In this document: positions 1 to 64,000 of the stretch, one piece after another
Numbering within the stretch: position 1 is the stretch's first letter
Layout of the letters: every line of letters begins with the position of its first letter
Notes under the pieces: generated by a model
What the model was told of the DNA's origin: nothing
Databases searched by the model: none
The model's input: only the letters and a program-made list of their open reading frames with translations
Assembly: GCA_965204735.1 (NCBI GenBank)
Contig: OZ242008.1
Span: 3,840,001-3,904,000 of the forward strand
Length of the DNA stretch: 64,000 bases
DNA from: Longimicrobiales bacterium
GTDB taxonomy: Bacteria > Gemmatimonadota > Gemmatimonadetes > Longimicrobiales > Gaopeijiaceae
Direction of reading: 5' to 3'
Position numbers and translations under genes: made by a program

Positions 1-613
1 GCCCGACAGGGTCTTTCCCGAGCTGCTCTTTCGCTATGCGCCGCCGTGGCTGACCGGGCTGATCCTGGCAGGCGCCACGGCAGCCGCCATGTCCACCTTG
101 GACTCGATCCTCCACTCGAACATGACCGTCCTCACCAGGGACGTCTATCAGCGCTACGTAGCAAAGAACAGAAGCCAAGCCCACTACGTCGCCTTCGGGC
201 GGGCAGTGGTGCTGGTCCTCCTGGCCGTCGGCTGGTACCTGTCGGTGGCCGAGCTGGACTTTCTAGTCGAGATCGTGGCTCTCTCGGCCGCGGGCGCCCT
301 CCAGCTGATGCCGGCGGTGCTGGGCGTCTGCTACCCGGGGCGTCGGCTCACGACCAGCGCCGGAGCCGTGGCAGGCATCGTCGGCGGAGTGAGCGTCCTC
401 TACCTGACGCTGAACGACTTCATGCCTACGCCATGGGGGATGCACACCGCCGTCTTCTCGTTGCTGGTGAACTTCGCGGTCACGATCATCGTGTCGCACT
501 TCACTCGGCCGCCCTCGCCGGAGACGGTCGAGCGCATCCACGGCGAGGTGGAAACGTTCGTTTACGGGAAACCCGCACAGCCAGAGAACTGGCAAGGAGG
601 TCAAGAGAAATGA
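1..613 (+). CDS. Sodium:solute symporter family protein, C-terminal part (5' truncated by window)
   Basis: Frame from base 2 reads PDRVFPELL...GLILAGATAAAMSTLDS, the typical SSS AAAMSTLDS motif, then several TM helices; stop TGA 611-613. Confidence 0.85.
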   Translation, partial: PDRVFPELLFRYAPPWLTGLILAGATAAAMSTLDSILHSNMTVLTRDVYQRYVAKNRSQAHYVAFGRAVVLVLLAVGWYLSVAELDFLVEIVALSAAGALQLMPAVLGVCYPGRRLTTSAGAVAGIVGGVSVLYLTLNDFMPTPWGMHTAVFSLLVNFAVTIIVSHFTRPPSPETVERIHGEVETFVYGKPAQPENWQGGQEK

Positions 614-1014
614 CGAACACGACTAGGTGCGCGCTCGCCAGCGTCGCAGGCGGTCTGGTCTACTTCGTCCTGGGGTGGATCGTCTACGGGATGATCATCC
701 AGGACCCGGGCGCGGCGGAAGAGCCGATCCTCTGGTCGATCGGCGTCGGGTCCGTCTTCTTGGGCGCGGTCCTCGCCCTCGTGCTCGGCTGGCGAGGCTC
801 CACCGGCCCCGCAGACGCGTTCAAGGCCGCCGCAGGGTTCGGCGTCCTGCTCGGTCTCGCCGTCGGCTTCTCCCTCATGGGAACGATGGAGGCGCCGGGC
901 CTCGACACATGGACCGTGCTGCGCGACACGGTGATCGGCGCCCTGATGTACGGCGTCGTCGGCGTCGTCGTGGCGAGGGTGCTGCGCGGAGGGGAAGGCG
1001 CGGCCCACGACTAG
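610..1014 (+). CDS. Small integral membrane protein (about 4 TM)
   Basis: ATG at 610 overlaps upstream stop (ATGA), AGGAGG upstream; MTNTTRCALASVAGGLVYFVLGWIVYG with four hydrophobic segments. Confidence 0.75.
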   Translation: MTNTTRCALASVAGGLVYFVLGWIVYGMIIQDPGAAEEPILWSIGVGSVFLGAVLALVLGWRGSTGPADAFKAAAGFGVLLGLAVGFSLMGTMEAPGLDTWTVLRDTVIGALMYGVVGVVVARVLRGGEGAAHD

Positions 1015-2158
1015 CCGGGGGCGCGGCGGCCAGGGCGGTCGAGTCCTGCACGTCGACTCCCGGCGCTACGGCGCTCGCGGCGATGGTCGCGCCGACGACA
1101 CCGGGGCCGTTCGGGACGCGGTCGCCGATGCCCGGCCGGGCGACACCGTGGCCTTCGGCGAGGGGCGGACCTACCTGATCGACTCGGTCGACTTGGGCGA
1201 GGTCGGTTCGCCCGGGCTGACGCTCATGTGCCACCGGGCGGTTCTGCGCAAGCACCCCGAAGGCCGGTTCGGGAGCACCAACACCGAGCACATGTTCGTG
1301 GACCGTCACGCCACGTGCGACGGGCTGCGCGTGCTGGGCGGACGCTTCGACCTGAGCCGGGAGGCGGCCATGGTGGGCGACACCGTCAGCGCGTTTCACG
1401 TCGTGCGGGGCAACGGCCTCTTCTTTGCGCTCGTCGAGATCGTGAACGGGATCGAGGAGGGCGCCAAGCTGTACAAGTGCCGCAACGTGACTTGGGCAAG
1501 TCCCAGGATCGCCAACTGCCGCAACAACGGAATCCAGTGCCATTCGCCCGCGGACGACGGGTACTTGGGCGCAAAGCCCAACCAAGGCTGGAGGCGATGG
1601 CGAATCTACGGCGGCCACGTCCGGGAGATCGACGACGGCTTTCTGGGCGCGGCGGACGGCCAGGGGATCACCTTCAACAACTCGGACGCGACGGTCGCCT
1701 GCGGGGACGCGGTTGTGGAAGGGGTCGCCGTGGACCGGTGCAACCGAGGCATCTGGTGCGAGTTCAACCACCCGGAAGGCCGGGCCACCGAGATCGTGGT
1801 GCGCAACAACCTGGTGCGGGGGTCCAAGTGGCACGGGATCGGCCAAGTCGGCGTGATCGGCGGGCGGATCGACGGCAACCACGTCCTGGACACGGGCTTT
1901 CGCCGACCGGGACCGGACTCGTCGTCCGAGGTGGTCGGGATCGTGGTGAGCGGAACCGCCGACGGGCCTGCGGAGGACGCGACGGTGGCGGGCAACGTCG
2001 TGCGGGACGAGAGGACGCCGGCGTGGATGGAGTACGGCATCGTGGTGCGGCAGGCGACGGGCGCCGTGGTGGAGCGGAACGACGTGGCCGGCGCCTTGGA
2101 GGAGGACTACAGAATCGAAAGGACGGCGAGCGGCTCCTTCGACTTCGAGCGGCGCTGA
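1007..2158 (+). CDS. Right-handed parallel beta-helix (pectate lyase 3-like) protein; start uncertain (ACG 1007, CTG 1046 or GTG 1148)
   Basis: In frame upstream of GTG 1148 is YGARGDGRADDTGAVRDAV, the Pectate_lyase_3-type N-terminal motif; repeated GI...N beta-helix turns follow. Confidence 0.7.
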   Translation, partial: TTSRGRGGQGGRVLHVDSRRYGARGDGRADDTGAVRDAVADARPGDTVAFGEGRTYLIDSVDLGEVGSPGLTLMCHRAVLRKHPEGRFGSTNTEHMFVDRHATCDGLRVLGGRFDLSREAAMVGDTVSAFHVVRGNGLFFALVEIVNGIEEGAKLYKCRNVTWASPRIANCRNNGIQCHSPADDGYLGAKPNQGWRRWRIYGGHVREIDDGFLGAADGQGITFNNSDATVACGDAVVEGVAVDRCNRGIWCEFNHPEGRATEIVVRNNLVRGSKWHGIGQVGVIGGRIDGNHVLDTGFRRPGPDSSSEVVGIVVSGTADGPAEDATVAGNVVRDERTPAWMEYGIVVRQATGAVVERNDVAGALEEDYRIERTASGSFDFERR

Positions 2159-2219
2159 CCCGAGGCGTGTCCGACGCGCTCGCCGCTCCGCCGGCGCGCC
2201 GGCTCCAAGAGCGTGAGGA

Positions 2220-3233
2220 TCAGAGGTCGTAGCGGTCGTCGATCTCGTAGCCGGCGGACGCCCATCCGGAAGGCGTCCCCGCCGAATCGAAGGAGACGTC
2301 GATGCGCCCCAGCCGCATTCCGCCCCAACCCACTTGGTTGATCAAGGTGAACCCCGCGCGCCCCTGCTCGAAGACCTCCGCTTCGTCGAGAAAGGTGTGG
2401 GTATGGCCGCCCAGAACCAAGTCCACTTCAGGGACGGCTTCGGCCACCACCCGGTCGCTCGGACGGTCGGGGTTCCGGTACCGATAGCCCAGGTGCGAGA
2501 GGCAGATCACCAGCGCGCAGCCCTGGTCGCGCAGCGCGCGGGCGGTCGCCCTGGCCGCATCGACGGGGTCCTTGTACTCGACGCCCCTGTGCAGCGACTC
2601 CAGGACCAGTCCCTCGAAGCCGATGCCGAGGCCGAAGATCCCGACCTTCACTCCCGCGAACTCGCGAACCGTCCAGGGTTGGACGCGCTCCGCCAACTCT
2701 CGGTCGGACACGTCGTAGTTGGCGCACACGAAGTCGAAGCCGGCCTGGGGGAGCATTGCGACCAAGCCGTCCACTCCGTTGTCGAAGTCGTGGTTGCCCA
2801 GGGTCGCCACGTCGTAGCCCATGGCGGTCATGGCGCGAAACTCCAGTTCGCCGCCGAAGAAGTTGAAGTACGGCGTGCCCTGGAAGATGTCGCCGGAGTC
2901 CAGGAGAAGAACGTGCTCGTTGGCGTCGCGGACGCGCTGCACGAGGGTTGCGCGCCGCGCCGCGCCTCCCAGTCCGGCAAAGGGCCCGTCGTCTGCGGGG
3001 AAGGGATCCAGGCGCGAGTGGGTGTCGTTGGTGTGGAGCACGACCAGGCGCACGGCGTCGTCCAGAAGGGGACCGTAGGCGGGCGGCGGCGGGGTCTCCG
3101 GCACCGACGAAATCGAAGCCCCGGATGCGAGCGACGGAGATGCGTCCCACGTCAGGGCCGAGAGCTTGCCGACGCCTCCCAAGCCGGCGGCGGCGCCCAT
3201 CCCGGCGAAGCGGACGAAGCTGCGGCGGTTCAT
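2220..3233 (-). CDS. Tat-exported 5'-nucleotidase metallophosphoesterase (N-terminal domain only)
   Basis: MNRRSF Tat motif; LHTNDTHS, DSGD, GNHDFD, SHLG, GGHTH motifs; ATG 3233 overlaps upstream TGA. Confidence 0.9.
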   Translation of the reverse strand: MNRRSFVRFAGMGAAAGLGGVGKLSALTWDASPSLASGASISSVPETPPPPAYGPLLDDAVRLVVLHTNDTHSRLDPFPADDGPFAGLGGAARRATLVQRVRDANEHVLLLDSGDIFQGTPYFNFFGGELEFRAMTAMGYDVATLGNHDFDNGVDGLVAMLPQAGFDFVCANYDVSDRELAERVQPWTVREFAGVKVGIFGLGIGFEGLVLESLHRGVEYKDPVDAARATARALRDQGCALVICLSHLGYRYRNPDRPSDRVVAEAVPEVDLVLGGHTHTFLDEAEVFEQGRAGFTLINQVGWGGMRLGRIDVSFDSAGTPSGWASAGYEIDDRYDL

Positions 3234-5515
3234 TCCCATCTCCCTTCTCCTTCCCGACGAATGCGGCCGTCCAGCTCGGGGCTGACCACGCCGCGTTCTC
3301 TGATGTAGTCGACAAACACGTCTCGAATCAGTACTGCCACGTCCTCTCGGCCCTCGTGCGCCGTCGGCTCCCACAAGACGCTCCAGGCGCCCCCGCCGTC
3401 GGCCAAGTAGTCCACCGTTGCCAGCCGGTAGGTCGCCCGCGGGTCGATCGCCGCTCCGCCGACGAGGACCCCCGTGGCGTCTTCTCCGTCCAGCACCATC
3501 GTCCAGCCGGCCACCGGCTCCCCGCCGCTCCGGGCGATCTGGTCGGCCAAGCGCTCCATCTGGGCGCCCGTGAGCGTGAGCACGACGATGTAGTTCTCGA
3601 AGGGCAGGAGCTCGTAGGTGTGACGCATCAGGATCGGGCCCGGAGCGACCGGCACCCGCAGCCCGCCGTCGTTGACCAGCGCCGCGTGCACCGTGTCTCG
3701 CGACAGCCGGCGCGCGCCGTGAAGCACCGCGTCCGCAACCAAGTTGTCCAGCGCCCCCTCCGGGTCGGCCTTGACGAAGATGCCGGTCGCCTGCGCCAGC
3801 ACTTGGTCCAAGTGGGCTTCGATCTGGGAGCGGTAGGGCGCGATCATCGCCTCGACGGCGGGGTCCGGCGGGACCGAGTCGGCTACCTGCACAAAGCTTG
3901 CGGCAACTTCGACGCCCGATGCCCTCCCTTCGGCGCCCGATGCCCTCCCTTCAACGCCCGATGTCCCCCCTTCGGCGTCCGATGCCCGCCCTCTGCCGTC
4001 CGATAGCGGTCGAGAGCGGGCCGATCCGATCCGCGGCGACGTCGGGAGCGCGTCCCGGTCCACGATTGCGCCGCCCTTGATCACCGCGTGGATGCGACGG
4101 TAGTTGCGGGCGCTCTCCAGCGGGTCGGCGTCCAGGATCACCATGTCGGCGGCCTTGCCCGGCTCCAGCGTGCCCAGCTCTTCGTCCACTCGGTACGCCC
4201 GGGCCACGTGACTGGTGGCCGACTTGAGGATCTCCATGGGGTCCATCCCCAGCTCCTCCAGCGCAACCAGCGCGTTGAAGTGGCCTTCGCCGAGCTTGAC
4301 GCGAGGGTCCACCGTGTCGGCCGCCAGCGTCTCGGACTCGGCCCGCAGCACCGGGTTCTCGATCCCCGCGTCGGTCGAGACCAAGAGAGTCGCCCCCGCC
4401 TCGATCAGCCTGCGATGGTTGACCTTCGCCACCTTCATGTAGGGCGTGAGCGTCCCGTCGGGAGCCTCCCTCTCCAGGGCGTCGAGTCGCCTCTGGGTGA
4501 TCGGCAGCACCGAACACGCCACGCCTCTCTCCACCATCTTCCAGATGTACTCCACGGGCAGGTGGTGCGTCGGCCCGGAGATGCCGCAGTGGGTGATGAT
4601 GTCCACTCCGGCCTCGACGGCCATGCTGAAGCTCTCCACGGAAGTGGTGTGGGTCTGCACGGTCATGCCGGCGCGACGCCCCTCCTCGACGATCGCCCGT
4701 TGGACGGCGGGCGAGAACGACACGAAGTTCATCTCCACATGACCGCTGGCGCCGTACTTCAGGAAGTCGACGCCCTTGCCGGCGTACTCGCGGACGACCC
4801 GGCGCACCGAATCGGGCGGCATCCAGAGGAGCGCGCGCCCCGTCCCCTGCTCCCACGTCTCGTTCGTCCGAGACGCGAACGCCTTGCTGACGTGCTGCGC
4901 GGCTTGTCCGCGAAAGTCCGCCGAGAGCGGCCCGTCGAAGCCGATGATGTTGCCTGCCAAGTAGATTCGGCTGCCCGGCGCCTCGCCCCGGTTGATGATC
5001 TCGCGCGCCCTTGCGAGCGCTTGGCGGGGCCCCCACGTGTCGAACACGGTGGTCTGCCCGCTCTTGAGCGCGATCTGGGCCGCCTCCAGCACGATATCAT
5101 GGTACTGCCCCTCGTGCTTGATCAGCGTTTCCATGTCGATGTTGAGGAAGAGGTGCAGGTTGGCGTCCATCAGCCCCGGCACGACGTACTTGCCGGCGGC
5201 GTCCACGACGGTCGCGTCGGGCGGGACCGGCACGTCTCCCACCACGCCGACGGCCGCGACCCGCCCGTCGACCGAGAGCACCACGCCCGGGCCGACCGGA
5301 GCGCCGCCCGCGCCGTCGATGACCGTTCCGCCGACGACCGCCAGGGTCTGGGCTCCGGAGCAAGGAGCGACCGCAAGCGCCGCGACTCCGGCGAGCAAGC
5401 CGACGGCAAGCGCCACGGCTCGCCGGTTCCAGGTCCGTTGGAGGGGCGCGGGCCGGTTCCGGGTCCGCTGGAGGCGCCCGGCAAGAGGATGGCGTCGGCG
5501 GGCGCTCAGTGGCAT
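3230..5515 (-). CDS. Secreted amidohydrolase fused to a 5'-nucleotidase C-terminal domain
   Basis: AAGGAG RBS before ATG 5515; signal-like segment; PGLMDANLH, STDAG, GTLEPGKAADMVILDADPL; C-terminus has NDGGLR, LLPFEN, YRLATVDYLADGG (5_nucleotid_C-like). Confidence 0.8.
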   Translation of the reverse strand: MPLSARRRHPLAGRLQRTRNRPAPLQRTWNRRAVALAVGLLAGVAALAVAPCSGAQTLAVVGGTVIDGAGGAPVGPGVVLSVDGRVAAVGVVGDVPVPPDATVVDAAGKYVVPGLMDANLHLFLNIDMETLIKHEGQYHDIVLEAAQIALKSGQTTVFDTWGPRQALARAREIINRGEAPGSRIYLAGNIIGFDGPLSADFRGQAAQHVSKAFASRTNETWEQGTGRALLWMPPDSVRRVVREYAGKGVDFLKYGASGHVEMNFVSFSPAVQRAIVEEGRRAGMTVQTHTTSVESFSMAVEAGVDIITHCGISGPTHHLPVEYIWKMVERGVACSVLPITQRRLDALEREAPDGTLTPYMKVAKVNHRRLIEAGATLLVSTDAGIENPVLRAESETLAADTVDPRVKLGEGHFNALVALEELGMDPMEILKSATSHVARAYRVDEELGTLEPGKAADMVILDADPLESARNYRRIHAVIKGGAIVDRDALPTSPRIGSARSRPLSDGRGRASDAEGGTSGVEGRASGAEGRASGVEVAASFVQVADSVPPDPAVEAMIAPYRSQIEAHLDQVLAQATGIFVKADPEGALDNLVADAVLHGARRLSRDTVHAALVNDGGLRVPVAPGPILMRHTYELLPFENYIVVLTLTGAQMERLADQIARSGGEPVAGWTMVLDGEDATGVLVGGAAIDPRATYRLATVDYLADGGGAWSVLWEPTAHEGREDVAVLIRDVFVDYIRERGVVSPELDGRIRREGEGRWE
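3907..3990. repeat. Four degenerate 21-bp tandem repeats encoding the interdomain linker
   Basis: Units CTTC(G/A)(A/G)CG(C/T)CCGATG... start at 3907, 3928, 3949, 3970. Confidence 0.85.
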
Positions 5516-5595
5516 CGGGCTTCTCCTTAGGTATCCGGCGGTGGGGCCAAGGTACGACGCTGTACCGAGCCGCGCCAACTGAACTGAACCTCTCG

Positions 5596-6093
5596 CTACC
5601 CCGCGCGAACGTCTCGGAAAGCCGTCTCGTCGACGATCACAAAGGTCGCGGCCGCGGTGGCCACGAGCTTGCCGTCCGACGCCCGCACGGCCCTTCCTTC
5701 CATCTTCACCAGATTCCGCCGCCGTTCGACCTGCCGGCCCTCCAGCCGCAAGGACTCGCCCACGGACGCGGGCGTCCGGTAGCGTATCTGACAGCTCGCC
5801 GTGTACGCCCGGGCGCCCTTGAGATAAAGCAAGTTCGCCATCACGTCGTCCAGGACGCTGTAGATCATTCCGCCGTGGACCACGCCGGGGTAGCCGACGT
5901 GGTCCGGGCCCGGCGTGAACTCGGAGAGGCAGACGCCGCCCTCCAGGCGGAAGACCAGACGGAGGCCGATCGGGTTGTCGGGACCGCAGACGAAGCAGGT
6001 GCGGGCGCCGGATGGCTCTGTCGGCCGGCCGTCGGTCGGAGTCGGGAGCTCGGTTTCTTTCCTGGGGTCGCGGGGCGCTTCGCCAGCGGTCAC
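5596..6093 (-). CDS. PaaI family (hotdog) thioesterase
   Basis: CFVCGPDNPIGL and GYPGVVHGGMIYSVLDDVM motifs; probable GTG 6093 after GGAAGG. Confidence 0.85.
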   Translation of the reverse strand: MTAGEAPRDPRKETELPTPTDGRPTEPSGARTCFVCGPDNPIGLRLVFRLEGGVCLSEFTPGPDHVGYPGVVHGGMIYSVLDDVMANLLYLKGARAYTASCQIRYRTPASVGESLRLEGRQVERRRNLVKMEGRAVRASDGKLVATAAATFVIVDETAFRDVRAG

Positions 6094-6191
6094 GTCGTTC
6101 CTTCCATCGGGTCGGGGGCGGCCTTCGTTATATTCCTCGGAACACTGCGGCTCTCTTGAACCTGCGCACACGTCGGCCCGACGCCCACCCC

Positions 6192-6878
6192 ATGCCCCAC
6201 CCCCACTTCGTCCCGGCGACCTTCTCCTTCCTCCGGGAACTGGCCGCCAACAACGATCGGGAGTGGTTCCGCGACAACAAGTTCCGCTACGAGCGGGACG
6301 TGCGGGACCCTGCGTTGCGCTTCGTCGGCGACTTCGCCCCTCGCCTGAAGGCGATCAGCCCCCACTTTCGGGCCGATCCTCGGGCCAACGGAGGCTCCTT
6401 GTTCCGCATCTATCGGGACGTGCGCTTCTCGAAGGACAAGAGGCCCTACAAGACCCATGCCGGCGTCCACTTTCGCCACGAGGCAGGCAAGGATGCGCAT
6501 GCGCTGGGCTTCTACCTGCACCTGGAACCCGGCGGATGCTTCGCGGCCTGCGGCATGTGGCGACCCGCAGGGCCCGCGCTGCGCAACGTCCGCAACGACA
6601 TCGCAGGCGACCCGAAGGGATGGCGGCGGGCGTCCGGCGACCAAGAATTCCTCCAGAGCTTTGCCCTGTCGGGCGACTCGCTGGTGCGCGCGCCCAGGGG
6701 ATTCGACTCCCGCCATCCCTTGGCTGCCGACCTGAGGCGGAAGGACTTCATCGGAGTGGCCCCGATCTCGGAAGAAGCGGCAACAAGCGACGGCTTCTTG
6801 GACGAGTTTGCCGCGCTCTGCCAAGCCGCCGCGCCGTTCCAGCGATGGCTGTGCAGGGCCGTCGGGGCGCCGTTTTGA
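6192..6878 (+). CDS. DUF2461 (TIGR02453) family protein
   Basis: FLRELAANNDREWF, FRIYRDVRFSKDKRPYK, GFYLHLEPG signature. Confidence 0.9.
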   Translation: MPHPHFVPATFSFLRELAANNDREWFRDNKFRYERDVRDPALRFVGDFAPRLKAISPHFRADPRANGGSLFRIYRDVRFSKDKRPYKTHAGVHFRHEAGKDAHALGFYLHLEPGGCFAACGMWRPAGPALRNVRNDIAGDPKGWRRASGDQEFLQSFALSGDSLVRAPRGFDSRHPLAADLRRKDFIGVAPISEEAATSDGFLDEFAALCQAAAPFQRWLCRAVGAPF

Positions 6879-6922
6879 TCCCCGCCTTGTTGTTCACGGT
6901 GAACAAGGCAGGTTGAAGAGAG

Positions 6923-8254
6923 ATGTCCCTGCAGAAGCTGTGGAAGCTGCCGATCTCCGGCCGTGTGGGACGCCAGACCAAGTGGTCGTTGGCCGTGACG
7001 GCTTTCGAGCTTGCGCGTGGGATCGCGCAGATCGTCATCGTCTTCCGAATCCTGGGCAGGGAGAACTACGGCGTGCTGGTGCCGATCTACTACGTGACCG
7101 GCCTGCTGCACGCCGGCTTGTCGGTACTGAGCGACCAGGCCATTACGACGTACGCCACCCGGTCGCTCTCGGGCGGTCGGCAACGGGAAGCGTCCTTGAT
7201 CATCTGGTCGAACATCAAGATCTCCTTCGCTCTGGGAGCGTCGGTATACTTCAGCTTGGCGGTTCTTGCACACTCGTCGCCAGGCTTGATCGGCCTCGAC
7301 CACGAGCACCGCGGCCTTCTGCTCGTGTTCGGGCTGACCGCGATCTTCACGGCAAACCACAAGGACTCGCTGGCGGTGCTGAGGCTGACCGACCGCTACC
7401 ACTACAGCTTCGTCGTCGCCGTCGTCACGGGCATCGCCCACCTGGGCGCCTTGGGGGCGATCTGGCTGACCGGCGGTTCGCTGTGGCTGGTCGTGCTGGT
7501 CTCCACCGGAGCGGCTGCGATCAACGGGACCGGAATGCTTGCGGCGGCCGCCTTGTCCGCCCGAAGGACGGGGCTGCCCGCTCCGCCGCGCGGGTCGTCG
7601 ATTCGCGAGATGCCCGCCGACGTGACCAAGTTCCTGCGCACGTCCTTTTGGCAGACGAAGGCAGGAGCTCTGGGCTGGCACCTGGACCCGATTCTCGCGG
7701 CCAAGGTGGGGACCGACGCGCAGGCCGGAGTGTACGGCGTCGTGCGACGGGTGACGGACACCCTCGATTCGCTCGCCCGTACTCTGGGCCACGTGATACA
7801 GACCGAGTACAGCAGAAGGTGGTTTGCGTCCGACGGCGACGGCGTTCGCCCGCTTTGGCGGCGCTCCACCGTCTCTCTTGCTGTGTTGGCCTTGGCGTCG
7901 TGCGGCGGCATCTTCGTGTTTCGAGACGTGGTGGCACGCCTTCTCGGCGCCGAGTTCGCAGGCGGCGCCACGACCTTGGCGTACGTGCTTCCCGGCGCCT
8001 TCCTCTACCTGACCGCCACGGCCGTGCTGGTGCTGCCGGCCGCCGTCGGAAAGGTTTTGCCGTCGTTCACATGGCTGGTGGTCGCCGTACTCGTGCAGGC
8101 GACGGCGATCTTCGTGCTCGTGCCCATGTCCGGGGCCGACGGAGCCGCACTGTCGCGCACGCTGTTCTACCTCTCGCTGACCGTGGTCGCCGTGCCGTTT
8201 GCCGTCCCTCTGCTGCTTCAGAACCGTTGCGCGAAACAGGTGAACGTCCAGTGA
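6923..8254 (+). CDS. Polysaccharide flippase (Wzx/MOP-like exporter)
   Basis: About 12 TM segments, RILGRENYG N-terminal motif, AGVYG mid motif; coupled to glycosyltransferases. Confidence 0.75.
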   Translation: MSLQKLWKLPISGRVGRQTKWSLAVTAFELARGIAQIVIVFRILGRENYGVLVPIYYVTGLLHAGLSVLSDQAITTYATRSLSGGRQREASLIIWSNIKISFALGASVYFSLAVLAHSSPGLIGLDHEHRGLLLVFGLTAIFTANHKDSLAVLRLTDRYHYSFVVAVVTGIAHLGALGAIWLTGGSLWLVVLVSTGAAAINGTGMLAAAALSARRTGLPAPPRGSSIREMPADVTKFLRTSFWQTKAGALGWHLDPILAAKVGTDAQAGVYGVVRRVTDTLDSLARTLGHVIQTEYSRRWFASDGDGVRPLWRRSTVSLAVLALASCGGIFVFRDVVARLLGAEFAGGATTLAYVLPGAFLYLTATAVLVLPAAVGKVLPSFTWLVVAVLVQATAIFVLVPMSGADGAALSRTLFYLSLTVVAVPFAVPLLLQNRCAKQVNVQ

Positions 8255-9396
8255 CTTCCAAGGAGCCCGGCAGAGTCGCCATCTTCCTGCCGGACCTGGG
8301 CGGCGGCGGCGCCGAGCGCTGCAACGTGATTCTGGCGAACGAGTTCGCCAGCCGGGGAGTCGAGGTCGACTTGGTGGTGTACAATGCAGACGGACCCTTC
8401 GCAAGGCTGGTCGCCGACGATGTTCGACTGGTGGTTCTCGGCTGTCGTCGGCTCGAGACCAGCCTCCTTCCCTTTTGCCAGTACGTAATGCGCGAGCGTC
8501 CAAGCGTCGTAATGGCGTCGATGCAGCACGCCGGCATCGTTGCCCTGCTGGCGAAGAGGCTTGTGGGCAAGGGACGGCGCTTCATCGTTCAGTACCAGAA
8601 CACGATCTCTCGCGACTATGCGACCTTTGGTCCGGCAGGTCGTTTCTGGCTGCGCCTGCTCGGGCTGCTGCTCCCGTCCGCCGACGCCGTCGTGGCAGTG
8701 TCCAAGCAAGCAGCGCAGGACATTGTCGACACCTTCCCCAGGACGGCCGGGAACATACTGTACATATACAACGCCGTGTCGGAGGACGCCATCGCCCAGC
8801 TTGTCGACGAGCCGGTGACGCATCCGTGGTTCCACGACCCGGGGACGCCGGTGATGCTGTCGGCGGGACGATTGGTGCCCCTGAAGAACTACCAGAGTCT
8901 GCTGGACGCTTTCTCGCGGGTTCTGAGAGTGCGCCCGGCACGGTTGATAATCATCGGCGAGGGTACCGACCGGTCCAGGCTCGTGAGCCGGGCCAAGGAG
9001 CTGGGCATCACCGATTCTGTTGACTTTGCAGGCTTCCAGGCCAATCCCTATTCGTTTATGAAGAATGCACGGGTGTTCGTCCTCTCGTCGCTTCAGGAGG
9101 GGTTGCCGCTGGTGCTGATCGAGGCGTTGGCGTGCGGAACCCCCGTCGTCAGCACCGATTGTCCCAGTGGTCCACGGGAGGTGTTGGAGGGAGGCAAGTG
9201 GGGACGGCTGGTTCCCGTCGGAGACTCCCGGGCCTTGGCGGACGCGATGCTGGCGACCCTCGACGACCCGGAAGACTCGGCCGCCCTCGTCGAGCGAGCG
9301 AGGCGCTTCTCTGCGAGGACGATCGCCGACGAGTACCTGAGGCTGTTCCTGGAGCTGCGGGGCCGGGAGCGTCGCGCGAGTTCGGGCGTCGCATGA
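8251..9396 (+). CDS. Glycosyltransferase family 4
   Basis: GTGA overlap; GGGGAER, AGRLVPLKNY, SSLQEGLPLVLIEALACGTPVVSTDC. Confidence 0.9.
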   Translation: MTSKEPGRVAIFLPDLGGGGAERCNVILANEFASRGVEVDLVVYNADGPFARLVADDVRLVVLGCRRLETSLLPFCQYVMRERPSVVMASMQHAGIVALLAKRLVGKGRRFIVQYQNTISRDYATFGPAGRFWLRLLGLLLPSADAVVAVSKQAAQDIVDTFPRTAGNILYIYNAVSEDAIAQLVDEPVTHPWFHDPGTPVMLSAGRLVPLKNYQSLLDAFSRVLRVRPARLIIIGEGTDRSRLVSRAKELGITDSVDFAGFQANPYSFMKNARVFVLSSLQEGLPLVLIEALACGTPVVSTDCPSGPREVLEGGKWGRLVPVGDSRALADAMLATLDDPEDSAALVERARRFSARTIADEYLRLFLELRGRERRASSGVA

Positions 9397-10529
9397 GTCG
9401 CAAGAAGGTCGCCGTCTTTGTTCCGAGCCTGGAGGGAGGCGGCGCGGAGCAGCTCAACACGACCTTGGCAAACGAGTTCGCCAAGCGGGAGCTGTCGGTC
9501 GATCTGGTAGTCGTGGATGGGACCGGTCGGTTGCGGAGGCTGGTGGCCGACGACGTGCGGATCGTCGTCTTGGGATCGCGACGATGCATGACGAGCGTTC
9601 CGCACTTTTGCCGATACCTGAGCAGGGAAAGGCCGGACGTGGTGGTGGCGACGATGCGTGCAGGAATCGTTGCGCTGCTTGCAAACCGGATCACAAGGGG
9701 TCACAGGCGCACGCTGGTTCGCATCGAGTCCTCGTACACGATTCAGTACCGGCAAACGGACGCTGTGGGTCGGTTGCTGGTGCGTCTGCACGCATGGCTG
9801 CTTCCGTCCGCCGACGCCGTGGTGACGTCCTCCAAAGGCGCAGCGGCCGACATTGCGCATCTTTCTCCCAAGGCGGCCGCCAAGGTGCGGGCGATCTACG
9901 ATCCAATCTTCAAGCCGCGTATTCTCGACCTCGCCGGGCAGCCCGTTGCTCATCGGTGGCTGCGGGAAGCGGCAGTGCCGGTCGTGATCTCGGTCGGTCG
10001 TCTGTCGCCGGAGAAGGACTTGAGAACGCTTCTCAGGGCCTTTGCAGAGGTGGTCAAGGCGCGCCCGGCCCGACTTCTCATTGTTGGCGAAGGACCCGAA
10101 CGAGCAGAGTTGGTGCGCACCGCCGAAGCGCTGGGCATCGCCGATGCCGTCGACATGCCCGGATTCCAAGACAACCCATTCGCATTCGTCAGGCGGGCGC
10201 GAGCCCTGGTGTTGTCTTCGGACGGCGAGGGCTTGCCCGCGGTGTTGATCGAGGCCCTGGCGTGCGGAACGCCAGTGGTCAGCACCATGTGCGGCAGCGG
10301 CCCGGAGGAGATACTGGAGGACGGCAAGTGGGGCCGGCTGGTGCCCGTCGGAGACGACAGGGCAATGGCCGAGGCGATCCTGCAAACGCTCGACGAGCCC
10401 GCGGACTCCGACGCCCTCGTCGCTCGGGCCAAGCGCTTTGGGGTCGAGCCTTCGGTCGAGCAGCACCTTCGGCTGATGTTCCCGGACGGATGGAACTCCC
10501 CCGCCACCGAGGCGACGCCCGGCCGTTGA
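9393..10529 (+). CDS. Glycosyltransferase family 4 (tandem paralog)
   Basis: ATGA overlap; GGGAEQ, VGRLSPEKDL, EGLPAVLIEALACGTPVVST. Confidence 0.9.
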   Translation: MSRKKVAVFVPSLEGGGAEQLNTTLANEFAKRELSVDLVVVDGTGRLRRLVADDVRIVVLGSRRCMTSVPHFCRYLSRERPDVVVATMRAGIVALLANRITRGHRRTLVRIESSYTIQYRQTDAVGRLLVRLHAWLLPSADAVVTSSKGAAADIAHLSPKAAAKVRAIYDPIFKPRILDLAGQPVAHRWLREAAVPVVISVGRLSPEKDLRTLLRAFAEVVKARPARLLIVGEGPERAELVRTAEALGIADAVDMPGFQDNPFAFVRRARALVLSSDGEGLPAVLIEALACGTPVVSTMCGSGPEEILEDGKWGRLVPVGDDRAMAEAILQTLDEPADSDALVARAKRFGVEPSVEQHLRLMFPDGWNSPATEATPGR

Positions 10530-10651
10530 CCCTCGGCCCGGCCGGCCGTCTTCGGCGCCTGGACGGGCCGCGACCGTCGCCAGAAGCGACCCCCGGCCCG
10601 CACGATCCGTTGACCCTCGACCCGTGATCTGTTGACCCTCGGCCCGCGATC
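10523..10651. repeat. Direct repeats, core GTTGACCCTCG(G/A)CCCG x3, two in 22-bp tandem with GATC
   Basis: Copies at 10523-10540, 10604-10624, 10626-10646; GATC at 10604, 10626, 10648. Confidence 0.75.
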
Positions 10652-10697
10652 AGCTTATCTTTTCGACCCTTGCGAACGCCAACAGCGGGCGAGAGCC

Positions 10698-11186
10698 ATG
10701 AAGTCACCACGCAGGAAGCCGCTGGGCGGCCGGGCCGGCCGCCGACCGCTCTGCCTTGTCGCTCGCCTGGCGTTCGTCCTTGGTCTGGGCGCTTGCGATT
10801 CGCTGAGCCTGAGCCGGGAGCCCGAGACCGCCCGCATTCGGATCGTCAGCGACGACGTCTCGGAGGTCTCGCTGGTCACCTCGCGCTGGTTCGTCGAGGT
10901 GGCGGACCCGGACTGCGTCGGGTGCCCGTCGGCAATCCAGCTCGTCGTGGGCGACACGACGACCGTCTCGCTTCCCTTCGAGGAGACCTACCCCCTGACC
11001 GCCCGCCTCCAGTTCTTCGCCGAGGCCCAGCCGTCTGCCGGCGTGCCGGTCAGACTTTCCATGAAGGCGTGGGTGGACGACAGGGAGTGGTACAACGGCT
11101 CTCGCACCTTGGAGCCGGAAGACGCGAACGGGGAGCCCGAGACGTTGCGCTTCGTCTACCAGTATACCCGAGCCAGGCTTCCCTGA
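10698..11186 (+). CDS. Hypothetical lipoprotein with CxxC
   Basis: Basic N-terminus, hydrophobic stretch, lipobox LGAC; CVGC motif. Confidence 0.7.
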   Translation: MKSPRRKPLGGRAGRRPLCLVARLAFVLGLGACDSLSLSREPETARIRIVSDDVSEVSLVTSRWFVEVADPDCVGCPSAIQLVVGDTTTVSLPFEETYPLTARLQFFAEAQPSAGVPVRLSMKAWVDDREWYNGSRTLEPEDANGEPETLRFVYQYTRARLP

Positions 11187-11189
11187 CGG

Positions 11190-11263
11190 ACGGTCGCGCT
11201 TTCCCGGCGAACGGTCGCGCTTTCCCGGGCGACGGTCACGCTTTCCCGGCGAACGGTCGCGCT
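11190..11263. repeat. About 3.5 copies of a 21-bp tandem repeat (ACGGTCGCGCTTTCCCGGCGA)
   Basis: Units start 11190, 11211, 11232, 11253; no spacers. Confidence 0.85.
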
Positions 11264-11299
11264 GCCCTGAGGGAAGACCGCCAAGCTCCGAGTGGAGAA

Positions 11300-12499
11300 G
11301 TGCGTTCGGCGTGGTGGCCCCCTGGCCTCTGGACGGTGGCGGTCGGCACGATGCTGGTCGTTGCCTGCACTTCCCAGCCCAGCTACACCGAGGGCGAGCC
11401 GGGCGCGCCGCTCCCGGAGTTGGACGACGACCAGCTCCGTCGGTTCGCCGAAGGGCAGATCCTCTTCAACCGGCCCTTCAGCGTTGCCGAGGGGCTGGGC
11501 CCGCTCTTCAACCAGGACCGGTGCGGCGCCTGCCACGACCTTCCCACCAGCGGCGGCCACGGCGCCGAGCCGGTGGTCAAGGCCGCCCGCTTCGACCCGA
11601 CGGAGGGGTGCACGACGCTGCCCGACCACGGAGGCGACCTTCGACAGCAGATCGTGACCGAGCGCGCCCGGGCGCTGGGCGTGCAGCCCGAGCTGATCCA
11701 CGAACACGCCACCGAAGCAGCCGACATCCGGCCGTCCGCCGTCTACGGGTTGGGCTTGGTCGCGGCGATTCCCGAGGCCGAGCTGCTCCGCCGAGCGGAC
11801 CCGGAAGACGCCGACGGCGACGGCATATCGGGCCGGGCCAACTTCGGCGCCGAAGGACGGGCGGGGAGGTTCGGTCGGCGGGCGCAGCACTCGACCCTTC
11901 GCGGCTTCATCGAAGAGGCGATTCGGCTGGAGATGGGGATCACCACGCCCAGCCGCCCCCGCGAAGAGCTGCCCGACGGGAAGCCGTTGCCCAGGGGAGC
12001 GGACCCGGCACCCGACCCGGAGGTGGACGAGACGACGCTCCGGCTCTTGACCGACTACATCCGCTTCCTGGCCCCGCCTCGATCGCTGACCCCCGGCGAC
12101 GGAGACGGCGCCGACGTTGCAGGAGACCTGGCAGAAGGGGCGCGTATCTTCGACTTCATGGGGTGCGCAAAGTGCCACGTCCCCTCGTTCACGACCAGCA
12201 GCGACGCTTCGCCGGCCCTCGCCCGACGGCGCTTCCGCCTCTACTCGGACCTTCTCCTCCACGACATGGGTCCCGAACTCGCCGGCCCGTGCACTCCGGG
12301 CACGACTCCTTCCGAGTGGAAGACCGCCCGGCTCGTGGGGCTGGGCCACCGCATCGACTTCCTCCACGATGGCCGGGCCGGGACCATCGAGGACGCAGTC
12401 CTGCTGCATGGAGGGGAGGCCTTGGCGAGCCGGGAAGTATTCCAGCGACTCACTGACGAAGCCCGCCGACAGGTGCTGGTCTTTCTCCGGTCACTGTAG
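11300..12499 (+). CDS. Di-heme oxidoreductase (DHOR) family lipoprotein; start uncertain
   Basis: Lipobox VVAC; GLGPLFN, CGACH, DPEDADGDGISGR, CAKCH, YSDLLLHDMG, FLHDGRA...HGGEA. Confidence 0.85.
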   Translation: MRSAWWPPGLWTVAVGTMLVVACTSQPSYTEGEPGAPLPELDDDQLRRFAEGQILFNRPFSVAEGLGPLFNQDRCGACHDLPTSGGHGAEPVVKAARFDPTEGCTTLPDHGGDLRQQIVTERARALGVQPELIHEHATEAADIRPSAVYGLGLVAAIPEAELLRRADPEDADGDGISGRANFGAEGRAGRFGRRAQHSTLRGFIEEAIRLEMGITTPSRPREELPDGKPLPRGADPAPDPEVDETTLRLLTDYIRFLAPPRSLTPGDGDGADVAGDLAEGARIFDFMGCAKCHVPSFTTSSDASPALARRRFRLYSDLLLHDMGPELAGPCTPGTTPSEWKTARLVGLGHRIDFLHDGRAGTIEDAVLLHGGEALASREVFQRLTDEARRQVLVFLRSL

Positions 12500-12551
12500 G
12501 AGAGGCGTCGCATCCGCGCACCGCCGGCGCCGGCGAGTTCGCAGTTGCCTG

Positions 12552-13007
12552 CTACTCCGGCGTTCCGGGACGATTGGGGTCCAGGAACCGCACCAGCAGG
12601 TCGACTTGGCCCTTGACGTACGCCTGTTCCTCCCGCAAGTCGGCGACGTCTTCCCGGACCTCGGCCACGTCTTCCCGGACCTCGGCCAGGTCCTCCTTGA
12701 CCTCGTCGAGTTGCCGCTCCACGGCGTCGAACCTCTGCTCCAGGGCGTCGAACCTCTGCTCCAGGGCGTCGAACCTCGGGGTGATCGCTTGATCGATCAC
12801 GACGGGCAGCGCCCACGTCACCAGGAAAGCAACCGACGCCACGAACAACCCGCCGATTCCCAGCCCGACCAACGCCTTGAGCCGGTTGTCCCACTTGAAC
12901 ACGCCGGCCCAGAATCGGCCGCCCGTGCCCCTTGGAGTGCCTTGACTCGGCTCCTCGCTTGGAAAATGCTCGCTGCGAACGTTCACGTCTGCGGTGATTG
13001 CACTCAT
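12552..13007 (-). CDS. Membrane-anchored coiled-coil hypothetical protein with heptad repeats
   Basis: GAGGAAAGGA upstream; one TM then FDALEQR x2-3 and EDV/LAEVR repeats. Confidence 0.7.
   Translation of the reverse strand: MSAITADVNVRSEHFPSEEPSQGTPRGTGGRFWAGVFKWDNRLKALVGLGIGGLFVASVAFLVTWALPVVIDQAITPRFDALEQRFDALEQRFDAVERQLDEVKEDLAEVREDVAEVREDVADLREEQAYVKGQVDLLVRFLDPNRPGTPE
12646..12777. repeat. Two sets of in-frame 21-bp tandem repeats
   Basis: ACGTCTTCCCGGACCTCGGCC x2 (12646-12687) and GGCGTCGAACCTCTGCTCCAG x2.6 (12723-12777). Confidence 0.85.
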
Positions 13008-13127
13008 TTCCTTTCCTCCTCGGATTGGGGATTGGGTCGAGCGGTGAACCGGGGCGAGTGCTCCCGGTCGCTACAGCTTAAGCGACGACGGGGCGATTCG
13101 CAAGGACTTTTTTCGGAGTCCGCACAT

Positions 13128-13171
13128 ATAAGCAACTGGGGCGCCACCCGGCAAGGGGTGACGCCCCAGTT
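13128..13171 (-). terminator. Probable intrinsic terminator downstream of susD
   Basis: 16-bp stem 13134-13149 / 13156-13171 whose only mismatch is a G-U wobble on the minus strand, followed by a U/A-rich tail. Confidence 0.7.
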
Positions 13172-13222
13172 TTGCTTCGGGACCCGAACGAGAGGCCGAC
13201 GCGGGCCGACCTCAGCGGCGCA

Positions 13223-14524
13223 TCACGACTTGGGCGCGCACCGTTTCGTCAGGTCGTTTTCGATGCTGTCGTTGAACAACGCCTCCGAGTCCGACATGGT
13301 GAACTTGGTGGGGCGTCCTGCGCCCGGCCGCTCGTTGTCGTCCAGCGGATCGAACACTGCTCGAGTCAACTCGAACCTGTGCAGGTCCACGGCGCGCTGG
13401 CCTTCCATGAACAGCTCGGCCAACCGTTCCGACAACAGGTAGTCCAGCATCGTCTGTGCGTCGGTGGGCGTCTCCAACGGCGGGAGCTCCACGGCCATGC
13501 GCAACTCGTTCAGCACTCCGGTGGCACCGGCGTAGTCGTTCGAGTTGTTGAGCATCGCCTCGGCCTCGATGAGCCGCATCAGGTCCGAGTGCACCATCGG
13601 AATGTCGTCGGGGCGGCTGTTGTACTTCCACTGGCTGTAGTGAGGCGTCTCGTTGTCGGTCGCCACCTCGCCGTCGAAGAACACGGGCATGCGCTTGTCG
13701 GGCTCGTCGCTCCATGCGTCCCGCATGTAGCCGGCCTTGTCGCTTTGCTCGATTCTGTCCCACAGCGTGTACATGAGGCCCGCCGCCTCGTTGAACGTCT
13801 TGGTCGTCAACGTGACGACCGAGTTGGTGCGCACGTCGTTGAAGCGAGCGTCGTACGAGAACCCGCTGCCCACGGCCGCGGCGTCCGACGCGGCGCCCGC
13901 CCAGTCGCCCAGCAGCGCCCTGGCCTGGGCCCTTCCGGCCTGCGACGCCCTCACGTAGTCGGACCGGCCGGCCGCCTGGGCCGTCTGCATGGCCGCGCCG
14001 AACCGATCGGCCGCAAGCTGCAGCGACTGCATGTCCGTGATCGCTGGGCCGCTGGGCTCGCCCACGGACTCGCAGAATGCCATGCCCATGTACAGCGCGG
14101 CAAAGGCGCCCGACATGCGGACCTGAGCCGTCAGCTCGCTGTTGGCCGCCTCCGCCTCTCCGAGGATCTCCCCGAAGCGGCGTTCGGCGTCCATGGCGGC
14201 CCATTGAACCCGCAGCCACGTGTTGTGGGCGCCGTCCAGGCCGCTCGTCCCGTACTGGAACCGACCGTGGTCCACCTCGTCGTAGTTTGACCACGTGCCG
14301 GTGTGCTGGTACACGTCGGAGAGCAGCGACTGGAAGGTCACGAAGTCGTCCACGGCGACGTGCAGGTTGCCTTCCACGCCGTTTGCGGTGGCAGGCAGTG
14401 CGTTGTTCACGTCTTCGGTCGTGTAGCGCTGGGGGTCCTGGACGGTCAGGAGCGACTCGCAGGCCGTCAGGGCCGCAACGGACGCCAGGGCCGTCGCCCA
14501 CCTCTTCGTCATGGTTCCTTTCAT
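13223..14524 (-). CDS. RagB/SusD family outer membrane lipoprotein
   Basis: Lipobox LTAC; LIEAEA, LNELR, ERLAELFMEGQRAVDLHRF SusD C-terminal motif; follows SusC. Confidence 0.85.
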   Translation of the reverse strand: MKGTMTKRWATALASVAALTACESLLTVQDPQRYTTEDVNNALPATANGVEGNLHVAVDDFVTFQSLLSDVYQHTGTWSNYDEVDHGRFQYGTSGLDGAHNTWLRVQWAAMDAERRFGEILGEAEAANSELTAQVRMSGAFAALYMGMAFCESVGEPSGPAITDMQSLQLAADRFGAAMQTAQAAGRSDYVRASQAGRAQARALLGDWAGAASDAAAVGSGFSYDARFNDVRTNSVVTLTTKTFNEAAGLMYTLWDRIEQSDKAGYMRDAWSDEPDKRMPVFFDGEVATDNETPHYSQWKYNSRPDDIPMVHSDLMRLIEAEAMLNNSNDYAGATGVLNELRMAVELPPLETPTDAQTMLDYLLSERLAELFMEGQRAVDLHRFELTRAVFDPLDDNERPGAGRPTKFTMSDSEALFNDSIENDLTKRCAPKS

Positions 14525-14527
14525 TTG

Positions 14528-17512
14528 CTAGAACCTCGTCTTGAAGGTGAGCTTGAACTGCCGCGGCTGCGGAACCCCCAGGAAGGGAGACGTCGCGAAG
14601 TCTCGGCCTCCTTGGTAGAGCTGGTTGGGGTCCGGGCAGTTGCAGTCGTCCCACCAATGCAGGTTGTAGCCCGAAAGGGTGAGGGTCGAACGCGAGAGGC
14701 CCAGAGACCCTGTAAGAGATTCGGGCAACGTGTACGACACCGATATCTCCTGCAGCCGGACGTTGTCGCGGGAATCCACGGGGTACACGAGCCGATGCCG
14801 GTTCAACACCGAGTCGCTCGCCGGCGTCGACTCGCCGGTGGGGGCGACGAGGTGCATCAGGTACTCGTCATACGCCAGCTGACGAACGCCGTAGCCCCTG
14901 TCGCTGTTGCGCATCGACGCCCCCCACTCGCCCCGTACTTGGACGGCTACGCGCAACGACTGCCCGATGGCGAAGTCGCTGTTGAGCGACGCCATGTGAT
15001 CCGGGAAGCCCTGTCCCTTGTACAGGCTGTAGACGGAGCGGACGTGTCTTCTCGTTGATGGATCCCATCCGAGAATCGCACGGTCGATGATGTCGCTGAT
15101 CGGGAAACCTTCCCAGTAGGTGCCCAGGCGCGTGTGCTGCGTCCAGCCGACCAGCTCGGTGCCCTCGTAGATGGGCAGCGAATCGGGGATGGCCGTCTCG
15201 CCGAGATCAAGGACTTCGTTGTGGATCCACTCGTAGTTGACGCCTGTGGACCAACGGAAGTCGCTCCGGTCCAGAATGGTGCCCCGCACGGCGAGCTCCA
15301 CGCCCATGTTGAGGATCTTCCCCGTGTTGCGCAGCTGGCTGTCGGAGAAACCTTCGCTCGGAGGCAGGGGAATGTCCAGCAAGGCGTTGCTCGTGGTTGC
15401 ATGCCAGTACGTGGCGTCGACCCCGATGCGATCTTCCATCAAGCCCAGGTCCAGGCCAGCTTCGTACTCGACCTTGATCTCGGGCTCCAGATCGGCGTTG
15501 CCCGGGTTGCTCGGGGAAACGCCGGGCACGTCGTCCAGGACCGTAATGGGAACGAAGGTCTGGAACTGGTCGAAGGCTCCGGGCGCCTTTCCTCCCAAGC
15601 CCACCGCCCCTCTGAGCTTTGCGCTGCTGATGAAGCCGGGCAGAACGTCCTCGTTGAGGTTGTAGGCCACATCCGCCTTCGGGTACACCTGGAAGCCGTA
15701 GTTCTCTCCGAAGGCGCTGTTGCCGTCCACGCGGACTGCCGCCGTCACGAAGAGGTCGTCTCCGATGTCGAACCTGTTCTGGCCGAAGAAGCCAAGGTTG
15801 ATCTCTTCAAGAGACGTCTCGGCGCCGAAAGTCTCCGCCGCGCCGCTTACGGTGGTGACGCCCGATCCGGCAAACGTTCTCCCCGTCGCCATCGTGTACG
15901 ACTGGGTCTCCCAGTAGCCTTGGGCGCCGAAGGCGAAGCTGGCCGCAACGTTGCCCAGGAAGGGGATGTCGTAGTCCAGGTTTCCGACGTAGTCCCCCGT
16001 GAAGTTGCGGACGCGTCGGTAGCCGATGTTCCTCTCGCCGTCCCTGCCGATGTAGGTGTAGTGACGCCCGAACGGCATGTAGCGGGTCTTCTCGTCAGCG
16101 ACGGCGTCCAGCCCAATCGTCATCTTGTGGCTGAAGTACGGCCTCGGATTGTACTGCAGAGTCACGGAACCTTGCCAACGGTCTGCGTCCGAGTACGTCT
16201 GGAGGGCCCTGGCGTCCTCCACGTTCACGTCCAACCCTCCGCCGTAGGGCTCCTCGGCGGTGGCGTTGAGCGGGTTCGTCAGCATGGCGTTGGTGTAGAT
16301 GCCCAGCCAGTTGTTGCCCGACTGAAGCGAGTAGATTCGGTTCCGAACGTAGCCCGAGGTGACGCCGACGGTCAGGTTGTCGCCGGCCGTCCAGTTGAGG
16401 TTCAGCCGCAGGTTGGCCCGCTTCTGATCGTTGGGCTTGATCGAGCCCTCTTCGTAGCTGAATCCGCCGGCCACGAAGTACGTCACGTTCTCCCCCCCCC
16501 CGTCGACGGTGAGGTCGTAGCTGTTGATCAAGCCGTTCTCGATCAGGGACTCGTTGGGGTCGAGCGCTACCGTGCCGTCGGCGCCCCTGAAGTTCGAGCG
16601 CAGCGAGGTCGGGAAGTTCGCCCGGTGGCGGTTGATCCCCACGCTGCTGGAGAAGGTGAACTGGGCCGGCGTGTTGTTCCGGCCCCGCTTGGTGAAGATC
16701 TGGATGACGCCGCCGGACGCTTCCGAGCCGTAGAGGGTCGCGGCGGCCGGCCCCTTCAAGACCTCGACCCGATCGATCTCGTCGGGATTGAGGTCGGAAA
16801 GCCGGTCTTCGCCCGCTCCGCCGCTGAACGCGCAGCACGTCGTCCGCATGGAGGTGTTGTTCGTGCCGCTCCCCCACTCCGACCCCCGCGTGTCGACCCG
16901 GATGCCGTCGATGTAGATGACGGGGCGCTGGCCCAACTGGAAGGAGTCCATGCCCCTCACCGTCAGGACGCGGCCGGCGCCGACGCCCCCAACGGAGCCG
17001 ATGGACCGGACGCCGGGGATTCGGCCCTCCAGGGCTTGGCTGAAGCCGTCGAGAGGAACCGTCTCGGAGATGCTGGCCACGTCCAAGGACGCCGCGGACA
17101 CGCCGAGCTTGCGACGCTCGACGGCGCCGGCGGTGCCGGTGACGATGATCTCGTCCAGGTCCACGGCCGAGACCTCCAGGCTGAACTCGATCGTCGCCGA
17201 GCCCCCGGAGGACACCGTGACCTGCTGCGTCTGCGTGCCGTAGCCCACGTGAACGGCCTGGACCGTGTACGTTCCCGGCGGCACGCGCGTGATGAGGAAA
17301 CGGCCGTTGACGTTGGACAGCCCACCGAGCTGGGTGTCCATGACGGAGATCTGGGTGCCGTTGATCGGCTGCCCAGTCGTTGCCGCGTTGACCGAGCCCG
17401 TGATCGTCCCGTCCTGGGCGGCGACGCCGACCGGCAGGGCGAGGATCAGGGCCGCGGCCGCGGCCAGGAGGGAGGAGAGTCCTCCCCCGATGAGGTTGTA
17501 GCGTTGGGTCAT
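14528..17512 (-). CDS. SusC/RagA family TonB-dependent outer membrane receptor
   Basis: Signal peptide, N-terminal Ig-like domain, DLNPDEIDRVEVLKGPAAATLYGSEASGGVIQIFTKRG plug motif, GNADLEPE, C-terminal Phe. Confidence 0.92.
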   Translation of the reverse strand: MTQRYNLIGGGLSSLLAAAAALILALPVGVAAQDGTITGSVNAATTGQPINGTQISVMDTQLGGLSNVNGRFLITRVPPGTYTVQAVHVGYGTQTQQVTVSSGGSATIEFSLEVSAVDLDEIIVTGTAGAVERRKLGVSAASLDVASISETVPLDGFSQALEGRIPGVRSIGSVGGVGAGRVLTVRGMDSFQLGQRPVIYIDGIRVDTRGSEWGSGTNNTSMRTTCCAFSGGAGEDRLSDLNPDEIDRVEVLKGPAAATLYGSEASGGVIQIFTKRGRNNTPAQFTFSSSVGINRHRANFPTSLRSNFRGADGTVALDPNESLIENGLINSYDLTVDGGGENVTYFVAGGFSYEEGSIKPNDQKRANLRLNLNWTAGDNLTVGVTSGYVRNRIYSLQSGNNWLGIYTNAMLTNPLNATAEEPYGGGLDVNVEDARALQTYSDADRWQGSVTLQYNPRPYFSHKMTIGLDAVADEKTRYMPFGRHYTYIGRDGERNIGYRRVRNFTGDYVGNLDYDIPFLGNVAASFAFGAQGYWETQSYTMATGRTFAGSGVTTVSGAAETFGAETSLEEINLGFFGQNRFDIGDDLFVTAAVRVDGNSAFGENYGFQVYPKADVAYNLNEDVLPGFISSAKLRGAVGLGGKAPGAFDQFQTFVPITVLDDVPGVSPSNPGNADLEPEIKVEYEAGLDLGLMEDRIGVDATYWHATTSNALLDIPLPPSEGFSDSQLRNTGKILNMGVELAVRGTILDRSDFRWSTGVNYEWIHNEVLDLGETAIPDSLPIYEGTELVGWTQHTRLGTYWEGFPISDIIDRAILGWDPSTRRHVRSVYSLYKGQGFPDHMASLNSDFAIGQSLRVAVQVRGEWGASMRNSDRGYGVRQLAYDEYLMHLVAPTGESTPASDSVLNRHRLVYPVDSRDNVRLQEISVSYTLPESLTGSLGLSRSTLTLSGYNLHWWDDCNCPDPNQLYQGGRDFATSPFLGVPQPRQFKLTFKTRF

Positions 17513-17645
17513 GTCGCCTGTCCTTTCGGTTGGATGACTGCCGGCGGAGTGAACGGGCAAGCCCCGTGCTCCGCCTCGCTACCGAGTGGATGCATGGTAC
17601 TGCACCTTGGCGCAATGCGCCAGCCGGGGCCCGGCGATGCGTCGG

Positions 17646-18653
17646 TCAGAACGCTTCCCCCAGCCCCTCCGCCACTCGTTCCGCAAGGGCCGTGACCGCC
17701 GCTGCCAGGATTCGGGTGCGCTCGCTCCTGATGTAGTAGGGGTCGCGTTCGGCGGAGTCGTCGCGGAAGAGCTCCACGAAGCCCAGAACGTCCTCGTCCT
17801 CGTCGTAGTACTCGACTCGGAGCAGGCTTCGCAGGCGGTCGGCGGGCGGCAGCGAGTCGTACCCCGCGATCGCCAGCTGGTCCACGCGCTGCATGAAGTT
17901 GCCGAAGCCGGCGTCGGGCGCTTCTCCGTCGGCTGCCGCCCACTCGCCGGACTCGAGCCGGTCCATCGTCCGGGAGCGGCCGACGGCCTCTGGTTGGTTC
18001 GCGCCGGCGTCTTCGTCGCCCTCCGGGGCGTCGCCGACGGTCACCCGAACGCGGGCCACCTCGTCGGCCGGGTAGTGGTGGAGCCAGCGTTCCCGGAGCG
18101 AGCCTTCGCCGATCGCCAGCGGTCGCACCACGTCTCCAGGGAGCACGTAGCCCGAGCCGCCGGCCTGGGAGCCGTCCGTGGGGACCGGCTGAAGAGCGTA
18201 GCGGTGGGAGCCGCCGCCAAAGGTCGTGTCCCCCAGGATCAGCAGCCGTTCGTCGTCGTCGAACGCCACCGCGATCTGCTCTGCCGAGCCGTCCAGGCCG
18301 AAGCGGGCCTCCTGCTCCGGCGAGAGCGGCCCCAGGTCGCGGATCACCCGGAGGGCGGCCAGGCGCGCCACCACCGTGTGGCCCGACGCGCCCACCGGGA
18401 ACTCCAGCGTGTCGCGCCCTTCGTTCTCGATCTCGGTCCCCCACAGGAACGCGCCTCCGTCGTCCTCTCGGCGCCGGATCACGACCTCCTTCTCCGAGGA
18501 GCGGTAGCGGACCATTGCGACGGCCGTGGTGTCCTGCTCCCACGCCAGCGCCCGGTTCCGGTCCTCCTCCCGCACTTCGTCCCGAGTCCACGTCTGGAAC
18601 GCCCACACGGCCGCCGCGGCCAGGAGGATCCCGTGAATCCGCGCGCCCTTCAC
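17646..18653 (-). CDS. DUF4340-like periplasmic protein
   Basis: GTGA overlap; N-terminal TM, FGLD..LILGD.TFGG..RYA; usual position after GldG-like gene. Confidence 0.65.
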   Translation of the reverse strand: MKGARIHGILLAAAAVWAFQTWTRDEVREEDRNRALAWEQDTTAVAMVRYRSSEKEVVIRRREDDGGAFLWGTEIENEGRDTLEFPVGASGHTVVARLAALRVIRDLGPLSPEQEARFGLDGSAEQIAVAFDDDERLLILGDTTFGGGSHRYALQPVPTDGSQAGGSGYVLPGDVVRPLAIGEGSLRERWLHHYPADEVARVRVTVGDAPEGDEDAGANQPEAVGRSRTMDRLESGEWAAADGEAPDAGFGNFMQRVDQLAIAGYDSLPPADRLRSLLRVEYYDEDEDVLGFVELFRDDSAERDPYYIRSERTRILAAAVTALAERVAEGLGEAF

Positions 18654-20788
18654 GACTTCGGCCCCCGCTTGGCGCGCCGGGCGTAGAGGGCCGTCGCCCC
18701 GCCAGCCAGCACCAGCCCGGGCGCGCCGAAGATGATCGCGTAGAACCACGCCACGTCTTCCGAACGGGTGTGGAGGACCGGCACGTCCTCTTCCGAGACG
18801 ACCTCGCCGGAGAACGCTTCCTCCTTGCCCAGCCAGCGGATGCCGTCGGCCACCAGGGCGGCGTTGAGCTGGAGGCTGACCAGCACCCGGTCGGCGAAGA
18901 TCTCGGCGTCGCCGTAGACCAGCGCCCGCATTCCGGGCGGGGGCCGGCTGGGGCCGTCGGGGTCGGGTTGGAGATCGGTCGGACCGGCCTGGAGGTCCTC
19001 CGCGACCGCCGCCGCGGTCGTGTCCGCCGTCGCGTCCGCTCCCGGCTCCGCGGCTGCGTCCGCCGACTCCTCGGCCGGGGTCTCGTCGGGAGCTTCCCGC
19101 TCCACCGCGATCGCCACGGCCAAGCTCTCCCGCGTCTCGTCCTCTTCGTCGAAGCGGAAGTCTCCGTTCCGGTCGGCGAAGCTGGAGCGCATGGTGCGGA
19201 CCACCAGCGAGTGGCGGAGTCCCTGCGCGTCGGCGGCGGGCGCCAGGACTTCGGCGCCCAGCATCAGGACGCCCCCGCCTCCTCCCCGGCGGCTCAGGGT
19301 GGTCACCGACGGGTGAGCGGAGAAGCGGTTGGCCACGATGAGGCGGCGGTCGGCGGGCGTGCCGGTCTCGCGCATGTGGTTCCGGTCGTCCACCACCGTC
19401 ACCGGATCGTGCTCGATTCCCAGGCGGCGCCGGAAGTCGCCGATGCGGAACTCGGAGCCGGACTCCAGCGCCACCAGCAGCGATCCGCCCCGGTCCAGGT
19501 ACTCCCGCACCGCGCCGGCCTCCGAGTCGAAGAACGGCCGCTGGGGTCCCAGGATCATGAGGACGGCGGCGTCGTCGGGGATCGCGTCGCCCAACCCTTC
19601 CCGCAACCCCAGATCGCGGACGTCGTAGTTCAGGAGCTCGAGGATCCGGCGAAGCACCGGAAGCGGCGGCTCGCGGGGTCCCCGGGGAGCGTCGCGGGGC
19701 ATCCACGGCTCCCGGGGCTCGTTGCGGGGGGCCAGGGAGTCCTGGGCCAGGGGGTCGTTCATCTCGCCGTGGCCGGTGGTCAGGTAGGCGACGCGGCGGC
19801 CCCGGGCCAAGAGGAGGAGCGCCTGCTGGACCAAGCCGTCCAGGACGCGAAGGCGGCCCCGGGCGTCGTCGAGCTCCGCGGAGAGGGCGATCTGCTCCGT
19901 GCGTTCGCCCACGCGGAGGAAGACCTGACCGTCGGTGCGTGCGCCCCACTCGGCGGCGGCAACGGGGTCGGCGAAGCGGTCGTGCTCCTCCACAGCGACG
20001 TTGCCGGTGGCGGCCGCCAGCGTCTGCACGTAGGTGCGCACCTGCTCTCCCACCGGGTTCAGGGGCGGGAAGAAGAGGGCGACTTGAAGCTGCCCGTCCA
20101 GGTTGCGGACGACGTCGCGGGTGGCTTCGCCCGGGGTGGCGGTCTTGAAGTAGCTGAAGTCGAGGGTCTGGTTGCGCTCGGCCGCGACGTAGCCGAACAG
20201 CATGAGGGCGGCGCCGGCCAGGGCCAGGCTGAAGGCGTTGGCGGCGGTCTCGCGGATGCGGAGGGCGTCGACGTGGAAGGCGTCGGGGGAGGCGGCGGCG
20301 TGGGCGCGCTGGTCGCTGTCGCCGGCGGGGCCGGAGTGGGCTTCGTCTTCGGCGGCGGGGCCGGAACCGGCTTGGCCGCCCTTCTTGGCCGCCCAGTGGG
20401 CAGCCAGCGCGGGAAGGGCCGAGCAGGCGATCAAGATCGACGAAGCGGCCAGGAAGAACCGTCGCACCCGGCGCTCTTCCCGGAAGCCGCCCAGGTCCAG
20501 GCCCAGCCACTCGACGCCGTCCTGGGTGCCCGGCAGGAAGCCGGCGAGGGCCAAGACGCAGCCCAGGCACGAGAGGGCGAAGACGGCCTCGGTGGAGCGG
20601 AGGCCGCCCGCCGGAGCGCTGCGCCACGCGAGCACGCGGAGGACGGCCGCGGCGAGGACGGCCGCGACGCCGGCAAGGATCGTCGGCAAGCGGAGGGCAG
20701 GGGTCCCGTCGAAGACTCGGACGCCGGCGAAGACCGCGGCCAATCCCCCGAAGAGAAGCCAAGTCGTCCAGAGGCGCCTCACTCCCAT
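18650..20788 (-). CDS. GldG-like ABC auxiliary component
   Basis: N-terminal TMs, AYLTTGHGE, ILGPQRPF..E, YLDRGGSLLVALE, VYGDAEIF, C-terminal TM. Confidence 0.8.
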   Translation of the reverse strand: MGVRRLWTTWLLFGGLAAVFAGVRVFDGTPALRLPTILAGVAAVLAAAVLRVLAWRSAPAGGLRSTEAVFALSCLGCVLALAGFLPGTQDGVEWLGLDLGGFREERRVRRFFLAASSILIACSALPALAAHWAAKKGGQAGSGPAAEDEAHSGPAGDSDQRAHAAASPDAFHVDALRIRETAANAFSLALAGAALMLFGYVAAERNQTLDFSYFKTATPGEATRDVVRNLDGQLQVALFFPPLNPVGEQVRTYVQTLAAATGNVAVEEHDRFADPVAAAEWGARTDGQVFLRVGERTEQIALSAELDDARGRLRVLDGLVQQALLLLARGRRVAYLTTGHGEMNDPLAQDSLAPRNEPREPWMPRDAPRGPREPPLPVLRRILELLNYDVRDLGLREGLGDAIPDDAAVLMILGPQRPFFDSEAGAVREYLDRGGSLLVALESGSEFRIGDFRRRLGIEHDPVTVVDDRNHMRETGTPADRRLIVANRFSAHPSVTTLSRRGGGGGVLMLGAEVLAPAADAQGLRHSLVVRTMRSSFADRNGDFRFDEEDETRESLAVAIAVEREAPDETPAEESADAAAEPGADATADTTAAAVAEDLQAGPTDLQPDPDGPSRPPPGMRALVYGDAEIFADRVLVSLQLNAALVADGIRWLGKEEAFSGEVVSEEDVPVLHTRSEDVAWFYAIIFGAPGLVLAGGATALYARRAKRGPKS

Positions 20789-21516
20789 CGCTTCGCCTCC
20801 ATGACCTTGGTGGCCGCGTACAGGAAGAAGTAGGTGAGGGCCAGGTAGTACACCACGTCGCGGAGGTGGAAGAGGCCCGACTGGAAGCCGGCGAAGTGGC
20901 GGCCGTGGATCGCCAGGGCGGCGAAGACCCGGGACACCGGCGGCCCCACGATGCGGGAGAGGGGCCAGAGGAGGAAGAGCGTTCCCGTCAGGACCGACGC
21001 CGTGGCCGCGGCGACCAGCTGGTGGCGCGTGAGGGCGGAGGCGAAGAGGCCGACGGCCAGCACCGCACCGCCGATGAGGGCGAGCCCCAGGTACCCGGTG
21101 AGGACGTGGGCCACCGAGACCTTGCCGTTCACCAGGATCAGCAGGGGCATGTAGAGGGTGGCCAGGTTGATGGCGGCGAGGAACGCCAGCGCGGAGAGGA
21201 ACTTGCCCAGAACGACCTCCCAGTCGCGCACGGGCGAGGTGTCCAGCAGGAGCTGGGTGCCGGTCTGGCGTTCTTCGGCGACGAGCCGGATCGAGAGCGC
21301 CACCGCGGCGATCGCGGTGAGGCCGCTGGCGTTGTAGAAGAAGCCGGCCAGGACCTGTCCCGAAAGGCGCTCGCCGGCGGACGGGCCCAGCGCCTGGGCG
21401 TAGAAGAGAAGGCCGTCGAGCAGCAGCACCGCCGCCGCGACGATGCAGCCCATCGGCGAGCGGACGTAGGCGCCGAACTCGCGGCGGAAGACGACGCCGG
21501 TCGCGCCCGTGCTCAT
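20779..21516 (-). CDS. ABC-2 permease (GldF-like)
   Basis: RREF..Y..SP, AEERQTGTQLLLDTSP, VVLGKFL, SALTRHQLVAA. Confidence 0.88.
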   Translation of the reverse strand: MSTGATGVVFRREFGAYVRSPMGCIVAAAVLLLDGLLFYAQALGPSAGERLSGQVLAGFFYNASGLTAIAAVALSIRLVAEERQTGTQLLLDTSPVRDWEVVLGKFLSALAFLAAINLATLYMPLLILVNGKVSVAHVLTGYLGLALIGGAVLAVGLFASALTRHQLVAAATASVLTGTLFLLWPLSRIVGPPVSRVFAALAIHGRHFAGFQSGLFHLRDVVYYLALTYFFLYAATKVMEAKRWE

Positions 21517-22514
21517 GAGCGAGCGGCTCCGTTCGTGGCCCCGGCCCGTGCGTCGGCGCCCCCGACCAAGCCGACGAAGACCCGCTCCAGCTCCCGTTCG
21601 GCGCGCGCCAGGGCCACGACGTCGTGACCGGCCTCCACCAGGGCGCGGCAGACGGCGGCGCGCAGGTCGTCGTCGCCTTCCACATGGTAGGCGAGCGCCT
21701 GCGCTTCCAGACGGCGACGGATCGGCGGCGCGGGCTCGACGCGGGTCACGCCGGGAACGGCGGCGATCACGGCTTCCGGGTCGGCCCGGGTCGGCTGCGC
21801 GTCGCCGGCGTCGGCTCGAACCGTCACCGCCAAGCGGCGCGAGCGCAGAAGGCCTTCGCCCAGCTCGGCCTCGGTGCCCGAAGCCACGATCTCGCCGTCG
21901 TTCAGCACCAGCAGGCGGTCGCAGGTCTCGCTGATCTCCGGAAGGATGTGGCTCGAGATGAGGATCGTGTGGGAATCCTTCAGCTCCTGGATCATCCCCC
22001 GCATCTCCATGATCTGGACCGGGTCCAGGTCGTGGGTCGGCTCGTCGAGGATCAGAAGCTCGGGGTCGTGGATGATCGCCTGGGCCACGCCGACGCGCTG
22101 GCGGTACCCCTGGGATAGGTGGCGGGCCAGGACGCCGTGGACTTCCGAGACCCGCGCGTGCTCCTCCACTTCCGGCACCCGGCGCGCGACCGCTTCCCTG
22201 GACATGCCCTTGATCCGCCCCGCGAAGGCCAGGTAGTCGCCTACGGTCATGTCTCCGTAGACGGGCGGCGTTTCCGGCAGGTAGCCCACCCTCTTGCGGA
22301 CCTCGTGGGGTTCCCGGAGCGCGTCCAGCCCGTCGATGCGGACCGTGCCCGACGACGGGCGGAGGCCGCAGGCGAGGATGCGCAGCAGCGTGGTCTTGCC
22401 TACGCCGTTGAGGCCCAGAAAGCCCACCGTGTCGCCCTGGGCGATCTCGAAGGACACGGGGCCCAGGGCCCGCTTGGGGCCGTAGTACTTGGTGACGCCG
22501 TCTAGGTGGACCAT
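21513..22514 (-). CDS. ABC transporter ATP-binding protein (GldA-like)
   Basis: GLNGVGKTT Walker A, LSQGYRQRVG, LILDEPT. Confidence 0.92.
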   Translation of the reverse strand: MVHLDGVTKYYGPKRALGPVSFEIAQGDTVGFLGLNGVGKTTLLRILACGLRPSSGTVRIDGLDALREPHEVRKRVGYLPETPPVYGDMTVGDYLAFAGRIKGMSREAVARRVPEVEEHARVSEVHGVLARHLSQGYRQRVGVAQAIIHDPELLILDEPTHDLDPVQIMEMRGMIQELKDSHTILISSHILPEISETCDRLLVLNDGEIVASGTEAELGEGLLRSRRLAVTVRADAGDAQPTRADPEAVIAAVPGVTRVEPAPPIRRRLEAQALAYHVEGDDDLRAAVCRALVEAGHDVVALARAERELERVFVGLVGGADARAGATNGAARS

Positions 22515-22608
22515 GGTGTGGTAATCTCGGGCTTGTCGAAACTTACTTTCAAGCCCCTGTGGATACCGGTGGCGGCGTTTCCGCTGCGCGCCGAGCGCGG
22601 AAAGACCG

Positions 22609-23865
22609 TCACAGGGACGCGAGGAAGCGCAAGAGCGCCGCCCGGGCTTCGGGCGGGAGGGCGGAGAAGGCGTCGCGGGCGGCGGCCGCTTCGCCTCCGT
22701 GGGCTGCGACGGCGGACGCCGGGTCCGAGGCGCGGCCGTCGTGAAGGAAGCGGCGACGGTGGCGCAGTCCCCACAAGGGCGCCGTGCGCAGCTCGGCGGG
22801 GGCGGCGTCGCGACCGCAGACGTCGGCCAGCGCCGGGCCCAGGTCGTGGAGGAGGAAGTCCGAGTAGGGGCGGATCGTCTGATTGGCGAGGGGATCGGGG
22901 TGGCGCGCAGGGTCGGCCGGGGGCGGACCGGTTCTCATCTGCTCCCGATGGCAGGACTCGCAGCCGATCTGTCGAAAGAGCGCGCCGCCTTGGGCAAGGT
23001 CGGCTTCGGCGCCGGCGGGCGCGTCGGGGGCAAGGCCGGCCTCCACGTCCGCCCCGGCCGGGGCCGGGGGCGCCAGAAAGCGCACGTAGTCGGCAAGGAG
23101 CTCGAGCGTCTGCTGGTCGATCTCCGGGTCCGGCATCGGGTCCGCCTCCGGGGGAACGGGAACGCCGTTGCGCGGCTCCTCGGCGGGGTGCGCCGGGGTG
23201 GTGAAGCCGAGCTCGAAGCGGAGGGCCGTGTCGACGAAATCCTCCACGGTGGCGGCTTCGCCCTTGCGCCCGAACCGGGCCGCCCGACCGTCGGGGAGCC
23301 TGGGCAGGCGGCCCGAGATGCCGTCTCCGTCGGCGTCGCCGGGGTCTTCCCGCTCGGCCAGCACGTCCTCCGGCACGGCCTCGACCAACCCCAGCCCCAG
23401 AAGGGGGGGCGCAATCACGCGGGCTGTGGCGGTCGCGGCCTCGGGCACCCTCTCGGGACCGACGCCGTGGGCGGCCAGCAGCTCGGTGGCGCGTCGCTGG
23501 ATGTTGTCGCCGCCCTCCGATTCCAGGAGGTCGCAGCGGCCGTCGGCAAAGCGGGTGGCCTTCACGACGGGCACCCGGGCGCTGCCGCCTCCGGTGGCGG
23601 GCTCGTCGTGGCACCCGCTGCACCGCTCGGCGTTGTAGAGCGGGCCGAGCCCTTCGTCGGCAGTGGCGAGGCGCTCGAAGAGGGCGCGGCCCAGGAAGAA
23701 GCGGCCTCGGGCGGCAGGCTCCAGGCCCGGGAGGGGCTCGCCGGGCGCGACGGCGGGAAGGTCGGCGGGCCGAGAGCCGTCGCACGCGGCCGCGACGCCC
23801 CATGCCAGGGCGCACGCGGCCACGGCGCGCGCGGTGGACCCGGACGGACGACGGGGTGCGGTCAC
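22609..23865 (-). CDS. Di-heme oxidoreductase (DHOR) family lipoprotein, second paralog
   Basis: GTGA overlap; lipobox AAAC; GLGPLYN, CSGCH, DPGDADGDGISGR, CESCH, FLHDGRA. Confidence 0.85.
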   Translation of the reverse strand: MTAPRRPSGSTARAVAACALAWGVAAACDGSRPADLPAVAPGEPLPGLEPAARGRFFLGRALFERLATADEGLGPLYNAERCSGCHDEPATGGGSARVPVVKATRFADGRCDLLESEGGDNIQRRATELLAAHGVGPERVPEAATATARVIAPPLLGLGLVEAVPEDVLAEREDPGDADGDGISGRLPRLPDGRAARFGRKGEAATVEDFVDTALRFELGFTTPAHPAEEPRNGVPVPPEADPMPDPEIDQQTLELLADYVRFLAPPAPAGADVEAGLAPDAPAGAEADLAQGGALFRQIGCESCHREQMRTGPPPADPARHPDPLANQTIRPYSDFLLHDLGPALADVCGRDAAPAELRTAPLWGLRHRRRFLHDGRASDPASAVAAHGGEAAAARDAFSALPPEARAALLRFLASL

Positions 23866-25313
23866 GAACCCGGAGCGGCGCCTGCCCCTGCTCCCTCCAG
23901 CATCGCCCGCGCCTTGACGATCGCTCCCAGGACGCCGTTTGCCCGCGCCTCGGCTCCGACACGGGCGAGCAGCCACGCTTCGAAGAGCGGCGACAGGGAG
24001 CGGGCTTGACCCTGCCTCGACACGACCGTCTCCATGTGGCGCGCCAGCGCCGAGCGGGACGGGGCGTCGGAGGCGTCCAGCCCCAGAGCCTGGGTCCAGT
24101 ACTCGATCTCGTCGGCGTGGGCTTCGGCGAAGGCGTCGAGGGTCGCCTCGTCCAGCGAGAACTCGCGCCGCCGCAAGTCGCCCAAGCGAAGCTCCCGCGT
24201 CGCCAGCTCCCGCAGCAAGTCGGCCTTCGGCTCCTCGTCCGCCGCCGCCAGCTCGAGCCGGGCCTGGGCGGGAAAGAAGACCACGTGGCGGGCGACGTCC
24301 GCGGCGGTCAGGGTCCCTCCCTCCCAAGCGGCCATGGGGGTCGCCGACTCCAGCCACTCCGCCGGCGCCGCCGCCACGACCCCGACCAGGTGGACCGCGG
24401 CGGGGGACAGCTCCATGCCGGACTCCGCGCGCGCCTCCTCTCCGGCCGCCGCCTCGGCCGCCGCCAGGCGCCGCTCCCGGAGCCGGGCCGCGAAGACCAA
24501 GCCGACCTCTTCGAAGCGCGGCCGGTAGACGACGTGGAAGCCTTGGCGGGTCTGGACGACTCCCGACACCTGGCCCGGCTCGAGTCGAAACGCCGCCCGG
24601 TCCAGGTTGGAGGGAAGCTCGCCTCGGGCGAAGAGGCCCATGAGTCCCGCCGCTTGGCGGGAAGCGGCGTCCTCGCTCTCGGCCACCACGTCGTTCCACG
24701 ACGCGCCCGCCACGATCGACTCCAGGATGCGCTCCGCCGTGCGCTGCTGAAGCACCCGCTCGGCCGAAGAAGTCTCTGGGCCGACCCGTCGCAGGACGTG
24801 GGCGATCAAGCGCAGGGAGCCGTCTTGGAACGTTGCGTCGACGGCTTCGGCAGAGGGCGAGACGGCGGCGCCCAGGCGCGCTTCCCGGTCGGCGGCCAGA
24901 AGGGCTTCCCGCCGATCCAGCCAGGCGGCGGCCTCCAGCGCTTCCGAGCCGAGAAGAGAGTCGCCGGCGGCGGAGCGCAGGGCCAGCGCCGCGGCCCCCT
25001 GCCAGTGGCGGACCAGCTCGGCGACCGGCAGGGAGTCCAGCGGGAAGGGCTGGGCCAGCACGAGGAGCTCGGCCAGCCGGTCCTCGGAAAGGCTCCACTC
25101 GCCCGCGCGCGCTGCAAGGCCCCGGCGGGCCAAGTCGTCGCACGCGACAGCGGCCAGCGCCGCGGTCGCCGCCAGCAGCGAGACCAGCCGGCGCGCCGAA
25201 GGGTCGGCCGGCCCTCTGCTCGCGCGCGACGGCCGGCGGGCCCCGGCCGCGACGGGCCGAGCGGAAGCGAGCTGCCGGCCGACGACGCGACCGAAAGCAG
25301 AGCTTCTTGTCAG
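23862..25313 (-). CDS. Parvulin/PpiC-type peptidylprolyl isomerase lipoprotein; probable CTG start (first canonical start TTG 25133)
   Basis: HVL, SEDAAS..AGLMGLF, AAFRLEPGQVSGVVQTRQGFHVV rotamase motifs; in-frame RRLVSLLAATAALAAVAC signal lies upstream of 25133. Confidence 0.75.
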   Translation of the reverse strand: MTRSSAFGRVVGRQLASARPVAAGARRPSRASRGPADPSARRLVSLLAATAALAAVACDDLARRGLAARAGEWSLSEDRLAELLVLAQPFPLDSLPVAELVRHWQGAAALALRSAAGDSLLGSEALEAAAWLDRREALLAADREARLGAAVSPSAEAVDATFQDGSLRLIAHVLRRVGPETSSAERVLQQRTAERILESIVAGASWNDVVAESEDAASRQAAGLMGLFARGELPSNLDRAAFRLEPGQVSGVVQTRQGFHVVYRPRFEEVGLVFAARLRERRLAAAEAAAGEEARAESGMELSPAAVHLVGVVAAAPAEWLESATPMAAWEGGTLTAADVARHVVFFPAQARLELAAADEEPKADLLRELATRELRLGDLRRREFSLDEATLDAFAEAHADEIEYWTQALGLDASDAPSRSALARHMETVVSRQGQARSLSPLFEAWLLARVGAEARANGVLGAIVKARAMLEGAGAGAAPGS

Positions 25314-25780
25314 CGAACCACCACCGTGATGGTGTCGGCCACGGGCGGGTCGAGGGGAACGTGCACCCCGTCGGCGACGACGGCGACGATCCGGTGCTCG
25401 CCCGGCGTCAAGTCCTCCAGCGTAAACTCCGTCTGCGCCTGTCCCATGTGGTAGTGGACGCCCGGGTCGTTGGGGATCGGCAGCGTCCAGTCCACTTCGC
25501 CGTCCACGATCAGGTGGTGGTGTCCGGTGCCCGGGTCCATGACGCCGGCGGCGACGACGGTCAGGCCCGTCACCTCCATGACGACGAGGAGCGGTCCCTG
25601 GTCCACGACGGCGCCGTCTTCCGGGGCGACGATCGACACGGTGGCGGGTTCGGCGGCCGCGTCCTCCTGTTCGACGGCCTGGTCCGGCGGCTCCTCCGAG
25701 GAAGGCCTATCGCCCGTCTCTCCTCTGCACGCCGCGAACGACAGCGCGAGGGTCCCGATTCCCACGATGCGAAGAAACAT
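25310..25780 (-). CDS. DUF4399 family His-rich lipoprotein
   Basis: Lipobox FAAC; PEDGAVV, GTGHHHLIVD, HYHMGQAQTE, LTPGEH, ADGVHVP. Confidence 0.85.
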   Translation of the reverse strand: MFLRIVGIGTLALSFAACRGETGDRPSSEEPPDQAVEQEDAAAEPATVSIVAPEDGAVVDQGPLLVVMEVTGLTVVAAGVMDPGTGHHHLIVDGEVDWTLPIPNDPGVHYHMGQAQTEFTLEDLTPGEHRIVAVVADGVHVPLDPPVADTITVVVR

Positions 25781-26020
25781 CTCCCGTTTGCTCCTTTCTT
25801 CGGACGCCCATGTCCGCTTCAGGTGCCGGGCGCGCTGCCGCCGCATCCGGCGGTTCCGGCCCCTGTCGCTTGCCAAGGTCGCTCCGCGGGAGTCGGCGCG
25901 CCAGTGCTGCGCCGCTGTCGCGGCCAAGGCGTTCGGGCATAACTTGCCGCGCGCTCCTCGCTCCCGGCCGTGGACTCCGGCCCTGGGAAGACATCCAACT
26001 CCGGCCCCGCGAAGACTTCC

Positions 26021-26899
26021 ATGCTCGAAGTCAAGAACCTGGTGAAGGTGTATCCCGGCCCCGTGGCCGCTCTGCAGGGCGTGTCGATCACCGTCTCGAA
26101 GGGCATGTTCGGGCTGCTGGGTCCCAACGGCGCCGGCAAGACGACCCTGATGCGCATCGTCGCCGGGCTGCTGGAGCCGACTTCCGGCACAGTGCGCTTC
26201 GAGGGCGAGGACGTGGTGGAGGAGCCCCGTCGCATTCGGCGCAAGCTGGGCTACCTGCCGCAGGACTTCGGCTTCTACCCGCACATGAGCGGCAAGGCCA
26301 TGCTTCGGTTCCTGCTGCAGCTGAAGGGCGTGCAGGCGCCGCAGGGAGTGGACGTCCTCGCCGACGAGCTGCTGGAGCGGGTCAACCTCGCCTACGCCGC
26401 GAAGCGCAAGGTCAAGAGCTACTCGGGAGGCATGAGGCAGCGGCTGGGAATCGCTCAAGCGCTTGCGGGCAACCCCCGAATCGTCATCGTCGACGAGCCG
26501 ACGGCGGGACTCGACCCCGAAGAGCGCTTGCGCTTCTACCGGCTGCTGGCCGAGATCGCCGAAGACCGGACGGTGCTCCTCTCCACTCACATCGTCGAGG
26601 ACATCTCGGTGCTTTGCTCCCGGGTCGCGATCATGCACGACGGACGCTTCGTCGCCGACACGACCCCTGCCGAGGCGCGCAGCCGACTGGCGGGAACGAT
26701 CTTCGAAGGCGCGGTCGACGCCGGCGGGCTGGCAGAGACGATCCACCGCTACCGGGTGACCCAGGCCGTGCTGGTGGAAGGGCGCAACCGAGTGCGGGTG
26801 CACGTGCCGGAAGGAGCGCCCCCGGAAGGCTTCGCCCTCGTCGAGCCGACGCTCGAGGACGCCTACCTCTTGCTGGCGCGGGCCGCCGACGCCGAGTGA
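26021..26899 (+). CDS. ABC transporter ATP-binding protein
   Basis: GPNGAGKTT, YSGGMRQRLGIAQAL, IVDEPTAGLDP. Confidence 0.92.
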   Translation: MLEVKNLVKVYPGPVAALQGVSITVSKGMFGLLGPNGAGKTTLMRIVAGLLEPTSGTVRFEGEDVVEEPRRIRRKLGYLPQDFGFYPHMSGKAMLRFLLQLKGVQAPQGVDVLADELLERVNLAYAAKRKVKSYSGGMRQRLGIAQALAGNPRIVIVDEPTAGLDPEERLRFYRLLAEIAEDRTVLLSTHIVEDISVLCSRVAIMHDGRFVADTTPAEARSRLAGTIFEGAVDAGGLAETIHRYRVTQAVLVEGRNRVRVHVPEGAPPEGFALVEPTLEDAYLLLARAADAE

Positions 26900-29800
26900 C
26901 GGCCCTGACGCGGTGGCGGCACGTCGCTCGACAGGAGTTCCTGTCGGGTCTTCGCAAGCCCGCCTACTGGATACTCTTCGGCGTCCTGATCCTCCTGGCG
27001 TGGGGGTTCGCGCAGGGCAGCGTGACGATCTCGTCGGGCGAGTCGATCGCCGGAGGGACTCGTCCCCACGTCACCTCCATGTTCAACCAAAGCCTGATCC
27101 AGACGGTCGCTGTCATGGGGATCGGGGCGTGGTTCCTGACGATCGCCGCCGGCATGATCCTGCCTCGCGAAGCCGAGCTTCAGGTGGAGGAGGTGCTCCA
27201 CTCGACGCCAATGACCCCGGGCGAGTACGTGTGGGGCAAGTTCGCCGGGGCACTGGGGGTCTTCCTCGTCGGCTGGGTCCTCTTCCTGGGCGCCTTGGTG
27301 TGCTTCAACCACGTTGTCGCGTCGGGCGGCGACGCCGACCACTTGGGACCGTTCGCGCTGGGCAACTACCTGGTTCCCACGCTGGTGTTCGGCGGGCCGC
27401 AGATCCTCTTCTTCGCCGGCGCGTCGTTCTTTCTGGGGACGTGGACCCGGCGTCCGATCGTGGTCTTCGCGTTTCCCGTGGTGGTCCTTCTGCTCACCAT
27501 GACGCTGCTCACGCTGTGGTCCCCCAGCTGGCTCGATCCGGCGGTCAACCGGGCGTTGATGCTGGTCGACCCGTCGGGCTACCGGTGGCTCAACGAGACC
27601 TTCCTCAAGGTCGACCGGGGCGTCGAGTTCTACAACACCACGTCGCTTCCTCCCGACGTCGGGTTTCTGATCAGTCGGGCGGCGTTCGCGTTCGCCGGGC
27701 TCGCTGCCGTGGCCGCCGCCAGGAGAAGCGTCGCGCAAAGGCTGCGCGCGGGGCTCTCCGCGCCGGCTTGGCGGTGGGGCCGACGACGGTCCCGCAAGGA
27801 GAACCGCCTGCCGGCGGGCGGCGAACCGGCCCAGGCCGCGACTTCGGCGGCGGCAGGCCCGGGACTGGCGGAGCTTGCCATGACGACGAAGCCCCCGGGG
27901 TTCTGGCGGAGCGTCCGCGTCGTCGGCAGCTCGGAGGTGCGCGACCTGCTGGTTCGTCCGGGCATGTACCTCTTCGTGCCCTTGATCCTCTACCAGTCCG
28001 TCTTCAGCCTCGCCGTCTCGGTCGGCCCCTTCGACTCGCGGACGCTTCTCACGCCCGGCGCCGCCGCCGCGCGGCAAGTCAACACGCTTGCCCTGCTGGT
28101 GTGCCTGCTCCTCCTCTTCTACACCGTCGAGTCCCTTCACAAGGAACGCGGCAGGCGCTTGGCGGAGATCTTCAACGCGACGCCTATCGGCACCGGCGCA
28201 ATGCTCCTCGGCAAGACGCTGGGCAACAGCGTGGTGGCCGCGCTGATCTTGGTCGCGGCGCTCGGCGCCACCGCCGGACTGCTGGGGTATCAGCAGGTCT
28301 TCGAGGACAGCCCCGTCGGCTTCCGCCTCTTCCCCTTCGTGGCGGCGTGGGGCGCCGCGCTCGTTCCCACCTTCGTCTTCTGGACGGCGTTCGTCACTGC
28401 CGTCTTTTGCGTCTCCAGGAGCCGCCACGCCACCTACGGCGTGGGCTTGGGGGTGATCGTGTACACCGTCTACCGCGCCGCGTTCGTCGAGAGCCCGTCC
28501 TGGACGGTCAACTGGATCGCCTGGAACGCGCTCCAGTGGAGCGACATGGGCGCGTTTTCGCTGCACGGCCGAGCCCTGATGCTGAACCGCCTCCTTTACC
28601 TGAGCCTGGCGCCGCCGCTGGTGGCGATCGCGGTCGCGGCCTTCGGGCGGCGCGACTTCGACGCGGCCCACTTCCTTCACCGCCTGCGACCGAAGCCGCT
28701 GTTCATGGGCTTCCTTCGCTTGTCGCTGTTTCTTCTGCTGCCCGTCGTGCTCGGAACCACGCTTCACTTCGACGGCCGGTCGGGCTACGAGGGGCCGGCC
28801 GCCGAGGACGCGGCAGAGGAGTACTGGAGGAGGAACACGACGACGTGGACGGGCTTCGAGATGCCGTCCGTGTCCCACGTGGAGATGGACCTGACCTTCG
28901 AGCCCCGGGAGCGCTCCGTCGAGGTCTCGGGCGCCTACACGTTCTACAACCATCGGGACTACGCCTACGAACGAATTCCTCTGACCGCCGGCCGGTGGGA
29001 CCCCATCGAATGGACCCTCGACGGGGGCAAGCACGAGCCCGACGACCGGGCGGGGCTCTTCGTCTTCGAGCCGGCGTCCCCCCTCCGGCCCGGCGACTCC
29101 CTGACGATCGGCTTCGCCTACGAGCTGGAGCACCCCAGAGGCACGAGCAGGACCGCCGGCCCAGAGGGAGAGTTCATCCTTTCGTCGGGGATCGTGCTGG
29201 GCGCCTTCACGCCCACGTTCGCGCCCGTGCCGGGCTATGCGGAGGGCTGGGGCCAGCCCGAGACCCCCGACTCGAAGGAGTACGCCGACGACTTCTACGA
29301 AGGCGAGACCGAGCCCCTCTTCGGTTGGGGCGGCAAGCCGTTCACCACGCGCGTGCGGATCACGACGCCGGAGGAGTACGTGGCCAACAGCGTGGGGCGG
29401 TTGACCAGCGAAGAGACGACGGACGGACGGCGCATCGTCGTCTGGGAGAGCGACCATCCCGTCGGACTCTTCAACGTCGTGGCCGGGAAGTACGCGGTGC
29501 GGGAAGGCGAGGGCACGGCCATCTACTACCACCCCGAACACGACTACAACATCGACGAGATGTCCGCCGCCCTGGACGCGGCGCGCAAGTACTACTCCGA
29601 GTGGTTCCATCCCTTCCCGTGGGAGCTGCTCAAGCTCTCCGAGTTCCCGGGCTTCGCCACGTACGCGCAAGGCTTTCCCACCAACATCACCTTCAGCGAG
29701 AGCATCGGCTTCCTGGCCAAGAGCGACCCTCGCTCCCACGTCGCGTTCATGGTCGTCGCCCACGAAGCGGCGCATCAGTGGTGGGGCAACTTGCTGACGC

Positions 29801-30534
29801 CCGGCAGGGGTCCCGGCGGCAACGTCTTGTCCGAAGGCATGGCCCACTACGCCACCATGCTCCTGCACGAGCAGGTCCACGGCGACCGCTACCGAATCGA
29901 GTTCGCCAAGCGGATCGAGGAACGCTACGGCGACGGTCGGTACGTGGACTCGGAGCGTCCCCTGGCAACGACCGACGGCAGCCGCGACGGCGACGGGACG
30001 GTCACCTACGACAAGGGCGGCTGGGCGATGTGGATGCTCCAGCAGGAGATGGGCCGCGACAACATGCTGGCCGGCCTGCGGGCGTTCATTGCAAAGTACA
30101 ACCCGGACCCGGATTTTCCGGTCGTTCAGGACATGCTGGCCGTGCTCCGCCAGTTTGCGCCCGACACGGCAGCCTTCGACGCCTTCGCGGAGCAGTGGTT
30201 CTTCGACGTGGTGGCGCCCGAGTACAGGCTTTCGCAGGCGACGCTGGAGGAGACCGACGGCGAATGGACGGTGCGGGGAACCTTGGAGAACGTCGGCAGC
30301 GGACGGATGGCGGTGGAAGTGGCCGCCGTGGCGGGGGAGCGCTGGTCGGGCGAGGGCGAGGGCGCCGAGGCGCCCGGCTACCGGGATGCGCGCACAGTGG
30401 TGGAGGTGGGAAGCGGCGAGTCGGCTTCGTTCGAGATCGCCGCCCCCTTCGCGCCCGAGCAGGTGGTGGTGGATCCGGACGTGCTCGTGCTTCAGCTCAA
30501 CCGAAGCGCCGCCGTGTTCGCGTTCGAGGGATGA
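26896..30534 (+). CDS. ABC-2 permease fused to M1 family aminopeptidase
   Basis: GTGA overlap; two permease repeats then HEAAHQWWGN...LSEGMAHY zincin motif and YDKG. Confidence 0.9.
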   Translation: MTALTRWRHVARQEFLSGLRKPAYWILFGVLILLAWGFAQGSVTISSGESIAGGTRPHVTSMFNQSLIQTVAVMGIGAWFLTIAAGMILPREAELQVEEVLHSTPMTPGEYVWGKFAGALGVFLVGWVLFLGALVCFNHVVASGGDADHLGPFALGNYLVPTLVFGGPQILFFAGASFFLGTWTRRPIVVFAFPVVVLLLTMTLLTLWSPSWLDPAVNRALMLVDPSGYRWLNETFLKVDRGVEFYNTTSLPPDVGFLISRAAFAFAGLAAVAAARRSVAQRLRAGLSAPAWRWGRRRSRKENRLPAGGEPAQAATSAAAGPGLAELAMTTKPPGFWRSVRVVGSSEVRDLLVRPGMYLFVPLILYQSVFSLAVSVGPFDSRTLLTPGAAAARQVNTLALLVCLLLLFYTVESLHKERGRRLAEIFNATPIGTGAMLLGKTLGNSVVAALILVAALGATAGLLGYQQVFEDSPVGFRLFPFVAAWGAALVPTFVFWTAFVTAVFCVSRSRHATYGVGLGVIVYTVYRAAFVESPSWTVNWIAWNALQWSDMGAFSLHGRALMLNRLLYLSLAPPLVAIAVAAFGRRDFDAAHFLHRLRPKPLFMGFLRLSLFLLLPVVLGTTLHFDGRSGYEGPAAEDAAEEYWRRNTTTWTGFEMPSVSHVEMDLTFEPRERSVEVSGAYTFYNHRDYAYERIPLTAGRWDPIEWTLDGGKHEPDDRAGLFVFEPASPLRPGDSLTIGFAYELEHPRGTSRTAGPEGEFILSSGIVLGAFTPTFAPVPGYAEGWGQPETPDSKEYADDFYEGETEPLFGWGGKPFTTRVRITTPEEYVANSVGRLTSEETTDGRRIVVWESDHPVGLFNVVAGKYAVREGEGTAIYYHPEHDYNIDEMSAALDAARKYYSEWFHPFPWELLKLSEFPGFATYAQGFPTNITFSESIGFLAKSDPRSHVAFMVVAHEAAHQWWGNLLTPGRGPGGNVLSEGMAHYATMLLHEQVHGDRYRIEFAKRIEERYGDGRYVDSERPLATTDGSRDGDGTVTYDKGGWAMWMLQQEMGRDNMLAGLRAFIAKYNPDPDFPVVQDMLAVLRQFAPDTAAFDAFAEQWFFDVVAPEYRLSQATLEETDGEWTVRGTLENVGSGRMAVEVAAVAGERWSGEGEGAEAPGYRDARTVVEVGSGESASFEIAAPFAPEQVVVDPDVLVLQLNRSAAVFAFEG

Positions 30535-30556
30535 GGCGCGGCTTGGGACGTCTGCT

Positions 30557-31186
30557 TCAGACGACAAGCATCCCCGTTCCGACGGCCAGCAGAACGGCCC
30601 CGGCGGGCTTGGTCAGGCGGCGCCCGAAGGGAAGAGCCGTCTCCGCCGCCATGAACGCCGCCATGAGCCCCATCCACGCGACGCTGGCCATCCCGACGAC
30701 CAGCGCCAGCGCCATGAGAGCCCAGCAGCAGCCGACGCAGTAGAGGCCGTGGCGGAGGCCCAGCAACGCCCACCCGATCGCGCCTTCTCGCCAATGGGCC
30801 AGCAGGTAGCCGGCCGGCGACCGGCAGTGGGCCAGGCACGACTCCTTCAGCCCCGTGAACTGAAAGGCCCCGGCGGCGATCAGGATCGTCGCTGCCGCCG
30901 CAGGTGCGTGGGTCGTTAGGGGAACGGGCGCTCCCGACTCCGCCAGGACGACGTGCACGGTCGCCGCGGTCGCGCTGAACCCCGCCCAGGCGAGCGCGTA
31001 CCCGGCGCCGAACGGAGCCAGCGGAACCGCCGTCGAACGTCGGGGGGCGGTCCCGGGTGCCGGCCGGCCCGAAGCTGCCGATGCCGGCTTGAATGCCGAC
31101 GGCGGCCCGGCGGCCAGCCGGTGGAGCGCCCGCAGCCAGGGGTAGACGACGGGGGTCATCATGACGCCGGTCATGGCCAGCCACAT
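30557..31186 (-). CDS. DUF2182 predicted metal-binding integral membrane protein
   Basis: AGAFQFTGLKESCLAHCRSP, GLRHGLYCVGCCWALMAL signature. Confidence 0.85.
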   Translation of the reverse strand: MWLAMTGVMMTPVVYPWLRALHRLAAGPPSAFKPASAASGRPAPGTAPRRSTAVPLAPFGAGYALAWAGFSATAATVHVVLAESGAPVPLTTHAPAAAATILIAAGAFQFTGLKESCLAHCRSPAGYLLAHWREGAIGWALLGLRHGLYCVGCCWALMALALVVGMASVAWMGLMAAFMAAETALPFGRRLTKPAGAVLLAVGTGMLVV

Positions 31187-31250
31187 GGCGAAGGCGACGA
31201 AGAAGTCCAGTCGGGCCGCCTCCGGGGCTGTGCGTGGTCTCGGCTCTCGG

Positions 31251-31871
31251 TCAGTTCCCCGACGCCCAGCGGAAGCGGGACCACAGCCCGTGGGTCCCCT
31301 CTGTCCGGATCGCGATCTCTCCGTCGTCGTACTCGGTGGAGCCCATCGCGACGACCTGCTCCGAGTCGTGGATCTGGTTGTAGATGTTGCGGAAGGTCAC
31401 GGGCCGGCGCCGGTCCCGGCCCCGGATCGCGTCCACCGTCCCCTTGAGGACCCCTGCCACCGAGATCGCCTTGCGGTTGGGCTCGTCTTCGATTCGCATC
31501 GGCGCGACCCGGGTCGCCAGCCACTCGGAGACGAAGCGGGCGAGCACTTCCCACGGCCCGCCGCGCTTCCCCTTCAGGATCTCCTCCACTGCCCGCCGCT
31601 GCGCCTCGGAAGCGCGGTCCGACAGAACGATCCGCCCCTTCCAGCCTCCCTCGATCATGACGGGCGGGCACTCGAAGGCCATGACGGCCTCGACGCCCGA
31701 CAGGTCGATTCCGTCGCACTCGCCCTTGTGGAAGCGCATCGCCCAGAACCCGTGGCACACGTCGTGGGTGCACTTCTGGCTGAAGTGGATGTGCCCTGGA
31801 CAGACCGCAGTGCAGTTGCAGTTCTCGAAGGCGAGCCCCTCGGCCCACCACTCGCCTGCCGGCTCGCTCAC
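31251..31871 (-). CDS. DUF1326 family protein
   Basis: GTGA overlap; ENCNCTAVCPGH, CHGF, ASEAQRRAVEEI..GKRGGPW. Confidence 0.85.
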   Translation of the reverse strand: MSEPAGEWWAEGLAFENCNCTAVCPGHIHFSQKCTHDVCHGFWAMRFHKGECDGIDLSGVEAVMAFECPPVMIEGGWKGRIVLSDRASEAQRRAVEEILKGKRGGPWEVLARFVSEWLATRVAPMRIEDEPNRKAISVAGVLKGTVDAIRGRDRRRPVTFRNIYNQIHDSEQVVAMGSTEYDDGEIAIRTEGTHGLWSRFRWASGN

Positions 31872-33490
31872 GACTGCTCCCTCCCTATCTCTTCCGCCGC
31901 CATCAGCGCCAGCGCGCAGAAGGTGAGCGTCCCGTTGGCGCATCCGCTGGAGACGATCGTGGGCGCGCCGACGACGAAGAGGTTCTCGTGGTCGTGGGTG
32001 CGGCCCCATCGGTCCACCACGCTGGTGGCCGGGTCGTCGCCCATGCGGCAGCCGCCGCCGGGGTGCTCGAAGAGCCGCGAACTCTGGGTGCGCATGATCT
32101 TCCCGCCGGCGGAGGCCGTCAACTCCTGGAAGCGCGAGAGGATCGTTGCGCGAGTGTGGTCTTCCAGGTCCAGCGTCGCCCGGGCGGCGCGGAAGTCCAG
32201 CCTCGGCAAGGGGTCGCCCAGGGCGTTTGTGCGGGACGAGTCCAGGGTCAGGCGGCTTTCTCGGTCGGGGACCACGTCGTAGTAGGCCCGGATGCGGGCG
32301 GTGGCGGCCTGGGTGCGGGCGCGCCAGTCGGCAAGGACTTCGTCGCCCCACAGGAGCCGACGGTCGTCGTCGATCAGCCTCGGCGCCCGCCCCACGTCGG
32401 ACTCCCACAGGCGAAGGTCGTGGCGCAAGTATCGGTCCAGCGGTCCCGGGCTGGCGAATCGATGGGAGAGCAGGCTGTTGTTGACGAAGATGCCCGGGAA
32501 GAGCCGCATGGGCAGCTCGACGAAGCCGCTCACGAACCAGTGTCCGGTCATGTACCGGCCCAAGTTGCCGGTCCGGTTCGCCAAGCCGCCGGGGAAGCGG
32601 GCGTCCGCCGAGGCCAGGAGCAGGTGCGAGCTCCAGGCGTGGCCGCAGGCGACGACGAACGTGCGGGCGCGCAGCTCGACGGTCGTGTCTGGGGAGTCCG
32701 CGCGAACGGCTTGGGCGGACTCGATCCGGTCCGAGTCGGCGCAGCGCGCGAGCCGGCGCACGAGGGTGTTGGGAACCAGCTCGACGCGCCCGCTCGCCAC
32801 CAGGCGGTCGAAGGCGAAGTCCGGGGTGTACTTGGCGCCCGTGGGGCACACGTAGCAGCTGTCGCAGCGCCGGCAGACGTTGCGCCCCTGGTAGGGCGTC
32901 GTGTTGCGGGCCCAGGGCTGGGTCCAGAAGGGGACTCCGGCGGCGTCGGTCCACTCCCGCATCCGCCGCAGGTTGTACGACAGCGGCAACGGCGGCATCG
33001 GGTAGGGCTTGGAGCGCGGATCGTATTCGGGAGGACCCTGCTCGCCGGCCACGCCTATCCGCTCCTCCGCCTCCTGGTAGTACGGCTCCAGGTCGTCGAA
33101 CGAGATGGGCCAGTCGAAGCCCACGCCATAGAGGGATCGGACGCGGAAGTCCTCCGGCGAGTAGCGGGGAACGGCGCCGCCCCAGTGCATCGCGGCGCCG
33201 CCCACGACCATGGAGTTGTACATGGCGCCGCTGCCCGTCTGACCGGCGACGCGGTCGCCCGGGTAGGGGTTCTCGCCGTAGGCCAGCATCCGGGCGCGGG
33301 TTCGGGCGCGTTCCCCGAGGCCGACCGTTCGCCCCCCGGCCTCCACCACGGCGATCGACGCGCCCGTCCGCTCGGCCAGCCGCTCCGCCACCATGGCGGC
33401 GCTGATCCCGGCCCCGATGACGCACACGTCGCTCTCGACCACGCGCTGGGCGGCCCGACCCGCGTCCCGCCCGATCGCCGGCCCCCTCAC
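31868..33490 (-). CDS. GMC family FAD oxidoreductase
   Basis: DVCVIGAGISA, VGGAAMHWGG, CRRCDSCYVCPTGAKY, EHPGGGCRMG, NGTLT. Confidence 0.9.
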   Translation of the reverse strand: MRGPAIGRDAGRAAQRVVESDVCVIGAGISAAMVAERLAERTGASIAVVEAGGRTVGLGERARTRARMLAYGENPYPGDRVAGQTGSGAMYNSMVVGGAAMHWGGAVPRYSPEDFRVRSLYGVGFDWPISFDDLEPYYQEAEERIGVAGEQGPPEYDPRSKPYPMPPLPLSYNLRRMREWTDAAGVPFWTQPWARNTTPYQGRNVCRRCDSCYVCPTGAKYTPDFAFDRLVASGRVELVPNTLVRRLARCADSDRIESAQAVRADSPDTTVELRARTFVVACGHAWSSHLLLASADARFPGGLANRTGNLGRYMTGHWFVSGFVELPMRLFPGIFVNNSLLSHRFASPGPLDRYLRHDLRLWESDVGRAPRLIDDDRRLLWGDEVLADWRARTQAATARIRAYYDVVPDRESRLTLDSSRTNALGDPLPRLDFRAARATLDLEDHTRATILSRFQELTASAGGKIMRTQSSRLFEHPGGGCRMGDDPATSVVDRWGRTHDHENLFVVGAPTIVSSGCANGTLTFCALALMAAEEIGREQS

Positions 33491-34200
33491 GTGGTCGTCC
33501 CGTCGTCCGTCGCCAGCGCGGGCGGCGCCTCGCCGGCCCCTTCGAGCCCCCGGCACTGCTCCTGGCCGATCGCCCTGCCGTAGCACAGGTCCCGCGCCTC
33601 CGGCGATCTGTAGAAGTGCGCCATCAGCGCCAGCGCGACGTGCGCGGCTTCGGCCGGCGCGCCAAAGTCCCCGCGCGCCCCCTGCAGGCGTCGTGCAAGC
33701 ATTTCTCGGCGCTGCGCGACCCCGACTTCGGCGATCGATGCGCCGTGGCGCTTCCGGCACTCGGCGTCCAGCCCGCCAAGCTGGGCCGCCCAGCCCGGCC
33801 GGGGGTCCGGCCCCGAGTAGCGCACTTCCGGCACCAGGTACGGATGCCGCAGCTCGGCCACCGGCTCCAGCTCCGCCGCCCACCGCTCGAACGCTGCCAC
33901 CGCCCGCTCCGCGCCGTCGGCGCCCAGCTCCGTCGGCAGCACCGCCTCGGCAACCGCCCGGAGCGCTTCCGGCGGCAACGTCGCGGGGTCCGGTCCCATC
34001 CCGACCGCCCCGTCGGACCCCGCCGCGCTTCCCTGCCGGCCCCCCGACTCCGGCGCTCCGCACGCTCCCACCGACGCCGCCGCGACCGCCGTTGCGGATC
34101 GCTTGAGGAACGTCCGCCGCGAGCCCGAAGCTCCGTCCGGCCTCCCGCGGCTTCTTCCTTCGCGGGCCAAGCCGCCCTCGTCCCCGGTCTCGCCGCTCAT
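33487..34200 (-). CDS. Tat-exported small subunit (gluconate 2-dehydrogenase subunit 3-like)
   Basis: SRRTFLK Tat motif plus VGAC lipobox; LRAVAEAVLP, FYRSPEA; directly upstream of GMC gene. Confidence 0.7.
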   Translation of the reverse strand: MSGETGDEGGLAREGRSRGRPDGASGSRRTFLKRSATAVAAASVGACGAPESGGRQGSAAGSDGAVGMGPDPATLPPEALRAVAEAVLPTELGADGAERAVAAFERWAAELEPVAELRHPYLVPEVRYSGPDPRPGWAAQLGGLDAECRKRHGASIAEVGVAQRREMLARRLQGARGDFGAPAEAAHVALALMAHFYRSPEARDLCYGRAIGQEQCRGLEGAGEAPPALATDDGTTT

Positions 34201-35432
34201 CCGCCCCGGAAGAGCGACTTGGGCATGTGCATGCTCACCAGCATGTGGGGCACGTCGACCGTCTCCGAGATCTTCAGGTCGCCCGCCAGCGAGCAGAGGA
34301 CGTAGGCCTCTTCGCGGGTCAGGCCGTGCTCCGCCACCAAGTAGTCGATCATGTAGCGGGTGGCCTTGCGGGCCGCTTCGTCTATCGTCGCGGCGAAGCC
34401 GGTGACCGCGTAGTACTCGTCGGTCTCGTACTGGGGCTCGACCATGCCGCGGGCGTTCTCCAGGACCTCCACTTGGTAGACGATGCGCATCGGCGCCTCT
34501 ATGGCGGTCCCCGACACTTCGCCGTCGCCTTGGGCCGCGTGGGTGTCGCCGATGGAGAAGAGGGCGCCTTCCACCTGCACGGGGAAGTAGACGGTGGTTC
34601 CCGCGGTCATGTGGCGGTTGTCCATGTTGCCGCCGTTGGCGCGGGGCGGGATCGTGACCAGCATCGAGTCGGTGGCGGGCGCGACTCCCATGACGCCGGC
34701 GAAGGGGGCCAGGGGGACGACGACCCGGTCGTTGAAGGCGACTTCGGTGGCGCCCGATTCGATCTCGAAGCCTCGAATCCACGGCTCCGCGAACTCGTCG
34801 GCCAAGAACCCGAAGCCGGGGATGATCGTCGCCCAACCCCAGCCCTCGACCTCGATCTCGTGGAGGGTGACGGCCAGCACGTCCCCCGGCGCCGCGCCTT
34901 CCACGTAGACGGGGCCGGTCAATGGATGGATCAGTCCGAAGTCCAGGTCGGCCAGCTCCGCCGCTTCGGTGGACCGGGTCACTTGGCCGTCCGACGCCTC
35001 CTTGGTGCGCACCTCGATCACGGCCCCCGACGGCACCGTGAGCACCGGCGGTATCGTCGCGCTCCAGCGGGCGTGGGTGTTTTCGGTCCCCAGCGAGAAC
35101 TCCGGCGTGGGAACGGGCGTCGCGCCCACAGCGGCGACGGCGGCCTCCCCGCCGCCGCCCGTCTCCGTCGGCTCCTTGGGCTCCAGCCGGCATCCCGCGC
35201 TGGTCGCCCACAAGGCCAGCGCCCAGCCCGTCGCCAGGGGAGCGGTCCGCGCCCAGCCGCCGGCCCGCGACCACGGAAGCCGCGCAACGCCGCCGGCGGG
35301 GAGTCGGGGCCGAAACGAGCCTGCCCGCGCCCAGGGGAGCCGCGGATGCATGTCGATCCCCGTTCCCGCGCCCGGGGAGCTCGCCCGCGCCCCTGGGAGC
35401 CGCGTCTTCTTCGGTTGCTTCGCCTTCGTCAT
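34197..35432 (-). CDS. Acetamidase/formamidase family protein with long N-terminal extension
   Basis: HPLTGPVYVEGAAPGD, NGGNMD, GDTHAAQGDGEVSGTAIE; ATGA overlap. Confidence 0.88.
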   Translation of the reverse strand: MTKAKQPKKTRLPGARASSPGAGTGIDMHPRLPWARAGSFRPRLPAGGVARLPWSRAGGWARTAPLATGWALALWATSAGCRLEPKEPTETGGGGEAAVAAVGATPVPTPEFSLGTENTHARWSATIPPVLTVPSGAVIEVRTKEASDGQVTRSTEAAELADLDFGLIHPLTGPVYVEGAAPGDVLAVTLHEIEVEGWGWATIIPGFGFLADEFAEPWIRGFEIESGATEVAFNDRVVVPLAPFAGVMGVAPATDSMLVTIPPRANGGNMDNRHMTAGTTVYFPVQVEGALFSIGDTHAAQGDGEVSGTAIEAPMRIVYQVEVLENARGMVEPQYETDEYYAVTGFAATIDEAARKATRYMIDYLVAEHGLTREEAYVLCSLAGDLKISETVDVPHMLVSMHMPKSLFRGG

Positions 35433-36751
35433 CGCGTCAGCTCCTCCAGGACGCCCGCCAGCCGGTCGATCTCGGCCTCGGTGTTGTAGACGTGCGTCGA
35501 CACGCGAACGGCGTCGTGCCCGTCGCGCTGGTGTTCGTCGACGTGGATCTTCGCCCGCTTCGCCACGAGTCCCACGGCCTCCACCGCGTCCACGCCGTCG
35601 AGCTCGAAGATCGTGGAGCCGGGAGAGCACACGTCGGGACCGCCCCCGCTCAGCAACGCGGCCCGCTCCATCTCGGCCAGCCGGAGCTTGAGGTAGTCCG
35701 ACAGGTGTCGGGTCCGGGCCTCCACCGCCTCCAAGGTCACGTCCTCCATCAGCTCCAGGGACGCCGCCAGCGCCGCCCGAAGCGGCAGCGGGGAGGTTCC
35801 GGGGGGCCGATACGCCGACCCGCTCTCCACCCGCCCCGGCGCAAAGAGGGACGCGACCCGTTCCCGCGCGCCGGCACGCACGTAGAGAACGCCGGTGCCC
35901 ATGGGCCCCAGAAACCACTTGTGCAGGCTCGCCGAGTAGGTGTCGCAGCCCAGGTCGTGGAGATCGACCGGGAAGAGCCCCACCGCCTGGGCGCCGTCCA
36001 CGTGGCTGAGGCACCCGCGCTCCCGGGCCAGCGCGCAGAGTCGGCGCACCGGATAGAGGTGGCCGCCCCGGGTGACGTGGCAGAAGGCGACCACCCGAGT
36101 GGCCGGAGCGATCGCTGCTTCCACCAGCGCCGCGACCTGGTCTCCGCTCGCAAGGGGACTCGGGACGAAGACCTTCTTCAGCGTTGCGCCGTGCCGTTCG
36201 GCCCGCATCTCCCACGGTCGAAGGCCGGCCGGGTGCTCCTGAGTGGTGACCAGGACCTCGTCGCCAGGACGCAGCCGGACGCCGAAAGCTCCCAGATGGA
36301 GCGCCTCGCTGGCGTTGCGGGTCAGCGTCAGCTCGTTCGGGTCCGCCCCCAGCAGAGCCGCGAGTCCCGGGATCACGCGATCCGCAATCGCCTGCGAGAG
36401 CTCGTTCTTGGCGCGCAGAGGCTCCCTCGACAGCGCCTCGTACCCGACGGCGACGGCCGTCGCCACGGACGCCGGCGGCATCCCCAGGCTCGCGTTGTTC
36501 ATGTAGGCGACGCCCGGTTCCAGGACGAAGAGGTCGCGCACGGCGGCCCAGGCCTCGTCGCTGGTCCCGGCAGGGGCCGACGGCCGGGCGCCGCTGGACG
36601 ACTGCGGGCCGCCGAGGCCCGGACGGTCGTCGGGCGCCGGTCCGCAGGTCGCCAGGGAGACGCTCGCCAGCCCGGCGGCGCCGCCCGCCAAGAAGCCGCG
36701 TCGCGACAGCGTTCGGGAACCCGCGCCGCCCGCCGGATCGTCTCTCTGCAC
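35429..36751 (-). CDS. Tat-exported class V PLP aminotransferase (isopenicillin-N epimerase/cysteine desulfurase-like)
   Basis: GGAGG RBS, SRRGFL, YMNNASLG, TRNASEA, HVDGAQ, SLHKWFLGP, RVSTHVYN. Confidence 0.88.
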   Translation of the reverse strand: MQRDDPAGGAGSRTLSRRGFLAGGAAGLASVSLATCGPAPDDRPGLGGPQSSSGARPSAPAGTSDEAWAAVRDLFVLEPGVAYMNNASLGMPPASVATAVAVGYEALSREPLRAKNELSQAIADRVIPGLAALLGADPNELTLTRNASEALHLGAFGVRLRPGDEVLVTTQEHPAGLRPWEMRAERHGATLKKVFVPSPLASGDQVAALVEAAIAPATRVVAFCHVTRGGHLYPVRRLCALARERGCLSHVDGAQAVGLFPVDLHDLGCDTYSASLHKWFLGPMGTGVLYVRAGARERVASLFAPGRVESGSAYRPPGTSPLPLRAALAASLELMEDVTLEAVEARTRHLSDYLKLRLAEMERAALLSGGGPDVCSPGSTIFELDGVDAVEAVGLVAKRAKIHVDEHQRDGHDAVRVSTHVYNTEAEIDRLAGVLEELTR

Positions 36752-36971
36752 GTTGGCGCTCCTCCCGTTGGCGTGCCGCCCGGTCGCAGCCGTTCCGGGC
36801 GCATTCCCCCGGCGGCCCAAGCACGTTGACTTCCCGGAGCCGCCCAGGTTTCGTTCAACGTGCCGCGTCCGCCGGTCCTCCGGCAACCCGCAGGCGTTGC
36901 GCCGGGCAACCCGCGGCGCCTCTTCGCCCGGCGCTTCCTCCCCTTCGCCTTCAAGACTTCGGATTGCCGTC

Positions 36972-38012
36972 ATGAAGTTCGGCCTCGTCGGCTTCGCCGG
37001 CTCCGGCAAGACGACCCTCTTCAACGCCGTGACCGGCTTGGACGCCCCGGTGGGCTACGGGGGCGAGCTCCGCCACGGCGCCGCCCGGGTGCCGGACCCC
37101 CGCATCGACGCGCTCTCCCGCATCTTCCGCCCCCGCAAGACCATCTACGCCACGATCAACTTCCGGGACGTCCCAGGAGACCACGGGGCGGGCGGACAGG
37201 TGCTCTTGCCCGCCACTCTCCAGCAGATCCGCGACCAGGAGGCCCTCTGCCTAGTCCTTCGCGACTTCGCCAACCCGGCTCTGGCGGACGACCCCGACCC
37301 CCACCGGGAGCTGGAGGCGTTCGGCGCCGAGTGCGTGCTGGCCGACCTGGGGATCGTGGAGCGTCGACTGGACCGGGCCCGCAAGGAGCGCGCCGACTCG
37401 CGCGAGATCGGAGCCTTCGAGACGGCGACCGAAGCCCTGGAAGCAGGCCGTCCTCTTCGCCTTCTTTCGCCCGTCGAACTCCACCGGGACTTCCTCAAGG
37501 GATACGGCCTCCTCACCGACCTGCCCCTGCTGGTCGCCGTCAACCGGGACGAGTCCCGCGCCGCCGAGCCCCTCGACTCGGCCTTGGCAGCCCGGGTCGA
37601 GGCCGAAGGCGGAGCCGCGCTGGCGCTGTCGGGCCAGGTGGAGGCGGAGATCGCAAGCCTCGAGCCGGAGGACCAAGGCGCCTTTCTGGAGGAGATGGGG
37701 CTGGCCGAGCCGACGCTGGCCCGCTTCGTGCGGACGGCGTACGGGCTGATGGACCTGATCTCCTTCTTCACCACCGGAGAGGACGAGGTCCGGGCGTGGA
37801 CGATCCGTCGGGGCACGCCCGCTCGGGCCGCCGCCGGTCGCATCCACAGCGACCTGGAGCGCGGGTTCATCAGGGCCGAGGTGATCCCCTACCAGGTCTT
37901 CGCCGAATTCGGTTCGGAGCAGGCGGTGAAGGACGCCGGGCTCCTTCGAGTCGAGGGAAAGGAGTACGTCGTGGAGGACGGAGACATCGTGCATGTGCGC
38001 TTCAACGTATAG
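36972..38012 (+). CDS. ychF: YchF family ATPase/GTPase
   Basis: [53 protein letters not shown]. Confidence 0.92.
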
Positions 38013-38027
38013 GAGGCGAACCCGCCC

Positions 38028-38594
38028 ATGAATCAAGCGCTCGGCGAAGTCCTCGACGAACGGGCCCGGCCCGACCTGCGGGTCCGCTTCGGACTCCTCG
38101 CCGTCAAGAGCACGGAGATCGCTTTCGCGGCCCGGCACATTCGCCTGGCCGGGGTGGACCTGGGCGCCGACGAGGCCGAAGGGCTGACGCGCATCCGGGT
38201 GGCGCTGGCGGAACTCAACGCCGCGACCTTCCGCGCCGACGCCGAATGCGTGATGGCGGACCCGGAGCGCCGCCCCGTGGCCGAACGCCTCTCCAGGCTG
38301 CTCGCCAGCGGCGGGCTTCTGGTGCGCGTCGCGCCCATGGCGGTGTGGACGCCGGACTTCTCCGTCTTCCAGCGGGACGGCCGCGCCTTCGCCGCGATCT
38401 TCGGCTTCCACTGGTTCCAGCGGCCCTTTCCCGAGTCGGGACCGGCCTTCGCCACTGTGTGCGGGACCGACGGCGCCGAGCTTGCGGCGGCCCGCTTCCG
38501 GGAGCTGTGGGCCGACGCCTACGACGCTACGGAGGCCGTCCGAGGGATGCTGGACGAGGCCCTGGCCAAGACGCCGGAGCTGTCGGCGGCGTAG
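38028..38594 (+). CDS. Hypothetical protein
   Basis: AGGAGG RBS, host-like codon usage, fills the gap between ychF and rpsU. Confidence 0.7.
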
Positions 38595-38734
38595 CGCGAG
38601 CCCCTCGTCCGTCGGGGGCCCTTCTCCATTGCGGCCCGTCGGCGTCCTGCGCTATCGTTAGTGCCCTTGCCGTCCGCGGCAGACCCGTTGCCGGCCGCGC
38701 ACGCGCTCCCAAACCCACACGGGACAAGTCGACT

Positions 38735-38932
38735 TTGGAAGTCATCGTTCAGGACAACGAGAGCTTGGAGCGGGCCCTCCGCCGGTTCAAGCGGAAGGTC
38801 CAGCGCTCCGGGCTCTACTCGGAGCTTCGGAAGCGTCGCTTCTACGAGAAGCCCAGCGCCCGGCGGAAGCGACGCCGGGAAGCGGCCATTCGGCGCGAGC
38901 GCCGGAGACAGCGGAGAGGTCGCGGGGGCTAG
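38735..38932 (+). CDS. rpsU: 30S ribosomal protein S21
   Basis: TTG start; [15 protein letters not shown]...[12 protein letters not shown]. Confidence 0.95.
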
Positions 38933-39807
38933 ACCTTCAGCGCCACCGGACCGTCCGGAGTCCAGTCGTAGAACCCCTTGCCCGCCTTGCGTCCGAAGCG
39001 TCCCATCGACACGAGGCGCTTGAGGAGGGGCGGCGGCGCGTACCGGGCCTCCCGGTACTCCTCGAACATGATCTCCGAGACCAGGTGCAGGGTGTCGATT
39101 CCCACGAAGTCGCAGAGGGTGAACGGCCCCATCGGGTGGCCGCATCCCAGCGTCATGGCCTTGTCGATGTCCTCGACGGTGGCGACGCCCCGCTCCAGCT
39201 GCCGGATCGCGTCCAGCATGTAGGGGACCAAGAGCAGGTTGACGACGAATCCGGAGTTGTCCTTCGCCGCGATCGGCGTCTTTCCGATCCGCTTGGCGAA
39301 GGCGAAGGCCGCGTCGAACGCTTCCTGGCTGGTGGCGATCGTCCGCACCACTTCCACCAGCTTCATCACCGGCACCGGGTTGAAGAAGTGCAGGCCGACG
39401 AACCGGTCCGGGCGCGAGGTGGACGCCGCCATCTCCGTCACCGTCAGGGAGCTGGTGTTGGACGCGAAGATCGTCTTCGCGCGGCACGCCTCGTCGAGGC
39501 GGCCGAAGAGCTCGTTCTTGGCCTCCAGGGACTCGACGATCGCCTCGATCACCAGATCGGCGTAGGCCAGATCGTCCAGCGACGTCGTGAAGTCGATCCG
39601 TCCCAGCGTGTCGTCCCGGGCCGCGGCGTCCAGCTTCCCATTCGACACGGCCCGGCCCAGGGACTTTACGACCCGTAGTTGCCCGGCTTGCAGCGCGCGT
39701 TCGTCGATCTCCCGGACCACCACGTCGCATCCCGCTCGGGCCGCCACCTCGGCGATCCCGCTTCCCATGAGGCCGCACCCGGCCACGCCCACCGTCCGAA
39801 TCTCCAA
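38929..39807 (-). CDS. 3-hydroxybutyryl/3-hydroxyacyl-CoA dehydrogenase
   Basis: AAGGAG + [36 protein letters not shown]. Confidence 0.93.
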
Positions 39808-39851
39808 AGCCCGTCTCCTTTTGGTTCTCGCGCCCCGAAGGACGCGACGGT

Positions 39852-40706
39852 TCACTCTCGGCCCATCATCTCCCGGGCCACGCCGTGAAAGTGGCGCCTG
39901 ACCCACCGCCGCCAAGCCGGCGGCGGCGGCTCAAGGTCGCCCCCGCTCTCGAGGGCGTCCAGAATGCCCTCGACCTCCGACTCCACCTCGCCCAGCCGCC
40001 GACGGAAGCCTCGGCCGCACATCGCGGCCACGGCCAGGGCGGCTGCGGTCCCTGCGGCGGCGCCGGCAATCACCGCCACGGCGAGGGGAAAGACCAGCGC
40101 CAGCCCGAAGCCGACGCCGATGCCGGCGGCCGCTCCGACGCCGACGCCGCCGAAGACCGCGCCCGCCTGGTAGTTGGCCGCGACTCCGGGGTCCACGTGC
40201 AGCTCCACCAGCGTCGACTCGCCCTCCACCTCCGCCAGGCGCACCTCCACCAGACGAGCGGCGGCCACGTAGTGCTGTCGCGAGGTGGAGCTGGCGGCCC
40301 GCGCCACCCGCGACGCCCAGTCGATCGCCGGGCGGTACTGGAGCAGGTCGTCCTTGCGTCGAACCCGCTGCAGCAGCTGCCCGGCCACCATGAACTCGTC
40401 CAGCTCCCGGACGATCCGCCTTCGGGGCCGCGCCACCGTTCGGCTCGCGCGGATCGTGCCCGGCCCGAGAAGAGCGCCCACGCCGTGCGGCTTCCTGCTC
40501 GACGCAACCACCAGTCGGCCGGCGCGGACGTCGGCCAGCGCCCGGCGAACGTGCTGCTCGGGCAGGCCCACCTCGCCCCCGATCCGCACGACCTCGGCGT
40601 CGGTGAGCCCCGCCTCGCCGGCGTCGGGCTCCTCGGCGGCCAGCTCGGCGGCCCGGTGCATCACCTCCTCGAACTGGCGCCGCGACAGCCGATCTCCCCC
40701 GCTCAC
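39852..40706 (-). CDS. Hypothetical membrane protein
   Basis: GGAGG RBS; EVVRIGGEVGL motif and Gly/Ala-rich hydrophobic hairpin. Confidence 0.7.
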   Translation of the reverse strand: MSGGDRLSRRQFEEVMHRAAELAAEEPDAGEAGLTDAEVVRIGGEVGLPEQHVRRALADVRAGRLVVASSRKPHGVGALLGPGTIRASRTVARPRRRIVRELDEFMVAGQLLQRVRRKDDLLQYRPAIDWASRVARAASSTSRQHYVAAARLVEVRLAEVEGESTLVELHVDPGVAANYQAGAVFGGVGVGAAAGIGVGFGLALVFPLAVAVIAGAAAGTAAALAVAAMCGRGFRRRLGEVESEVEGILDALESGGDLEPPPPAWRRWVRRHFHGVAREMMGRE

Positions 40707-40725
40707 CTCCCGTCGGTCCCGTCCG

Positions 40726-41934
40726 TCAGTACGCTTCGACCACGACGGCGCCGCCCTGGCCTCCGCCGATGCAGGCGGCCCCCAGCCCGTACCGAGCTCC
40801 CCGTCGCCGCAGCTCGTGGAGCAGGTGGAGGGTGATCCTGGCGCCCGACGCCGCCAGCGGATGCGTGAGGGCGATGGCGCCTCCGTTCACGTTGGTCCGC
40901 TCCGGGTCCAGCCCCAGCTCCTTCTCCACGGCCTTGTACTGGGGGGCGAAGGCTTCGTTGACCTCCACCAGCTCCATGTCGGCCGCTCCGAGACCCGCCT
41001 TTGCCAGCGCAACCCTGGCGGCGGGCGCGGGACCGATCCCCATGATCTCCGGATCCACGCCGGCGAAGCCCCAGGACACGAGCCGGCCGATCGGCGTCGT
41101 CCCCTCCGCGTCCGCCCAGGCTCGGTCGGCCAGCACCATCGACGCGGCGCCGTCGCCGATCCCGCTGGCGTTTCCGGCAGTCACCAGGCCGTCCTTCTTG
41201 AAGTAGGGGCGAAGGCGGGCCAGCCCCTCCACGGTGGTGTCGGGCCGGAGGTGCTCGTCCTCGCCGAAGAGCTCTTCGCCCTTGCGCGCGCGGACGGTCA
41301 CGGGCGCCACCTCGGCGTCGAAGCGCCCCGCGTCCCACGCCGCCTTCGCCCGGCGATGGCTGTTCACGGCGACCTGGTCCGCTTCCTCTCTCGTGACGCC
41401 GTACCGCTCCGCCAGCTTCTCCGCAGTCTGCGCCATCGTCAAGCCGCAGTGGGAGTCCGTCAGCGCCTCCCAAAGCGAGTCCTGGAAGTGCTGGCCGGCC
41501 GGCCCCAGCCGCAACTGCCGTCCCCAGCGGGCGCCCCGCACCACATGAGGGGCTTGGCTCATGGACTCGGTTCCGCCGCAGAGGGCGACTTCGGTTCCCC
41601 CCAGAAGGATCTCCTGGGCGCCGGAGACGACGGCCTGGAAGCCCGAGCCGCACAGCCGGTTCACGGTCAGGGCGCCGGTCTCCTGGGGCGCGCCTGCGCG
41701 AAGGCCCACGTGGCGCGCCAAGTAGATCGCGTCGGCCGACGTCTGGAGCGCATTGCCGTAGAAGACGTGGCCGATCTGCGCGGGCTCGATCCCTGCCGCC
41801 TCGATCGCCGCCGTCGCCGAGAGCGCCCCCAGCTCGGTGGCGGAGAGCTCCTTGAGAGAGCCGCCGAAGGCGCCGAAGGGAGTCCGCTTTCCGGAAAGGA
41901 ACACCACTTCCTTGTCGAAGCCCTGCGTGCCCAT
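40726..41934 (-). CDS. Acetyl-CoA C-acyltransferase (thiolase)
   Basis: RTPFG, NRLCGSG, TAGNASGIGDGA, NEAFA, HPLAASG, CIGGGQG. Confidence 0.95.
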   Translation of the reverse strand: MGTQGFDKEVVFLSGKRTPFGAFGGSLKELSATELGALSATAAIEAAGIEPAQIGHVFYGNALQTSADAIYLARHVGLRAGAPQETGALTVNRLCGSGFQAVVSGAQEILLGGTEVALCGGTESMSQAPHVVRGARWGRQLRLGPAGQHFQDSLWEALTDSHCGLTMAQTAEKLAERYGVTREEADQVAVNSHRRAKAAWDAGRFDAEVAPVTVRARKGEELFGEDEHLRPDTTVEGLARLRPYFKKDGLVTAGNASGIGDGAASMVLADRAWADAEGTTPIGRLVSWGFAGVDPEIMGIGPAPAARVALAKAGLGAADMELVEVNEAFAPQYKAVEKELGLDPERTNVNGGAIALTHPLAASGARITLHLLHELRRRGARYGLGAACIGGGQGGAVVVEAY

Positions 41935-42044
41935 GTTCGTTCGCTCCTTCAACGGCGATTCGGCCTGTTGGTCGCTTCGGTTCCCGCTCGCGCTTCGGTC
42001 CCCGCTCGTGCCCGCCGGCGTTCCCGCGGCCGGCGCTTCCAAAG

Positions 42045-43091
42045 CTACACCCGCGCCGCGATCCAGTCGCCCACTTCTCGGGTCGCGGCGGTTCCTCCCA
42101 GGTCCGGCGTCGTCACGCCCGCTTCCAGCGAAGCCAGCGCCGCCGCCTCCACGTCGTCGCCGGCCCCCTTGCACCCCAGCCACTCCAGCAGGAGCGCGAC
42201 GCAGAGGACGGCCGCCAGCGGGTTCGCCGCGCCCGTGCCCGCAATGTCCGGCGCCGAACCGTGCGTCGGTTCGAAGAGGGCCCACGAGCCGGGATGGAGG
42301 TTGGCCGACGGCGCCAGCCCCAGCCCGCCGGCGATCTGGGCCGCCAAGTCGCTGAGGATGTCGCCGAAGAGGTTGGAGGCGACCACGACTTGGTACCGCT
42401 GCGGGCGGCGCACCAAGTCCATGGCCATGGCGTCCACGTAGACGGCGTCGCGGCGGATCTCCGGCCACTCGGCGCCGACCTCGTGGAAGACGCGCCGCCA
42501 GAGGGCTCCTTCGTGCTCCAGGGCGTTGGCCTTGTCCACCAGCGCGACCCGGTCCCGACCCGTGCGGTCCGCGTGCTCGAACGCCGCCCGGACGATCCGC
42601 TCCACGCCCTTCCAGGTGTTCACGCTCTCTTGGACGGCGATCTCGTCGGGGGTCCCGGCCTTGAACCGACCGCCCACGCCGGCGTACAGCCCCTCCGTGT
42701 TCTCCCGGAAGAAGGTCACGTCGATGCCGCCGGGCGGGACATGCTTCAGCGGGCAAAGGGACGGCAGAAGGAGCCGGCACGGGCGGTAGTTGACGTACAG
42801 GTCGGCGTGAAAGCGGAGGCCCAGCAGGATGTCGCGGGCGTGGACGTTGTCGGGGACGCGGGGGTCGCCCATGGCCCCCAGCAGGGCGGCGTCGTATTCG
42901 CCCACCAGGCGATCGCGCGCCTCGGGGGTCAAGGTGGTCCCGTCTTGGAGGTAGCGGTCGGCCCCCAGGTCCCACGAGTCCAAGGCGACCTTCAGGCCGT
43001 GCTTGCCGGCGGCGGCCTCCAGCACGGGAAGCGCCGCCGCGACCACTTCCGGGCCGATCCCGTCGCCTCCGATCACCGCGACTCGCTTCAC
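42045..43091 (-). CDS. Isocitrate/isopropylmalate dehydrogenase family (LeuB-like)
   Basis: GDGIGPEV, RENTEG, NLFGDILSD, FEPTHGSAPDIAG. Confidence 0.9.
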   Translation of the reverse strand: MKRVAVIGGDGIGPEVVAAALPVLEAAAGKHGLKVALDSWDLGADRYLQDGTTLTPEARDRLVGEYDAALLGAMGDPRVPDNVHARDILLGLRFHADLYVNYRPCRLLLPSLCPLKHVPPGGIDVTFFRENTEGLYAGVGGRFKAGTPDEIAVQESVNTWKGVERIVRAAFEHADRTGRDRVALVDKANALEHEGALWRRVFHEVGAEWPEIRRDAVYVDAMAMDLVRRPQRYQVVVASNLFGDILSDLAAQIAGGLGLAPSANLHPGSWALFEPTHGSAPDIAGTGAANPLAAVLCVALLLEWLGCKGAGDDVEAAALASLEAGVTTPDLGGTAATREVGDWIAARV

Positions 43092-43128
43092 GGCGTTCCG
43101 CGGCGCCCCGCCCGTGCCCGAGCCCGTC

Positions 43129-43575
43129 TTACGGCACCCTCCCGAACATCAAGCTGCACCGAGGGCAGTACCACTCCTGGCCGCGCCGAACCAAGGCGGG
43201 TCCCAGCTCCGCACGCGGGCACATGGGCTCCAGGCCTTCGTCGGCTTGAGCCCGCACTTTCTTCCGCTCGCGCCAGGTGCTGCGCCGCAACGGCAGCTGG
43301 AAGCGCAAGGTGGAGATCTTGCATTCGAAGAGGACCGTGCTGGTTCCGTTGGGCTCGGCGCGGGTCCCTAGGCTCTCCAGGAAGCCCCCCATCGGCGACG
43401 GCACTTGGCGTCCGCTGCAGTGCAGGCGCTCCGCCTTGTCCACGTCGGGCAGCTCCGTGGCCCCGAAGCCGACCGACTCGCGCATCTTCTTCGGAACGAA
43501 GCGCTTCTTCGCCCCCATCTTCCTTCCCGCCGACCGCTTCTCGCCCGACGCGGTCTTCGCCGGGTCGCTGCTCAA
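43129..43575 (-). CDS. Small Cys-containing hypothetical protein (C-terminal zinc-ribbon-like)
   Basis: TTGA overlap at 43575 (alternative ATG 43518); CPR...WYCPRC. Confidence 0.6.
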   Translation of the reverse strand: MSSDPAKTASGEKRSAGRKMGAKKRFVPKKMRESVGFGATELPDVDKAERLHCSGRQVPSPMGGFLESLGTRAEPNGTSTVLFECKISTLRFQLPLRRSTWRERKKVRAQADEGLEPMCPRAELGPALVRRGQEWYCPRCSLMFGRVP

Positions 43576-44690
43576 GCCGACCTCTCGAACACGTAGGCCG
43601 AGTCCTCGTGGCGCGCCTCCTGTCCCTCCACGCACACGGCGAAGCTCGCTCCCGACCAGATCGCCGCGCCGCCGTACTCGCCGTTCTTGTTCACGGCGTA
43701 GTAGTTGACGTTGTAGTTGGGGCGACCCTCTTCGTCCTGGAGCCTCGGCTCGACGGTGAAGGTCGCAATGCGTCGGAGCGCCTCCAGGCACGCGTCGGTG
43801 GGGGACATGCCGGAGCGCATCAGCTCCACAACGGTGTGGGAGCCGCAGGTCTTGATGACGGCTTCTCCGCGACCCGTCGAGCCGCAGGCGCCCACGTCGT
43901 TGTCCACGTACAGCCCTGCGCCCACGATCGGCGAGTCGCCCACCCGGCCCGGCACCTTCCACGCCAAGCCCGACGTAGTGGTGACTCCCGACAGGTCGCC
44001 GTCGCCGTTGACGACGTTGCAGTTGATCGTGCCTTGGGGGCGCACGCCGTCGTGGGAATCGAGAAGGCCGCTGCCGTAGTCCTCCGGGTTCTCCGAGGGC
44101 TCGCGAGCGTGCCCCGTCTCTTCGGGCGTCAGGTAGTCGTCCGTGCTGCTCATCCTGGCCCGCCATTCGATCCAGCGCCGTCGGGCCCGCTCCGTCAGGA
44201 GGTTCTCCAGTCGGTGGCCCATGGAGACGGCGAAGCGCTGGGCGCCTTGGCCCACGAGGAGGACGTGGTCCGTATGGCGCATCACGTCCACCGCCACGAG
44301 CGACGGGGTCTTGATCCCTTCCAGGCACGCGACTGCGCCGGCGCCTCGGGTCGGACCGTGCATGACCGACGAGTCCAGCTGCACCGCCCCGTCCAGGTTG
44401 GGCAGCCCGCCGAAGCCGACGCTCGTGTCGTTGGGGTCGCGCTCGACGGCGTTCACGCCCTGGACGACGCCGTCGAGGGTGTCGCCCCCTTCGGCCGCGA
44501 CCCGGACCGCGGTGGCCACGGACTCGAGGCCGTTGCGACTGGCGACGGAAACGGGCACGACCTGGCTCCGGCGGATGAACGGCGCGCCGGCCAGCGTCCT
44601 GGCGGCCACCGACTCTGCCGAGCTTGCGCCCACGACGGCGCCTAGGCTGGCTCCTGCGGAAGTCTTCAGAAAGTCGCGACGGCAGGTCAT
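43572..44690 (-). CDS. Tat-exported glycosylasparaginase (Ntn asparaginase-2 family)
   Basis: RRDFLK; SVGFGGLPN, GTIN cleavage site, TTTSGLAWKVPGRVGDSPI, TGRGE. Confidence 0.9.
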   Translation of the reverse strand: MTCRRDFLKTSAGASLGAVVGASSAESVAARTLAGAPFIRRSQVVPVSVASRNGLESVATAVRVAAEGGDTLDGVVQGVNAVERDPNDTSVGFGGLPNLDGAVQLDSSVMHGPTRGAGAVACLEGIKTPSLVAVDVMRHTDHVLLVGQGAQRFAVSMGHRLENLLTERARRRWIEWRARMSSTDDYLTPEETGHAREPSENPEDYGSGLLDSHDGVRPQGTINCNVVNGDGDLSGVTTTSGLAWKVPGRVGDSPIVGAGLYVDNDVGACGSTGRGEAVIKTCGSHTVVELMRSGMSPTDACLEALRRIATFTVEPRLQDEEGRPNYNVNYYAVNKNGEYGGAAIWSGASFAVCVEGQEARHEDSAYVFERSA

Positions 44691-44897
44691 GAGGTCACTC
44701 CTTTTGTCGAGGCGCGCTCGTTCTCCTCGTTCGTGGTGACCGCCAGGCTCGTCCCAGCGGTCGGTGTCGGCGGTTACGGCGAGCGGCGCCCGGAGCCGCG
44801 GGTGGAAGTAGCCAGCATGAAAGCTTTGCCCCACGGGCTCTCGATCCGGTCACGCGGCTCGCCGTCCGCCGCTGGCGGACCAGCCGTTGGGGGTCGG

Positions 44898-45272
44898 TCA
44901 GGCTTCCAGGGGCTCTGCCAGAACGTCCTGCGCCGCGATTCCCTGCGGGACCGTGTCCTGGTTGGGCCCGTCCTGGAGGGCGACGTCCGGCGAGGCGGCG
45001 TCCGACGGGACGGCCTCGTCCAGGCCGTTGCCCTCCTCCTTCGGTCTTTCGTGCTTGAGGCGCGAGATCACCGGCTTGCAGAACTGCAGGCCGACCTTCT
45101 TCAGGTGAAAGAGTTCCTTTTCGCCCAGGTCCGGATATCGCTCCGCCAGGTACCCCATGGTCTCGGTCATCCACGAGTCCTGGTCGGCCGGAGTGGCCTT
45201 GAGGACCCCGCAACGGTGGATATGACTGAACAGTTCGTCCCGCGCCCGGTCGATGGGCTGTTGCTTCGCCAT
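44898..45272 (-). CDS. Hypothetical protein
   Basis: AGGAGGAG RBS; ordered N-terminal domain RARDELFSHIHRCGV, acidic tail. Confidence 0.75.
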   Translation of the reverse strand: MAKQQPIDRARDELFSHIHRCGVLKATPADQDSWMTETMGYLAERYPDLGEKELFHLKKVGLQFCKPVISRLKHERPKEEGNGLDEAVPSDAASPDVALQDGPNQDTVPQGIAAQDVLAEPLEA

Positions 45273-45367
45273 CGCTCCTCCTAGTTATTGGTGGTTCGGG
45301 TCCGACGCGCCGGCGGCGGCAAGCCACCGGGTTCGGGCAAGTCCATAAGGTACGCCTAGAGCTTCGG

Positions 45368-47176
45368 ATGGCAAGCAACGACGGGCAAGTCAATGCCTCC
45401 ATGGGACGGAGGCGAAGGCGGAGCGCGATGGAGCGGGGAACGGCGGCCGTTGCGGCCCCAACGGGCTCGGCAGAGCCAGCCGGCGCGGCGGCCCTGACCA
45501 GCACGGCGGCCCGGACCGGCGGGGCGGCCCCAACCGGCGCGCAGCAGAGCCCACAGGTCGATCCCGTCGTCCTGGAGGTGTTTCGGCACCTCTTCACGGC
45601 CTTGGCGGAGGAGATGGGCGCCGCCCTGAAGCGCGCTTCCTTCTCGCCCAACATCAAGGAACGGCGGGACTACTCGTGCGCCCTCTTCGACGCGGACGGC
45701 ACGGCAGTCGCCTTGGGTGACCACATGCCGGTGCACCTGGGCGCCATGCCCATGAGCGTGACTGCGGCTCTGGACGCCTTGGGCCGGCTCGACCCGGGCG
45801 ACGTGGCCTGCCTGAACGACCCATTCGAGGGCGGGACCCACCTGCCCGACGTGACGCTGCTGGCGCCGGTGCACGCGCCCGGTGCGTCCGGTGCGCCCGA
45901 CCGCGGCGCCGAGCCCGTCGCCTTCGTGGCCTCGCGGGCGCACCACTCGGACGTGGGCGGGATGTCTCCCGGCTCCATGCCCCTTGCTCGCGAGATCTTC
46001 CAGGAAGGGCTCCGCATCCCCCCGGTGCGGCTCTACCGCCGGGGCGTCCGCGACGCCGACCTGTGGCGGACGATCCTGGCCAACGTGCGCACGCCCGAGG
46101 AGCGGGCCGGGGACTTGGACGCCCAGCTGGCCGCCCTCCACGCGGGCAGCGCTCGCCTCCTCGAGATCGCGGGCGCCCGGGGCCTTCCCCTGACCCAGGC
46201 GGCAATGAAGGCGCTGGTCGAGTACGCCGACCGCCTGGTGGAAGCGGGGCTCGAGCGGATCCCCGACGGGACCTACCGCGCCGCCGACTGCCTGGACGAC
46301 GACGGGTTCGGCTCGGGACCCCAGTGGATCCGTGTGGCGCTGGAGGTGCGCGGGCGCCGGCTCGTGGTGGACTTCGCCGGCACCGCGCCGCAGGCGGAGG
46401 GCGGGATCAACGCGGTGGCCGCGATCACGGCGTCGGCGACCCGGTACGTGGTCCGTTGCGTGGTGGAAGCCCTGCTGGGCGAATCCCTGCCCGCCGGCGG
46501 CGGCTCCATGCGGCCGGTGGAGATCCGGATGCCCGAAGGATCGCTGGTGAACGCGCGGCCGCCGGCTTCGGTCGCCGCCGGGAACGTGGAGACGAGCCAG
46601 CGGATCACCGACGTCCTGATGCTCGCCTTCGCCGAGGCTCTCCCGGAGGCGATGCCCGCCCTCTCCCAAGGAACGATGAACAACACGACCATGGGCGGCG
46701 TCGATCCGCGAACCGGAGGAGCGTTCGCCTACTACGAGACCGTGGGCGGCGGAATGGGCGCGGGGCCGGAAGGGCCGGGGCTGTCGGGCGTGCACTGCCA
46801 CATGTCCAACTCGCTCAACACTCCGGTGGAAGCGCTGGAGCACGCCTACCCCTTCCGGGTGACGCGCTACGAGCTTCGGCGGGGGAGCGGCGGAGCGGGA
46901 GCGCACCGCGGCGGCGACGGGTTGCGCCGAGACGTCATGCTGCTGGCCGACGCCTCGGTGACCCTGCTTTCCGACCGGCGGCGGCGGGGGCCGGCCGGAG
47001 TCCGGGGAGGCGAGGCCGGGGCGCCGGGCGCGAACGCCCTGATCCGCGACGGAGTCGAGTCGCCGATGGAGGGAAAGGACACCAAGCGCGTGAAGGCTGG
47101 CGACGTGGTGAGCGTGCGATCGCCCGGCGGGGGGGGCTGGGGGGGCTCGCCGGAAGGGGCCGAAGACTCTTCGTGA
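45368..47176 (+). CDS. Hydantoinase B/5-oxoprolinase subunit (start uncertain)
   Basis: EEMG..L.R..FSPNIKERRDYSCA, NDPFEGGTHLPD, GNVETSQ, SQGTMNN, SPGGGGWG. Confidence 0.92.
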   Translation: MASNDGQVNASMGRRRRRSAMERGTAAVAAPTGSAEPAGAAALTSTAARTGGAAPTGAQQSPQVDPVVLEVFRHLFTALAEEMGAALKRASFSPNIKERRDYSCALFDADGTAVALGDHMPVHLGAMPMSVTAALDALGRLDPGDVACLNDPFEGGTHLPDVTLLAPVHAPGASGAPDRGAEPVAFVASRAHHSDVGGMSPGSMPLAREIFQEGLRIPPVRLYRRGVRDADLWRTILANVRTPEERAGDLDAQLAALHAGSARLLEIAGARGLPLTQAAMKALVEYADRLVEAGLERIPDGTYRAADCLDDDGFGSGPQWIRVALEVRGRRLVVDFAGTAPQAEGGINAVAAITASATRYVVRCVVEALLGESLPAGGGSMRPVEIRMPEGSLVNARPPASVAAGNVETSQRITDVLMLAFAEALPEAMPALSQGTMNNTTMGGVDPRTGGAFAYYETVGGGMGAGPEGPGLSGVHCHMSNSLNTPVEALEHAYPFRVTRYELRRGSGGAGAHRGGDGLRRDVMLLADASVTLLSDRRRRGPAGVRGGEAGAPGANALIRDGVESPMEGKDTKRVKAGDVVSVRSPGGGGWGGSPEGAEDSS

Positions 47177-47580
47177 GGCTGCTGGCCTCGGCGTTGTGCG
47201 ATCACGCGTCCGCCGGCCCCGACGGCAAGTTGGAGATGCGCGGGGTCTTCCACGACCTCTACGCGCCGGGCTTTCCGGCCCGCCAGGAGCGGATGGTCCT
47301 GGTCCTGGCCGTCGAGTGGGACCGGGAGGACGAGGGGCGCTACTCCTTCCGGATCGACGTGACCGGCCCCGACGGGCGGCCGACGCTCACGGTGGAGGGC
47401 CAGTCGGACGTGACGCCGCGCCCGCCGGACCGGCCGCCGCCCCGGACCCGCCTGGCCATGCCCCTGGAGGAGGTGGTCTTCCCCGTGCCGGGCCGGTACG
47501 ACTTCCAGGTCAAGCTCAAGGGCCGGACCTTGCAGGGGCCCACGCTGTACTTGGTGGAGACAAAGGAGGAGGGGCCGTAG
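47173..47580 (+). CDS. Hypothetical protein (DUF6941-like)
   Basis: GTGA overlap; LCDHA...GKL..GVF, FPVPGRY. Confidence 0.65.
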   Translation: MRLLASALCDHASAGPDGKLEMRGVFHDLYAPGFPARQERMVLVLAVEWDREDEGRYSFRIDVTGPDGRPTLTVEGQSDVTPRPPDRPPPRTRLAMPLEEVVFPVPGRYDFQVKLKGRTLQGPTLYLVETKEEGP

Positions 47581-47656
47581 GAAACGCCCACTTGCGCCCA
47601 ATCCTGCGTGCTGCTTCAGGCCGACCGCACGTCGGCCTCGATGTCGTCGAGAGCGG

Positions 47657-48601
47657 TCATTCGCCGATACCGATTCGTCGCTCGATCAAGTCTGCGAATT
47701 CTACCTTCAGTTCTATTCCAACCCATCGGCGCTTCAGCTGTTGTGCTGCAATCAACGTGGTTCCCGAGCCGGCAAAGGGATCCAAGACGACGGCATGCTC
47801 GTGGCTTGTGATCTCGATGCATCGGCGGGCAAGAGTCATGGGCATGACAGCCGGATGATCGACATCCATGGCAAAGCGACGGGGCGACGTGGGAATATCC
47901 CACACCGTACGCAAGCGACGATCGTTGGGGCCACGCACGGCGTCGACGTTGTAGTAGTACGACTGGCTTTTCGAGAACAGGAATACGGTCTCGTGGGACT
48001 TGGTAGGTCGATCCCTGACCGACTCCGGATGGGCGTTGGGCTTGTGCCAAATGACCTCCGACCGAAGCCACCAGCCAGCCTCTTGAAGCAAGAATGCAAT
48101 TCGCCATGGCACGCCAATGAGGTCCTTGGCCTTCAGTCCCTGGGGGGTGGGCGGGCGCACCGACATGGCTCGCACGCGATTCTTGCGATCGGGCGCTCGG
48201 TATCGTCGGCTCCCCGAAGTGTACACGTCCCCAACGTTCAGCCAAACCGTACCGTCGCTGCGCAGCACTCGCCTTAGCTTGTCGAATGTCTGAACAAGGC
48301 GGGCCAAGTAGGCATCCAGCGTGTCGTCTCTTCCCAGCTGCTGGCCTACGTCGTAGTCGCGCAAGGACCAGTAGGGCGGAGACGTGACGACAGTCTGTAC
48401 ACTTTCGTCGGCCAGAAGGTCAAGCCCTGCCGAGGCATCGCCGCAGATCAGCACGGAATCGTCGTGACGCCGAACCTCCGGAGCTTGTTGCGAGAGCAAT
48501 CCGAGATCCAGCATTGGCTGTCCCGTCGGCACGGCGGCGATCACGTCAGAACGGCGTACCATGCTCGACGGTCGCAAGCAAGCCGCTCGCCCTCCGTTCA
48601 T
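47657..48601 (-). CDS. Beta-class amino DNA methyltransferase (SPPY, probably m4C)
   Basis: VTSPPYW, GTVWLNVGD, IWHKPN, HPAVMP, VLDPFAGSGTT; ATGA overlap with upstream gene; visibly less GC-rich. Confidence 0.9.
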   Translation of the reverse strand: MNGGRAACLRPSSMVRRSDVIAAVPTGQPMLDLGLLSQQAPEVRRHDDSVLICGDASAGLDLLADESVQTVVTSPPYWSLRDYDVGQQLGRDDTLDAYLARLVQTFDKLRRVLRSDGTVWLNVGDVYTSGSRRYRAPDRKNRVRAMSVRPPTPQGLKAKDLIGVPWRIAFLLQEAGWWLRSEVIWHKPNAHPESVRDRPTKSHETVFLFSKSQSYYYNVDAVRGPNDRRLRTVWDIPTSPRRFAMDVDHPAVMPMTLARRCIEITSHEHAVVLDPFAGSGTTLIAAQQLKRRWVGIELKVEFADLIERRIGIGE

Positions 48602-49155
48602 CCCCACCATCCCGCGGCCTTCGACGCCAGGGCCGCGAAGCCTGCCGCGGCGCCCATCGCCGCCTCGTACTCCTTGTTGCGGACGTAGCGTCCCATGGAG
48701 AAGGACGTGGAGTCGGGGTCGGAGCGGCCGCGGTAGGGGACCGGCCTCGGGACGAACAACGGAACGGCGTGGCGGTAGTGGGCGTAGTCGTCGCCGAAGC
48801 GCGCCTCCATGTCGCTTGCTTCCTGCTTCATGGTCTCGCCGTACACCCATGCGAAGAAGGCTGCGACCAGCGGGACGAACCAGAGGACGCCACCGGCGGC
48901 TGCGGCCCCGACTCCCACGACGAAGCTGCCGAAGTATAGGGGGTTGCGCGTGAAGGCGTAGGGGCCGGAGACCGCCAGCTTCCGATCCTTTTCGAGCACG
49001 CCCGCCGCCCAAGCGCGGATGCCCAGGCCCTTCAGGACGAGCGCACCGCCGACGAGCAGAGAAGTCGGACCGGGGCGCGCCAGCCAGAAGAAGCAGGCCG
49101 CCAGGAGCCAAGCCACCGGCATCCGCAGCCGCCGAACTCCGGTTCGTCGCGTCAG
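48598..49155 (-). CDS. Isoprenylcysteine carboxylmethyltransferase/PEMT family membrane protein (CTG 49155 or ATG 49122 start)
   Basis: GPYAFTRNPLYFGS, E...RFGDDYAHYRHAVPLFVP. Confidence 0.85.
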   Translation of the reverse strand: MTRRTGVRRLRMPVAWLLAACFFWLARPGPTSLLVGGALVLKGLGIRAWAAGVLEKDRKLAVSGPYAFTRNPLYFGSFVVGVGAAAAGGVLWFVPLVAAFFAWVYGETMKQEASDMEARFGDDYAHYRHAVPLFVPRPVPYRGRSDPDSTSFSMGRYVRNKEYEAAMGAAAGFAALASKAAGWWG

Positions 49156-50678
49156 GGGGCTCCGCCCGACGATCCCGCCACGATCTCTTCCAGGTGCAGG
49201 GAGAGCGTTCCAACCAGCGGCAAGGCGGTCTGCATGTAGACGACCAGCCGGCGCTCGTCGTCGGAGAAGTGTATCTCCGCTTCGCCGCCTTCGGAGAAGA
49301 GGCCGCGGGTCTTGATCACGGGCCGCACCACGATCGTGTTGAACTCGCCGGCGCCCACTTTGCGCCGGTCCTTGCGCAACACCTCGAGCACCACGGGGTT
49401 GCCTTCGTCCTTGAAGTAGCGGTTGAAGGTGTAGGTCTTGCCGACCTCCAGCGGCAGGGTGCGCGCGAAGTAGACGAAGGAGACGTCGTCGAGGGGAAAC
49501 GAAGTGGGCAGTGGAGCCACGGTGTCGTAGTCGATCCGATGCCACTGCCGTTCCTCGGGGAAGAAGTCGTACTCCCGGTAGCGCTTTCGGCCCCCTTCGT
49601 GCTGGTCCTTCAGGAAGCGGCGGGACGCCAGCGTCTGCACGTCCATCCACGAGTAGAACTTGGAGTCGATCTTGTAGCCCAGCGCCCCCCCTTGGATGTG
49701 CCACTCGGCGGCGTAGGCGGGCACGCCGCGCACCGTGTCGATGCGGGGGACGCTCATCCGGCCCTCGCCGACCGTGAACGCGAAGACTTTGACCTTGTAC
49801 CTCAGGTCCTCGCCGAGCTCGAAGGGGATCCCGGGGACGGCGCGCGAAGGGGCGGCCACCGAGTCGAGGAGGAGCGGCGTCGCGGCGGCGGCCGCGGCCT
49901 TCGGCACGACCTGGGCCGCCGCAACGCCCTGCGACGCGAGCGACAGCGCGGCAGCCAGCGCGAGCGCGGCAACCGAGGCTCCGCGCAGGCGCAGAAGCTG
50001 GAAGACGGTGGGCACCAGGCGAACGCGGGTTCGGCGGTGGCGGATGTCGTACCGGAGGCCGACGGGGACTTCGGCGACACGCCGGGCGAAGGGCGCCAGA
50101 GCGGCCAGCAGCTGGGCGTTGGCGGCCCAGCCCGAGCGGGTCAGGAGGGAGCCGTCGCGGGCGGCGGCCACGGCCTTTCGGATCACGACCGCCCGGTAGG
50201 CCCGAAAGCCGCAAAGCGGGTCCGCCGGACGCTCGCCCAGGGCCGCGCCTCCGGCCCGACGAGCCAGTCTGACCGGCCACGGCGCCTTCGGTTCGCCGCC
50301 GCCCGGCCTGCCGGCCACGATGTCGGCCCCGCCTTCAAAGGTCTTGACGATCGCCCGCAAGTCGTCCGGGTGCTCGGTGAAGTCGCCCTGCATGACCACG
50401 ATCGCGTCCCGCTTGGGGTAGTCGGTGCACTCGGCGGCCGTGCGGAGGAGCCTCTCGACCGCTGGGCCGTACCCGATGGGACGCCGTTCCCGCAGCACGG
50501 TCAGGGGCAGGACGCGCCGGTACCTCTCCAGCAGCTTCCGGGTTCCGTCCCGGGAAGCGTCGTCCAGGACGCAGATGCGGTAGTCCCTGCCGAGATCCAG
50601 CATGACTTCGCGGATCTTCCACAGGAGGACGCCGATCGTCCGGTCCTCGTCTCGGGCGGGGATGCAGATGTGGATCAT
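49152..50678 (-). CDS. Glycosyltransferase family 2 fused to DUF3108-like domain
   Basis: IPARDEDRTI, LDDASRDGT, GFRAYR; then signal-like segment and GEDLRYKV..., VGAGEFNTIVVRP, FSDDERR. Confidence 0.75.
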   Translation of the reverse strand: MIHICIPARDEDRTIGVLLWKIREVMLDLGRDYRICVLDDASRDGTRKLLERYRRVLPLTVLRERRPIGYGPAVERLLRTAAECTDYPKRDAIVVMQGDFTEHPDDLRAIVKTFEGGADIVAGRPGGGEPKAPWPVRLARRAGGAALGERPADPLCGFRAYRAVVIRKAVAAARDGSLLTRSGWAANAQLLAALAPFARRVAEVPVGLRYDIRHRRTRVRLVPTVFQLLRLRGASVAALALAAALSLASQGVAAAQVVPKAAAAAATPLLLDSVAAPSRAVPGIPFELGEDLRYKVKVFAFTVGEGRMSVPRIDTVRGVPAYAAEWHIQGGALGYKIDSKFYSWMDVQTLASRRFLKDQHEGGRKRYREYDFFPEERQWHRIDYDTVAPLPTSFPLDDVSFVYFARTLPLEVGKTYTFNRYFKDEGNPVVLEVLRKDRRKVGAGEFNTIVVRPVIKTRGLFSEGGEAEIHFSDDERRLVVYMQTALPLVGTLSLHLEEIVAGSSGGAP

Positions 50679-50753
50679 AGGTCAATATACCCTACGGTCG
50701 GCAGGAAGTTCCCGGTTGCCCAACTTTCGCGGACCGCCTCGCCGTTCGCGAGC

Positions 50754-51701
50754 CTACGGCAAGGACTGCCCGCTCCCCGCGCTCGCTTCCGGCGGCGGGG
50801 TCTTCCAGCGACGGTGATGCCAGAAGTACTGCTCCGGATGCTCCCGCACGCGGGCTTCCAGCCGGCTGGTGAACGCTTGCGTCAGGGCGGCCACCTTCGC
50901 GGCCAGCGCCGCTGAGCGCCCGCCGACCTGGGGCGCCTCCACCTCCTCGATCCGCACTTCGTAGCGGGGCGGGCTGCCTGGGAGCCGGAGCGAGAACAAG
51001 GTGGTCAGCGCGGCCCCGGCCCGGACGGTCAGCAGCGCCGGGCCTCGGGCGGTCGCCGCCGGGCGGCCGAAGAAGTCCACGAAGATTCCGGCGCGGCGGG
51101 CGTCCTGGTCGCCGAGGATGCCGATCACTCGTCCGGAGCGGAGCGAAGCCAGCACGCGGGGGCGGGCCTCGCCCCGAGGGATCACGGTCAGTCCCAGTCC
51201 CTCGCGGGCCCGGGTCAGGCGCGCGTCGAAGAGAGGGTTGCGCTGTCGCGCCGCCACCACGTCGACGGGAAGGCCCCTGGCGGCGATGGCCGCGGCGCCG
51301 ACTTCCCAGTTCCCCAGGTGCCCGGTGACCACCGTCACGCCACGGCCTTCCCGCGTGGGCCGTTCGAGGAACTCGAGCCCGGACACGCGAGTGCGCGCCC
51401 GTATCTCCTTCGCGCCCAAGCGGGCGAGCCGGAAGACCGCCACGGCCTCGGCGCCCAGGTGAACGTAGCACCGGCGGGCCACGTCCCGCCGCCACGACTC
51501 GGAGGCGTCGGGGAACGCCGCGGCGAGCTGGGCGGTCACCACGTCCCAGCGGGGGCGGCCCAGGCGAGCGGCGGTCCACCCCAGAGAGGCCCCGACCCGG
51601 TCCGCAAGCCGTTCCGGCGCGGCGTTGCACGCGCCCGAGAACAGGCGGAAGGCACCGTACTCCAGCCGGTGGCGGATCGCGGCGGGCGCCCGGCGGCTCA
51701 T
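50754..51701 (-). CDS. Lipid A late acyltransferase (LpxL/HtrB family)
   Basis: GHLGNWE, GDQDA, FFGRPA, PEQYFWHHRRWK. Confidence 0.9.
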   Translation of the reverse strand: MSRRAPAAIRHRLEYGAFRLFSGACNAAPERLADRVGASLGWTAARLGRPRWDVVTAQLAAAFPDASESWRRDVARRCYVHLGAEAVAVFRLARLGAKEIRARTRVSGLEFLERPTREGRGVTVVTGHLGNWEVGAAAIAARGLPVDVVAARQRNPLFDARLTRAREGLGLTVIPRGEARPRVLASLRSGRVIGILGDQDARRAGIFVDFFGRPAATARGPALLTVRAGAALTTLFSLRLPGSPPRYEVRIEEVEAPQVGGRSAALAAKVAALTQAFTSRLEARVREHPEQYFWHHRRWKTPPPEASAGSGQSLP

Positions 51702-53554
51702 CGGAACTGCAGGTCCCGGAGACGACGGTAGAGGCCGCCTTCGTCGGAAAGGGAGTCGTGCGTGCCCCGCTGCACGATCCGCCCGTCGTCCACCACCAGG
51801 ATCATGTCGGCCCTGCGGATCGTGGAGAGCCGGTGGGCGATCACGAACACCGTCCGACCGGCGAGAAGGCGCTCGACGGCGTCCTGCACCAGGCGCTCCG
51901 ACTCGGCGTCCAAGGCGCTCGTGGCTTCGTCCAGCACCAGCACCGGCGGGTCGCGCAGGACGGCCCGGGCGATGGCGATGCGCTGCCGCTGCCCCCCCGA
52001 CAGCGCGGCGCCCCGTTCGCCCACCACCGTGTCGTAACCGTCGGGCAGCCGCGCGACGAAGTCGTGGGCGTGGGCCGCGCGGGCCGCCTCCCGCACCTGT
52101 CGGTCCGAGGCGCCGTCGGCGCCGTAGGCGATGTTGGCGCGCACCGTGTCGTGGAAGAGCACCGTCTCCTGGGACACGACGCCCAAGCCGCGCCTCAGCG
52201 AGGCCAGGCGGTACTGGCGCAGGTCGGCGCCGTCGATCTCCACCGCGCCCGCGGTCGGGTCGTAGAAGCGGCCCAGCAGGTCCACGATGCTGGTCTTGCC
52301 CGCGCCGCTGGGTCCCACCAGGGCCACGGTCGACCCGGCCGGCACGTGGAAGTCCACTTCGCGAAGCACCGGTTCGCCCGGTCGGTACTCCAGGCTCACG
52401 CCGCGGTAGCGTATCCCCGCGCCCACGCCGGCGAAGGGCCTCGCGCCGTCCCGGTTCGCCGTCTCCGCCGGCGCGTCGAGGAACTCGAACACCCTTTCCG
52501 CCGCCACCAAGCCCGGCTGCACCAGCACCGGGAGCTTGCTCATGTACTTGACCGGGGCGTAGAGCCGGGAGCTCAGGGCGATGAACCCCACGAACGCCTC
52601 GCCGGTCAGCGCTCCCTCCGCCACGACCAGCCGGGCGCCGTACCACAGGAGGACCGCCGTGCCGGCGGCGACCAGGAACTCGGTCAGGGGCGCGGCCAGG
52701 GCTCGAAGTCGGACCGTCCTCATGAAGGTGGCGAAGTACTCCCCCGTCAGGCCCCGGAAGCGTTCTCGCTCCACCGCCTCCGCCGACGCCGCCTTCACCA
52801 GCCGGATTCCCGACACCGTCTCCTGCACATGGGCGCCCACCTCGCCGGCCGTCTCCAGCACCCTCCGGTCTCCCCCCTTCAGGCGGCGGACCAGCGGACC
52901 CCAGATGATCATGGCAAGGGGAACCACGACGAAGGCGGCGGCGGTCAGCCGTCCGGATATCTGGATCATCCAGTAGAGCGCCGCGACGAACATCCACACC
53001 GCCGAGACCGTCGCCACCAGCTCCTTGGTGACCAGTGTGCGCAGCTGCTCCACGTCGTGGGTCAGGCGCGAGACGATCTGGCCCGTCTTCGTGCGTCCGA
53101 AGAACGACAGGTCCAGCTTCAGCAAGTGGCCGTACGCCTGGTTGCGCAGGTCCCGGGTCACTCCTTGCTCCACCTGAGCCGTCAGATAGGCCCGGAGGAA
53201 GTCGACCGCGTTCTTGCACGCCACGACGACCACGATGAAGACGATGATCCCGGTCACCGCCGCCAGCGGTTCGCCGTCCAGGTCGACGAAGCGGCCCACG
53301 GTGGCGTCCATGGCTTGGCGGATGCCGTCGGGGCCGCTGCTGGGGGGATCGGAGCCCCCGGAGCGGGAGATGCCCGCCGCGTCCGGGGCGTTGCCGGAGG
53401 CGCCGGCGAAGAGCGTGCCCAGGAAGGGGATCAGCAGGACAAAGGAAAAGGCGTCCAGGGCGGCGAACGCGGTGCTGGCCGCGGCCGCCCCCACGAAGGT
53501 CCCCCGGTGAGGCCTCAGGTACGAGAGGACTCTGCGGACGAGGGCAAGAGTCAC
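51698..53554 (-). CDS. msbA: MsbA-like lipid A export ABC transporter
   Basis: TMD plus GPSGAGKT, LSGGQRQRIAIARA, LDEATSALD; adjacent to LpxL-like gene. Confidence 0.8.
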   Translation of the reverse strand: MTLALVRRVLSYLRPHRGTFVGAAAASTAFAALDAFSFVLLIPFLGTLFAGASGNAPDAAGISRSGGSDPPSSGPDGIRQAMDATVGRFVDLDGEPLAAVTGIIVFIVVVVACKNAVDFLRAYLTAQVEQGVTRDLRNQAYGHLLKLDLSFFGRTKTGQIVSRLTHDVEQLRTLVTKELVATVSAVWMFVAALYWMIQISGRLTAAAFVVVPLAMIIWGPLVRRLKGGDRRVLETAGEVGAHVQETVSGIRLVKAASAEAVERERFRGLTGEYFATFMRTVRLRALAAPLTEFLVAAGTAVLLWYGARLVVAEGALTGEAFVGFIALSSRLYAPVKYMSKLPVLVQPGLVAAERVFEFLDAPAETANRDGARPFAGVGAGIRYRGVSLEYRPGEPVLREVDFHVPAGSTVALVGPSGAGKTSIVDLLGRFYDPTAGAVEIDGADLRQYRLASLRRGLGVVSQETVLFHDTVRANIAYGADGASDRQVREAARAAHAHDFVARLPDGYDTVVGERGAALSGGQRQRIAIARAVLRDPPVLVLDEATSALDAESERLVQDAVERLLAGRTVFVIAHRLSTIRRADMILVVDDGRIVQRGTHDSLSDEGGLYRRLRDLQFR

Positions 53555-53561
53555 CCGAAGC

Positions 53562-55130
53562 TCACCTTGGGCGGGGCCTGAGGGTCGCGACGGGGACGAT
53601 CATCTCCTCCGGGGAGATTCCCCCGTGCAGGAAGGAGTTGCGGTAGCGGCCGATGTATTCGCGGAGCTTCGTCGGATACACGAAGAAGTAGTCCTCCAGC
53701 GCCACTAGGCAGCTGGTGCCGGCCGGCCCCTGGGGCAGGCGAAGATCGCCGGGACGCGAAGTCGCGAAGGAGCCGCCGGGGTCCTTGGCCCGCAGCCTGG
53801 CGCCGAACTTGTAGCGCAGGTTGGGCGTGGCGTCGCGACGGGCGTAGACCGTGGTGGGCCGCCGGCAGTGGATGGAGCCGTGGTCGGTGGTGAGGAGCAC
53901 CTTGCAGCCCCGGGCCGCGGCCTCCTTGAGCACCGAGAACGCGGTGGAGCGCTCGAACCACGAGCGGGTGAGGTGCCGGAGGGCCGCCGCGTCCTTCGCC
54001 ACCTCCATCAGGATCGGCGACTCGGAGCGGCCGTGGGTCATCAGGTCCACGAAGTTGAACACCAGCGCCAGGACCGAGCCCGGGGTTCCCGCCGCGGACC
54101 GCACCCGCCTCCGCACTTGGTCGGCCTTGCGGTCGGTGAAGACCTTCTCGTAGTGGACCGGCACGTCGCGCCCGGCCAGACGCCGAAGCTGGTCCCGCAG
54201 GAGGTCCTCCTCGAACGCGTTCAGGGAGCCTTCGTCGCCGGACGCGTCCCACCACTCGGGGCGTTGCGCGGCGATCTGGTCGGGATAGAGCCCCGAGAAG
54301 AGGGCATTGCGGGCGTAGGGCGTGGCGGTGGGAAGGATCGAGTAGTGGAACCCCTCTTCGACCTCGAATGCGCTCGCCAGGAGAGGGGCGATGGATCGCC
54401 ACTGGTCCAGCCTCATGCAGTCCAGCACGACGAAGAACACCGGCTCGGGCCCCAGCAGGGGCGCCAAGCGGCGGGCCACCACGTCGACCGAGAGCTCCGG
54501 CGGGTCGTCGGCCCCCCGGACCCAGCGCGGGTACTTGCGCACGATCCAGCGTCCAAAGTCGTGGCGCAGGTCGTTCTGAAGGGACTCCACGGTGTCCAGC
54601 AGCCCCCTCTCGCCGTCGCTCTCCAGCCGAAGGTGCCAGTCCACCAGCTCCTGGTACACGCGGGCGAAGCCGTCGGCGGACGAAGCCAGCTCCCGCTGGC
54701 GCGCCAGGGCGGGCCAGCGGCCTGCAAAGTCCTGGGCGGTTCGCTGCTGACGGATCGACGAGCCTTCGAGGATGCGGGTGACCACCGAGAGGACCTGCCT
54801 GGGGCTTGTGGGCTTGACCAGGTAGTCCTCCACGTGGCGGCCGATCGCCTCGGTCATGGTGCGGTCCTCTTCCGACTTCGTGACCATCACCACTCGGGCG
54901 TGAGGGTCGTCGCGGCGCAGCGCCTTGAGCACCTCCAGGCCCGGCGTGCCGGGCATCTGCTCGTCGAGGAGGATCAGGTCGTAGCGGTGCTCCCGGAGCA
55001 GGGCCAGGGCGTCGTCGCCGTTGGTGATGGCGTCGACGTGGTACCCCCGCTGCTGGAGGAAGAGGAGGTGGGGCCGAAGAAGGCCGATCTCGTCGTCCAC
55101 CCAAAGGATTCTCTTGGCGCCCCGTTGCAT
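53562..55130 (-). CDS. PorX-like response regulator with PglZ/alkaline phosphatase domain
   Basis: ILWVDDE REC domain; LDCMRLDQW, ILPTATPYARNALF, TTDHG, HGGISPEEMIVP. Confidence 0.88.
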   Translation of the reverse strand: MQRGAKRILWVDDEIGLLRPHLLFLQQRGYHVDAITNGDDALALLREHRYDLILLDEQMPGTPGLEVLKALRRDDPHARVVMVTKSEEDRTMTEAIGRHVEDYLVKPTSPRQVLSVVTRILEGSSIRQQRTAQDFAGRWPALARQRELASSADGFARVYQELVDWHLRLESDGERGLLDTVESLQNDLRHDFGRWIVRKYPRWVRGADDPPELSVDVVARRLAPLLGPEPVFFVVLDCMRLDQWRSIAPLLASAFEVEEGFHYSILPTATPYARNALFSGLYPDQIAAQRPEWWDASGDEGSLNAFEEDLLRDQLRRLAGRDVPVHYEKVFTDRKADQVRRRVRSAAGTPGSVLALVFNFVDLMTHGRSESPILMEVAKDAAALRHLTRSWFERSTAFSVLKEAAARGCKVLLTTDHGSIHCRRPTTVYARRDATPNLRYKFGARLRAKDPGGSFATSRPGDLRLPQGPAGTSCLVALEDYFFVYPTKLREYIGRYRNSFLHGGISPEEMIVPVATLRPRPR

Positions 55131-55303
55131 GGGGAAAGCTAGCCAAGCGGGGCGCGGACATGCCGGGCGGGCAGAATCGATCCGGGCGCGGTCGGGCGAA
55201 CTCCGGGGCAGCCGGCCCCGGCGACGGGCGCACCGAGCTGCGCGGTCGCCGAGGGTGGGCGCGCCGCTTGCCCCCGGACGTCCAGACGGGTATTCTTCCC
55301 TTC

Positions 55304-56290
55304 ATGGACGCGGCGATTCGGCAGCATCGCAGGGTACCGGGCCAGGTGCGGGATGCGGTCGCCGATGCGGCTGGAGACGGAGCTTCCGCAGCCGCGGCGC
55401 TGGGCCGCTCCTACGTCTACAAGAAGGCGGTCCTGCATCACGCCGACTGCTTCGAGTGGTTGTCGCGACAGACGCCAAGCTCGATGCAGGCCGTCGTAAC
55501 GGACCCGCCCTATGGACTTGTGGAGTACTCCGACACAGAACAACGCAAGCTGCGTCTGCGGAAAGGCGGGGTGTGGCGCCAGCCTCCTTCGTTTGACGGC
55601 GCGCAACGATCGCCCTTGCCACGTTTCACGGTGCTGTCCCGGAGCGACCTGAACAGGATCACCGATTTCTTTCGCGAGTGGGCCGCTCTGTTGTTGCCCG
55701 TTCTCGTCCCTGGCGCAAACGTGGTGGTGGCGGCGAATCCGTTGCTGTCCCACATCGTTTCCGGCGCTCTTGCGCAAGCGGGCCTGGAGCGCCGCGGCGA
55801 AATCGCTAGGCTGGTCATGACGATGCGGGGCGGCGACCGTCCTAAGGGCGCCCACGAGGAGTTCAGTTGCGTGAGCGTAATGCCACGTTCCATGTGGGAG
55901 CCATGGCTGATTTTTCGGAAGCCCTTGCAAGGCCGTGTTCAAGACAACCTTCGACGTTGGCGCGTCGGCGGCTTTCGTCGGCCCTCTTCCGGCAGACCCT
56001 TTGGGGACGTGATTCCGTCGGCGCCGACTCGCAAGGAAGAACGCCGGCTGGCGCCCCACCCCAGCTTGAAGCCGCAGAGCTTTATGCGTCAACTCGTTCG
56101 GGGTGTGTTGCCGCTTGGAGAAGGCACCGTGCTGGATCCGTTTTGCGGAGCTGGATCGACCTTGGCTGCTGCTCAGGTCGTGGGCTACGAGAGCATCGGC
56201 GTCGAGAGGGACCACGCCTACTTTGCAGTTGCTTGCGAGGCGCTGCCGAAGCTGGCAAGCTATCGGCCAAGGCAGGCTGGTCTGTTGTGA
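55304..56290 (+). CDS. Beta-class amino DNA methyltransferase (DPPY)
   Basis: VTDPPYG, HPSLKP, VLDPFCGAGST; visibly less GC-rich. Confidence 0.9.
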   Translation: MDAAIRQHRRVPGQVRDAVADAAGDGASAAAALGRSYVYKKAVLHHADCFEWLSRQTPSSMQAVVTDPPYGLVEYSDTEQRKLRLRKGGVWRQPPSFDGAQRSPLPRFTVLSRSDLNRITDFFREWAALLLPVLVPGANVVVAANPLLSHIVSGALAQAGLERRGEIARLVMTMRGGDRPKGAHEEFSCVSVMPRSMWEPWLIFRKPLQGRVQDNLRRWRVGGFRRPSSGRPFGDVIPSAPTRKEERRLAPHPSLKPQSFMRQLVRGVLPLGEGTVLDPFCGAGSTLAAAQVVGYESIGVERDHAYFAVACEALPKLASYRPRQAGLL

Positions 56291-56305
56291 ACGAATTGTC
56301 CGCAA

Positions 56306-56914
56306 TCAGTCGATGTTGTATATCCATGCTTGCCGGAGTTTCTTGATTCCGTTACGGTGCAGCGTTGCGGTCCGTGTGCCGAGTTCCCCCCTCGCGTTCT
56401 TTCGGAAGTCGTCGACTTCCACATGACCCAAGTACACTTCGGTAAACATCATTGGGCGTCGCTCGCGCGCTGGCTCGGTCTCGCTGTCGACCTTGTACAC
56501 GAACACGCACATCCATTGTTCTCTGGCACCATGCATATCCACGGCGCCTCCCTTCTTCCGCGTTGACTTGATTTCCACGCCCTCGGAGCCTGACTTGACA
56601 CTGTCGTTCGGATGGGCACCAGCGACGACAAGGTCCGGGTGGCCATTGAAGTACTGGTTCTCCACCAGACTTCTGGCGTGGTTCGCCAAGCTGGTGGTGA
56701 GCAGATCGGAGACGAATCCAGACATCGCTGCCGGGCGCATCATGTCGTCGAGGCGTCGCAACCCGCGCTTGAGCAGCAGTTCGTTTACGTCGTGGAAGAA
56801 GTCGTAGACGTCCTGCATCGCGATATGGAAATCCATCAACCTGAGGGAATAAGGCAATACGGCGTTTTGGTTGAATTTGGCCCGATCAACCTTGCGAGGA
56901 CCGCCTGGATTCAT
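56306..56914 (-). CDS. Putative type II restriction endonuclease (PD-(D/E)XK)
   Basis: GHPDL...GVEIKS motif; convergent with MTase; less GC-rich. Confidence 0.6.
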   Translation of the reverse strand: MNPGGPRKVDRAKFNQNAVLPYSLRLMDFHIAMQDVYDFFHDVNELLLKRGLRRLDDMMRPAAMSGFVSDLLTTSLANHARSLVENQYFNGHPDLVVAGAHPNDSVKSGSEGVEIKSTRKKGGAVDMHGAREQWMCVFVYKVDSETEPARERRPMMFTEVYLGHVEVDDFRKNARGELGTRTATLHRNGIKKLRQAWIYNID

Positions 56915-56981
56915 GTACGCACCCTGCCTTGCGATTCGTGGACCGCGCGCGGCGACGGGCTCTTGGCCGCGCCTCCGTCAG

Positions 56982-57047
56982 TCAGATCTTTCGCCGCAGC
57001 CAGTCGAGCAGGAAGCGCAGCGTGTGTCGGAGCAGCTTGATCAGCAA
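56982..57047 (-). CDS. Putative small peptide MLIKLLRHTLRFLLDWLRRKI
   Basis: GGAGG (57056-57060) 8 nt before TTG 57047; TGA at 56982-56984; mostly G/C-ending codons. Confidence 0.5.
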   Translation of the reverse strand: MLIKLLRHTLRFLLDWLRRKI

Positions 57048-57212
57048 GGGAGCGTCCTCCGGGTGGGGTCGTTTCGCCGGGGCCGGGTTTGGGTCCCGTG
57101 GGGCAGTATCGTCTGTACGGCGGGGGCGGCGTCAAGGGTTCAGGCCGCTTCGGCGAGCGGTGCGGTGCGGCTGGACGGCTTCGCCGGCGAAGGACCGGCC
57201 GGCGCCGTTCCG

Positions 57213-58346
57213 TCAGGCCATTGCGGCGAAGAGGGAGGCGTGGCTGGCGAGGATGCGGTCGGTGGCGGCCGGATCCGGGTCCAGCGTCTCCACGCCCTCC
57301 TCGAAGGTGCCGCCCAGGAGCACGCCGTCGGTGCGAGGGAACATGTAGAGGCTCTGCGAGGGCGAGAAGCGTCCGCCGCCGACGGTCAGGTACTCGATTC
57401 CGGGCTGGGGCCGCAAGACCACCAGCTGTCCCTTGATCGGTACGAGGGAGCGGTCCCCGAATAGCTCCCGGGACCCCAAGCCGGTGCAGTTGACGACGAC
57501 GGGCTCCGGGAGGGCGGCCAGCTGGCGACGGTCGGCGATCTCGCCCACCACCACGTCGCCGCCGGCGATGCGGAAGTCGCGCAGAACCGCCCGAAGGTAG
57601 CGCGACGGCTCGATGAACATCGTCGCGACCCGACGGGCGTGGCGCGTCGGGAAGGGATGATCGTCGCCCTCCAGGTCCTCCCACTCGGGAAACAGATCGC
57701 GAATGCGAGCCATGTGCTCCGGCTCCCCCAGCGGGCGCTCGGAGAGGAAGTAGTTGTCGATCCAGCGGACGCCGTAGTCGGGGCCGACCAGACGTTGGAA
57801 GCTTCGGTGGGCGAGGCGCGCTGCCCGCTCGAACTGAGCGCCGAACGGTCCGGACAGGTCGTCCGCCACCGTCGTGGGCGACCATTGCGCGCCCGCAACG
57901 TTGGAGGTGGTGTGTGGCGGGAGCTCCCGTGCGTAGATCGTCGCCCGACGGCCCCGGCGTTGCAGCAGCGTGGCGGTCGCAAGTCCCACCGCTCCGGCCC
58001 CCAGCACGGCCACGTCGCCTTCGGTTCCAGCGTCGGCGACCAGCTCCGCCGCCATCGCCGCGGTGCCCCTGGAAAGGGTTACGCCGGCCCCGCCGTGGCC
58101 GTAGTTGTGGACCAGCAGCTTTCCGGCCACGCGCTCCGCCTGGACCACGAACCCCTCGGGGCGGTAGGGCCGCAGCCCGGCGACCACTCGAATCACCCGG
58201 TCGCGGGAGACTCGGACGGGTCGAACCCACGCCCTGCCGTCCGGTCCCCAGCCCGGGCCGGGGCGTCCTCTTCCGAAGGCGCCGCAGGCGCTTGCCCAAC
58301 CGGCGGCGGAAACGCCCGCCACCTTGAGCCATCTGCGCCTGTCCAT
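57213..58346 (-). CDS. Tat-exported D-amino acid oxidase family FAD oxidoreductase
   Basis: MDRRRWLK; GLRPYR and HNYGHGGAG precede GAGAVGL, TSNVAG, VNCTGLG. Confidence 0.88.
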   Translation of the reverse strand: MDRRRWLKVAGVSAAGWASACGAFGRGRPGPGWGPDGRAWVRPVRVSRDRVIRVVAGLRPYRPEGFVVQAERVAGKLLVHNYGHGGAGVTLSRGTAAMAAELVADAGTEGDVAVLGAGAVGLATATLLQRRGRRATIYARELPPHTTSNVAGAQWSPTTVADDLSGPFGAQFERAARLAHRSFQRLVGPDYGVRWIDNYFLSERPLGEPEHMARIRDLFPEWEDLEGDDHPFPTRHARRVATMFIEPSRYLRAVLRDFRIAGGDVVVGEIADRRQLAALPEPVVVNCTGLGSRELFGDRSLVPIKGQLVVLRPQPGIEYLTVGGGRFSPSQSLYMFPRTDGVLLGGTFEEGVETLDPDPAATDRILASHASLFAAMA

Positions 58347-58381
58347 GGCCGTGCGGGTCGCTCTGGGGTCGCCTCCGGCTG

Positions 58382-58852
58382 CTACTTGTCGTCCTCCCTG
58401 ACCACCAGCTCGGTCGTGATCTCGATGCACTTTCGCAAGGTCCGGTAGACCGGGCATCGCATGGCGTGCACCTCGAAAGCGCGCTGGACCGCGTCCTCGT
58501 CGGCCCCGGACGCCTTCAGGTCGTAGCGCACATGAACCTCCCGGATGACCAGGACGCCCTCGTCCTTGCCCACCTTGCCGCGAACGTCGGCGGTCAGCCG
58601 TCCATCCGAAGCGTTGATCCCGCGTGCCTCCAGCACGCCCCCAAAGGTGCCGACCAGTCAGCCGCCGGTGGCGGCCATCACGTAGTCGAGGGTGGTCGTG
58701 ATCTCTTGGGCCGGGCTCACGCCGTAGTGCTCGGCAATCGCGCCGTGGACCCCGAACTCGACGGGTCCGTCGTGGGCCGGGAGGTACGCAAGGCGGTGGG
58801 GTCCGCGCGTGCGTTCGATGCGGATGCTGGCTTCGTAGGCCGTGTCGTTCAT
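58382..58852 (-). CDS. OsmC/Ohr-like protein with in-frame TGA, probable selenocysteine
   Basis: One frame from ATG 58852 to TAG 58382 with TGA at 58658-58660: LDYVMAATGG-U-LVGTFGG; distal CPVYRTL motif. Confidence 0.85.
58622..58638 (-). promoter_or_regulatory. Putative bacterial SECIS hairpin
   Basis: GCGUGC-UGGAG-GCACGC perfect 6-bp stem; loop begins 26 nt after UGA, G at second loop position. Confidence 0.65.
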
Positions 58853-58938
58853 CTCGTTGCTTTCTCGCGGGGCGCTCGGCGGGCGGCTGCGGTCTGGGGG
58901 GCGTCGGAGGCTGGACAGTCGGGCGTCGGGTCCATGGT

Positions 58939-59505
58939 TCAGGCGGCGGGCCAGAGCCAGCCGAAGAGGGCGCCGGTGACGACCGCGTAGACCACCCCGT
59001 CCACGGCGTACTTGAAGGCGACTCTGGCGGGCAACCCGAACCAGATGCTGTCCTGCACGCCGATGAAGCCGTACGCCAGGAGCGCGGCCAGCCCGGTGGT
59101 GTGGAAGATGGTCGCAAAGCCAGTCCCCGGGGGCAGCGCCGGCGAGGCCAGCAAGGCGATGACGATGCTGACGACCAAGTAGTAGACGAACGACTTGATC
59201 AGCGACGAGCGCATGTTCAAGACCGCCTCGGGGTCGCGAACCCGAAGGATTCCGACCGGTCCCGCCTTGACTTTGGCTCGGTACTCCTCGGCCGCCGCCT
59301 GCTCCCACTTGGCGAACGGAAAGTAGTAGTAGCCCGGCCCCACGCCGACGAACTTCCTCACGGCGTCCATGAAGCCGTCTTCGTCCTCGACCCCCTTCAG
59401 GTCCGACTTGTGGTGGGGCATGGCCATCCAGATGATCGCGCTGACGACGAACAGCGCCGCCGAGGTGGCGAGGATGGGCAGCCAGAGCATGGTGATCAGG
59501 TGCAC
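58939..59505 (-). CDS. Hypothetical membrane protein
   Basis: AAGGAG + GTG; LWLPIL..., WMAMPHHKSD, PGYYYFP, four TMs, ends WLWP. Confidence 0.75.
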   Translation of the reverse strand: MHLITMLWLPILATSAALFVVSAIIWMAMPHHKSDLKGVEDEDGFMDAVRKFVGVGPGYYYFPFAKWEQAAAEEYRAKVKAGPVGILRVRDPEAVLNMRSSLIKSFVYYLVVSIVIALLASPALPPGTGFATIFHTTGLAALLAYGFIGVQDSIWFGLPARVAFKYAVDGVVYAVVTGALFGWLWPAA

Positions 59506-59856
59506 GGGGCGCTCCTTGCTGGGGAAGGTCGCTGGTTCCACGGGTTGGCCCGGCGGGTCCCGACGGCGAGTTGGAAGGATAGTGGCCCGAAGGCCGCCGA
59601 GGCAAGCGCGCAACTCTCCCGATGTTGGCCGCCTTCGGCAGGCCGTCGCGACGCCGGCCGGGGGGAGCCTCCGCGGCAACTCTGCGGAGCGACGGACCCT
59701 GGTCGGGCGGCCGCTTGCCCGGGCTGGGCATTCGGCCTTATTGTACTGTCCGGGTTGTGGCTTGTGTCCAACGATGTCGTGCCCCATCTGCTGCCCGTTC
59801 ACGACGCGCCAGCGATTTCAGGAGGAATCGGAGCCAGAATGCGAAGCGAAGCTGAG

Positions 59857-60291
59857 ATGGCGAGCAGTAGTAGATCCGAACAACCGAGATGGCGTTATCG
59901 GTTCGCGAGCTTCTCTCGTGCGCACGACCTGCTGCACCAGGCGCTTGAAGGGGACGTCGAGACACTGAGTCCCTTGGAGCTTGCGGGGGTGAGTCGATAC
60001 TTCGGCTTCACGTTCGAGCTGGGCTGGAAGCTTCTCAGGGACCGCCTGGAGTACGACGGAGTCTTCCTCCCGATCGTTACGCCCCGAGCGGTTGTTCGGG
60101 CGGCGCACGAAGCTCGATTGATTGAGGACGAAGACGGCGCAACATGGATGGACATGCTGGGAGACCGCAACAAGACATCCCACATGTACGACGCCGGCTT
60201 GGTCGCGGACGTCGTCAGGGACATCCAGTCTCGCTATCTGACGGCCTTCGATCACTTGCGTGCGAAGATTCGCGAGCAGATGCCGTCGTGA
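59857..60291 (+). CDS. HI0074-family HEPN protein (nucleotidyltransferase substrate-binding / HepT-like)
   Basis: RWRYRF, FGFTFELGWKLL, TPRAVVR, WMDMLGDRNKTSHMYD with intact Rx4H. Confidence 0.88.
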   Translation: MASSSRSEQPRWRYRFASFSRAHDLLHQALEGDVETLSPLELAGVSRYFGFTFELGWKLLRDRLEYDGVFLPIVTPRAVVRAAHEARLIEDEDGATWMDMLGDRNKTSHMYDAGLVADVVRDIQSRYLTAFDHLRAKIREQMPS

Positions 60292-60330
60292 GCGCACCGG
60301 GCGTTCCTGCGGCCGGGAGATGGTGCGACA

Positions 60331-62004
60331 ATGGCTAGTTGGGACAGCTACTTGAAACGTGCCGAGAGCACGGAAACGGCCTGGGACTTAGACGCGGATG
60401 GGAGTCGGCTCAAGATCGCCCGGCCTGCTTGGGTCGAAGATCGACAAGAAGAGCTTAGGAGGGCCGCCGAAGCGATGGAGGCCCAGAACAACTGGCGCGT
60501 GCCTCTTGATGCCGCCTACCGGGGTCGGGGTGCCTACGACCCGTTCCCCGGACGGCGACGTTTTCAGCACTGGTACGATTCGGACCAGGCGGGCATGCGA
60601 GATACGCTAATGACCGCCTGGAAGCCGCTTGCCAGCGGTGCGGACAAGGATCAGGAAGTTCTTGGTCGTATTCGTCGCGTCGAGAAACAGATACCCCAGG
60701 GAACAAAGGGTCTGAAGGACGGAGCACAGCCCTACCGTGCGGTAATGCTCAATCTGATTTCCGTCTTGATGAGCCGCGTCGACGTTGAGAGGTACCCCGA
60801 ATACATGTGGATGTGGTTCAGCGACGCTTTCAAGCGTACAGGCTATGGTGGCCCAGGAAACAAGCTGGACGTCGCAGAGACATATGGCTTCTTCTTGAAA
60901 TTCCTTGATAAGTTCATCGAGGAAGCAAAGGAAAGACTGCCCGTCTCCAGTCGGCTGGATGCATGCCTTCTTATCGACAGCATTCGGAGAAGCGACACTC
61001 ACCGCACCCGGGCAAGCGATGATACCGAGAGGATTTCGGCAGACGACGAGCTGCTCGCCCTGGCAAGCCAACTCTCTTTGGATGTGCACGAACTTCAGGA
61101 GATCCAGTCTCTCCTCGAAGACAAGCGTCAGGTCATCTTCCAGGGGCCGCCCGGCACCGGAAAGACCTACGTTGCCCGAGAGCTGGCCAAGTGCCTCGCC
61201 CGTTTCACGGACGACGAGGACGAGTCCGCAACCGAAGCCCGAGTCCGGCTCGTCCAGTTCCATCCGGCGTATGCATACGAGGACTTCATCCAGGGGTTTC
61301 GGCCCAAGCTGATCAATGATCAGCCAGGCTTCGAGTTGCGGGACGGTCCCCTTGTCCAGATGGCGGAACGGGCCCGGGAGGAACCCGAAGCGAGGCACTT
61401 CCTTGTGATCGACGAGATCAATCGGGGGAACCTTGCCAAGGTGTTCGGCGAGCTGTACTTCCTGCTAGAGTATCGAGACGAGGAGCTGCGGCTCCAGTAC
61501 TCCGACTTGCCGTTCAGCTTGCCGAAAAACCTCTACATCATCGGCACCATGAACACGGCGGATCGCTCCATCGCGCTTGTGGACCTGGCGCTGCGACGAC
61601 GCTTCCACTTCGTCGAGTTCCACCCGGACGTCCCGCCGATCCGGGGCCTGCTCAAGCGATGGCTGAAAAAGAACGCGCCAGATGTGTTATGGATCGCCGA
61701 GGTAGTCGATCGCGCCAACGAGAAGCTGGACGACCACCAGGCGTCGATCGGGCCGACCTACTTCATGCCAAAAGACGGACGACTGGACGAATCCAGGATA
61801 AGCATGATCTGGAAGCACAACGTTCTGCCCTACATTGAAGAACGCCTCTTCGGAGACCGCGAGAAGCTCGAGGACTTCAAGTTGAGCACGCCGAGCAATG
61901 AAGTCCAAGACGCCGAAGACGGACAGAAGGAAGCCGAGACCGATGCCGGCACGTCCGACGACACGGCGGCCGGGACGGAAGGCGAGCCGGGCTCCGACGA
62001 CTGA
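60331..62004 (+). CDS. mcrB: McrB-like AAA+ GTPase
   Basis: GPPGTGKT, VQFHPAYAYEDF, IDEINRGN, GTMNTADRS, ALRRRF. Confidence 0.92.
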   Translation: MASWDSYLKRAESTETAWDLDADGSRLKIARPAWVEDRQEELRRAAEAMEAQNNWRVPLDAAYRGRGAYDPFPGRRRFQHWYDSDQAGMRDTLMTAWKPLASGADKDQEVLGRIRRVEKQIPQGTKGLKDGAQPYRAVMLNLISVLMSRVDVERYPEYMWMWFSDAFKRTGYGGPGNKLDVAETYGFFLKFLDKFIEEAKERLPVSSRLDACLLIDSIRRSDTHRTRASDDTERISADDELLALASQLSLDVHELQEIQSLLEDKRQVIFQGPPGTGKTYVARELAKCLARFTDDEDESATEARVRLVQFHPAYAYEDFIQGFRPKLINDQPGFELRDGPLVQMAERAREEPEARHFLVIDEINRGNLAKVFGELYFLLEYRDEELRLQYSDLPFSLPKNLYIIGTMNTADRSIALVDLALRRRFHFVEFHPDVPPIRGLLKRWLKKNAPDVLWIAEVVDRANEKLDDHQASIGPTYFMPKDGRLDESRISMIWKHNVLPYIEERLFGDREKLEDFKLSTPSNEVQDAEDGQKEAETDAGTSDDTAAGTEGEPGSDD

Positions 62005-62018
62005 TCGCCTCCAAACCA

Positions 62019-63308
62019 ATGCAAGACAGCAACAGGGCCGCAGTGCGGCAGATCGACCTCTACGAGCACCGGAGAAGCGATCCGCTGCCTCTCTCGGCCA
62101 AGGAGATCAAGGATCTGCGCAGCGTGCTGGACTCGGCGCGACTCGGCATCGAGCCCGCCGAGGGAACGGCTGGGCACTGCTATCACCTGAAGCCTTCGTC
62201 CACCATCGGCGCGTTTCAAGTCGGCGACCTCTCGGTGTCGATCCGGCCCAAGCTGGCGATCTCCCAAGTGCTCTTCCTCGCGTCCTATGCAATGGACGAA
62301 TTCAAGGCGCCCCCTGGGTGGCCTCCGCAGGTGCCCACGTCCGACCTTGTTCAGGCGATGGCCTACTTGTTGGCTCTTGCGGCGCAGCGAGCCTTCGCTC
62401 GCGGACTGCATCGCGACTACCGAGAGCACGAGGAGGCGTTGACGACTGTCAAGGGCCGGATTCGCGTTGCCGAGCAGATTCGACGCCGCTTTGGCGTCCC
62501 GATCCCCGTCGAAGTGCGCTACGACGACTTCACCGAAGACGTCACCGCAAACCGTCTGGTGAAGGCCGCAGCCGAGGCGCTGATCCAGATGCGTCTTCGG
62601 GACCGGAACGACCGCACGAGGCTGACCCAAGTGTTGGCCAGGCTGGAGAACGTGTCGTGGGTGGAGTACGAACGCGAGCGCGTGCCCGATGTCCGCTTCA
62701 ACCGCCTCAACGAGCACTACCGAGAGGTTGTGGCGCTCTCCCGCATCGTGCTCCAGCACCGGTCCATCGAGGCACAGCGCGGCGACATCCTGGCGCCCGG
62801 CTTCCTGATGGACATGAACAGGGTCTTCGAGAGCTTCGTCGTGCGGGCGCTGCGGAAGGAGCTGAAGCTCACCGAGCGCACGTTTCGGTCGGGTCAGAGG
62901 CTGGGACAGCACATCTTCTTGGCCAAGGACGAAGGCATCCAGCTCAAGCCCGACCTCACGTGGTGGGAGAGGGGCGAATGCACCTTCGTCGGCGACGCCA
63001 AGTACAAGCGCATCGACCACGACACGCCCAACGCCGACCTCTACCAAATGCTGGCGTACGCCACTGCCCTGGACTTGCCCGGCGGCCTGCTGATCTACGC
63101 CCAGGGCACGGAGGCAAAGACGTACGCGGAGGCAAAGACGTACGAGGTGCGCCACTGCGGGAAGCTGCTGGAAGTGTTCGCCCTCGACCTTTCCGGGACT
63201 CGCCAGGAGCTGTTGGACCGAGTGCGGGCGCTGGCCGAGCGCGTTCGCAGGCTGCGCAGCATGGCCCGCGACCAAGTCGTCGCCGACAAGCCGACGCGCG
63301 CGGCCTGA
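62019..63308 (+). CDS. mcrC: McrC-like nuclease subunit
   Basis: RGLHRDY, VKGRI, NRLVKAA, DMNRVFE, LKPDL, DAKYK, DLYQMLAY. Confidence 0.92.
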   Translation: MQDSNRAAVRQIDLYEHRRSDPLPLSAKEIKDLRSVLDSARLGIEPAEGTAGHCYHLKPSSTIGAFQVGDLSVSIRPKLAISQVLFLASYAMDEFKAPPGWPPQVPTSDLVQAMAYLLALAAQRAFARGLHRDYREHEEALTTVKGRIRVAEQIRRRFGVPIPVEVRYDDFTEDVTANRLVKAAAEALIQMRLRDRNDRTRLTQVLARLENVSWVEYERERVPDVRFNRLNEHYREVVALSRIVLQHRSIEAQRGDILAPGFLMDMNRVFESFVVRALRKELKLTERTFRSGQRLGQHIFLAKDEGIQLKPDLTWWERGECTFVGDAKYKRIDHDTPNADLYQMLAYATALDLPGGLLIYAQGTEAKTYAEAKTYEVRHCGKLLEVFALDLSGTRQELLDRVRALAERVRRLRSMARDQVVADKPTRAA

Positions 63309-63360
63309 CCGGCGGGCGAGGGACGACGACGCGCCGACCCCGCCCATCCCGCGTCCGACC

Positions 63361-64000
63361 CTACGCCAGCACGGCGTCGAACCCCGCGCCCAGCCGGTCC
63401 AGCGCTTGGCGCAACTCGTCTTCGGGCGGGCCGAACCCGATCCGAATCGCGGACTCGACGCCGACCTGGGTGCCGGGCACCACCAGCAGGCTCTGCTCGA
63501 CGCGCAGCCGCTCCGCCAACTCCTCCGAGCCGATGGGGGCGTCGTAGCGCGCGACGCAGATCGCGCCGGCGTCGGGGGGCGTGCACCGGAAGAAGCCGTT
63601 GCGGGAGTCCATCCACTCCGACAGCACCGCGAAGTTGCGCCGCACGATCGCGCGGGTGCGCTCCAGCAGCTTGGGCCGCACCTCCGGGGAAAGCGCCACC
63701 AGGGCAAGCGCGTCGGAGAGCACCGCGGGAGCGATCGTGGTGTAGTCGGTCCGGGCCCAAAGGCGCTCCGCCATCCCGTCCGCCGCAACGCACCATCCCA
63801 ACCGCGCGCCGGGCATTCCGTACGCCTTCGAGAGGGAGTTGGTCACCACCACCTTCTCGTACCGCCCCCAAAAGCTGGCGACCGGCTCGTTCCGCGCCTC
63901 GGCGCCCCGGTACACCTCGTCCGAGAGGATCCACGCGCCGTGCCGGTCCGCCAGGGAGACGATCCCGTCGATCTCGCCGGAAGTCAGCGCCACGCCCGTC
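63361..64000 (-). CDS. Class I/II PLP aminotransferase (5' end beyond window)
   Basis: LSDEVYR, SLSKAYGMPGARLGW, IRIGFG. Confidence 0.9.
   Translation of the reverse strand, partial: TGVALTSGEIDGIVSLADRHGAWILSDEVYRGAEARNEPVASFWGRYEKVVVTNSLSKAYGMPGARLGWCVAADGMAERLWARTDYTTIAPAVLSDALALVALSPEVRPKLLERTRAIVRRNFAVLSEWMDSRNGFFRCTPPDAGAICVARYDAPIGSEELAERLRVEQSLLVVPGTQVGVESAIRIGFGPPEDELRQALDRLGAGFDAVLA

Follow-up and report, generated by a model that had tools for sequence, protein, structure and literature searches.

The segment at positions 58382-58852 of the window (the whole stretch of 64,000 nucleotides that was analysed, from a Longimicrobiales bacterium) holds one conserved gene of the OsmC fold, whose internal UGA very likely encodes selenocysteine. 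Its product is a predicted redox enzyme with selenocysteine (Sec) at residue 65 and cysteine at residue 133, most likely a hydroperoxide reductase; we put the probability of this reading at roughly 0.9. The gene would add a widespread clade to the bacterial selenoproteome, one that lies outside every model of NCBIfam release 20 and is divided into two halves by gene callers. To a specialist it would come as no surprise, as the concept of an OsmC-fold selenoprotein is 20 years old.

The reading frame and its internal TGA

Translation of both strands placed the OsmC-fold gene on the minus strand; the plus strand gives an unrelated frame. From an ATG at 58852 to position 58382 the gene comprises 156 codons, the TGA included, and then TAG. 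TGA at codon 65 (58660-58658) is the only internal stop, and the GC3 of the two halves flanking it is 0.89 and 0.88. The list of open reading frames breaks the gene into an 84-residue piece (58636-58382) and another frame that ends at the TGA. The earlier note had joined both pieces into a single frame broken at 58658-58660, and the same TGA was found in the context it described; its figure of 156 sense codons is right for the length, which is made up of 155 sense codons plus the TGA. The CPV motif it had placed near the C-terminus occurs as CPVY, beginning at residue 133. The closest named records, at 86% identity, belong to the Longimicrobiales within the Gemmatimonadota. All features lie on the minus strand:

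58382-58852, minus strand: OsmC-fold (PF02566) gene of 156 codons plus TAG with one TGA read through (Pfam, structure model, GC3)
58658-58660, minus strand: in-frame TGA, codon 65, likely Sec, at the column of the first catalytic Cys (conservation, PDB alignments)
58622-58638, minus strand: SECIS-type hairpin with a 6-bp stem and the loop UGGAG (pairing, energy, synonymous constraint)
58454-58456, minus strand: Cys133 of the CP motif, predicted resolving cysteine (conservation; role by analogy with Ohr/OsmC)
58724-58753, minus strand: signature GVHGAIAEHY, residues 34-43, with His36 and His42 (conservation, structure model)

The read-through protein scored 53.4 bits against the Pfam OsmC model (PF02566; cut-off 27.5). 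A promoter and terminator scan gave no hit on the strand of the gene, and fused forms of the protein numbered 0 among 8000 longer candidates, a count that is weak evidence.

To follow the TGA through related genomes, we searched 61 of them and obtained matches in 32. All 43 strong places, distributed over 29 genomes, contained a TGA, and none of the 5 weak places did. In the strong loci of these relatives the TGA fell exactly on column 65 in 29/29 cases; a thirtieth, weak locus could not be aligned. Likewise, it fell on this column in 80/80 loci kept from a species collection (80 of the 271 found). Taken together, TGA occupies column 65 in 109/109 loci from Gemmatimonadota and Acidobacteriota, a number that includes the window's own locus and four duplicates; dropping nine left 100 distinct full Sec proteins. 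A profile search, in which a TGA anywhere within the match was counted, detected the gene in 66/251 Gemmatimonadota genomes (TGA in 108/108 matches) and in 33/201 Acidobacteriota genomes (37/38). The lone Acidobacteriota match without TGA spans residues 1-61 only. Contigs assembled from runs of three studies had no other letter at 58658-58660, and in two runs belonging to one study the entire segment is covered by a single piece.

Database proteins gave a complementary view. We obtained 203 aligned stretches from 194 proteins, of which 101 cover column 65, 73 start or end at it and 29 are otherwise partial. Cys was present at the column in 75 of the 101 (one protein counted twice); the other 26 had Trp (7), Gly (5), Ser (5), Ala (4), Asp (2), Val (2) or Arg (1), with no break. 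This tally indicates that Cys homologues exist, for example in Actinomadura (P0076) and Thermoleophilia (P0207), and that the TGA form is often divided in annotation. Judged by a coarse pattern rule, 39/46 database relatives are broken at the UGA, in line with the earlier claim that annotation overlooks the gene. In alignments with the structures 1ukk, 1ml8, 2opl and 2onf, their first conserved Cys falls on codon 65. The earlier note had also raised the possibilities that homologues carry Trp or another non-Cys residue at this column and that the TGA is unique to the assembly. What we found there was TGA in every genome locus and mostly Cys in the database proteins, and the TGA recurs in relatives, in both phyla and in contigs of other studies.

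In some divergent full-length homologues, the catalytic residue is replaced by Ser, Gly, Asp or Ala (P0058, P0060, P0063, P0068, P0073, P0074, P0093, P0129 and P0180). Most retain the second Cys, and they are possibly non-catalytic members.

A few Trp forms do exist. A single metagenome scan, which sought non-TGA codons only and thus comes with no TGA count from the same collection, returned three contigs with TGG at the column (L124, L125 and L126). The hairpin is intact in all three; one contig is frameshifted, one has an aberrant stretch and one is seemingly whole. Some Trp forms are therefore real DNA. The idea that every Trp form in the databases goes back to a TGA misread through translation table 4 is wrong at least for P0006, the only one of the seven traced to DNA, as it matches a real-TGG contig. 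We interpret the TGG contigs as rare single-base mutants or errors, possibly recent loss-of-function alleles or assembly errors. The proposal that UGA encodes Sec at the catalytic column is thus supported, with the addition that Trp occurs there in seven of the 101 stretches and in these three contigs.

The hairpin and the selenocysteine machinery

Directly behind the TGA, the transcript could form a stem of GCGUGC (58638-58633) and GCACGC (58627-58622) around the loop UGGAG (58632-58628), exactly the perfect stem described in the earlier note. The stem begins at the 20th base after the UGA and the loop 25 nt after it. The published bSECIS model (PMC13188914) allows loops of 3-9 nt, stems of 4-16 bp and a distance of 16-37 nt between UGA and loop, and asks for a G within the first two positions of the loop and an energy of at most -7.5 kcal/mol. 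The hairpin lies within these limits with a loop of 5 nt (3 if U-G closes), a stem of 6-7 bp, G in second position and -9.7 kcal/mol. A fold of the surrounding 61 nt was no more stable than chance (z = +0.85; 163/200 shuffles as stable), and folding energy was therefore dropped as evidence. Of the 66,249 TGA triplets in the genome, 819 (1.2%) precede a loosely SECIS-like pattern and 5 the exact geometry.

Conservation of the hairpin was far more informative than its energy. The 6-bp stem pairs and the loop starts with UG in 109/109 loci; the combination of hairpin and TGA is thus more than chance, as the position of the TGA and the full pairing of the stem recur in every one of them. Among 78 distinct sequences (79 of the 100 aligned), 468/468 stem cells were paired; pairing was 100% compared to 96.2% in shuffles, none of 500 being as high, and 3-75% in slid controls. 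Two stem pairs show compensated exchanges, one being C-G in 64 sequences and U-A in 14, the other G-C in 71 and A-U in 7, each of which may represent one or few events. RNAalifold, unaided, recovered the same stem together with a seventh pair, U-G or U-A. In both compensatory changes, an exchange of Ala for Val encoded by one arm is accompanied by a synonymous change in the opposite arm. Codon entropy, measured over 63 sequences under 85% identity, averaged 0.36 bits in codons 72-77 (5 columns) compared to 1.58 elsewhere (59 columns). Leu74 is CTG in 63/63, and Gly78, just outside the stem, is constrained too (0.30). The hairpin thus offers a clean natural case in which RNA structure appears to dictate the choice of codon and, in the Ala-to-Val exchanges matched by synonymous changes, even that of the amino acid.

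The genome carries the required machinery, as the earlier note had expected: tRNA-Sec (80.1 bits), selA (487), selB (307) and selD (372) all scored above their curated cut-offs, and selD itself bears a TGA. All 66 gene carriers among the Gemmatimonadota have selA, and the gene was found in 0/47 selA-less genomes; selA was matched in 32/33 carriers among the Acidobacteriota and in 27/29 of the close-relative set (in one as a partial gene). This co-occurrence is weaker than it appears, since related genomes are not independent and selA is common in both phyla (204/251 and 161/201 genomes, each tally including one unpublished, selA-positive genome without the gene, G208 and G327, respectively). 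Three carriers had no selA match. One of these (G011) has selB and tRNA-Sec and another (G381) has selB and a TGA-bearing selD; in the third (G010, 78% complete) a TGA-bearing selD was present, and selB and tRNA-Sec were not found. TGA is the main stop of the genome, ending 1109 of 1762 long gene-like open reading frames, and RF2 is present and intact. Therefore, the code is not changed genome-wide and read-through competes with termination. According to established Sec biology, SelB with Sec-tRNA would bind the GG loop of the hairpin and decode the UGA in competition with RF2.

Since one conserved frame is followed by a conserved hairpin just behind the codon, we consider it close to certain, as far as comparison of sequences allows, that the UGA is decoded as Sec. 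A true stop dividing the gene into two translationally coupled halves would fit the role of TGA as main stop, the presence of RF2, an ATG directly after the TGA in 26/109 loci and the separate entry of the halves in databases. Such a division is very improbable: in 83/109 loci, the window's included, a Leu codon follows the TGA, the break would take out exactly the catalytic residue in mid-helix, the Cys homologues are single chains, and both the hairpin and the link to selA would go unexplained. Insertion of Trp (or Gly) through a changed code or suppression could account for the Trp in seven of the 101 aligned stretches and for the real TGG of the three contigs. Against it stand the dominance of TGA as stop together with an intact RF2, the fact that tRNA-Sec is the only tRNA with a TCA anticodon at the default threshold, and the complete lack of TGG in the 109 genome loci. 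Moreover, the TGG alleles lie one base from TGA and keep the hairpin, and two of the three are otherwise damaged; we rate this reading as highly unlikely. An error of assembly or a nonsense mutation in a pseudogene could be suspected because the genome is probably metagenome-assembled, like its closest named relatives. It is refuted by the recurrence of the same TGA in every locus over two phyla and in a 36%-identical paralog, and the contigs of the three studies hold no variant, which leaves it a negligible chance.

Relation to known OsmC-fold families and predicted function

In 2005, Zhang, Fomenko and Gladyshev predicted an OsmC-like selenoprotein with the motif UxxT (PMC1088965). It was found again in the GOS data in 2008 (PMC2398784), and PF02566 with UxxT is the sole OsmC entry that the available part of a 2026 catalogue gives (PMC13188914). 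The earlier statement that OsmC-like selenoproteins have been described in environmental bacteria is thus correct, and has been since 2005; the clade of the window is, however, not a member of that family. Both share the OsmC fold, Sec at the position of the first catalytic Cys, a second Cys near the C-terminus and a SECIS just 3' of the UGA. In contrast, the published sequences, compared by eye, have GIGF-U-LLT and a second Cys in GCF, whereas the clade of the window has GG-U-LxGT, a CP motif and the GVHG helix. UxxT is not matched, as the third position after Sec is Gly and the fourth Thr in 100/100 members (UxxGT). Against the NCBIfam model NF041052 (OsmC_like_Se) the protein scored 25.2 bits with a cut-off of 95, and the best E value among 63 members was 3.3e-8. 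No genome exceeded the cut-off (0/251 Gemmatimonadota, 0/201 Acidobacteriota), though 66 and 33 of them carry the gene type of the window. Three near-cut-off matches have a G(I/L/V)GFC motif and reach at most 2 bits on the profile of the window's clade; we tie NF041052 to the 2005 family because such near-members carry a motif of the published type. By profile scores and by motifs judged by eye, with these genomic near-members as stand-ins, the clade is separate from the published family.

The YhfA/Ohr-like group (E. coli-type YhfA, 1ml8; Ta0195, 2onf; PMC5384416, PMC8945050) has the same fold, the two catalytic positions, no canonical Glu and an acidic residue nine before the catalytic residue. 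The protein of the window differs from it in having Sec for Cys, in sharing 14-18% identity and in an extra His-rich helix, and the YhfA model NF008009 gave no match for it. With the lipoyl peroxidases Ohr and OsmC (TIGR03561, TIGR03562) it shares the fold (Z 12-13) and, by analogy, a predicted peroxidatic and resolving pair 68 residues apart; it differs in scoring 23.8 bits against an OsmC cut-off of 85.8, in the replaced Glu and in the lack of an Ohr match. The Cys homologues mentioned above, P0076 and P0207 among them, bear no family name; they fall in the same clade by profile and mostly keep Asp56, Gly68, Thr69, Arg77 and Cys133, but have Cys for Sec and retain Arg20 in 21/50 and His36 in 36/50. 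Compared with NCBIfam, 32 Cys homologues all stayed below the cut-off of every model. We found no description of the GVHG clade in literature listings or in the papers cited here; it may be catalogued in BSepDB under a broad OsmC-like family, although OsmC goes unmentioned in the available text and supplement of the BSepDB paper (PMC13326102), as it does in the main text of deep-Sep (PMC12013277). The protein thus works like the known OsmC-fold selenoprotein but lies outside that family, in a distinct clade unlisted in the catalogues consulted.

A structure model was built from an alignment of 63 sequences, namely 62 of the 100 distinct TGA genes and one natural Cys protein. It had a pLDDT of 95.6, with residues 37-42 helical. 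The best structural matches (Foldseek, VIA-align) are all of the OsmC/Ohr family, led by 2onf (Z 15.0, rmsd 2.0, 139 aligned residues), with 1ml8 at Z 14.3 (rmsd 1.9, 129 aligned). Both catalytic positions of the fold are present as codon 65 and Cys133, 68 residues apart; in the superfamily, the two positions lie about 60 residues apart (PMC5384416). Cys133 aligns with the second Cys of 1ukk, 1ml8 and 2onf and is Cys in 100/100 Sec members and in 49/50 full-length Cys homologues. His36 (100/100), His42 (96/100) and Tyr43 (98/100) are nearly invariant among Sec members and belong to GVHGAIAEHY; in the model, this segment forms a short helix that follows strand 3 and precedes the catalytic helix. 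In Ohr/OsmC, the catalytic Glu presumably lies ten residues before the Cys. At this column, which corresponds to the first Glu of EEL in 1ukk, all 100 Sec members have Leu, Ile or Val, and an invariant Asp56 follows one residue later. Arg20, also invariant (100/100), is placed by the model near the turn between strands 1 and 2; Ohr carries its Arg in the hairpin region of these strands (PMC5384416).

In Ohr/OsmC enzymes the first catalytic residue attacks the hydroperoxide and then bonds the second Cys, the pair being recycled by lipoyl groups; these enzymes need both Arg and Glu, and for Ohr-like proteins without both, peroxidase activity is uncertain (PMC5384416, PMC8945050). By analogy, the protein would dimerise and the selenolate of Sec65 would attack a hydroperoxide and condense with Cys133 to a selenenyl-sulfide, which a dithiol, for example a lipoyl group, would reduce again. 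As the canonical Glu is replaced by Leu, Ile or Val, activation would need Arg20, His36 and Asp56 to supply the required residues in its stead. Peroxides are the substrate we favour on this analogy, if only by a little, because the catalytic Glu of Ohr/OsmC is missing. The earlier note had read the UGA as the catalytic Sec of an OsmC-like protein. For a protein outside the OsmC-like selenoprotein, Ohr and OsmC subfamilies, a role of this Sec in a peroxidase is an inference and not a property of the family.

A sizeable chance, short of even, falls to Sec65 and Cys133 serving in another selenium-sulfur redox role, such as the handling of disulfides or persulfides, or in metal binding together with His36 and His42, with the UGA still read as Sec and peroxides not the substrate. 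Several observations fit such a role: hydrophobic residues at the catalytic Glu column, Asp56 where YhfA has an acidic residue in the 1ml8 alignment, uncharacterised Ohr-like proteins as top structural matches, two conserved His in a helix specific to the family and, in some Acidobacteriota, an adjoining DUF692-like gene and Cys-rich peptide. What speaks for hydroperoxide reduction instead is the invariance of Arg20, in the region where Ohr has its Arg (PMC5384416), a TGA-bearing peroxiredoxin-like neighbour in 4/7 Acidobacteriota loci and a D-amino-acid-oxidase-family neighbour at the locus of the window. With Sec and Cys versions both occurring in nature, the activity of Ohr-like proteins could be tested directly.

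Paralog, other Sec clades and gene neighbourhood

The genome encodes a paralog elsewhere (L128, G000:C1:3601364-3601822, minus strand) that is 36% identical, has its own TGA at the same column and forms an A-U compensated hairpin. Two matches to the gene occur in 42/66 Gemmatimonadota carriers. In a quick tree of 27 of the 100 Sec sequences and 61 database proteins, unrooted and without outgroup, the paralog group had a support of 100, while the main Sec group was interleaved with Cys forms and unresolved; we therefore claim no order of Sec gain and loss.

The genome search with NF041052 returned 92 places, ten of which have a TGA and form a YhfA-type OsmC clade in ten Gemmatimonadota genomes (L139-L148, e.g. 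G229:C11:39710-40087). The TGA is at the same catalytic Cys, in the motif LG[AST]-U-[TM]SMT, and in 10/10 loci, as read from the sequence, a separate 6-bp hairpin with the loop UGUAY stands 19 nt after the UGA. Five close Cys relatives have no such stem, and selA is present in all ten carrier genomes. With its TGA at that Cys and a hairpin unlike that of the window's clade, it suggests repeated recruitment of Sec to the OsmC fold. Tentatively, Sec may have come to occupy the position of the first catalytic cysteine in three or more independent recruitments (UxxT, GVHG and YhfA-type), each of which built its own SECIS in the same helix-coding sequence. The GVHG clade would then comprise two old paralogs in which a selenium chemistry of Arg20, His36 and Asp56 replaces the Arg-Glu pair of Ohr, a scenario that we regard as doubtful. 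Two further loci (L149 in G499 and L151 in G453) encode tandem NF041052-like OsmC domains in one frame, with the catalytic Cys motif in the second only.

Within the window, an uncharacterised gene for a hydrophobic membrane protein of 188 residues (58939-59505, minus strand; no Pfam or PADLOC match) lies 86 nt upstream of the OsmC-fold gene. A gene of the D-amino-acid-oxidase family (57213-58346, minus strand; PF01266, 126 bits), with a twin-arginine-like start as judged by eye, lies 35 nt downstream. Enzymes of the D-amino-acid-oxidase type make H2O2. The oxidase cluster occurs in 21/109 loci, all from close relatives, and the pairing of the two genes is suggestive only. Across the clade we found no conserved operon; neighbours are specific to lineages.

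Of seven Acidobacteriota loci checked, four (L103, L110, L117 and L120) are preceded upstream by a peroxiredoxin-like gene whose UxxC motif contains an in-frame TGA. Downstream, 10-11 loci of this phylum have a Cys-rich peptide and genes that we take, from labels given by eye, to be DUF692-like and DoxX-like. The Acidobacteriota locus is possibly a selenoprotein neighbourhood. The genome of the window itself holds two further candidate selenoprotein genes, near 907241 and 4119596 of G000:C1 (both plus strand), which are peroxiredoxin-like by eye, one with UxxC. In both, a hairpin follows the TGA; they come from a strict script filter whose list is incomplete, as it missed selD.

The three-gene block is flanked by defence-type genes, at 55160-56914 and at about 59840-63308 of the window. 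These comprise a type II methyltransferase (PADLOC, 357 bits) facing an unmatched open reading frame of 202 residues, a nucleotidyltransferase substrate-binding protein (PF08780), and a McrB-like AAA ATPase followed by McrC (PF10117).
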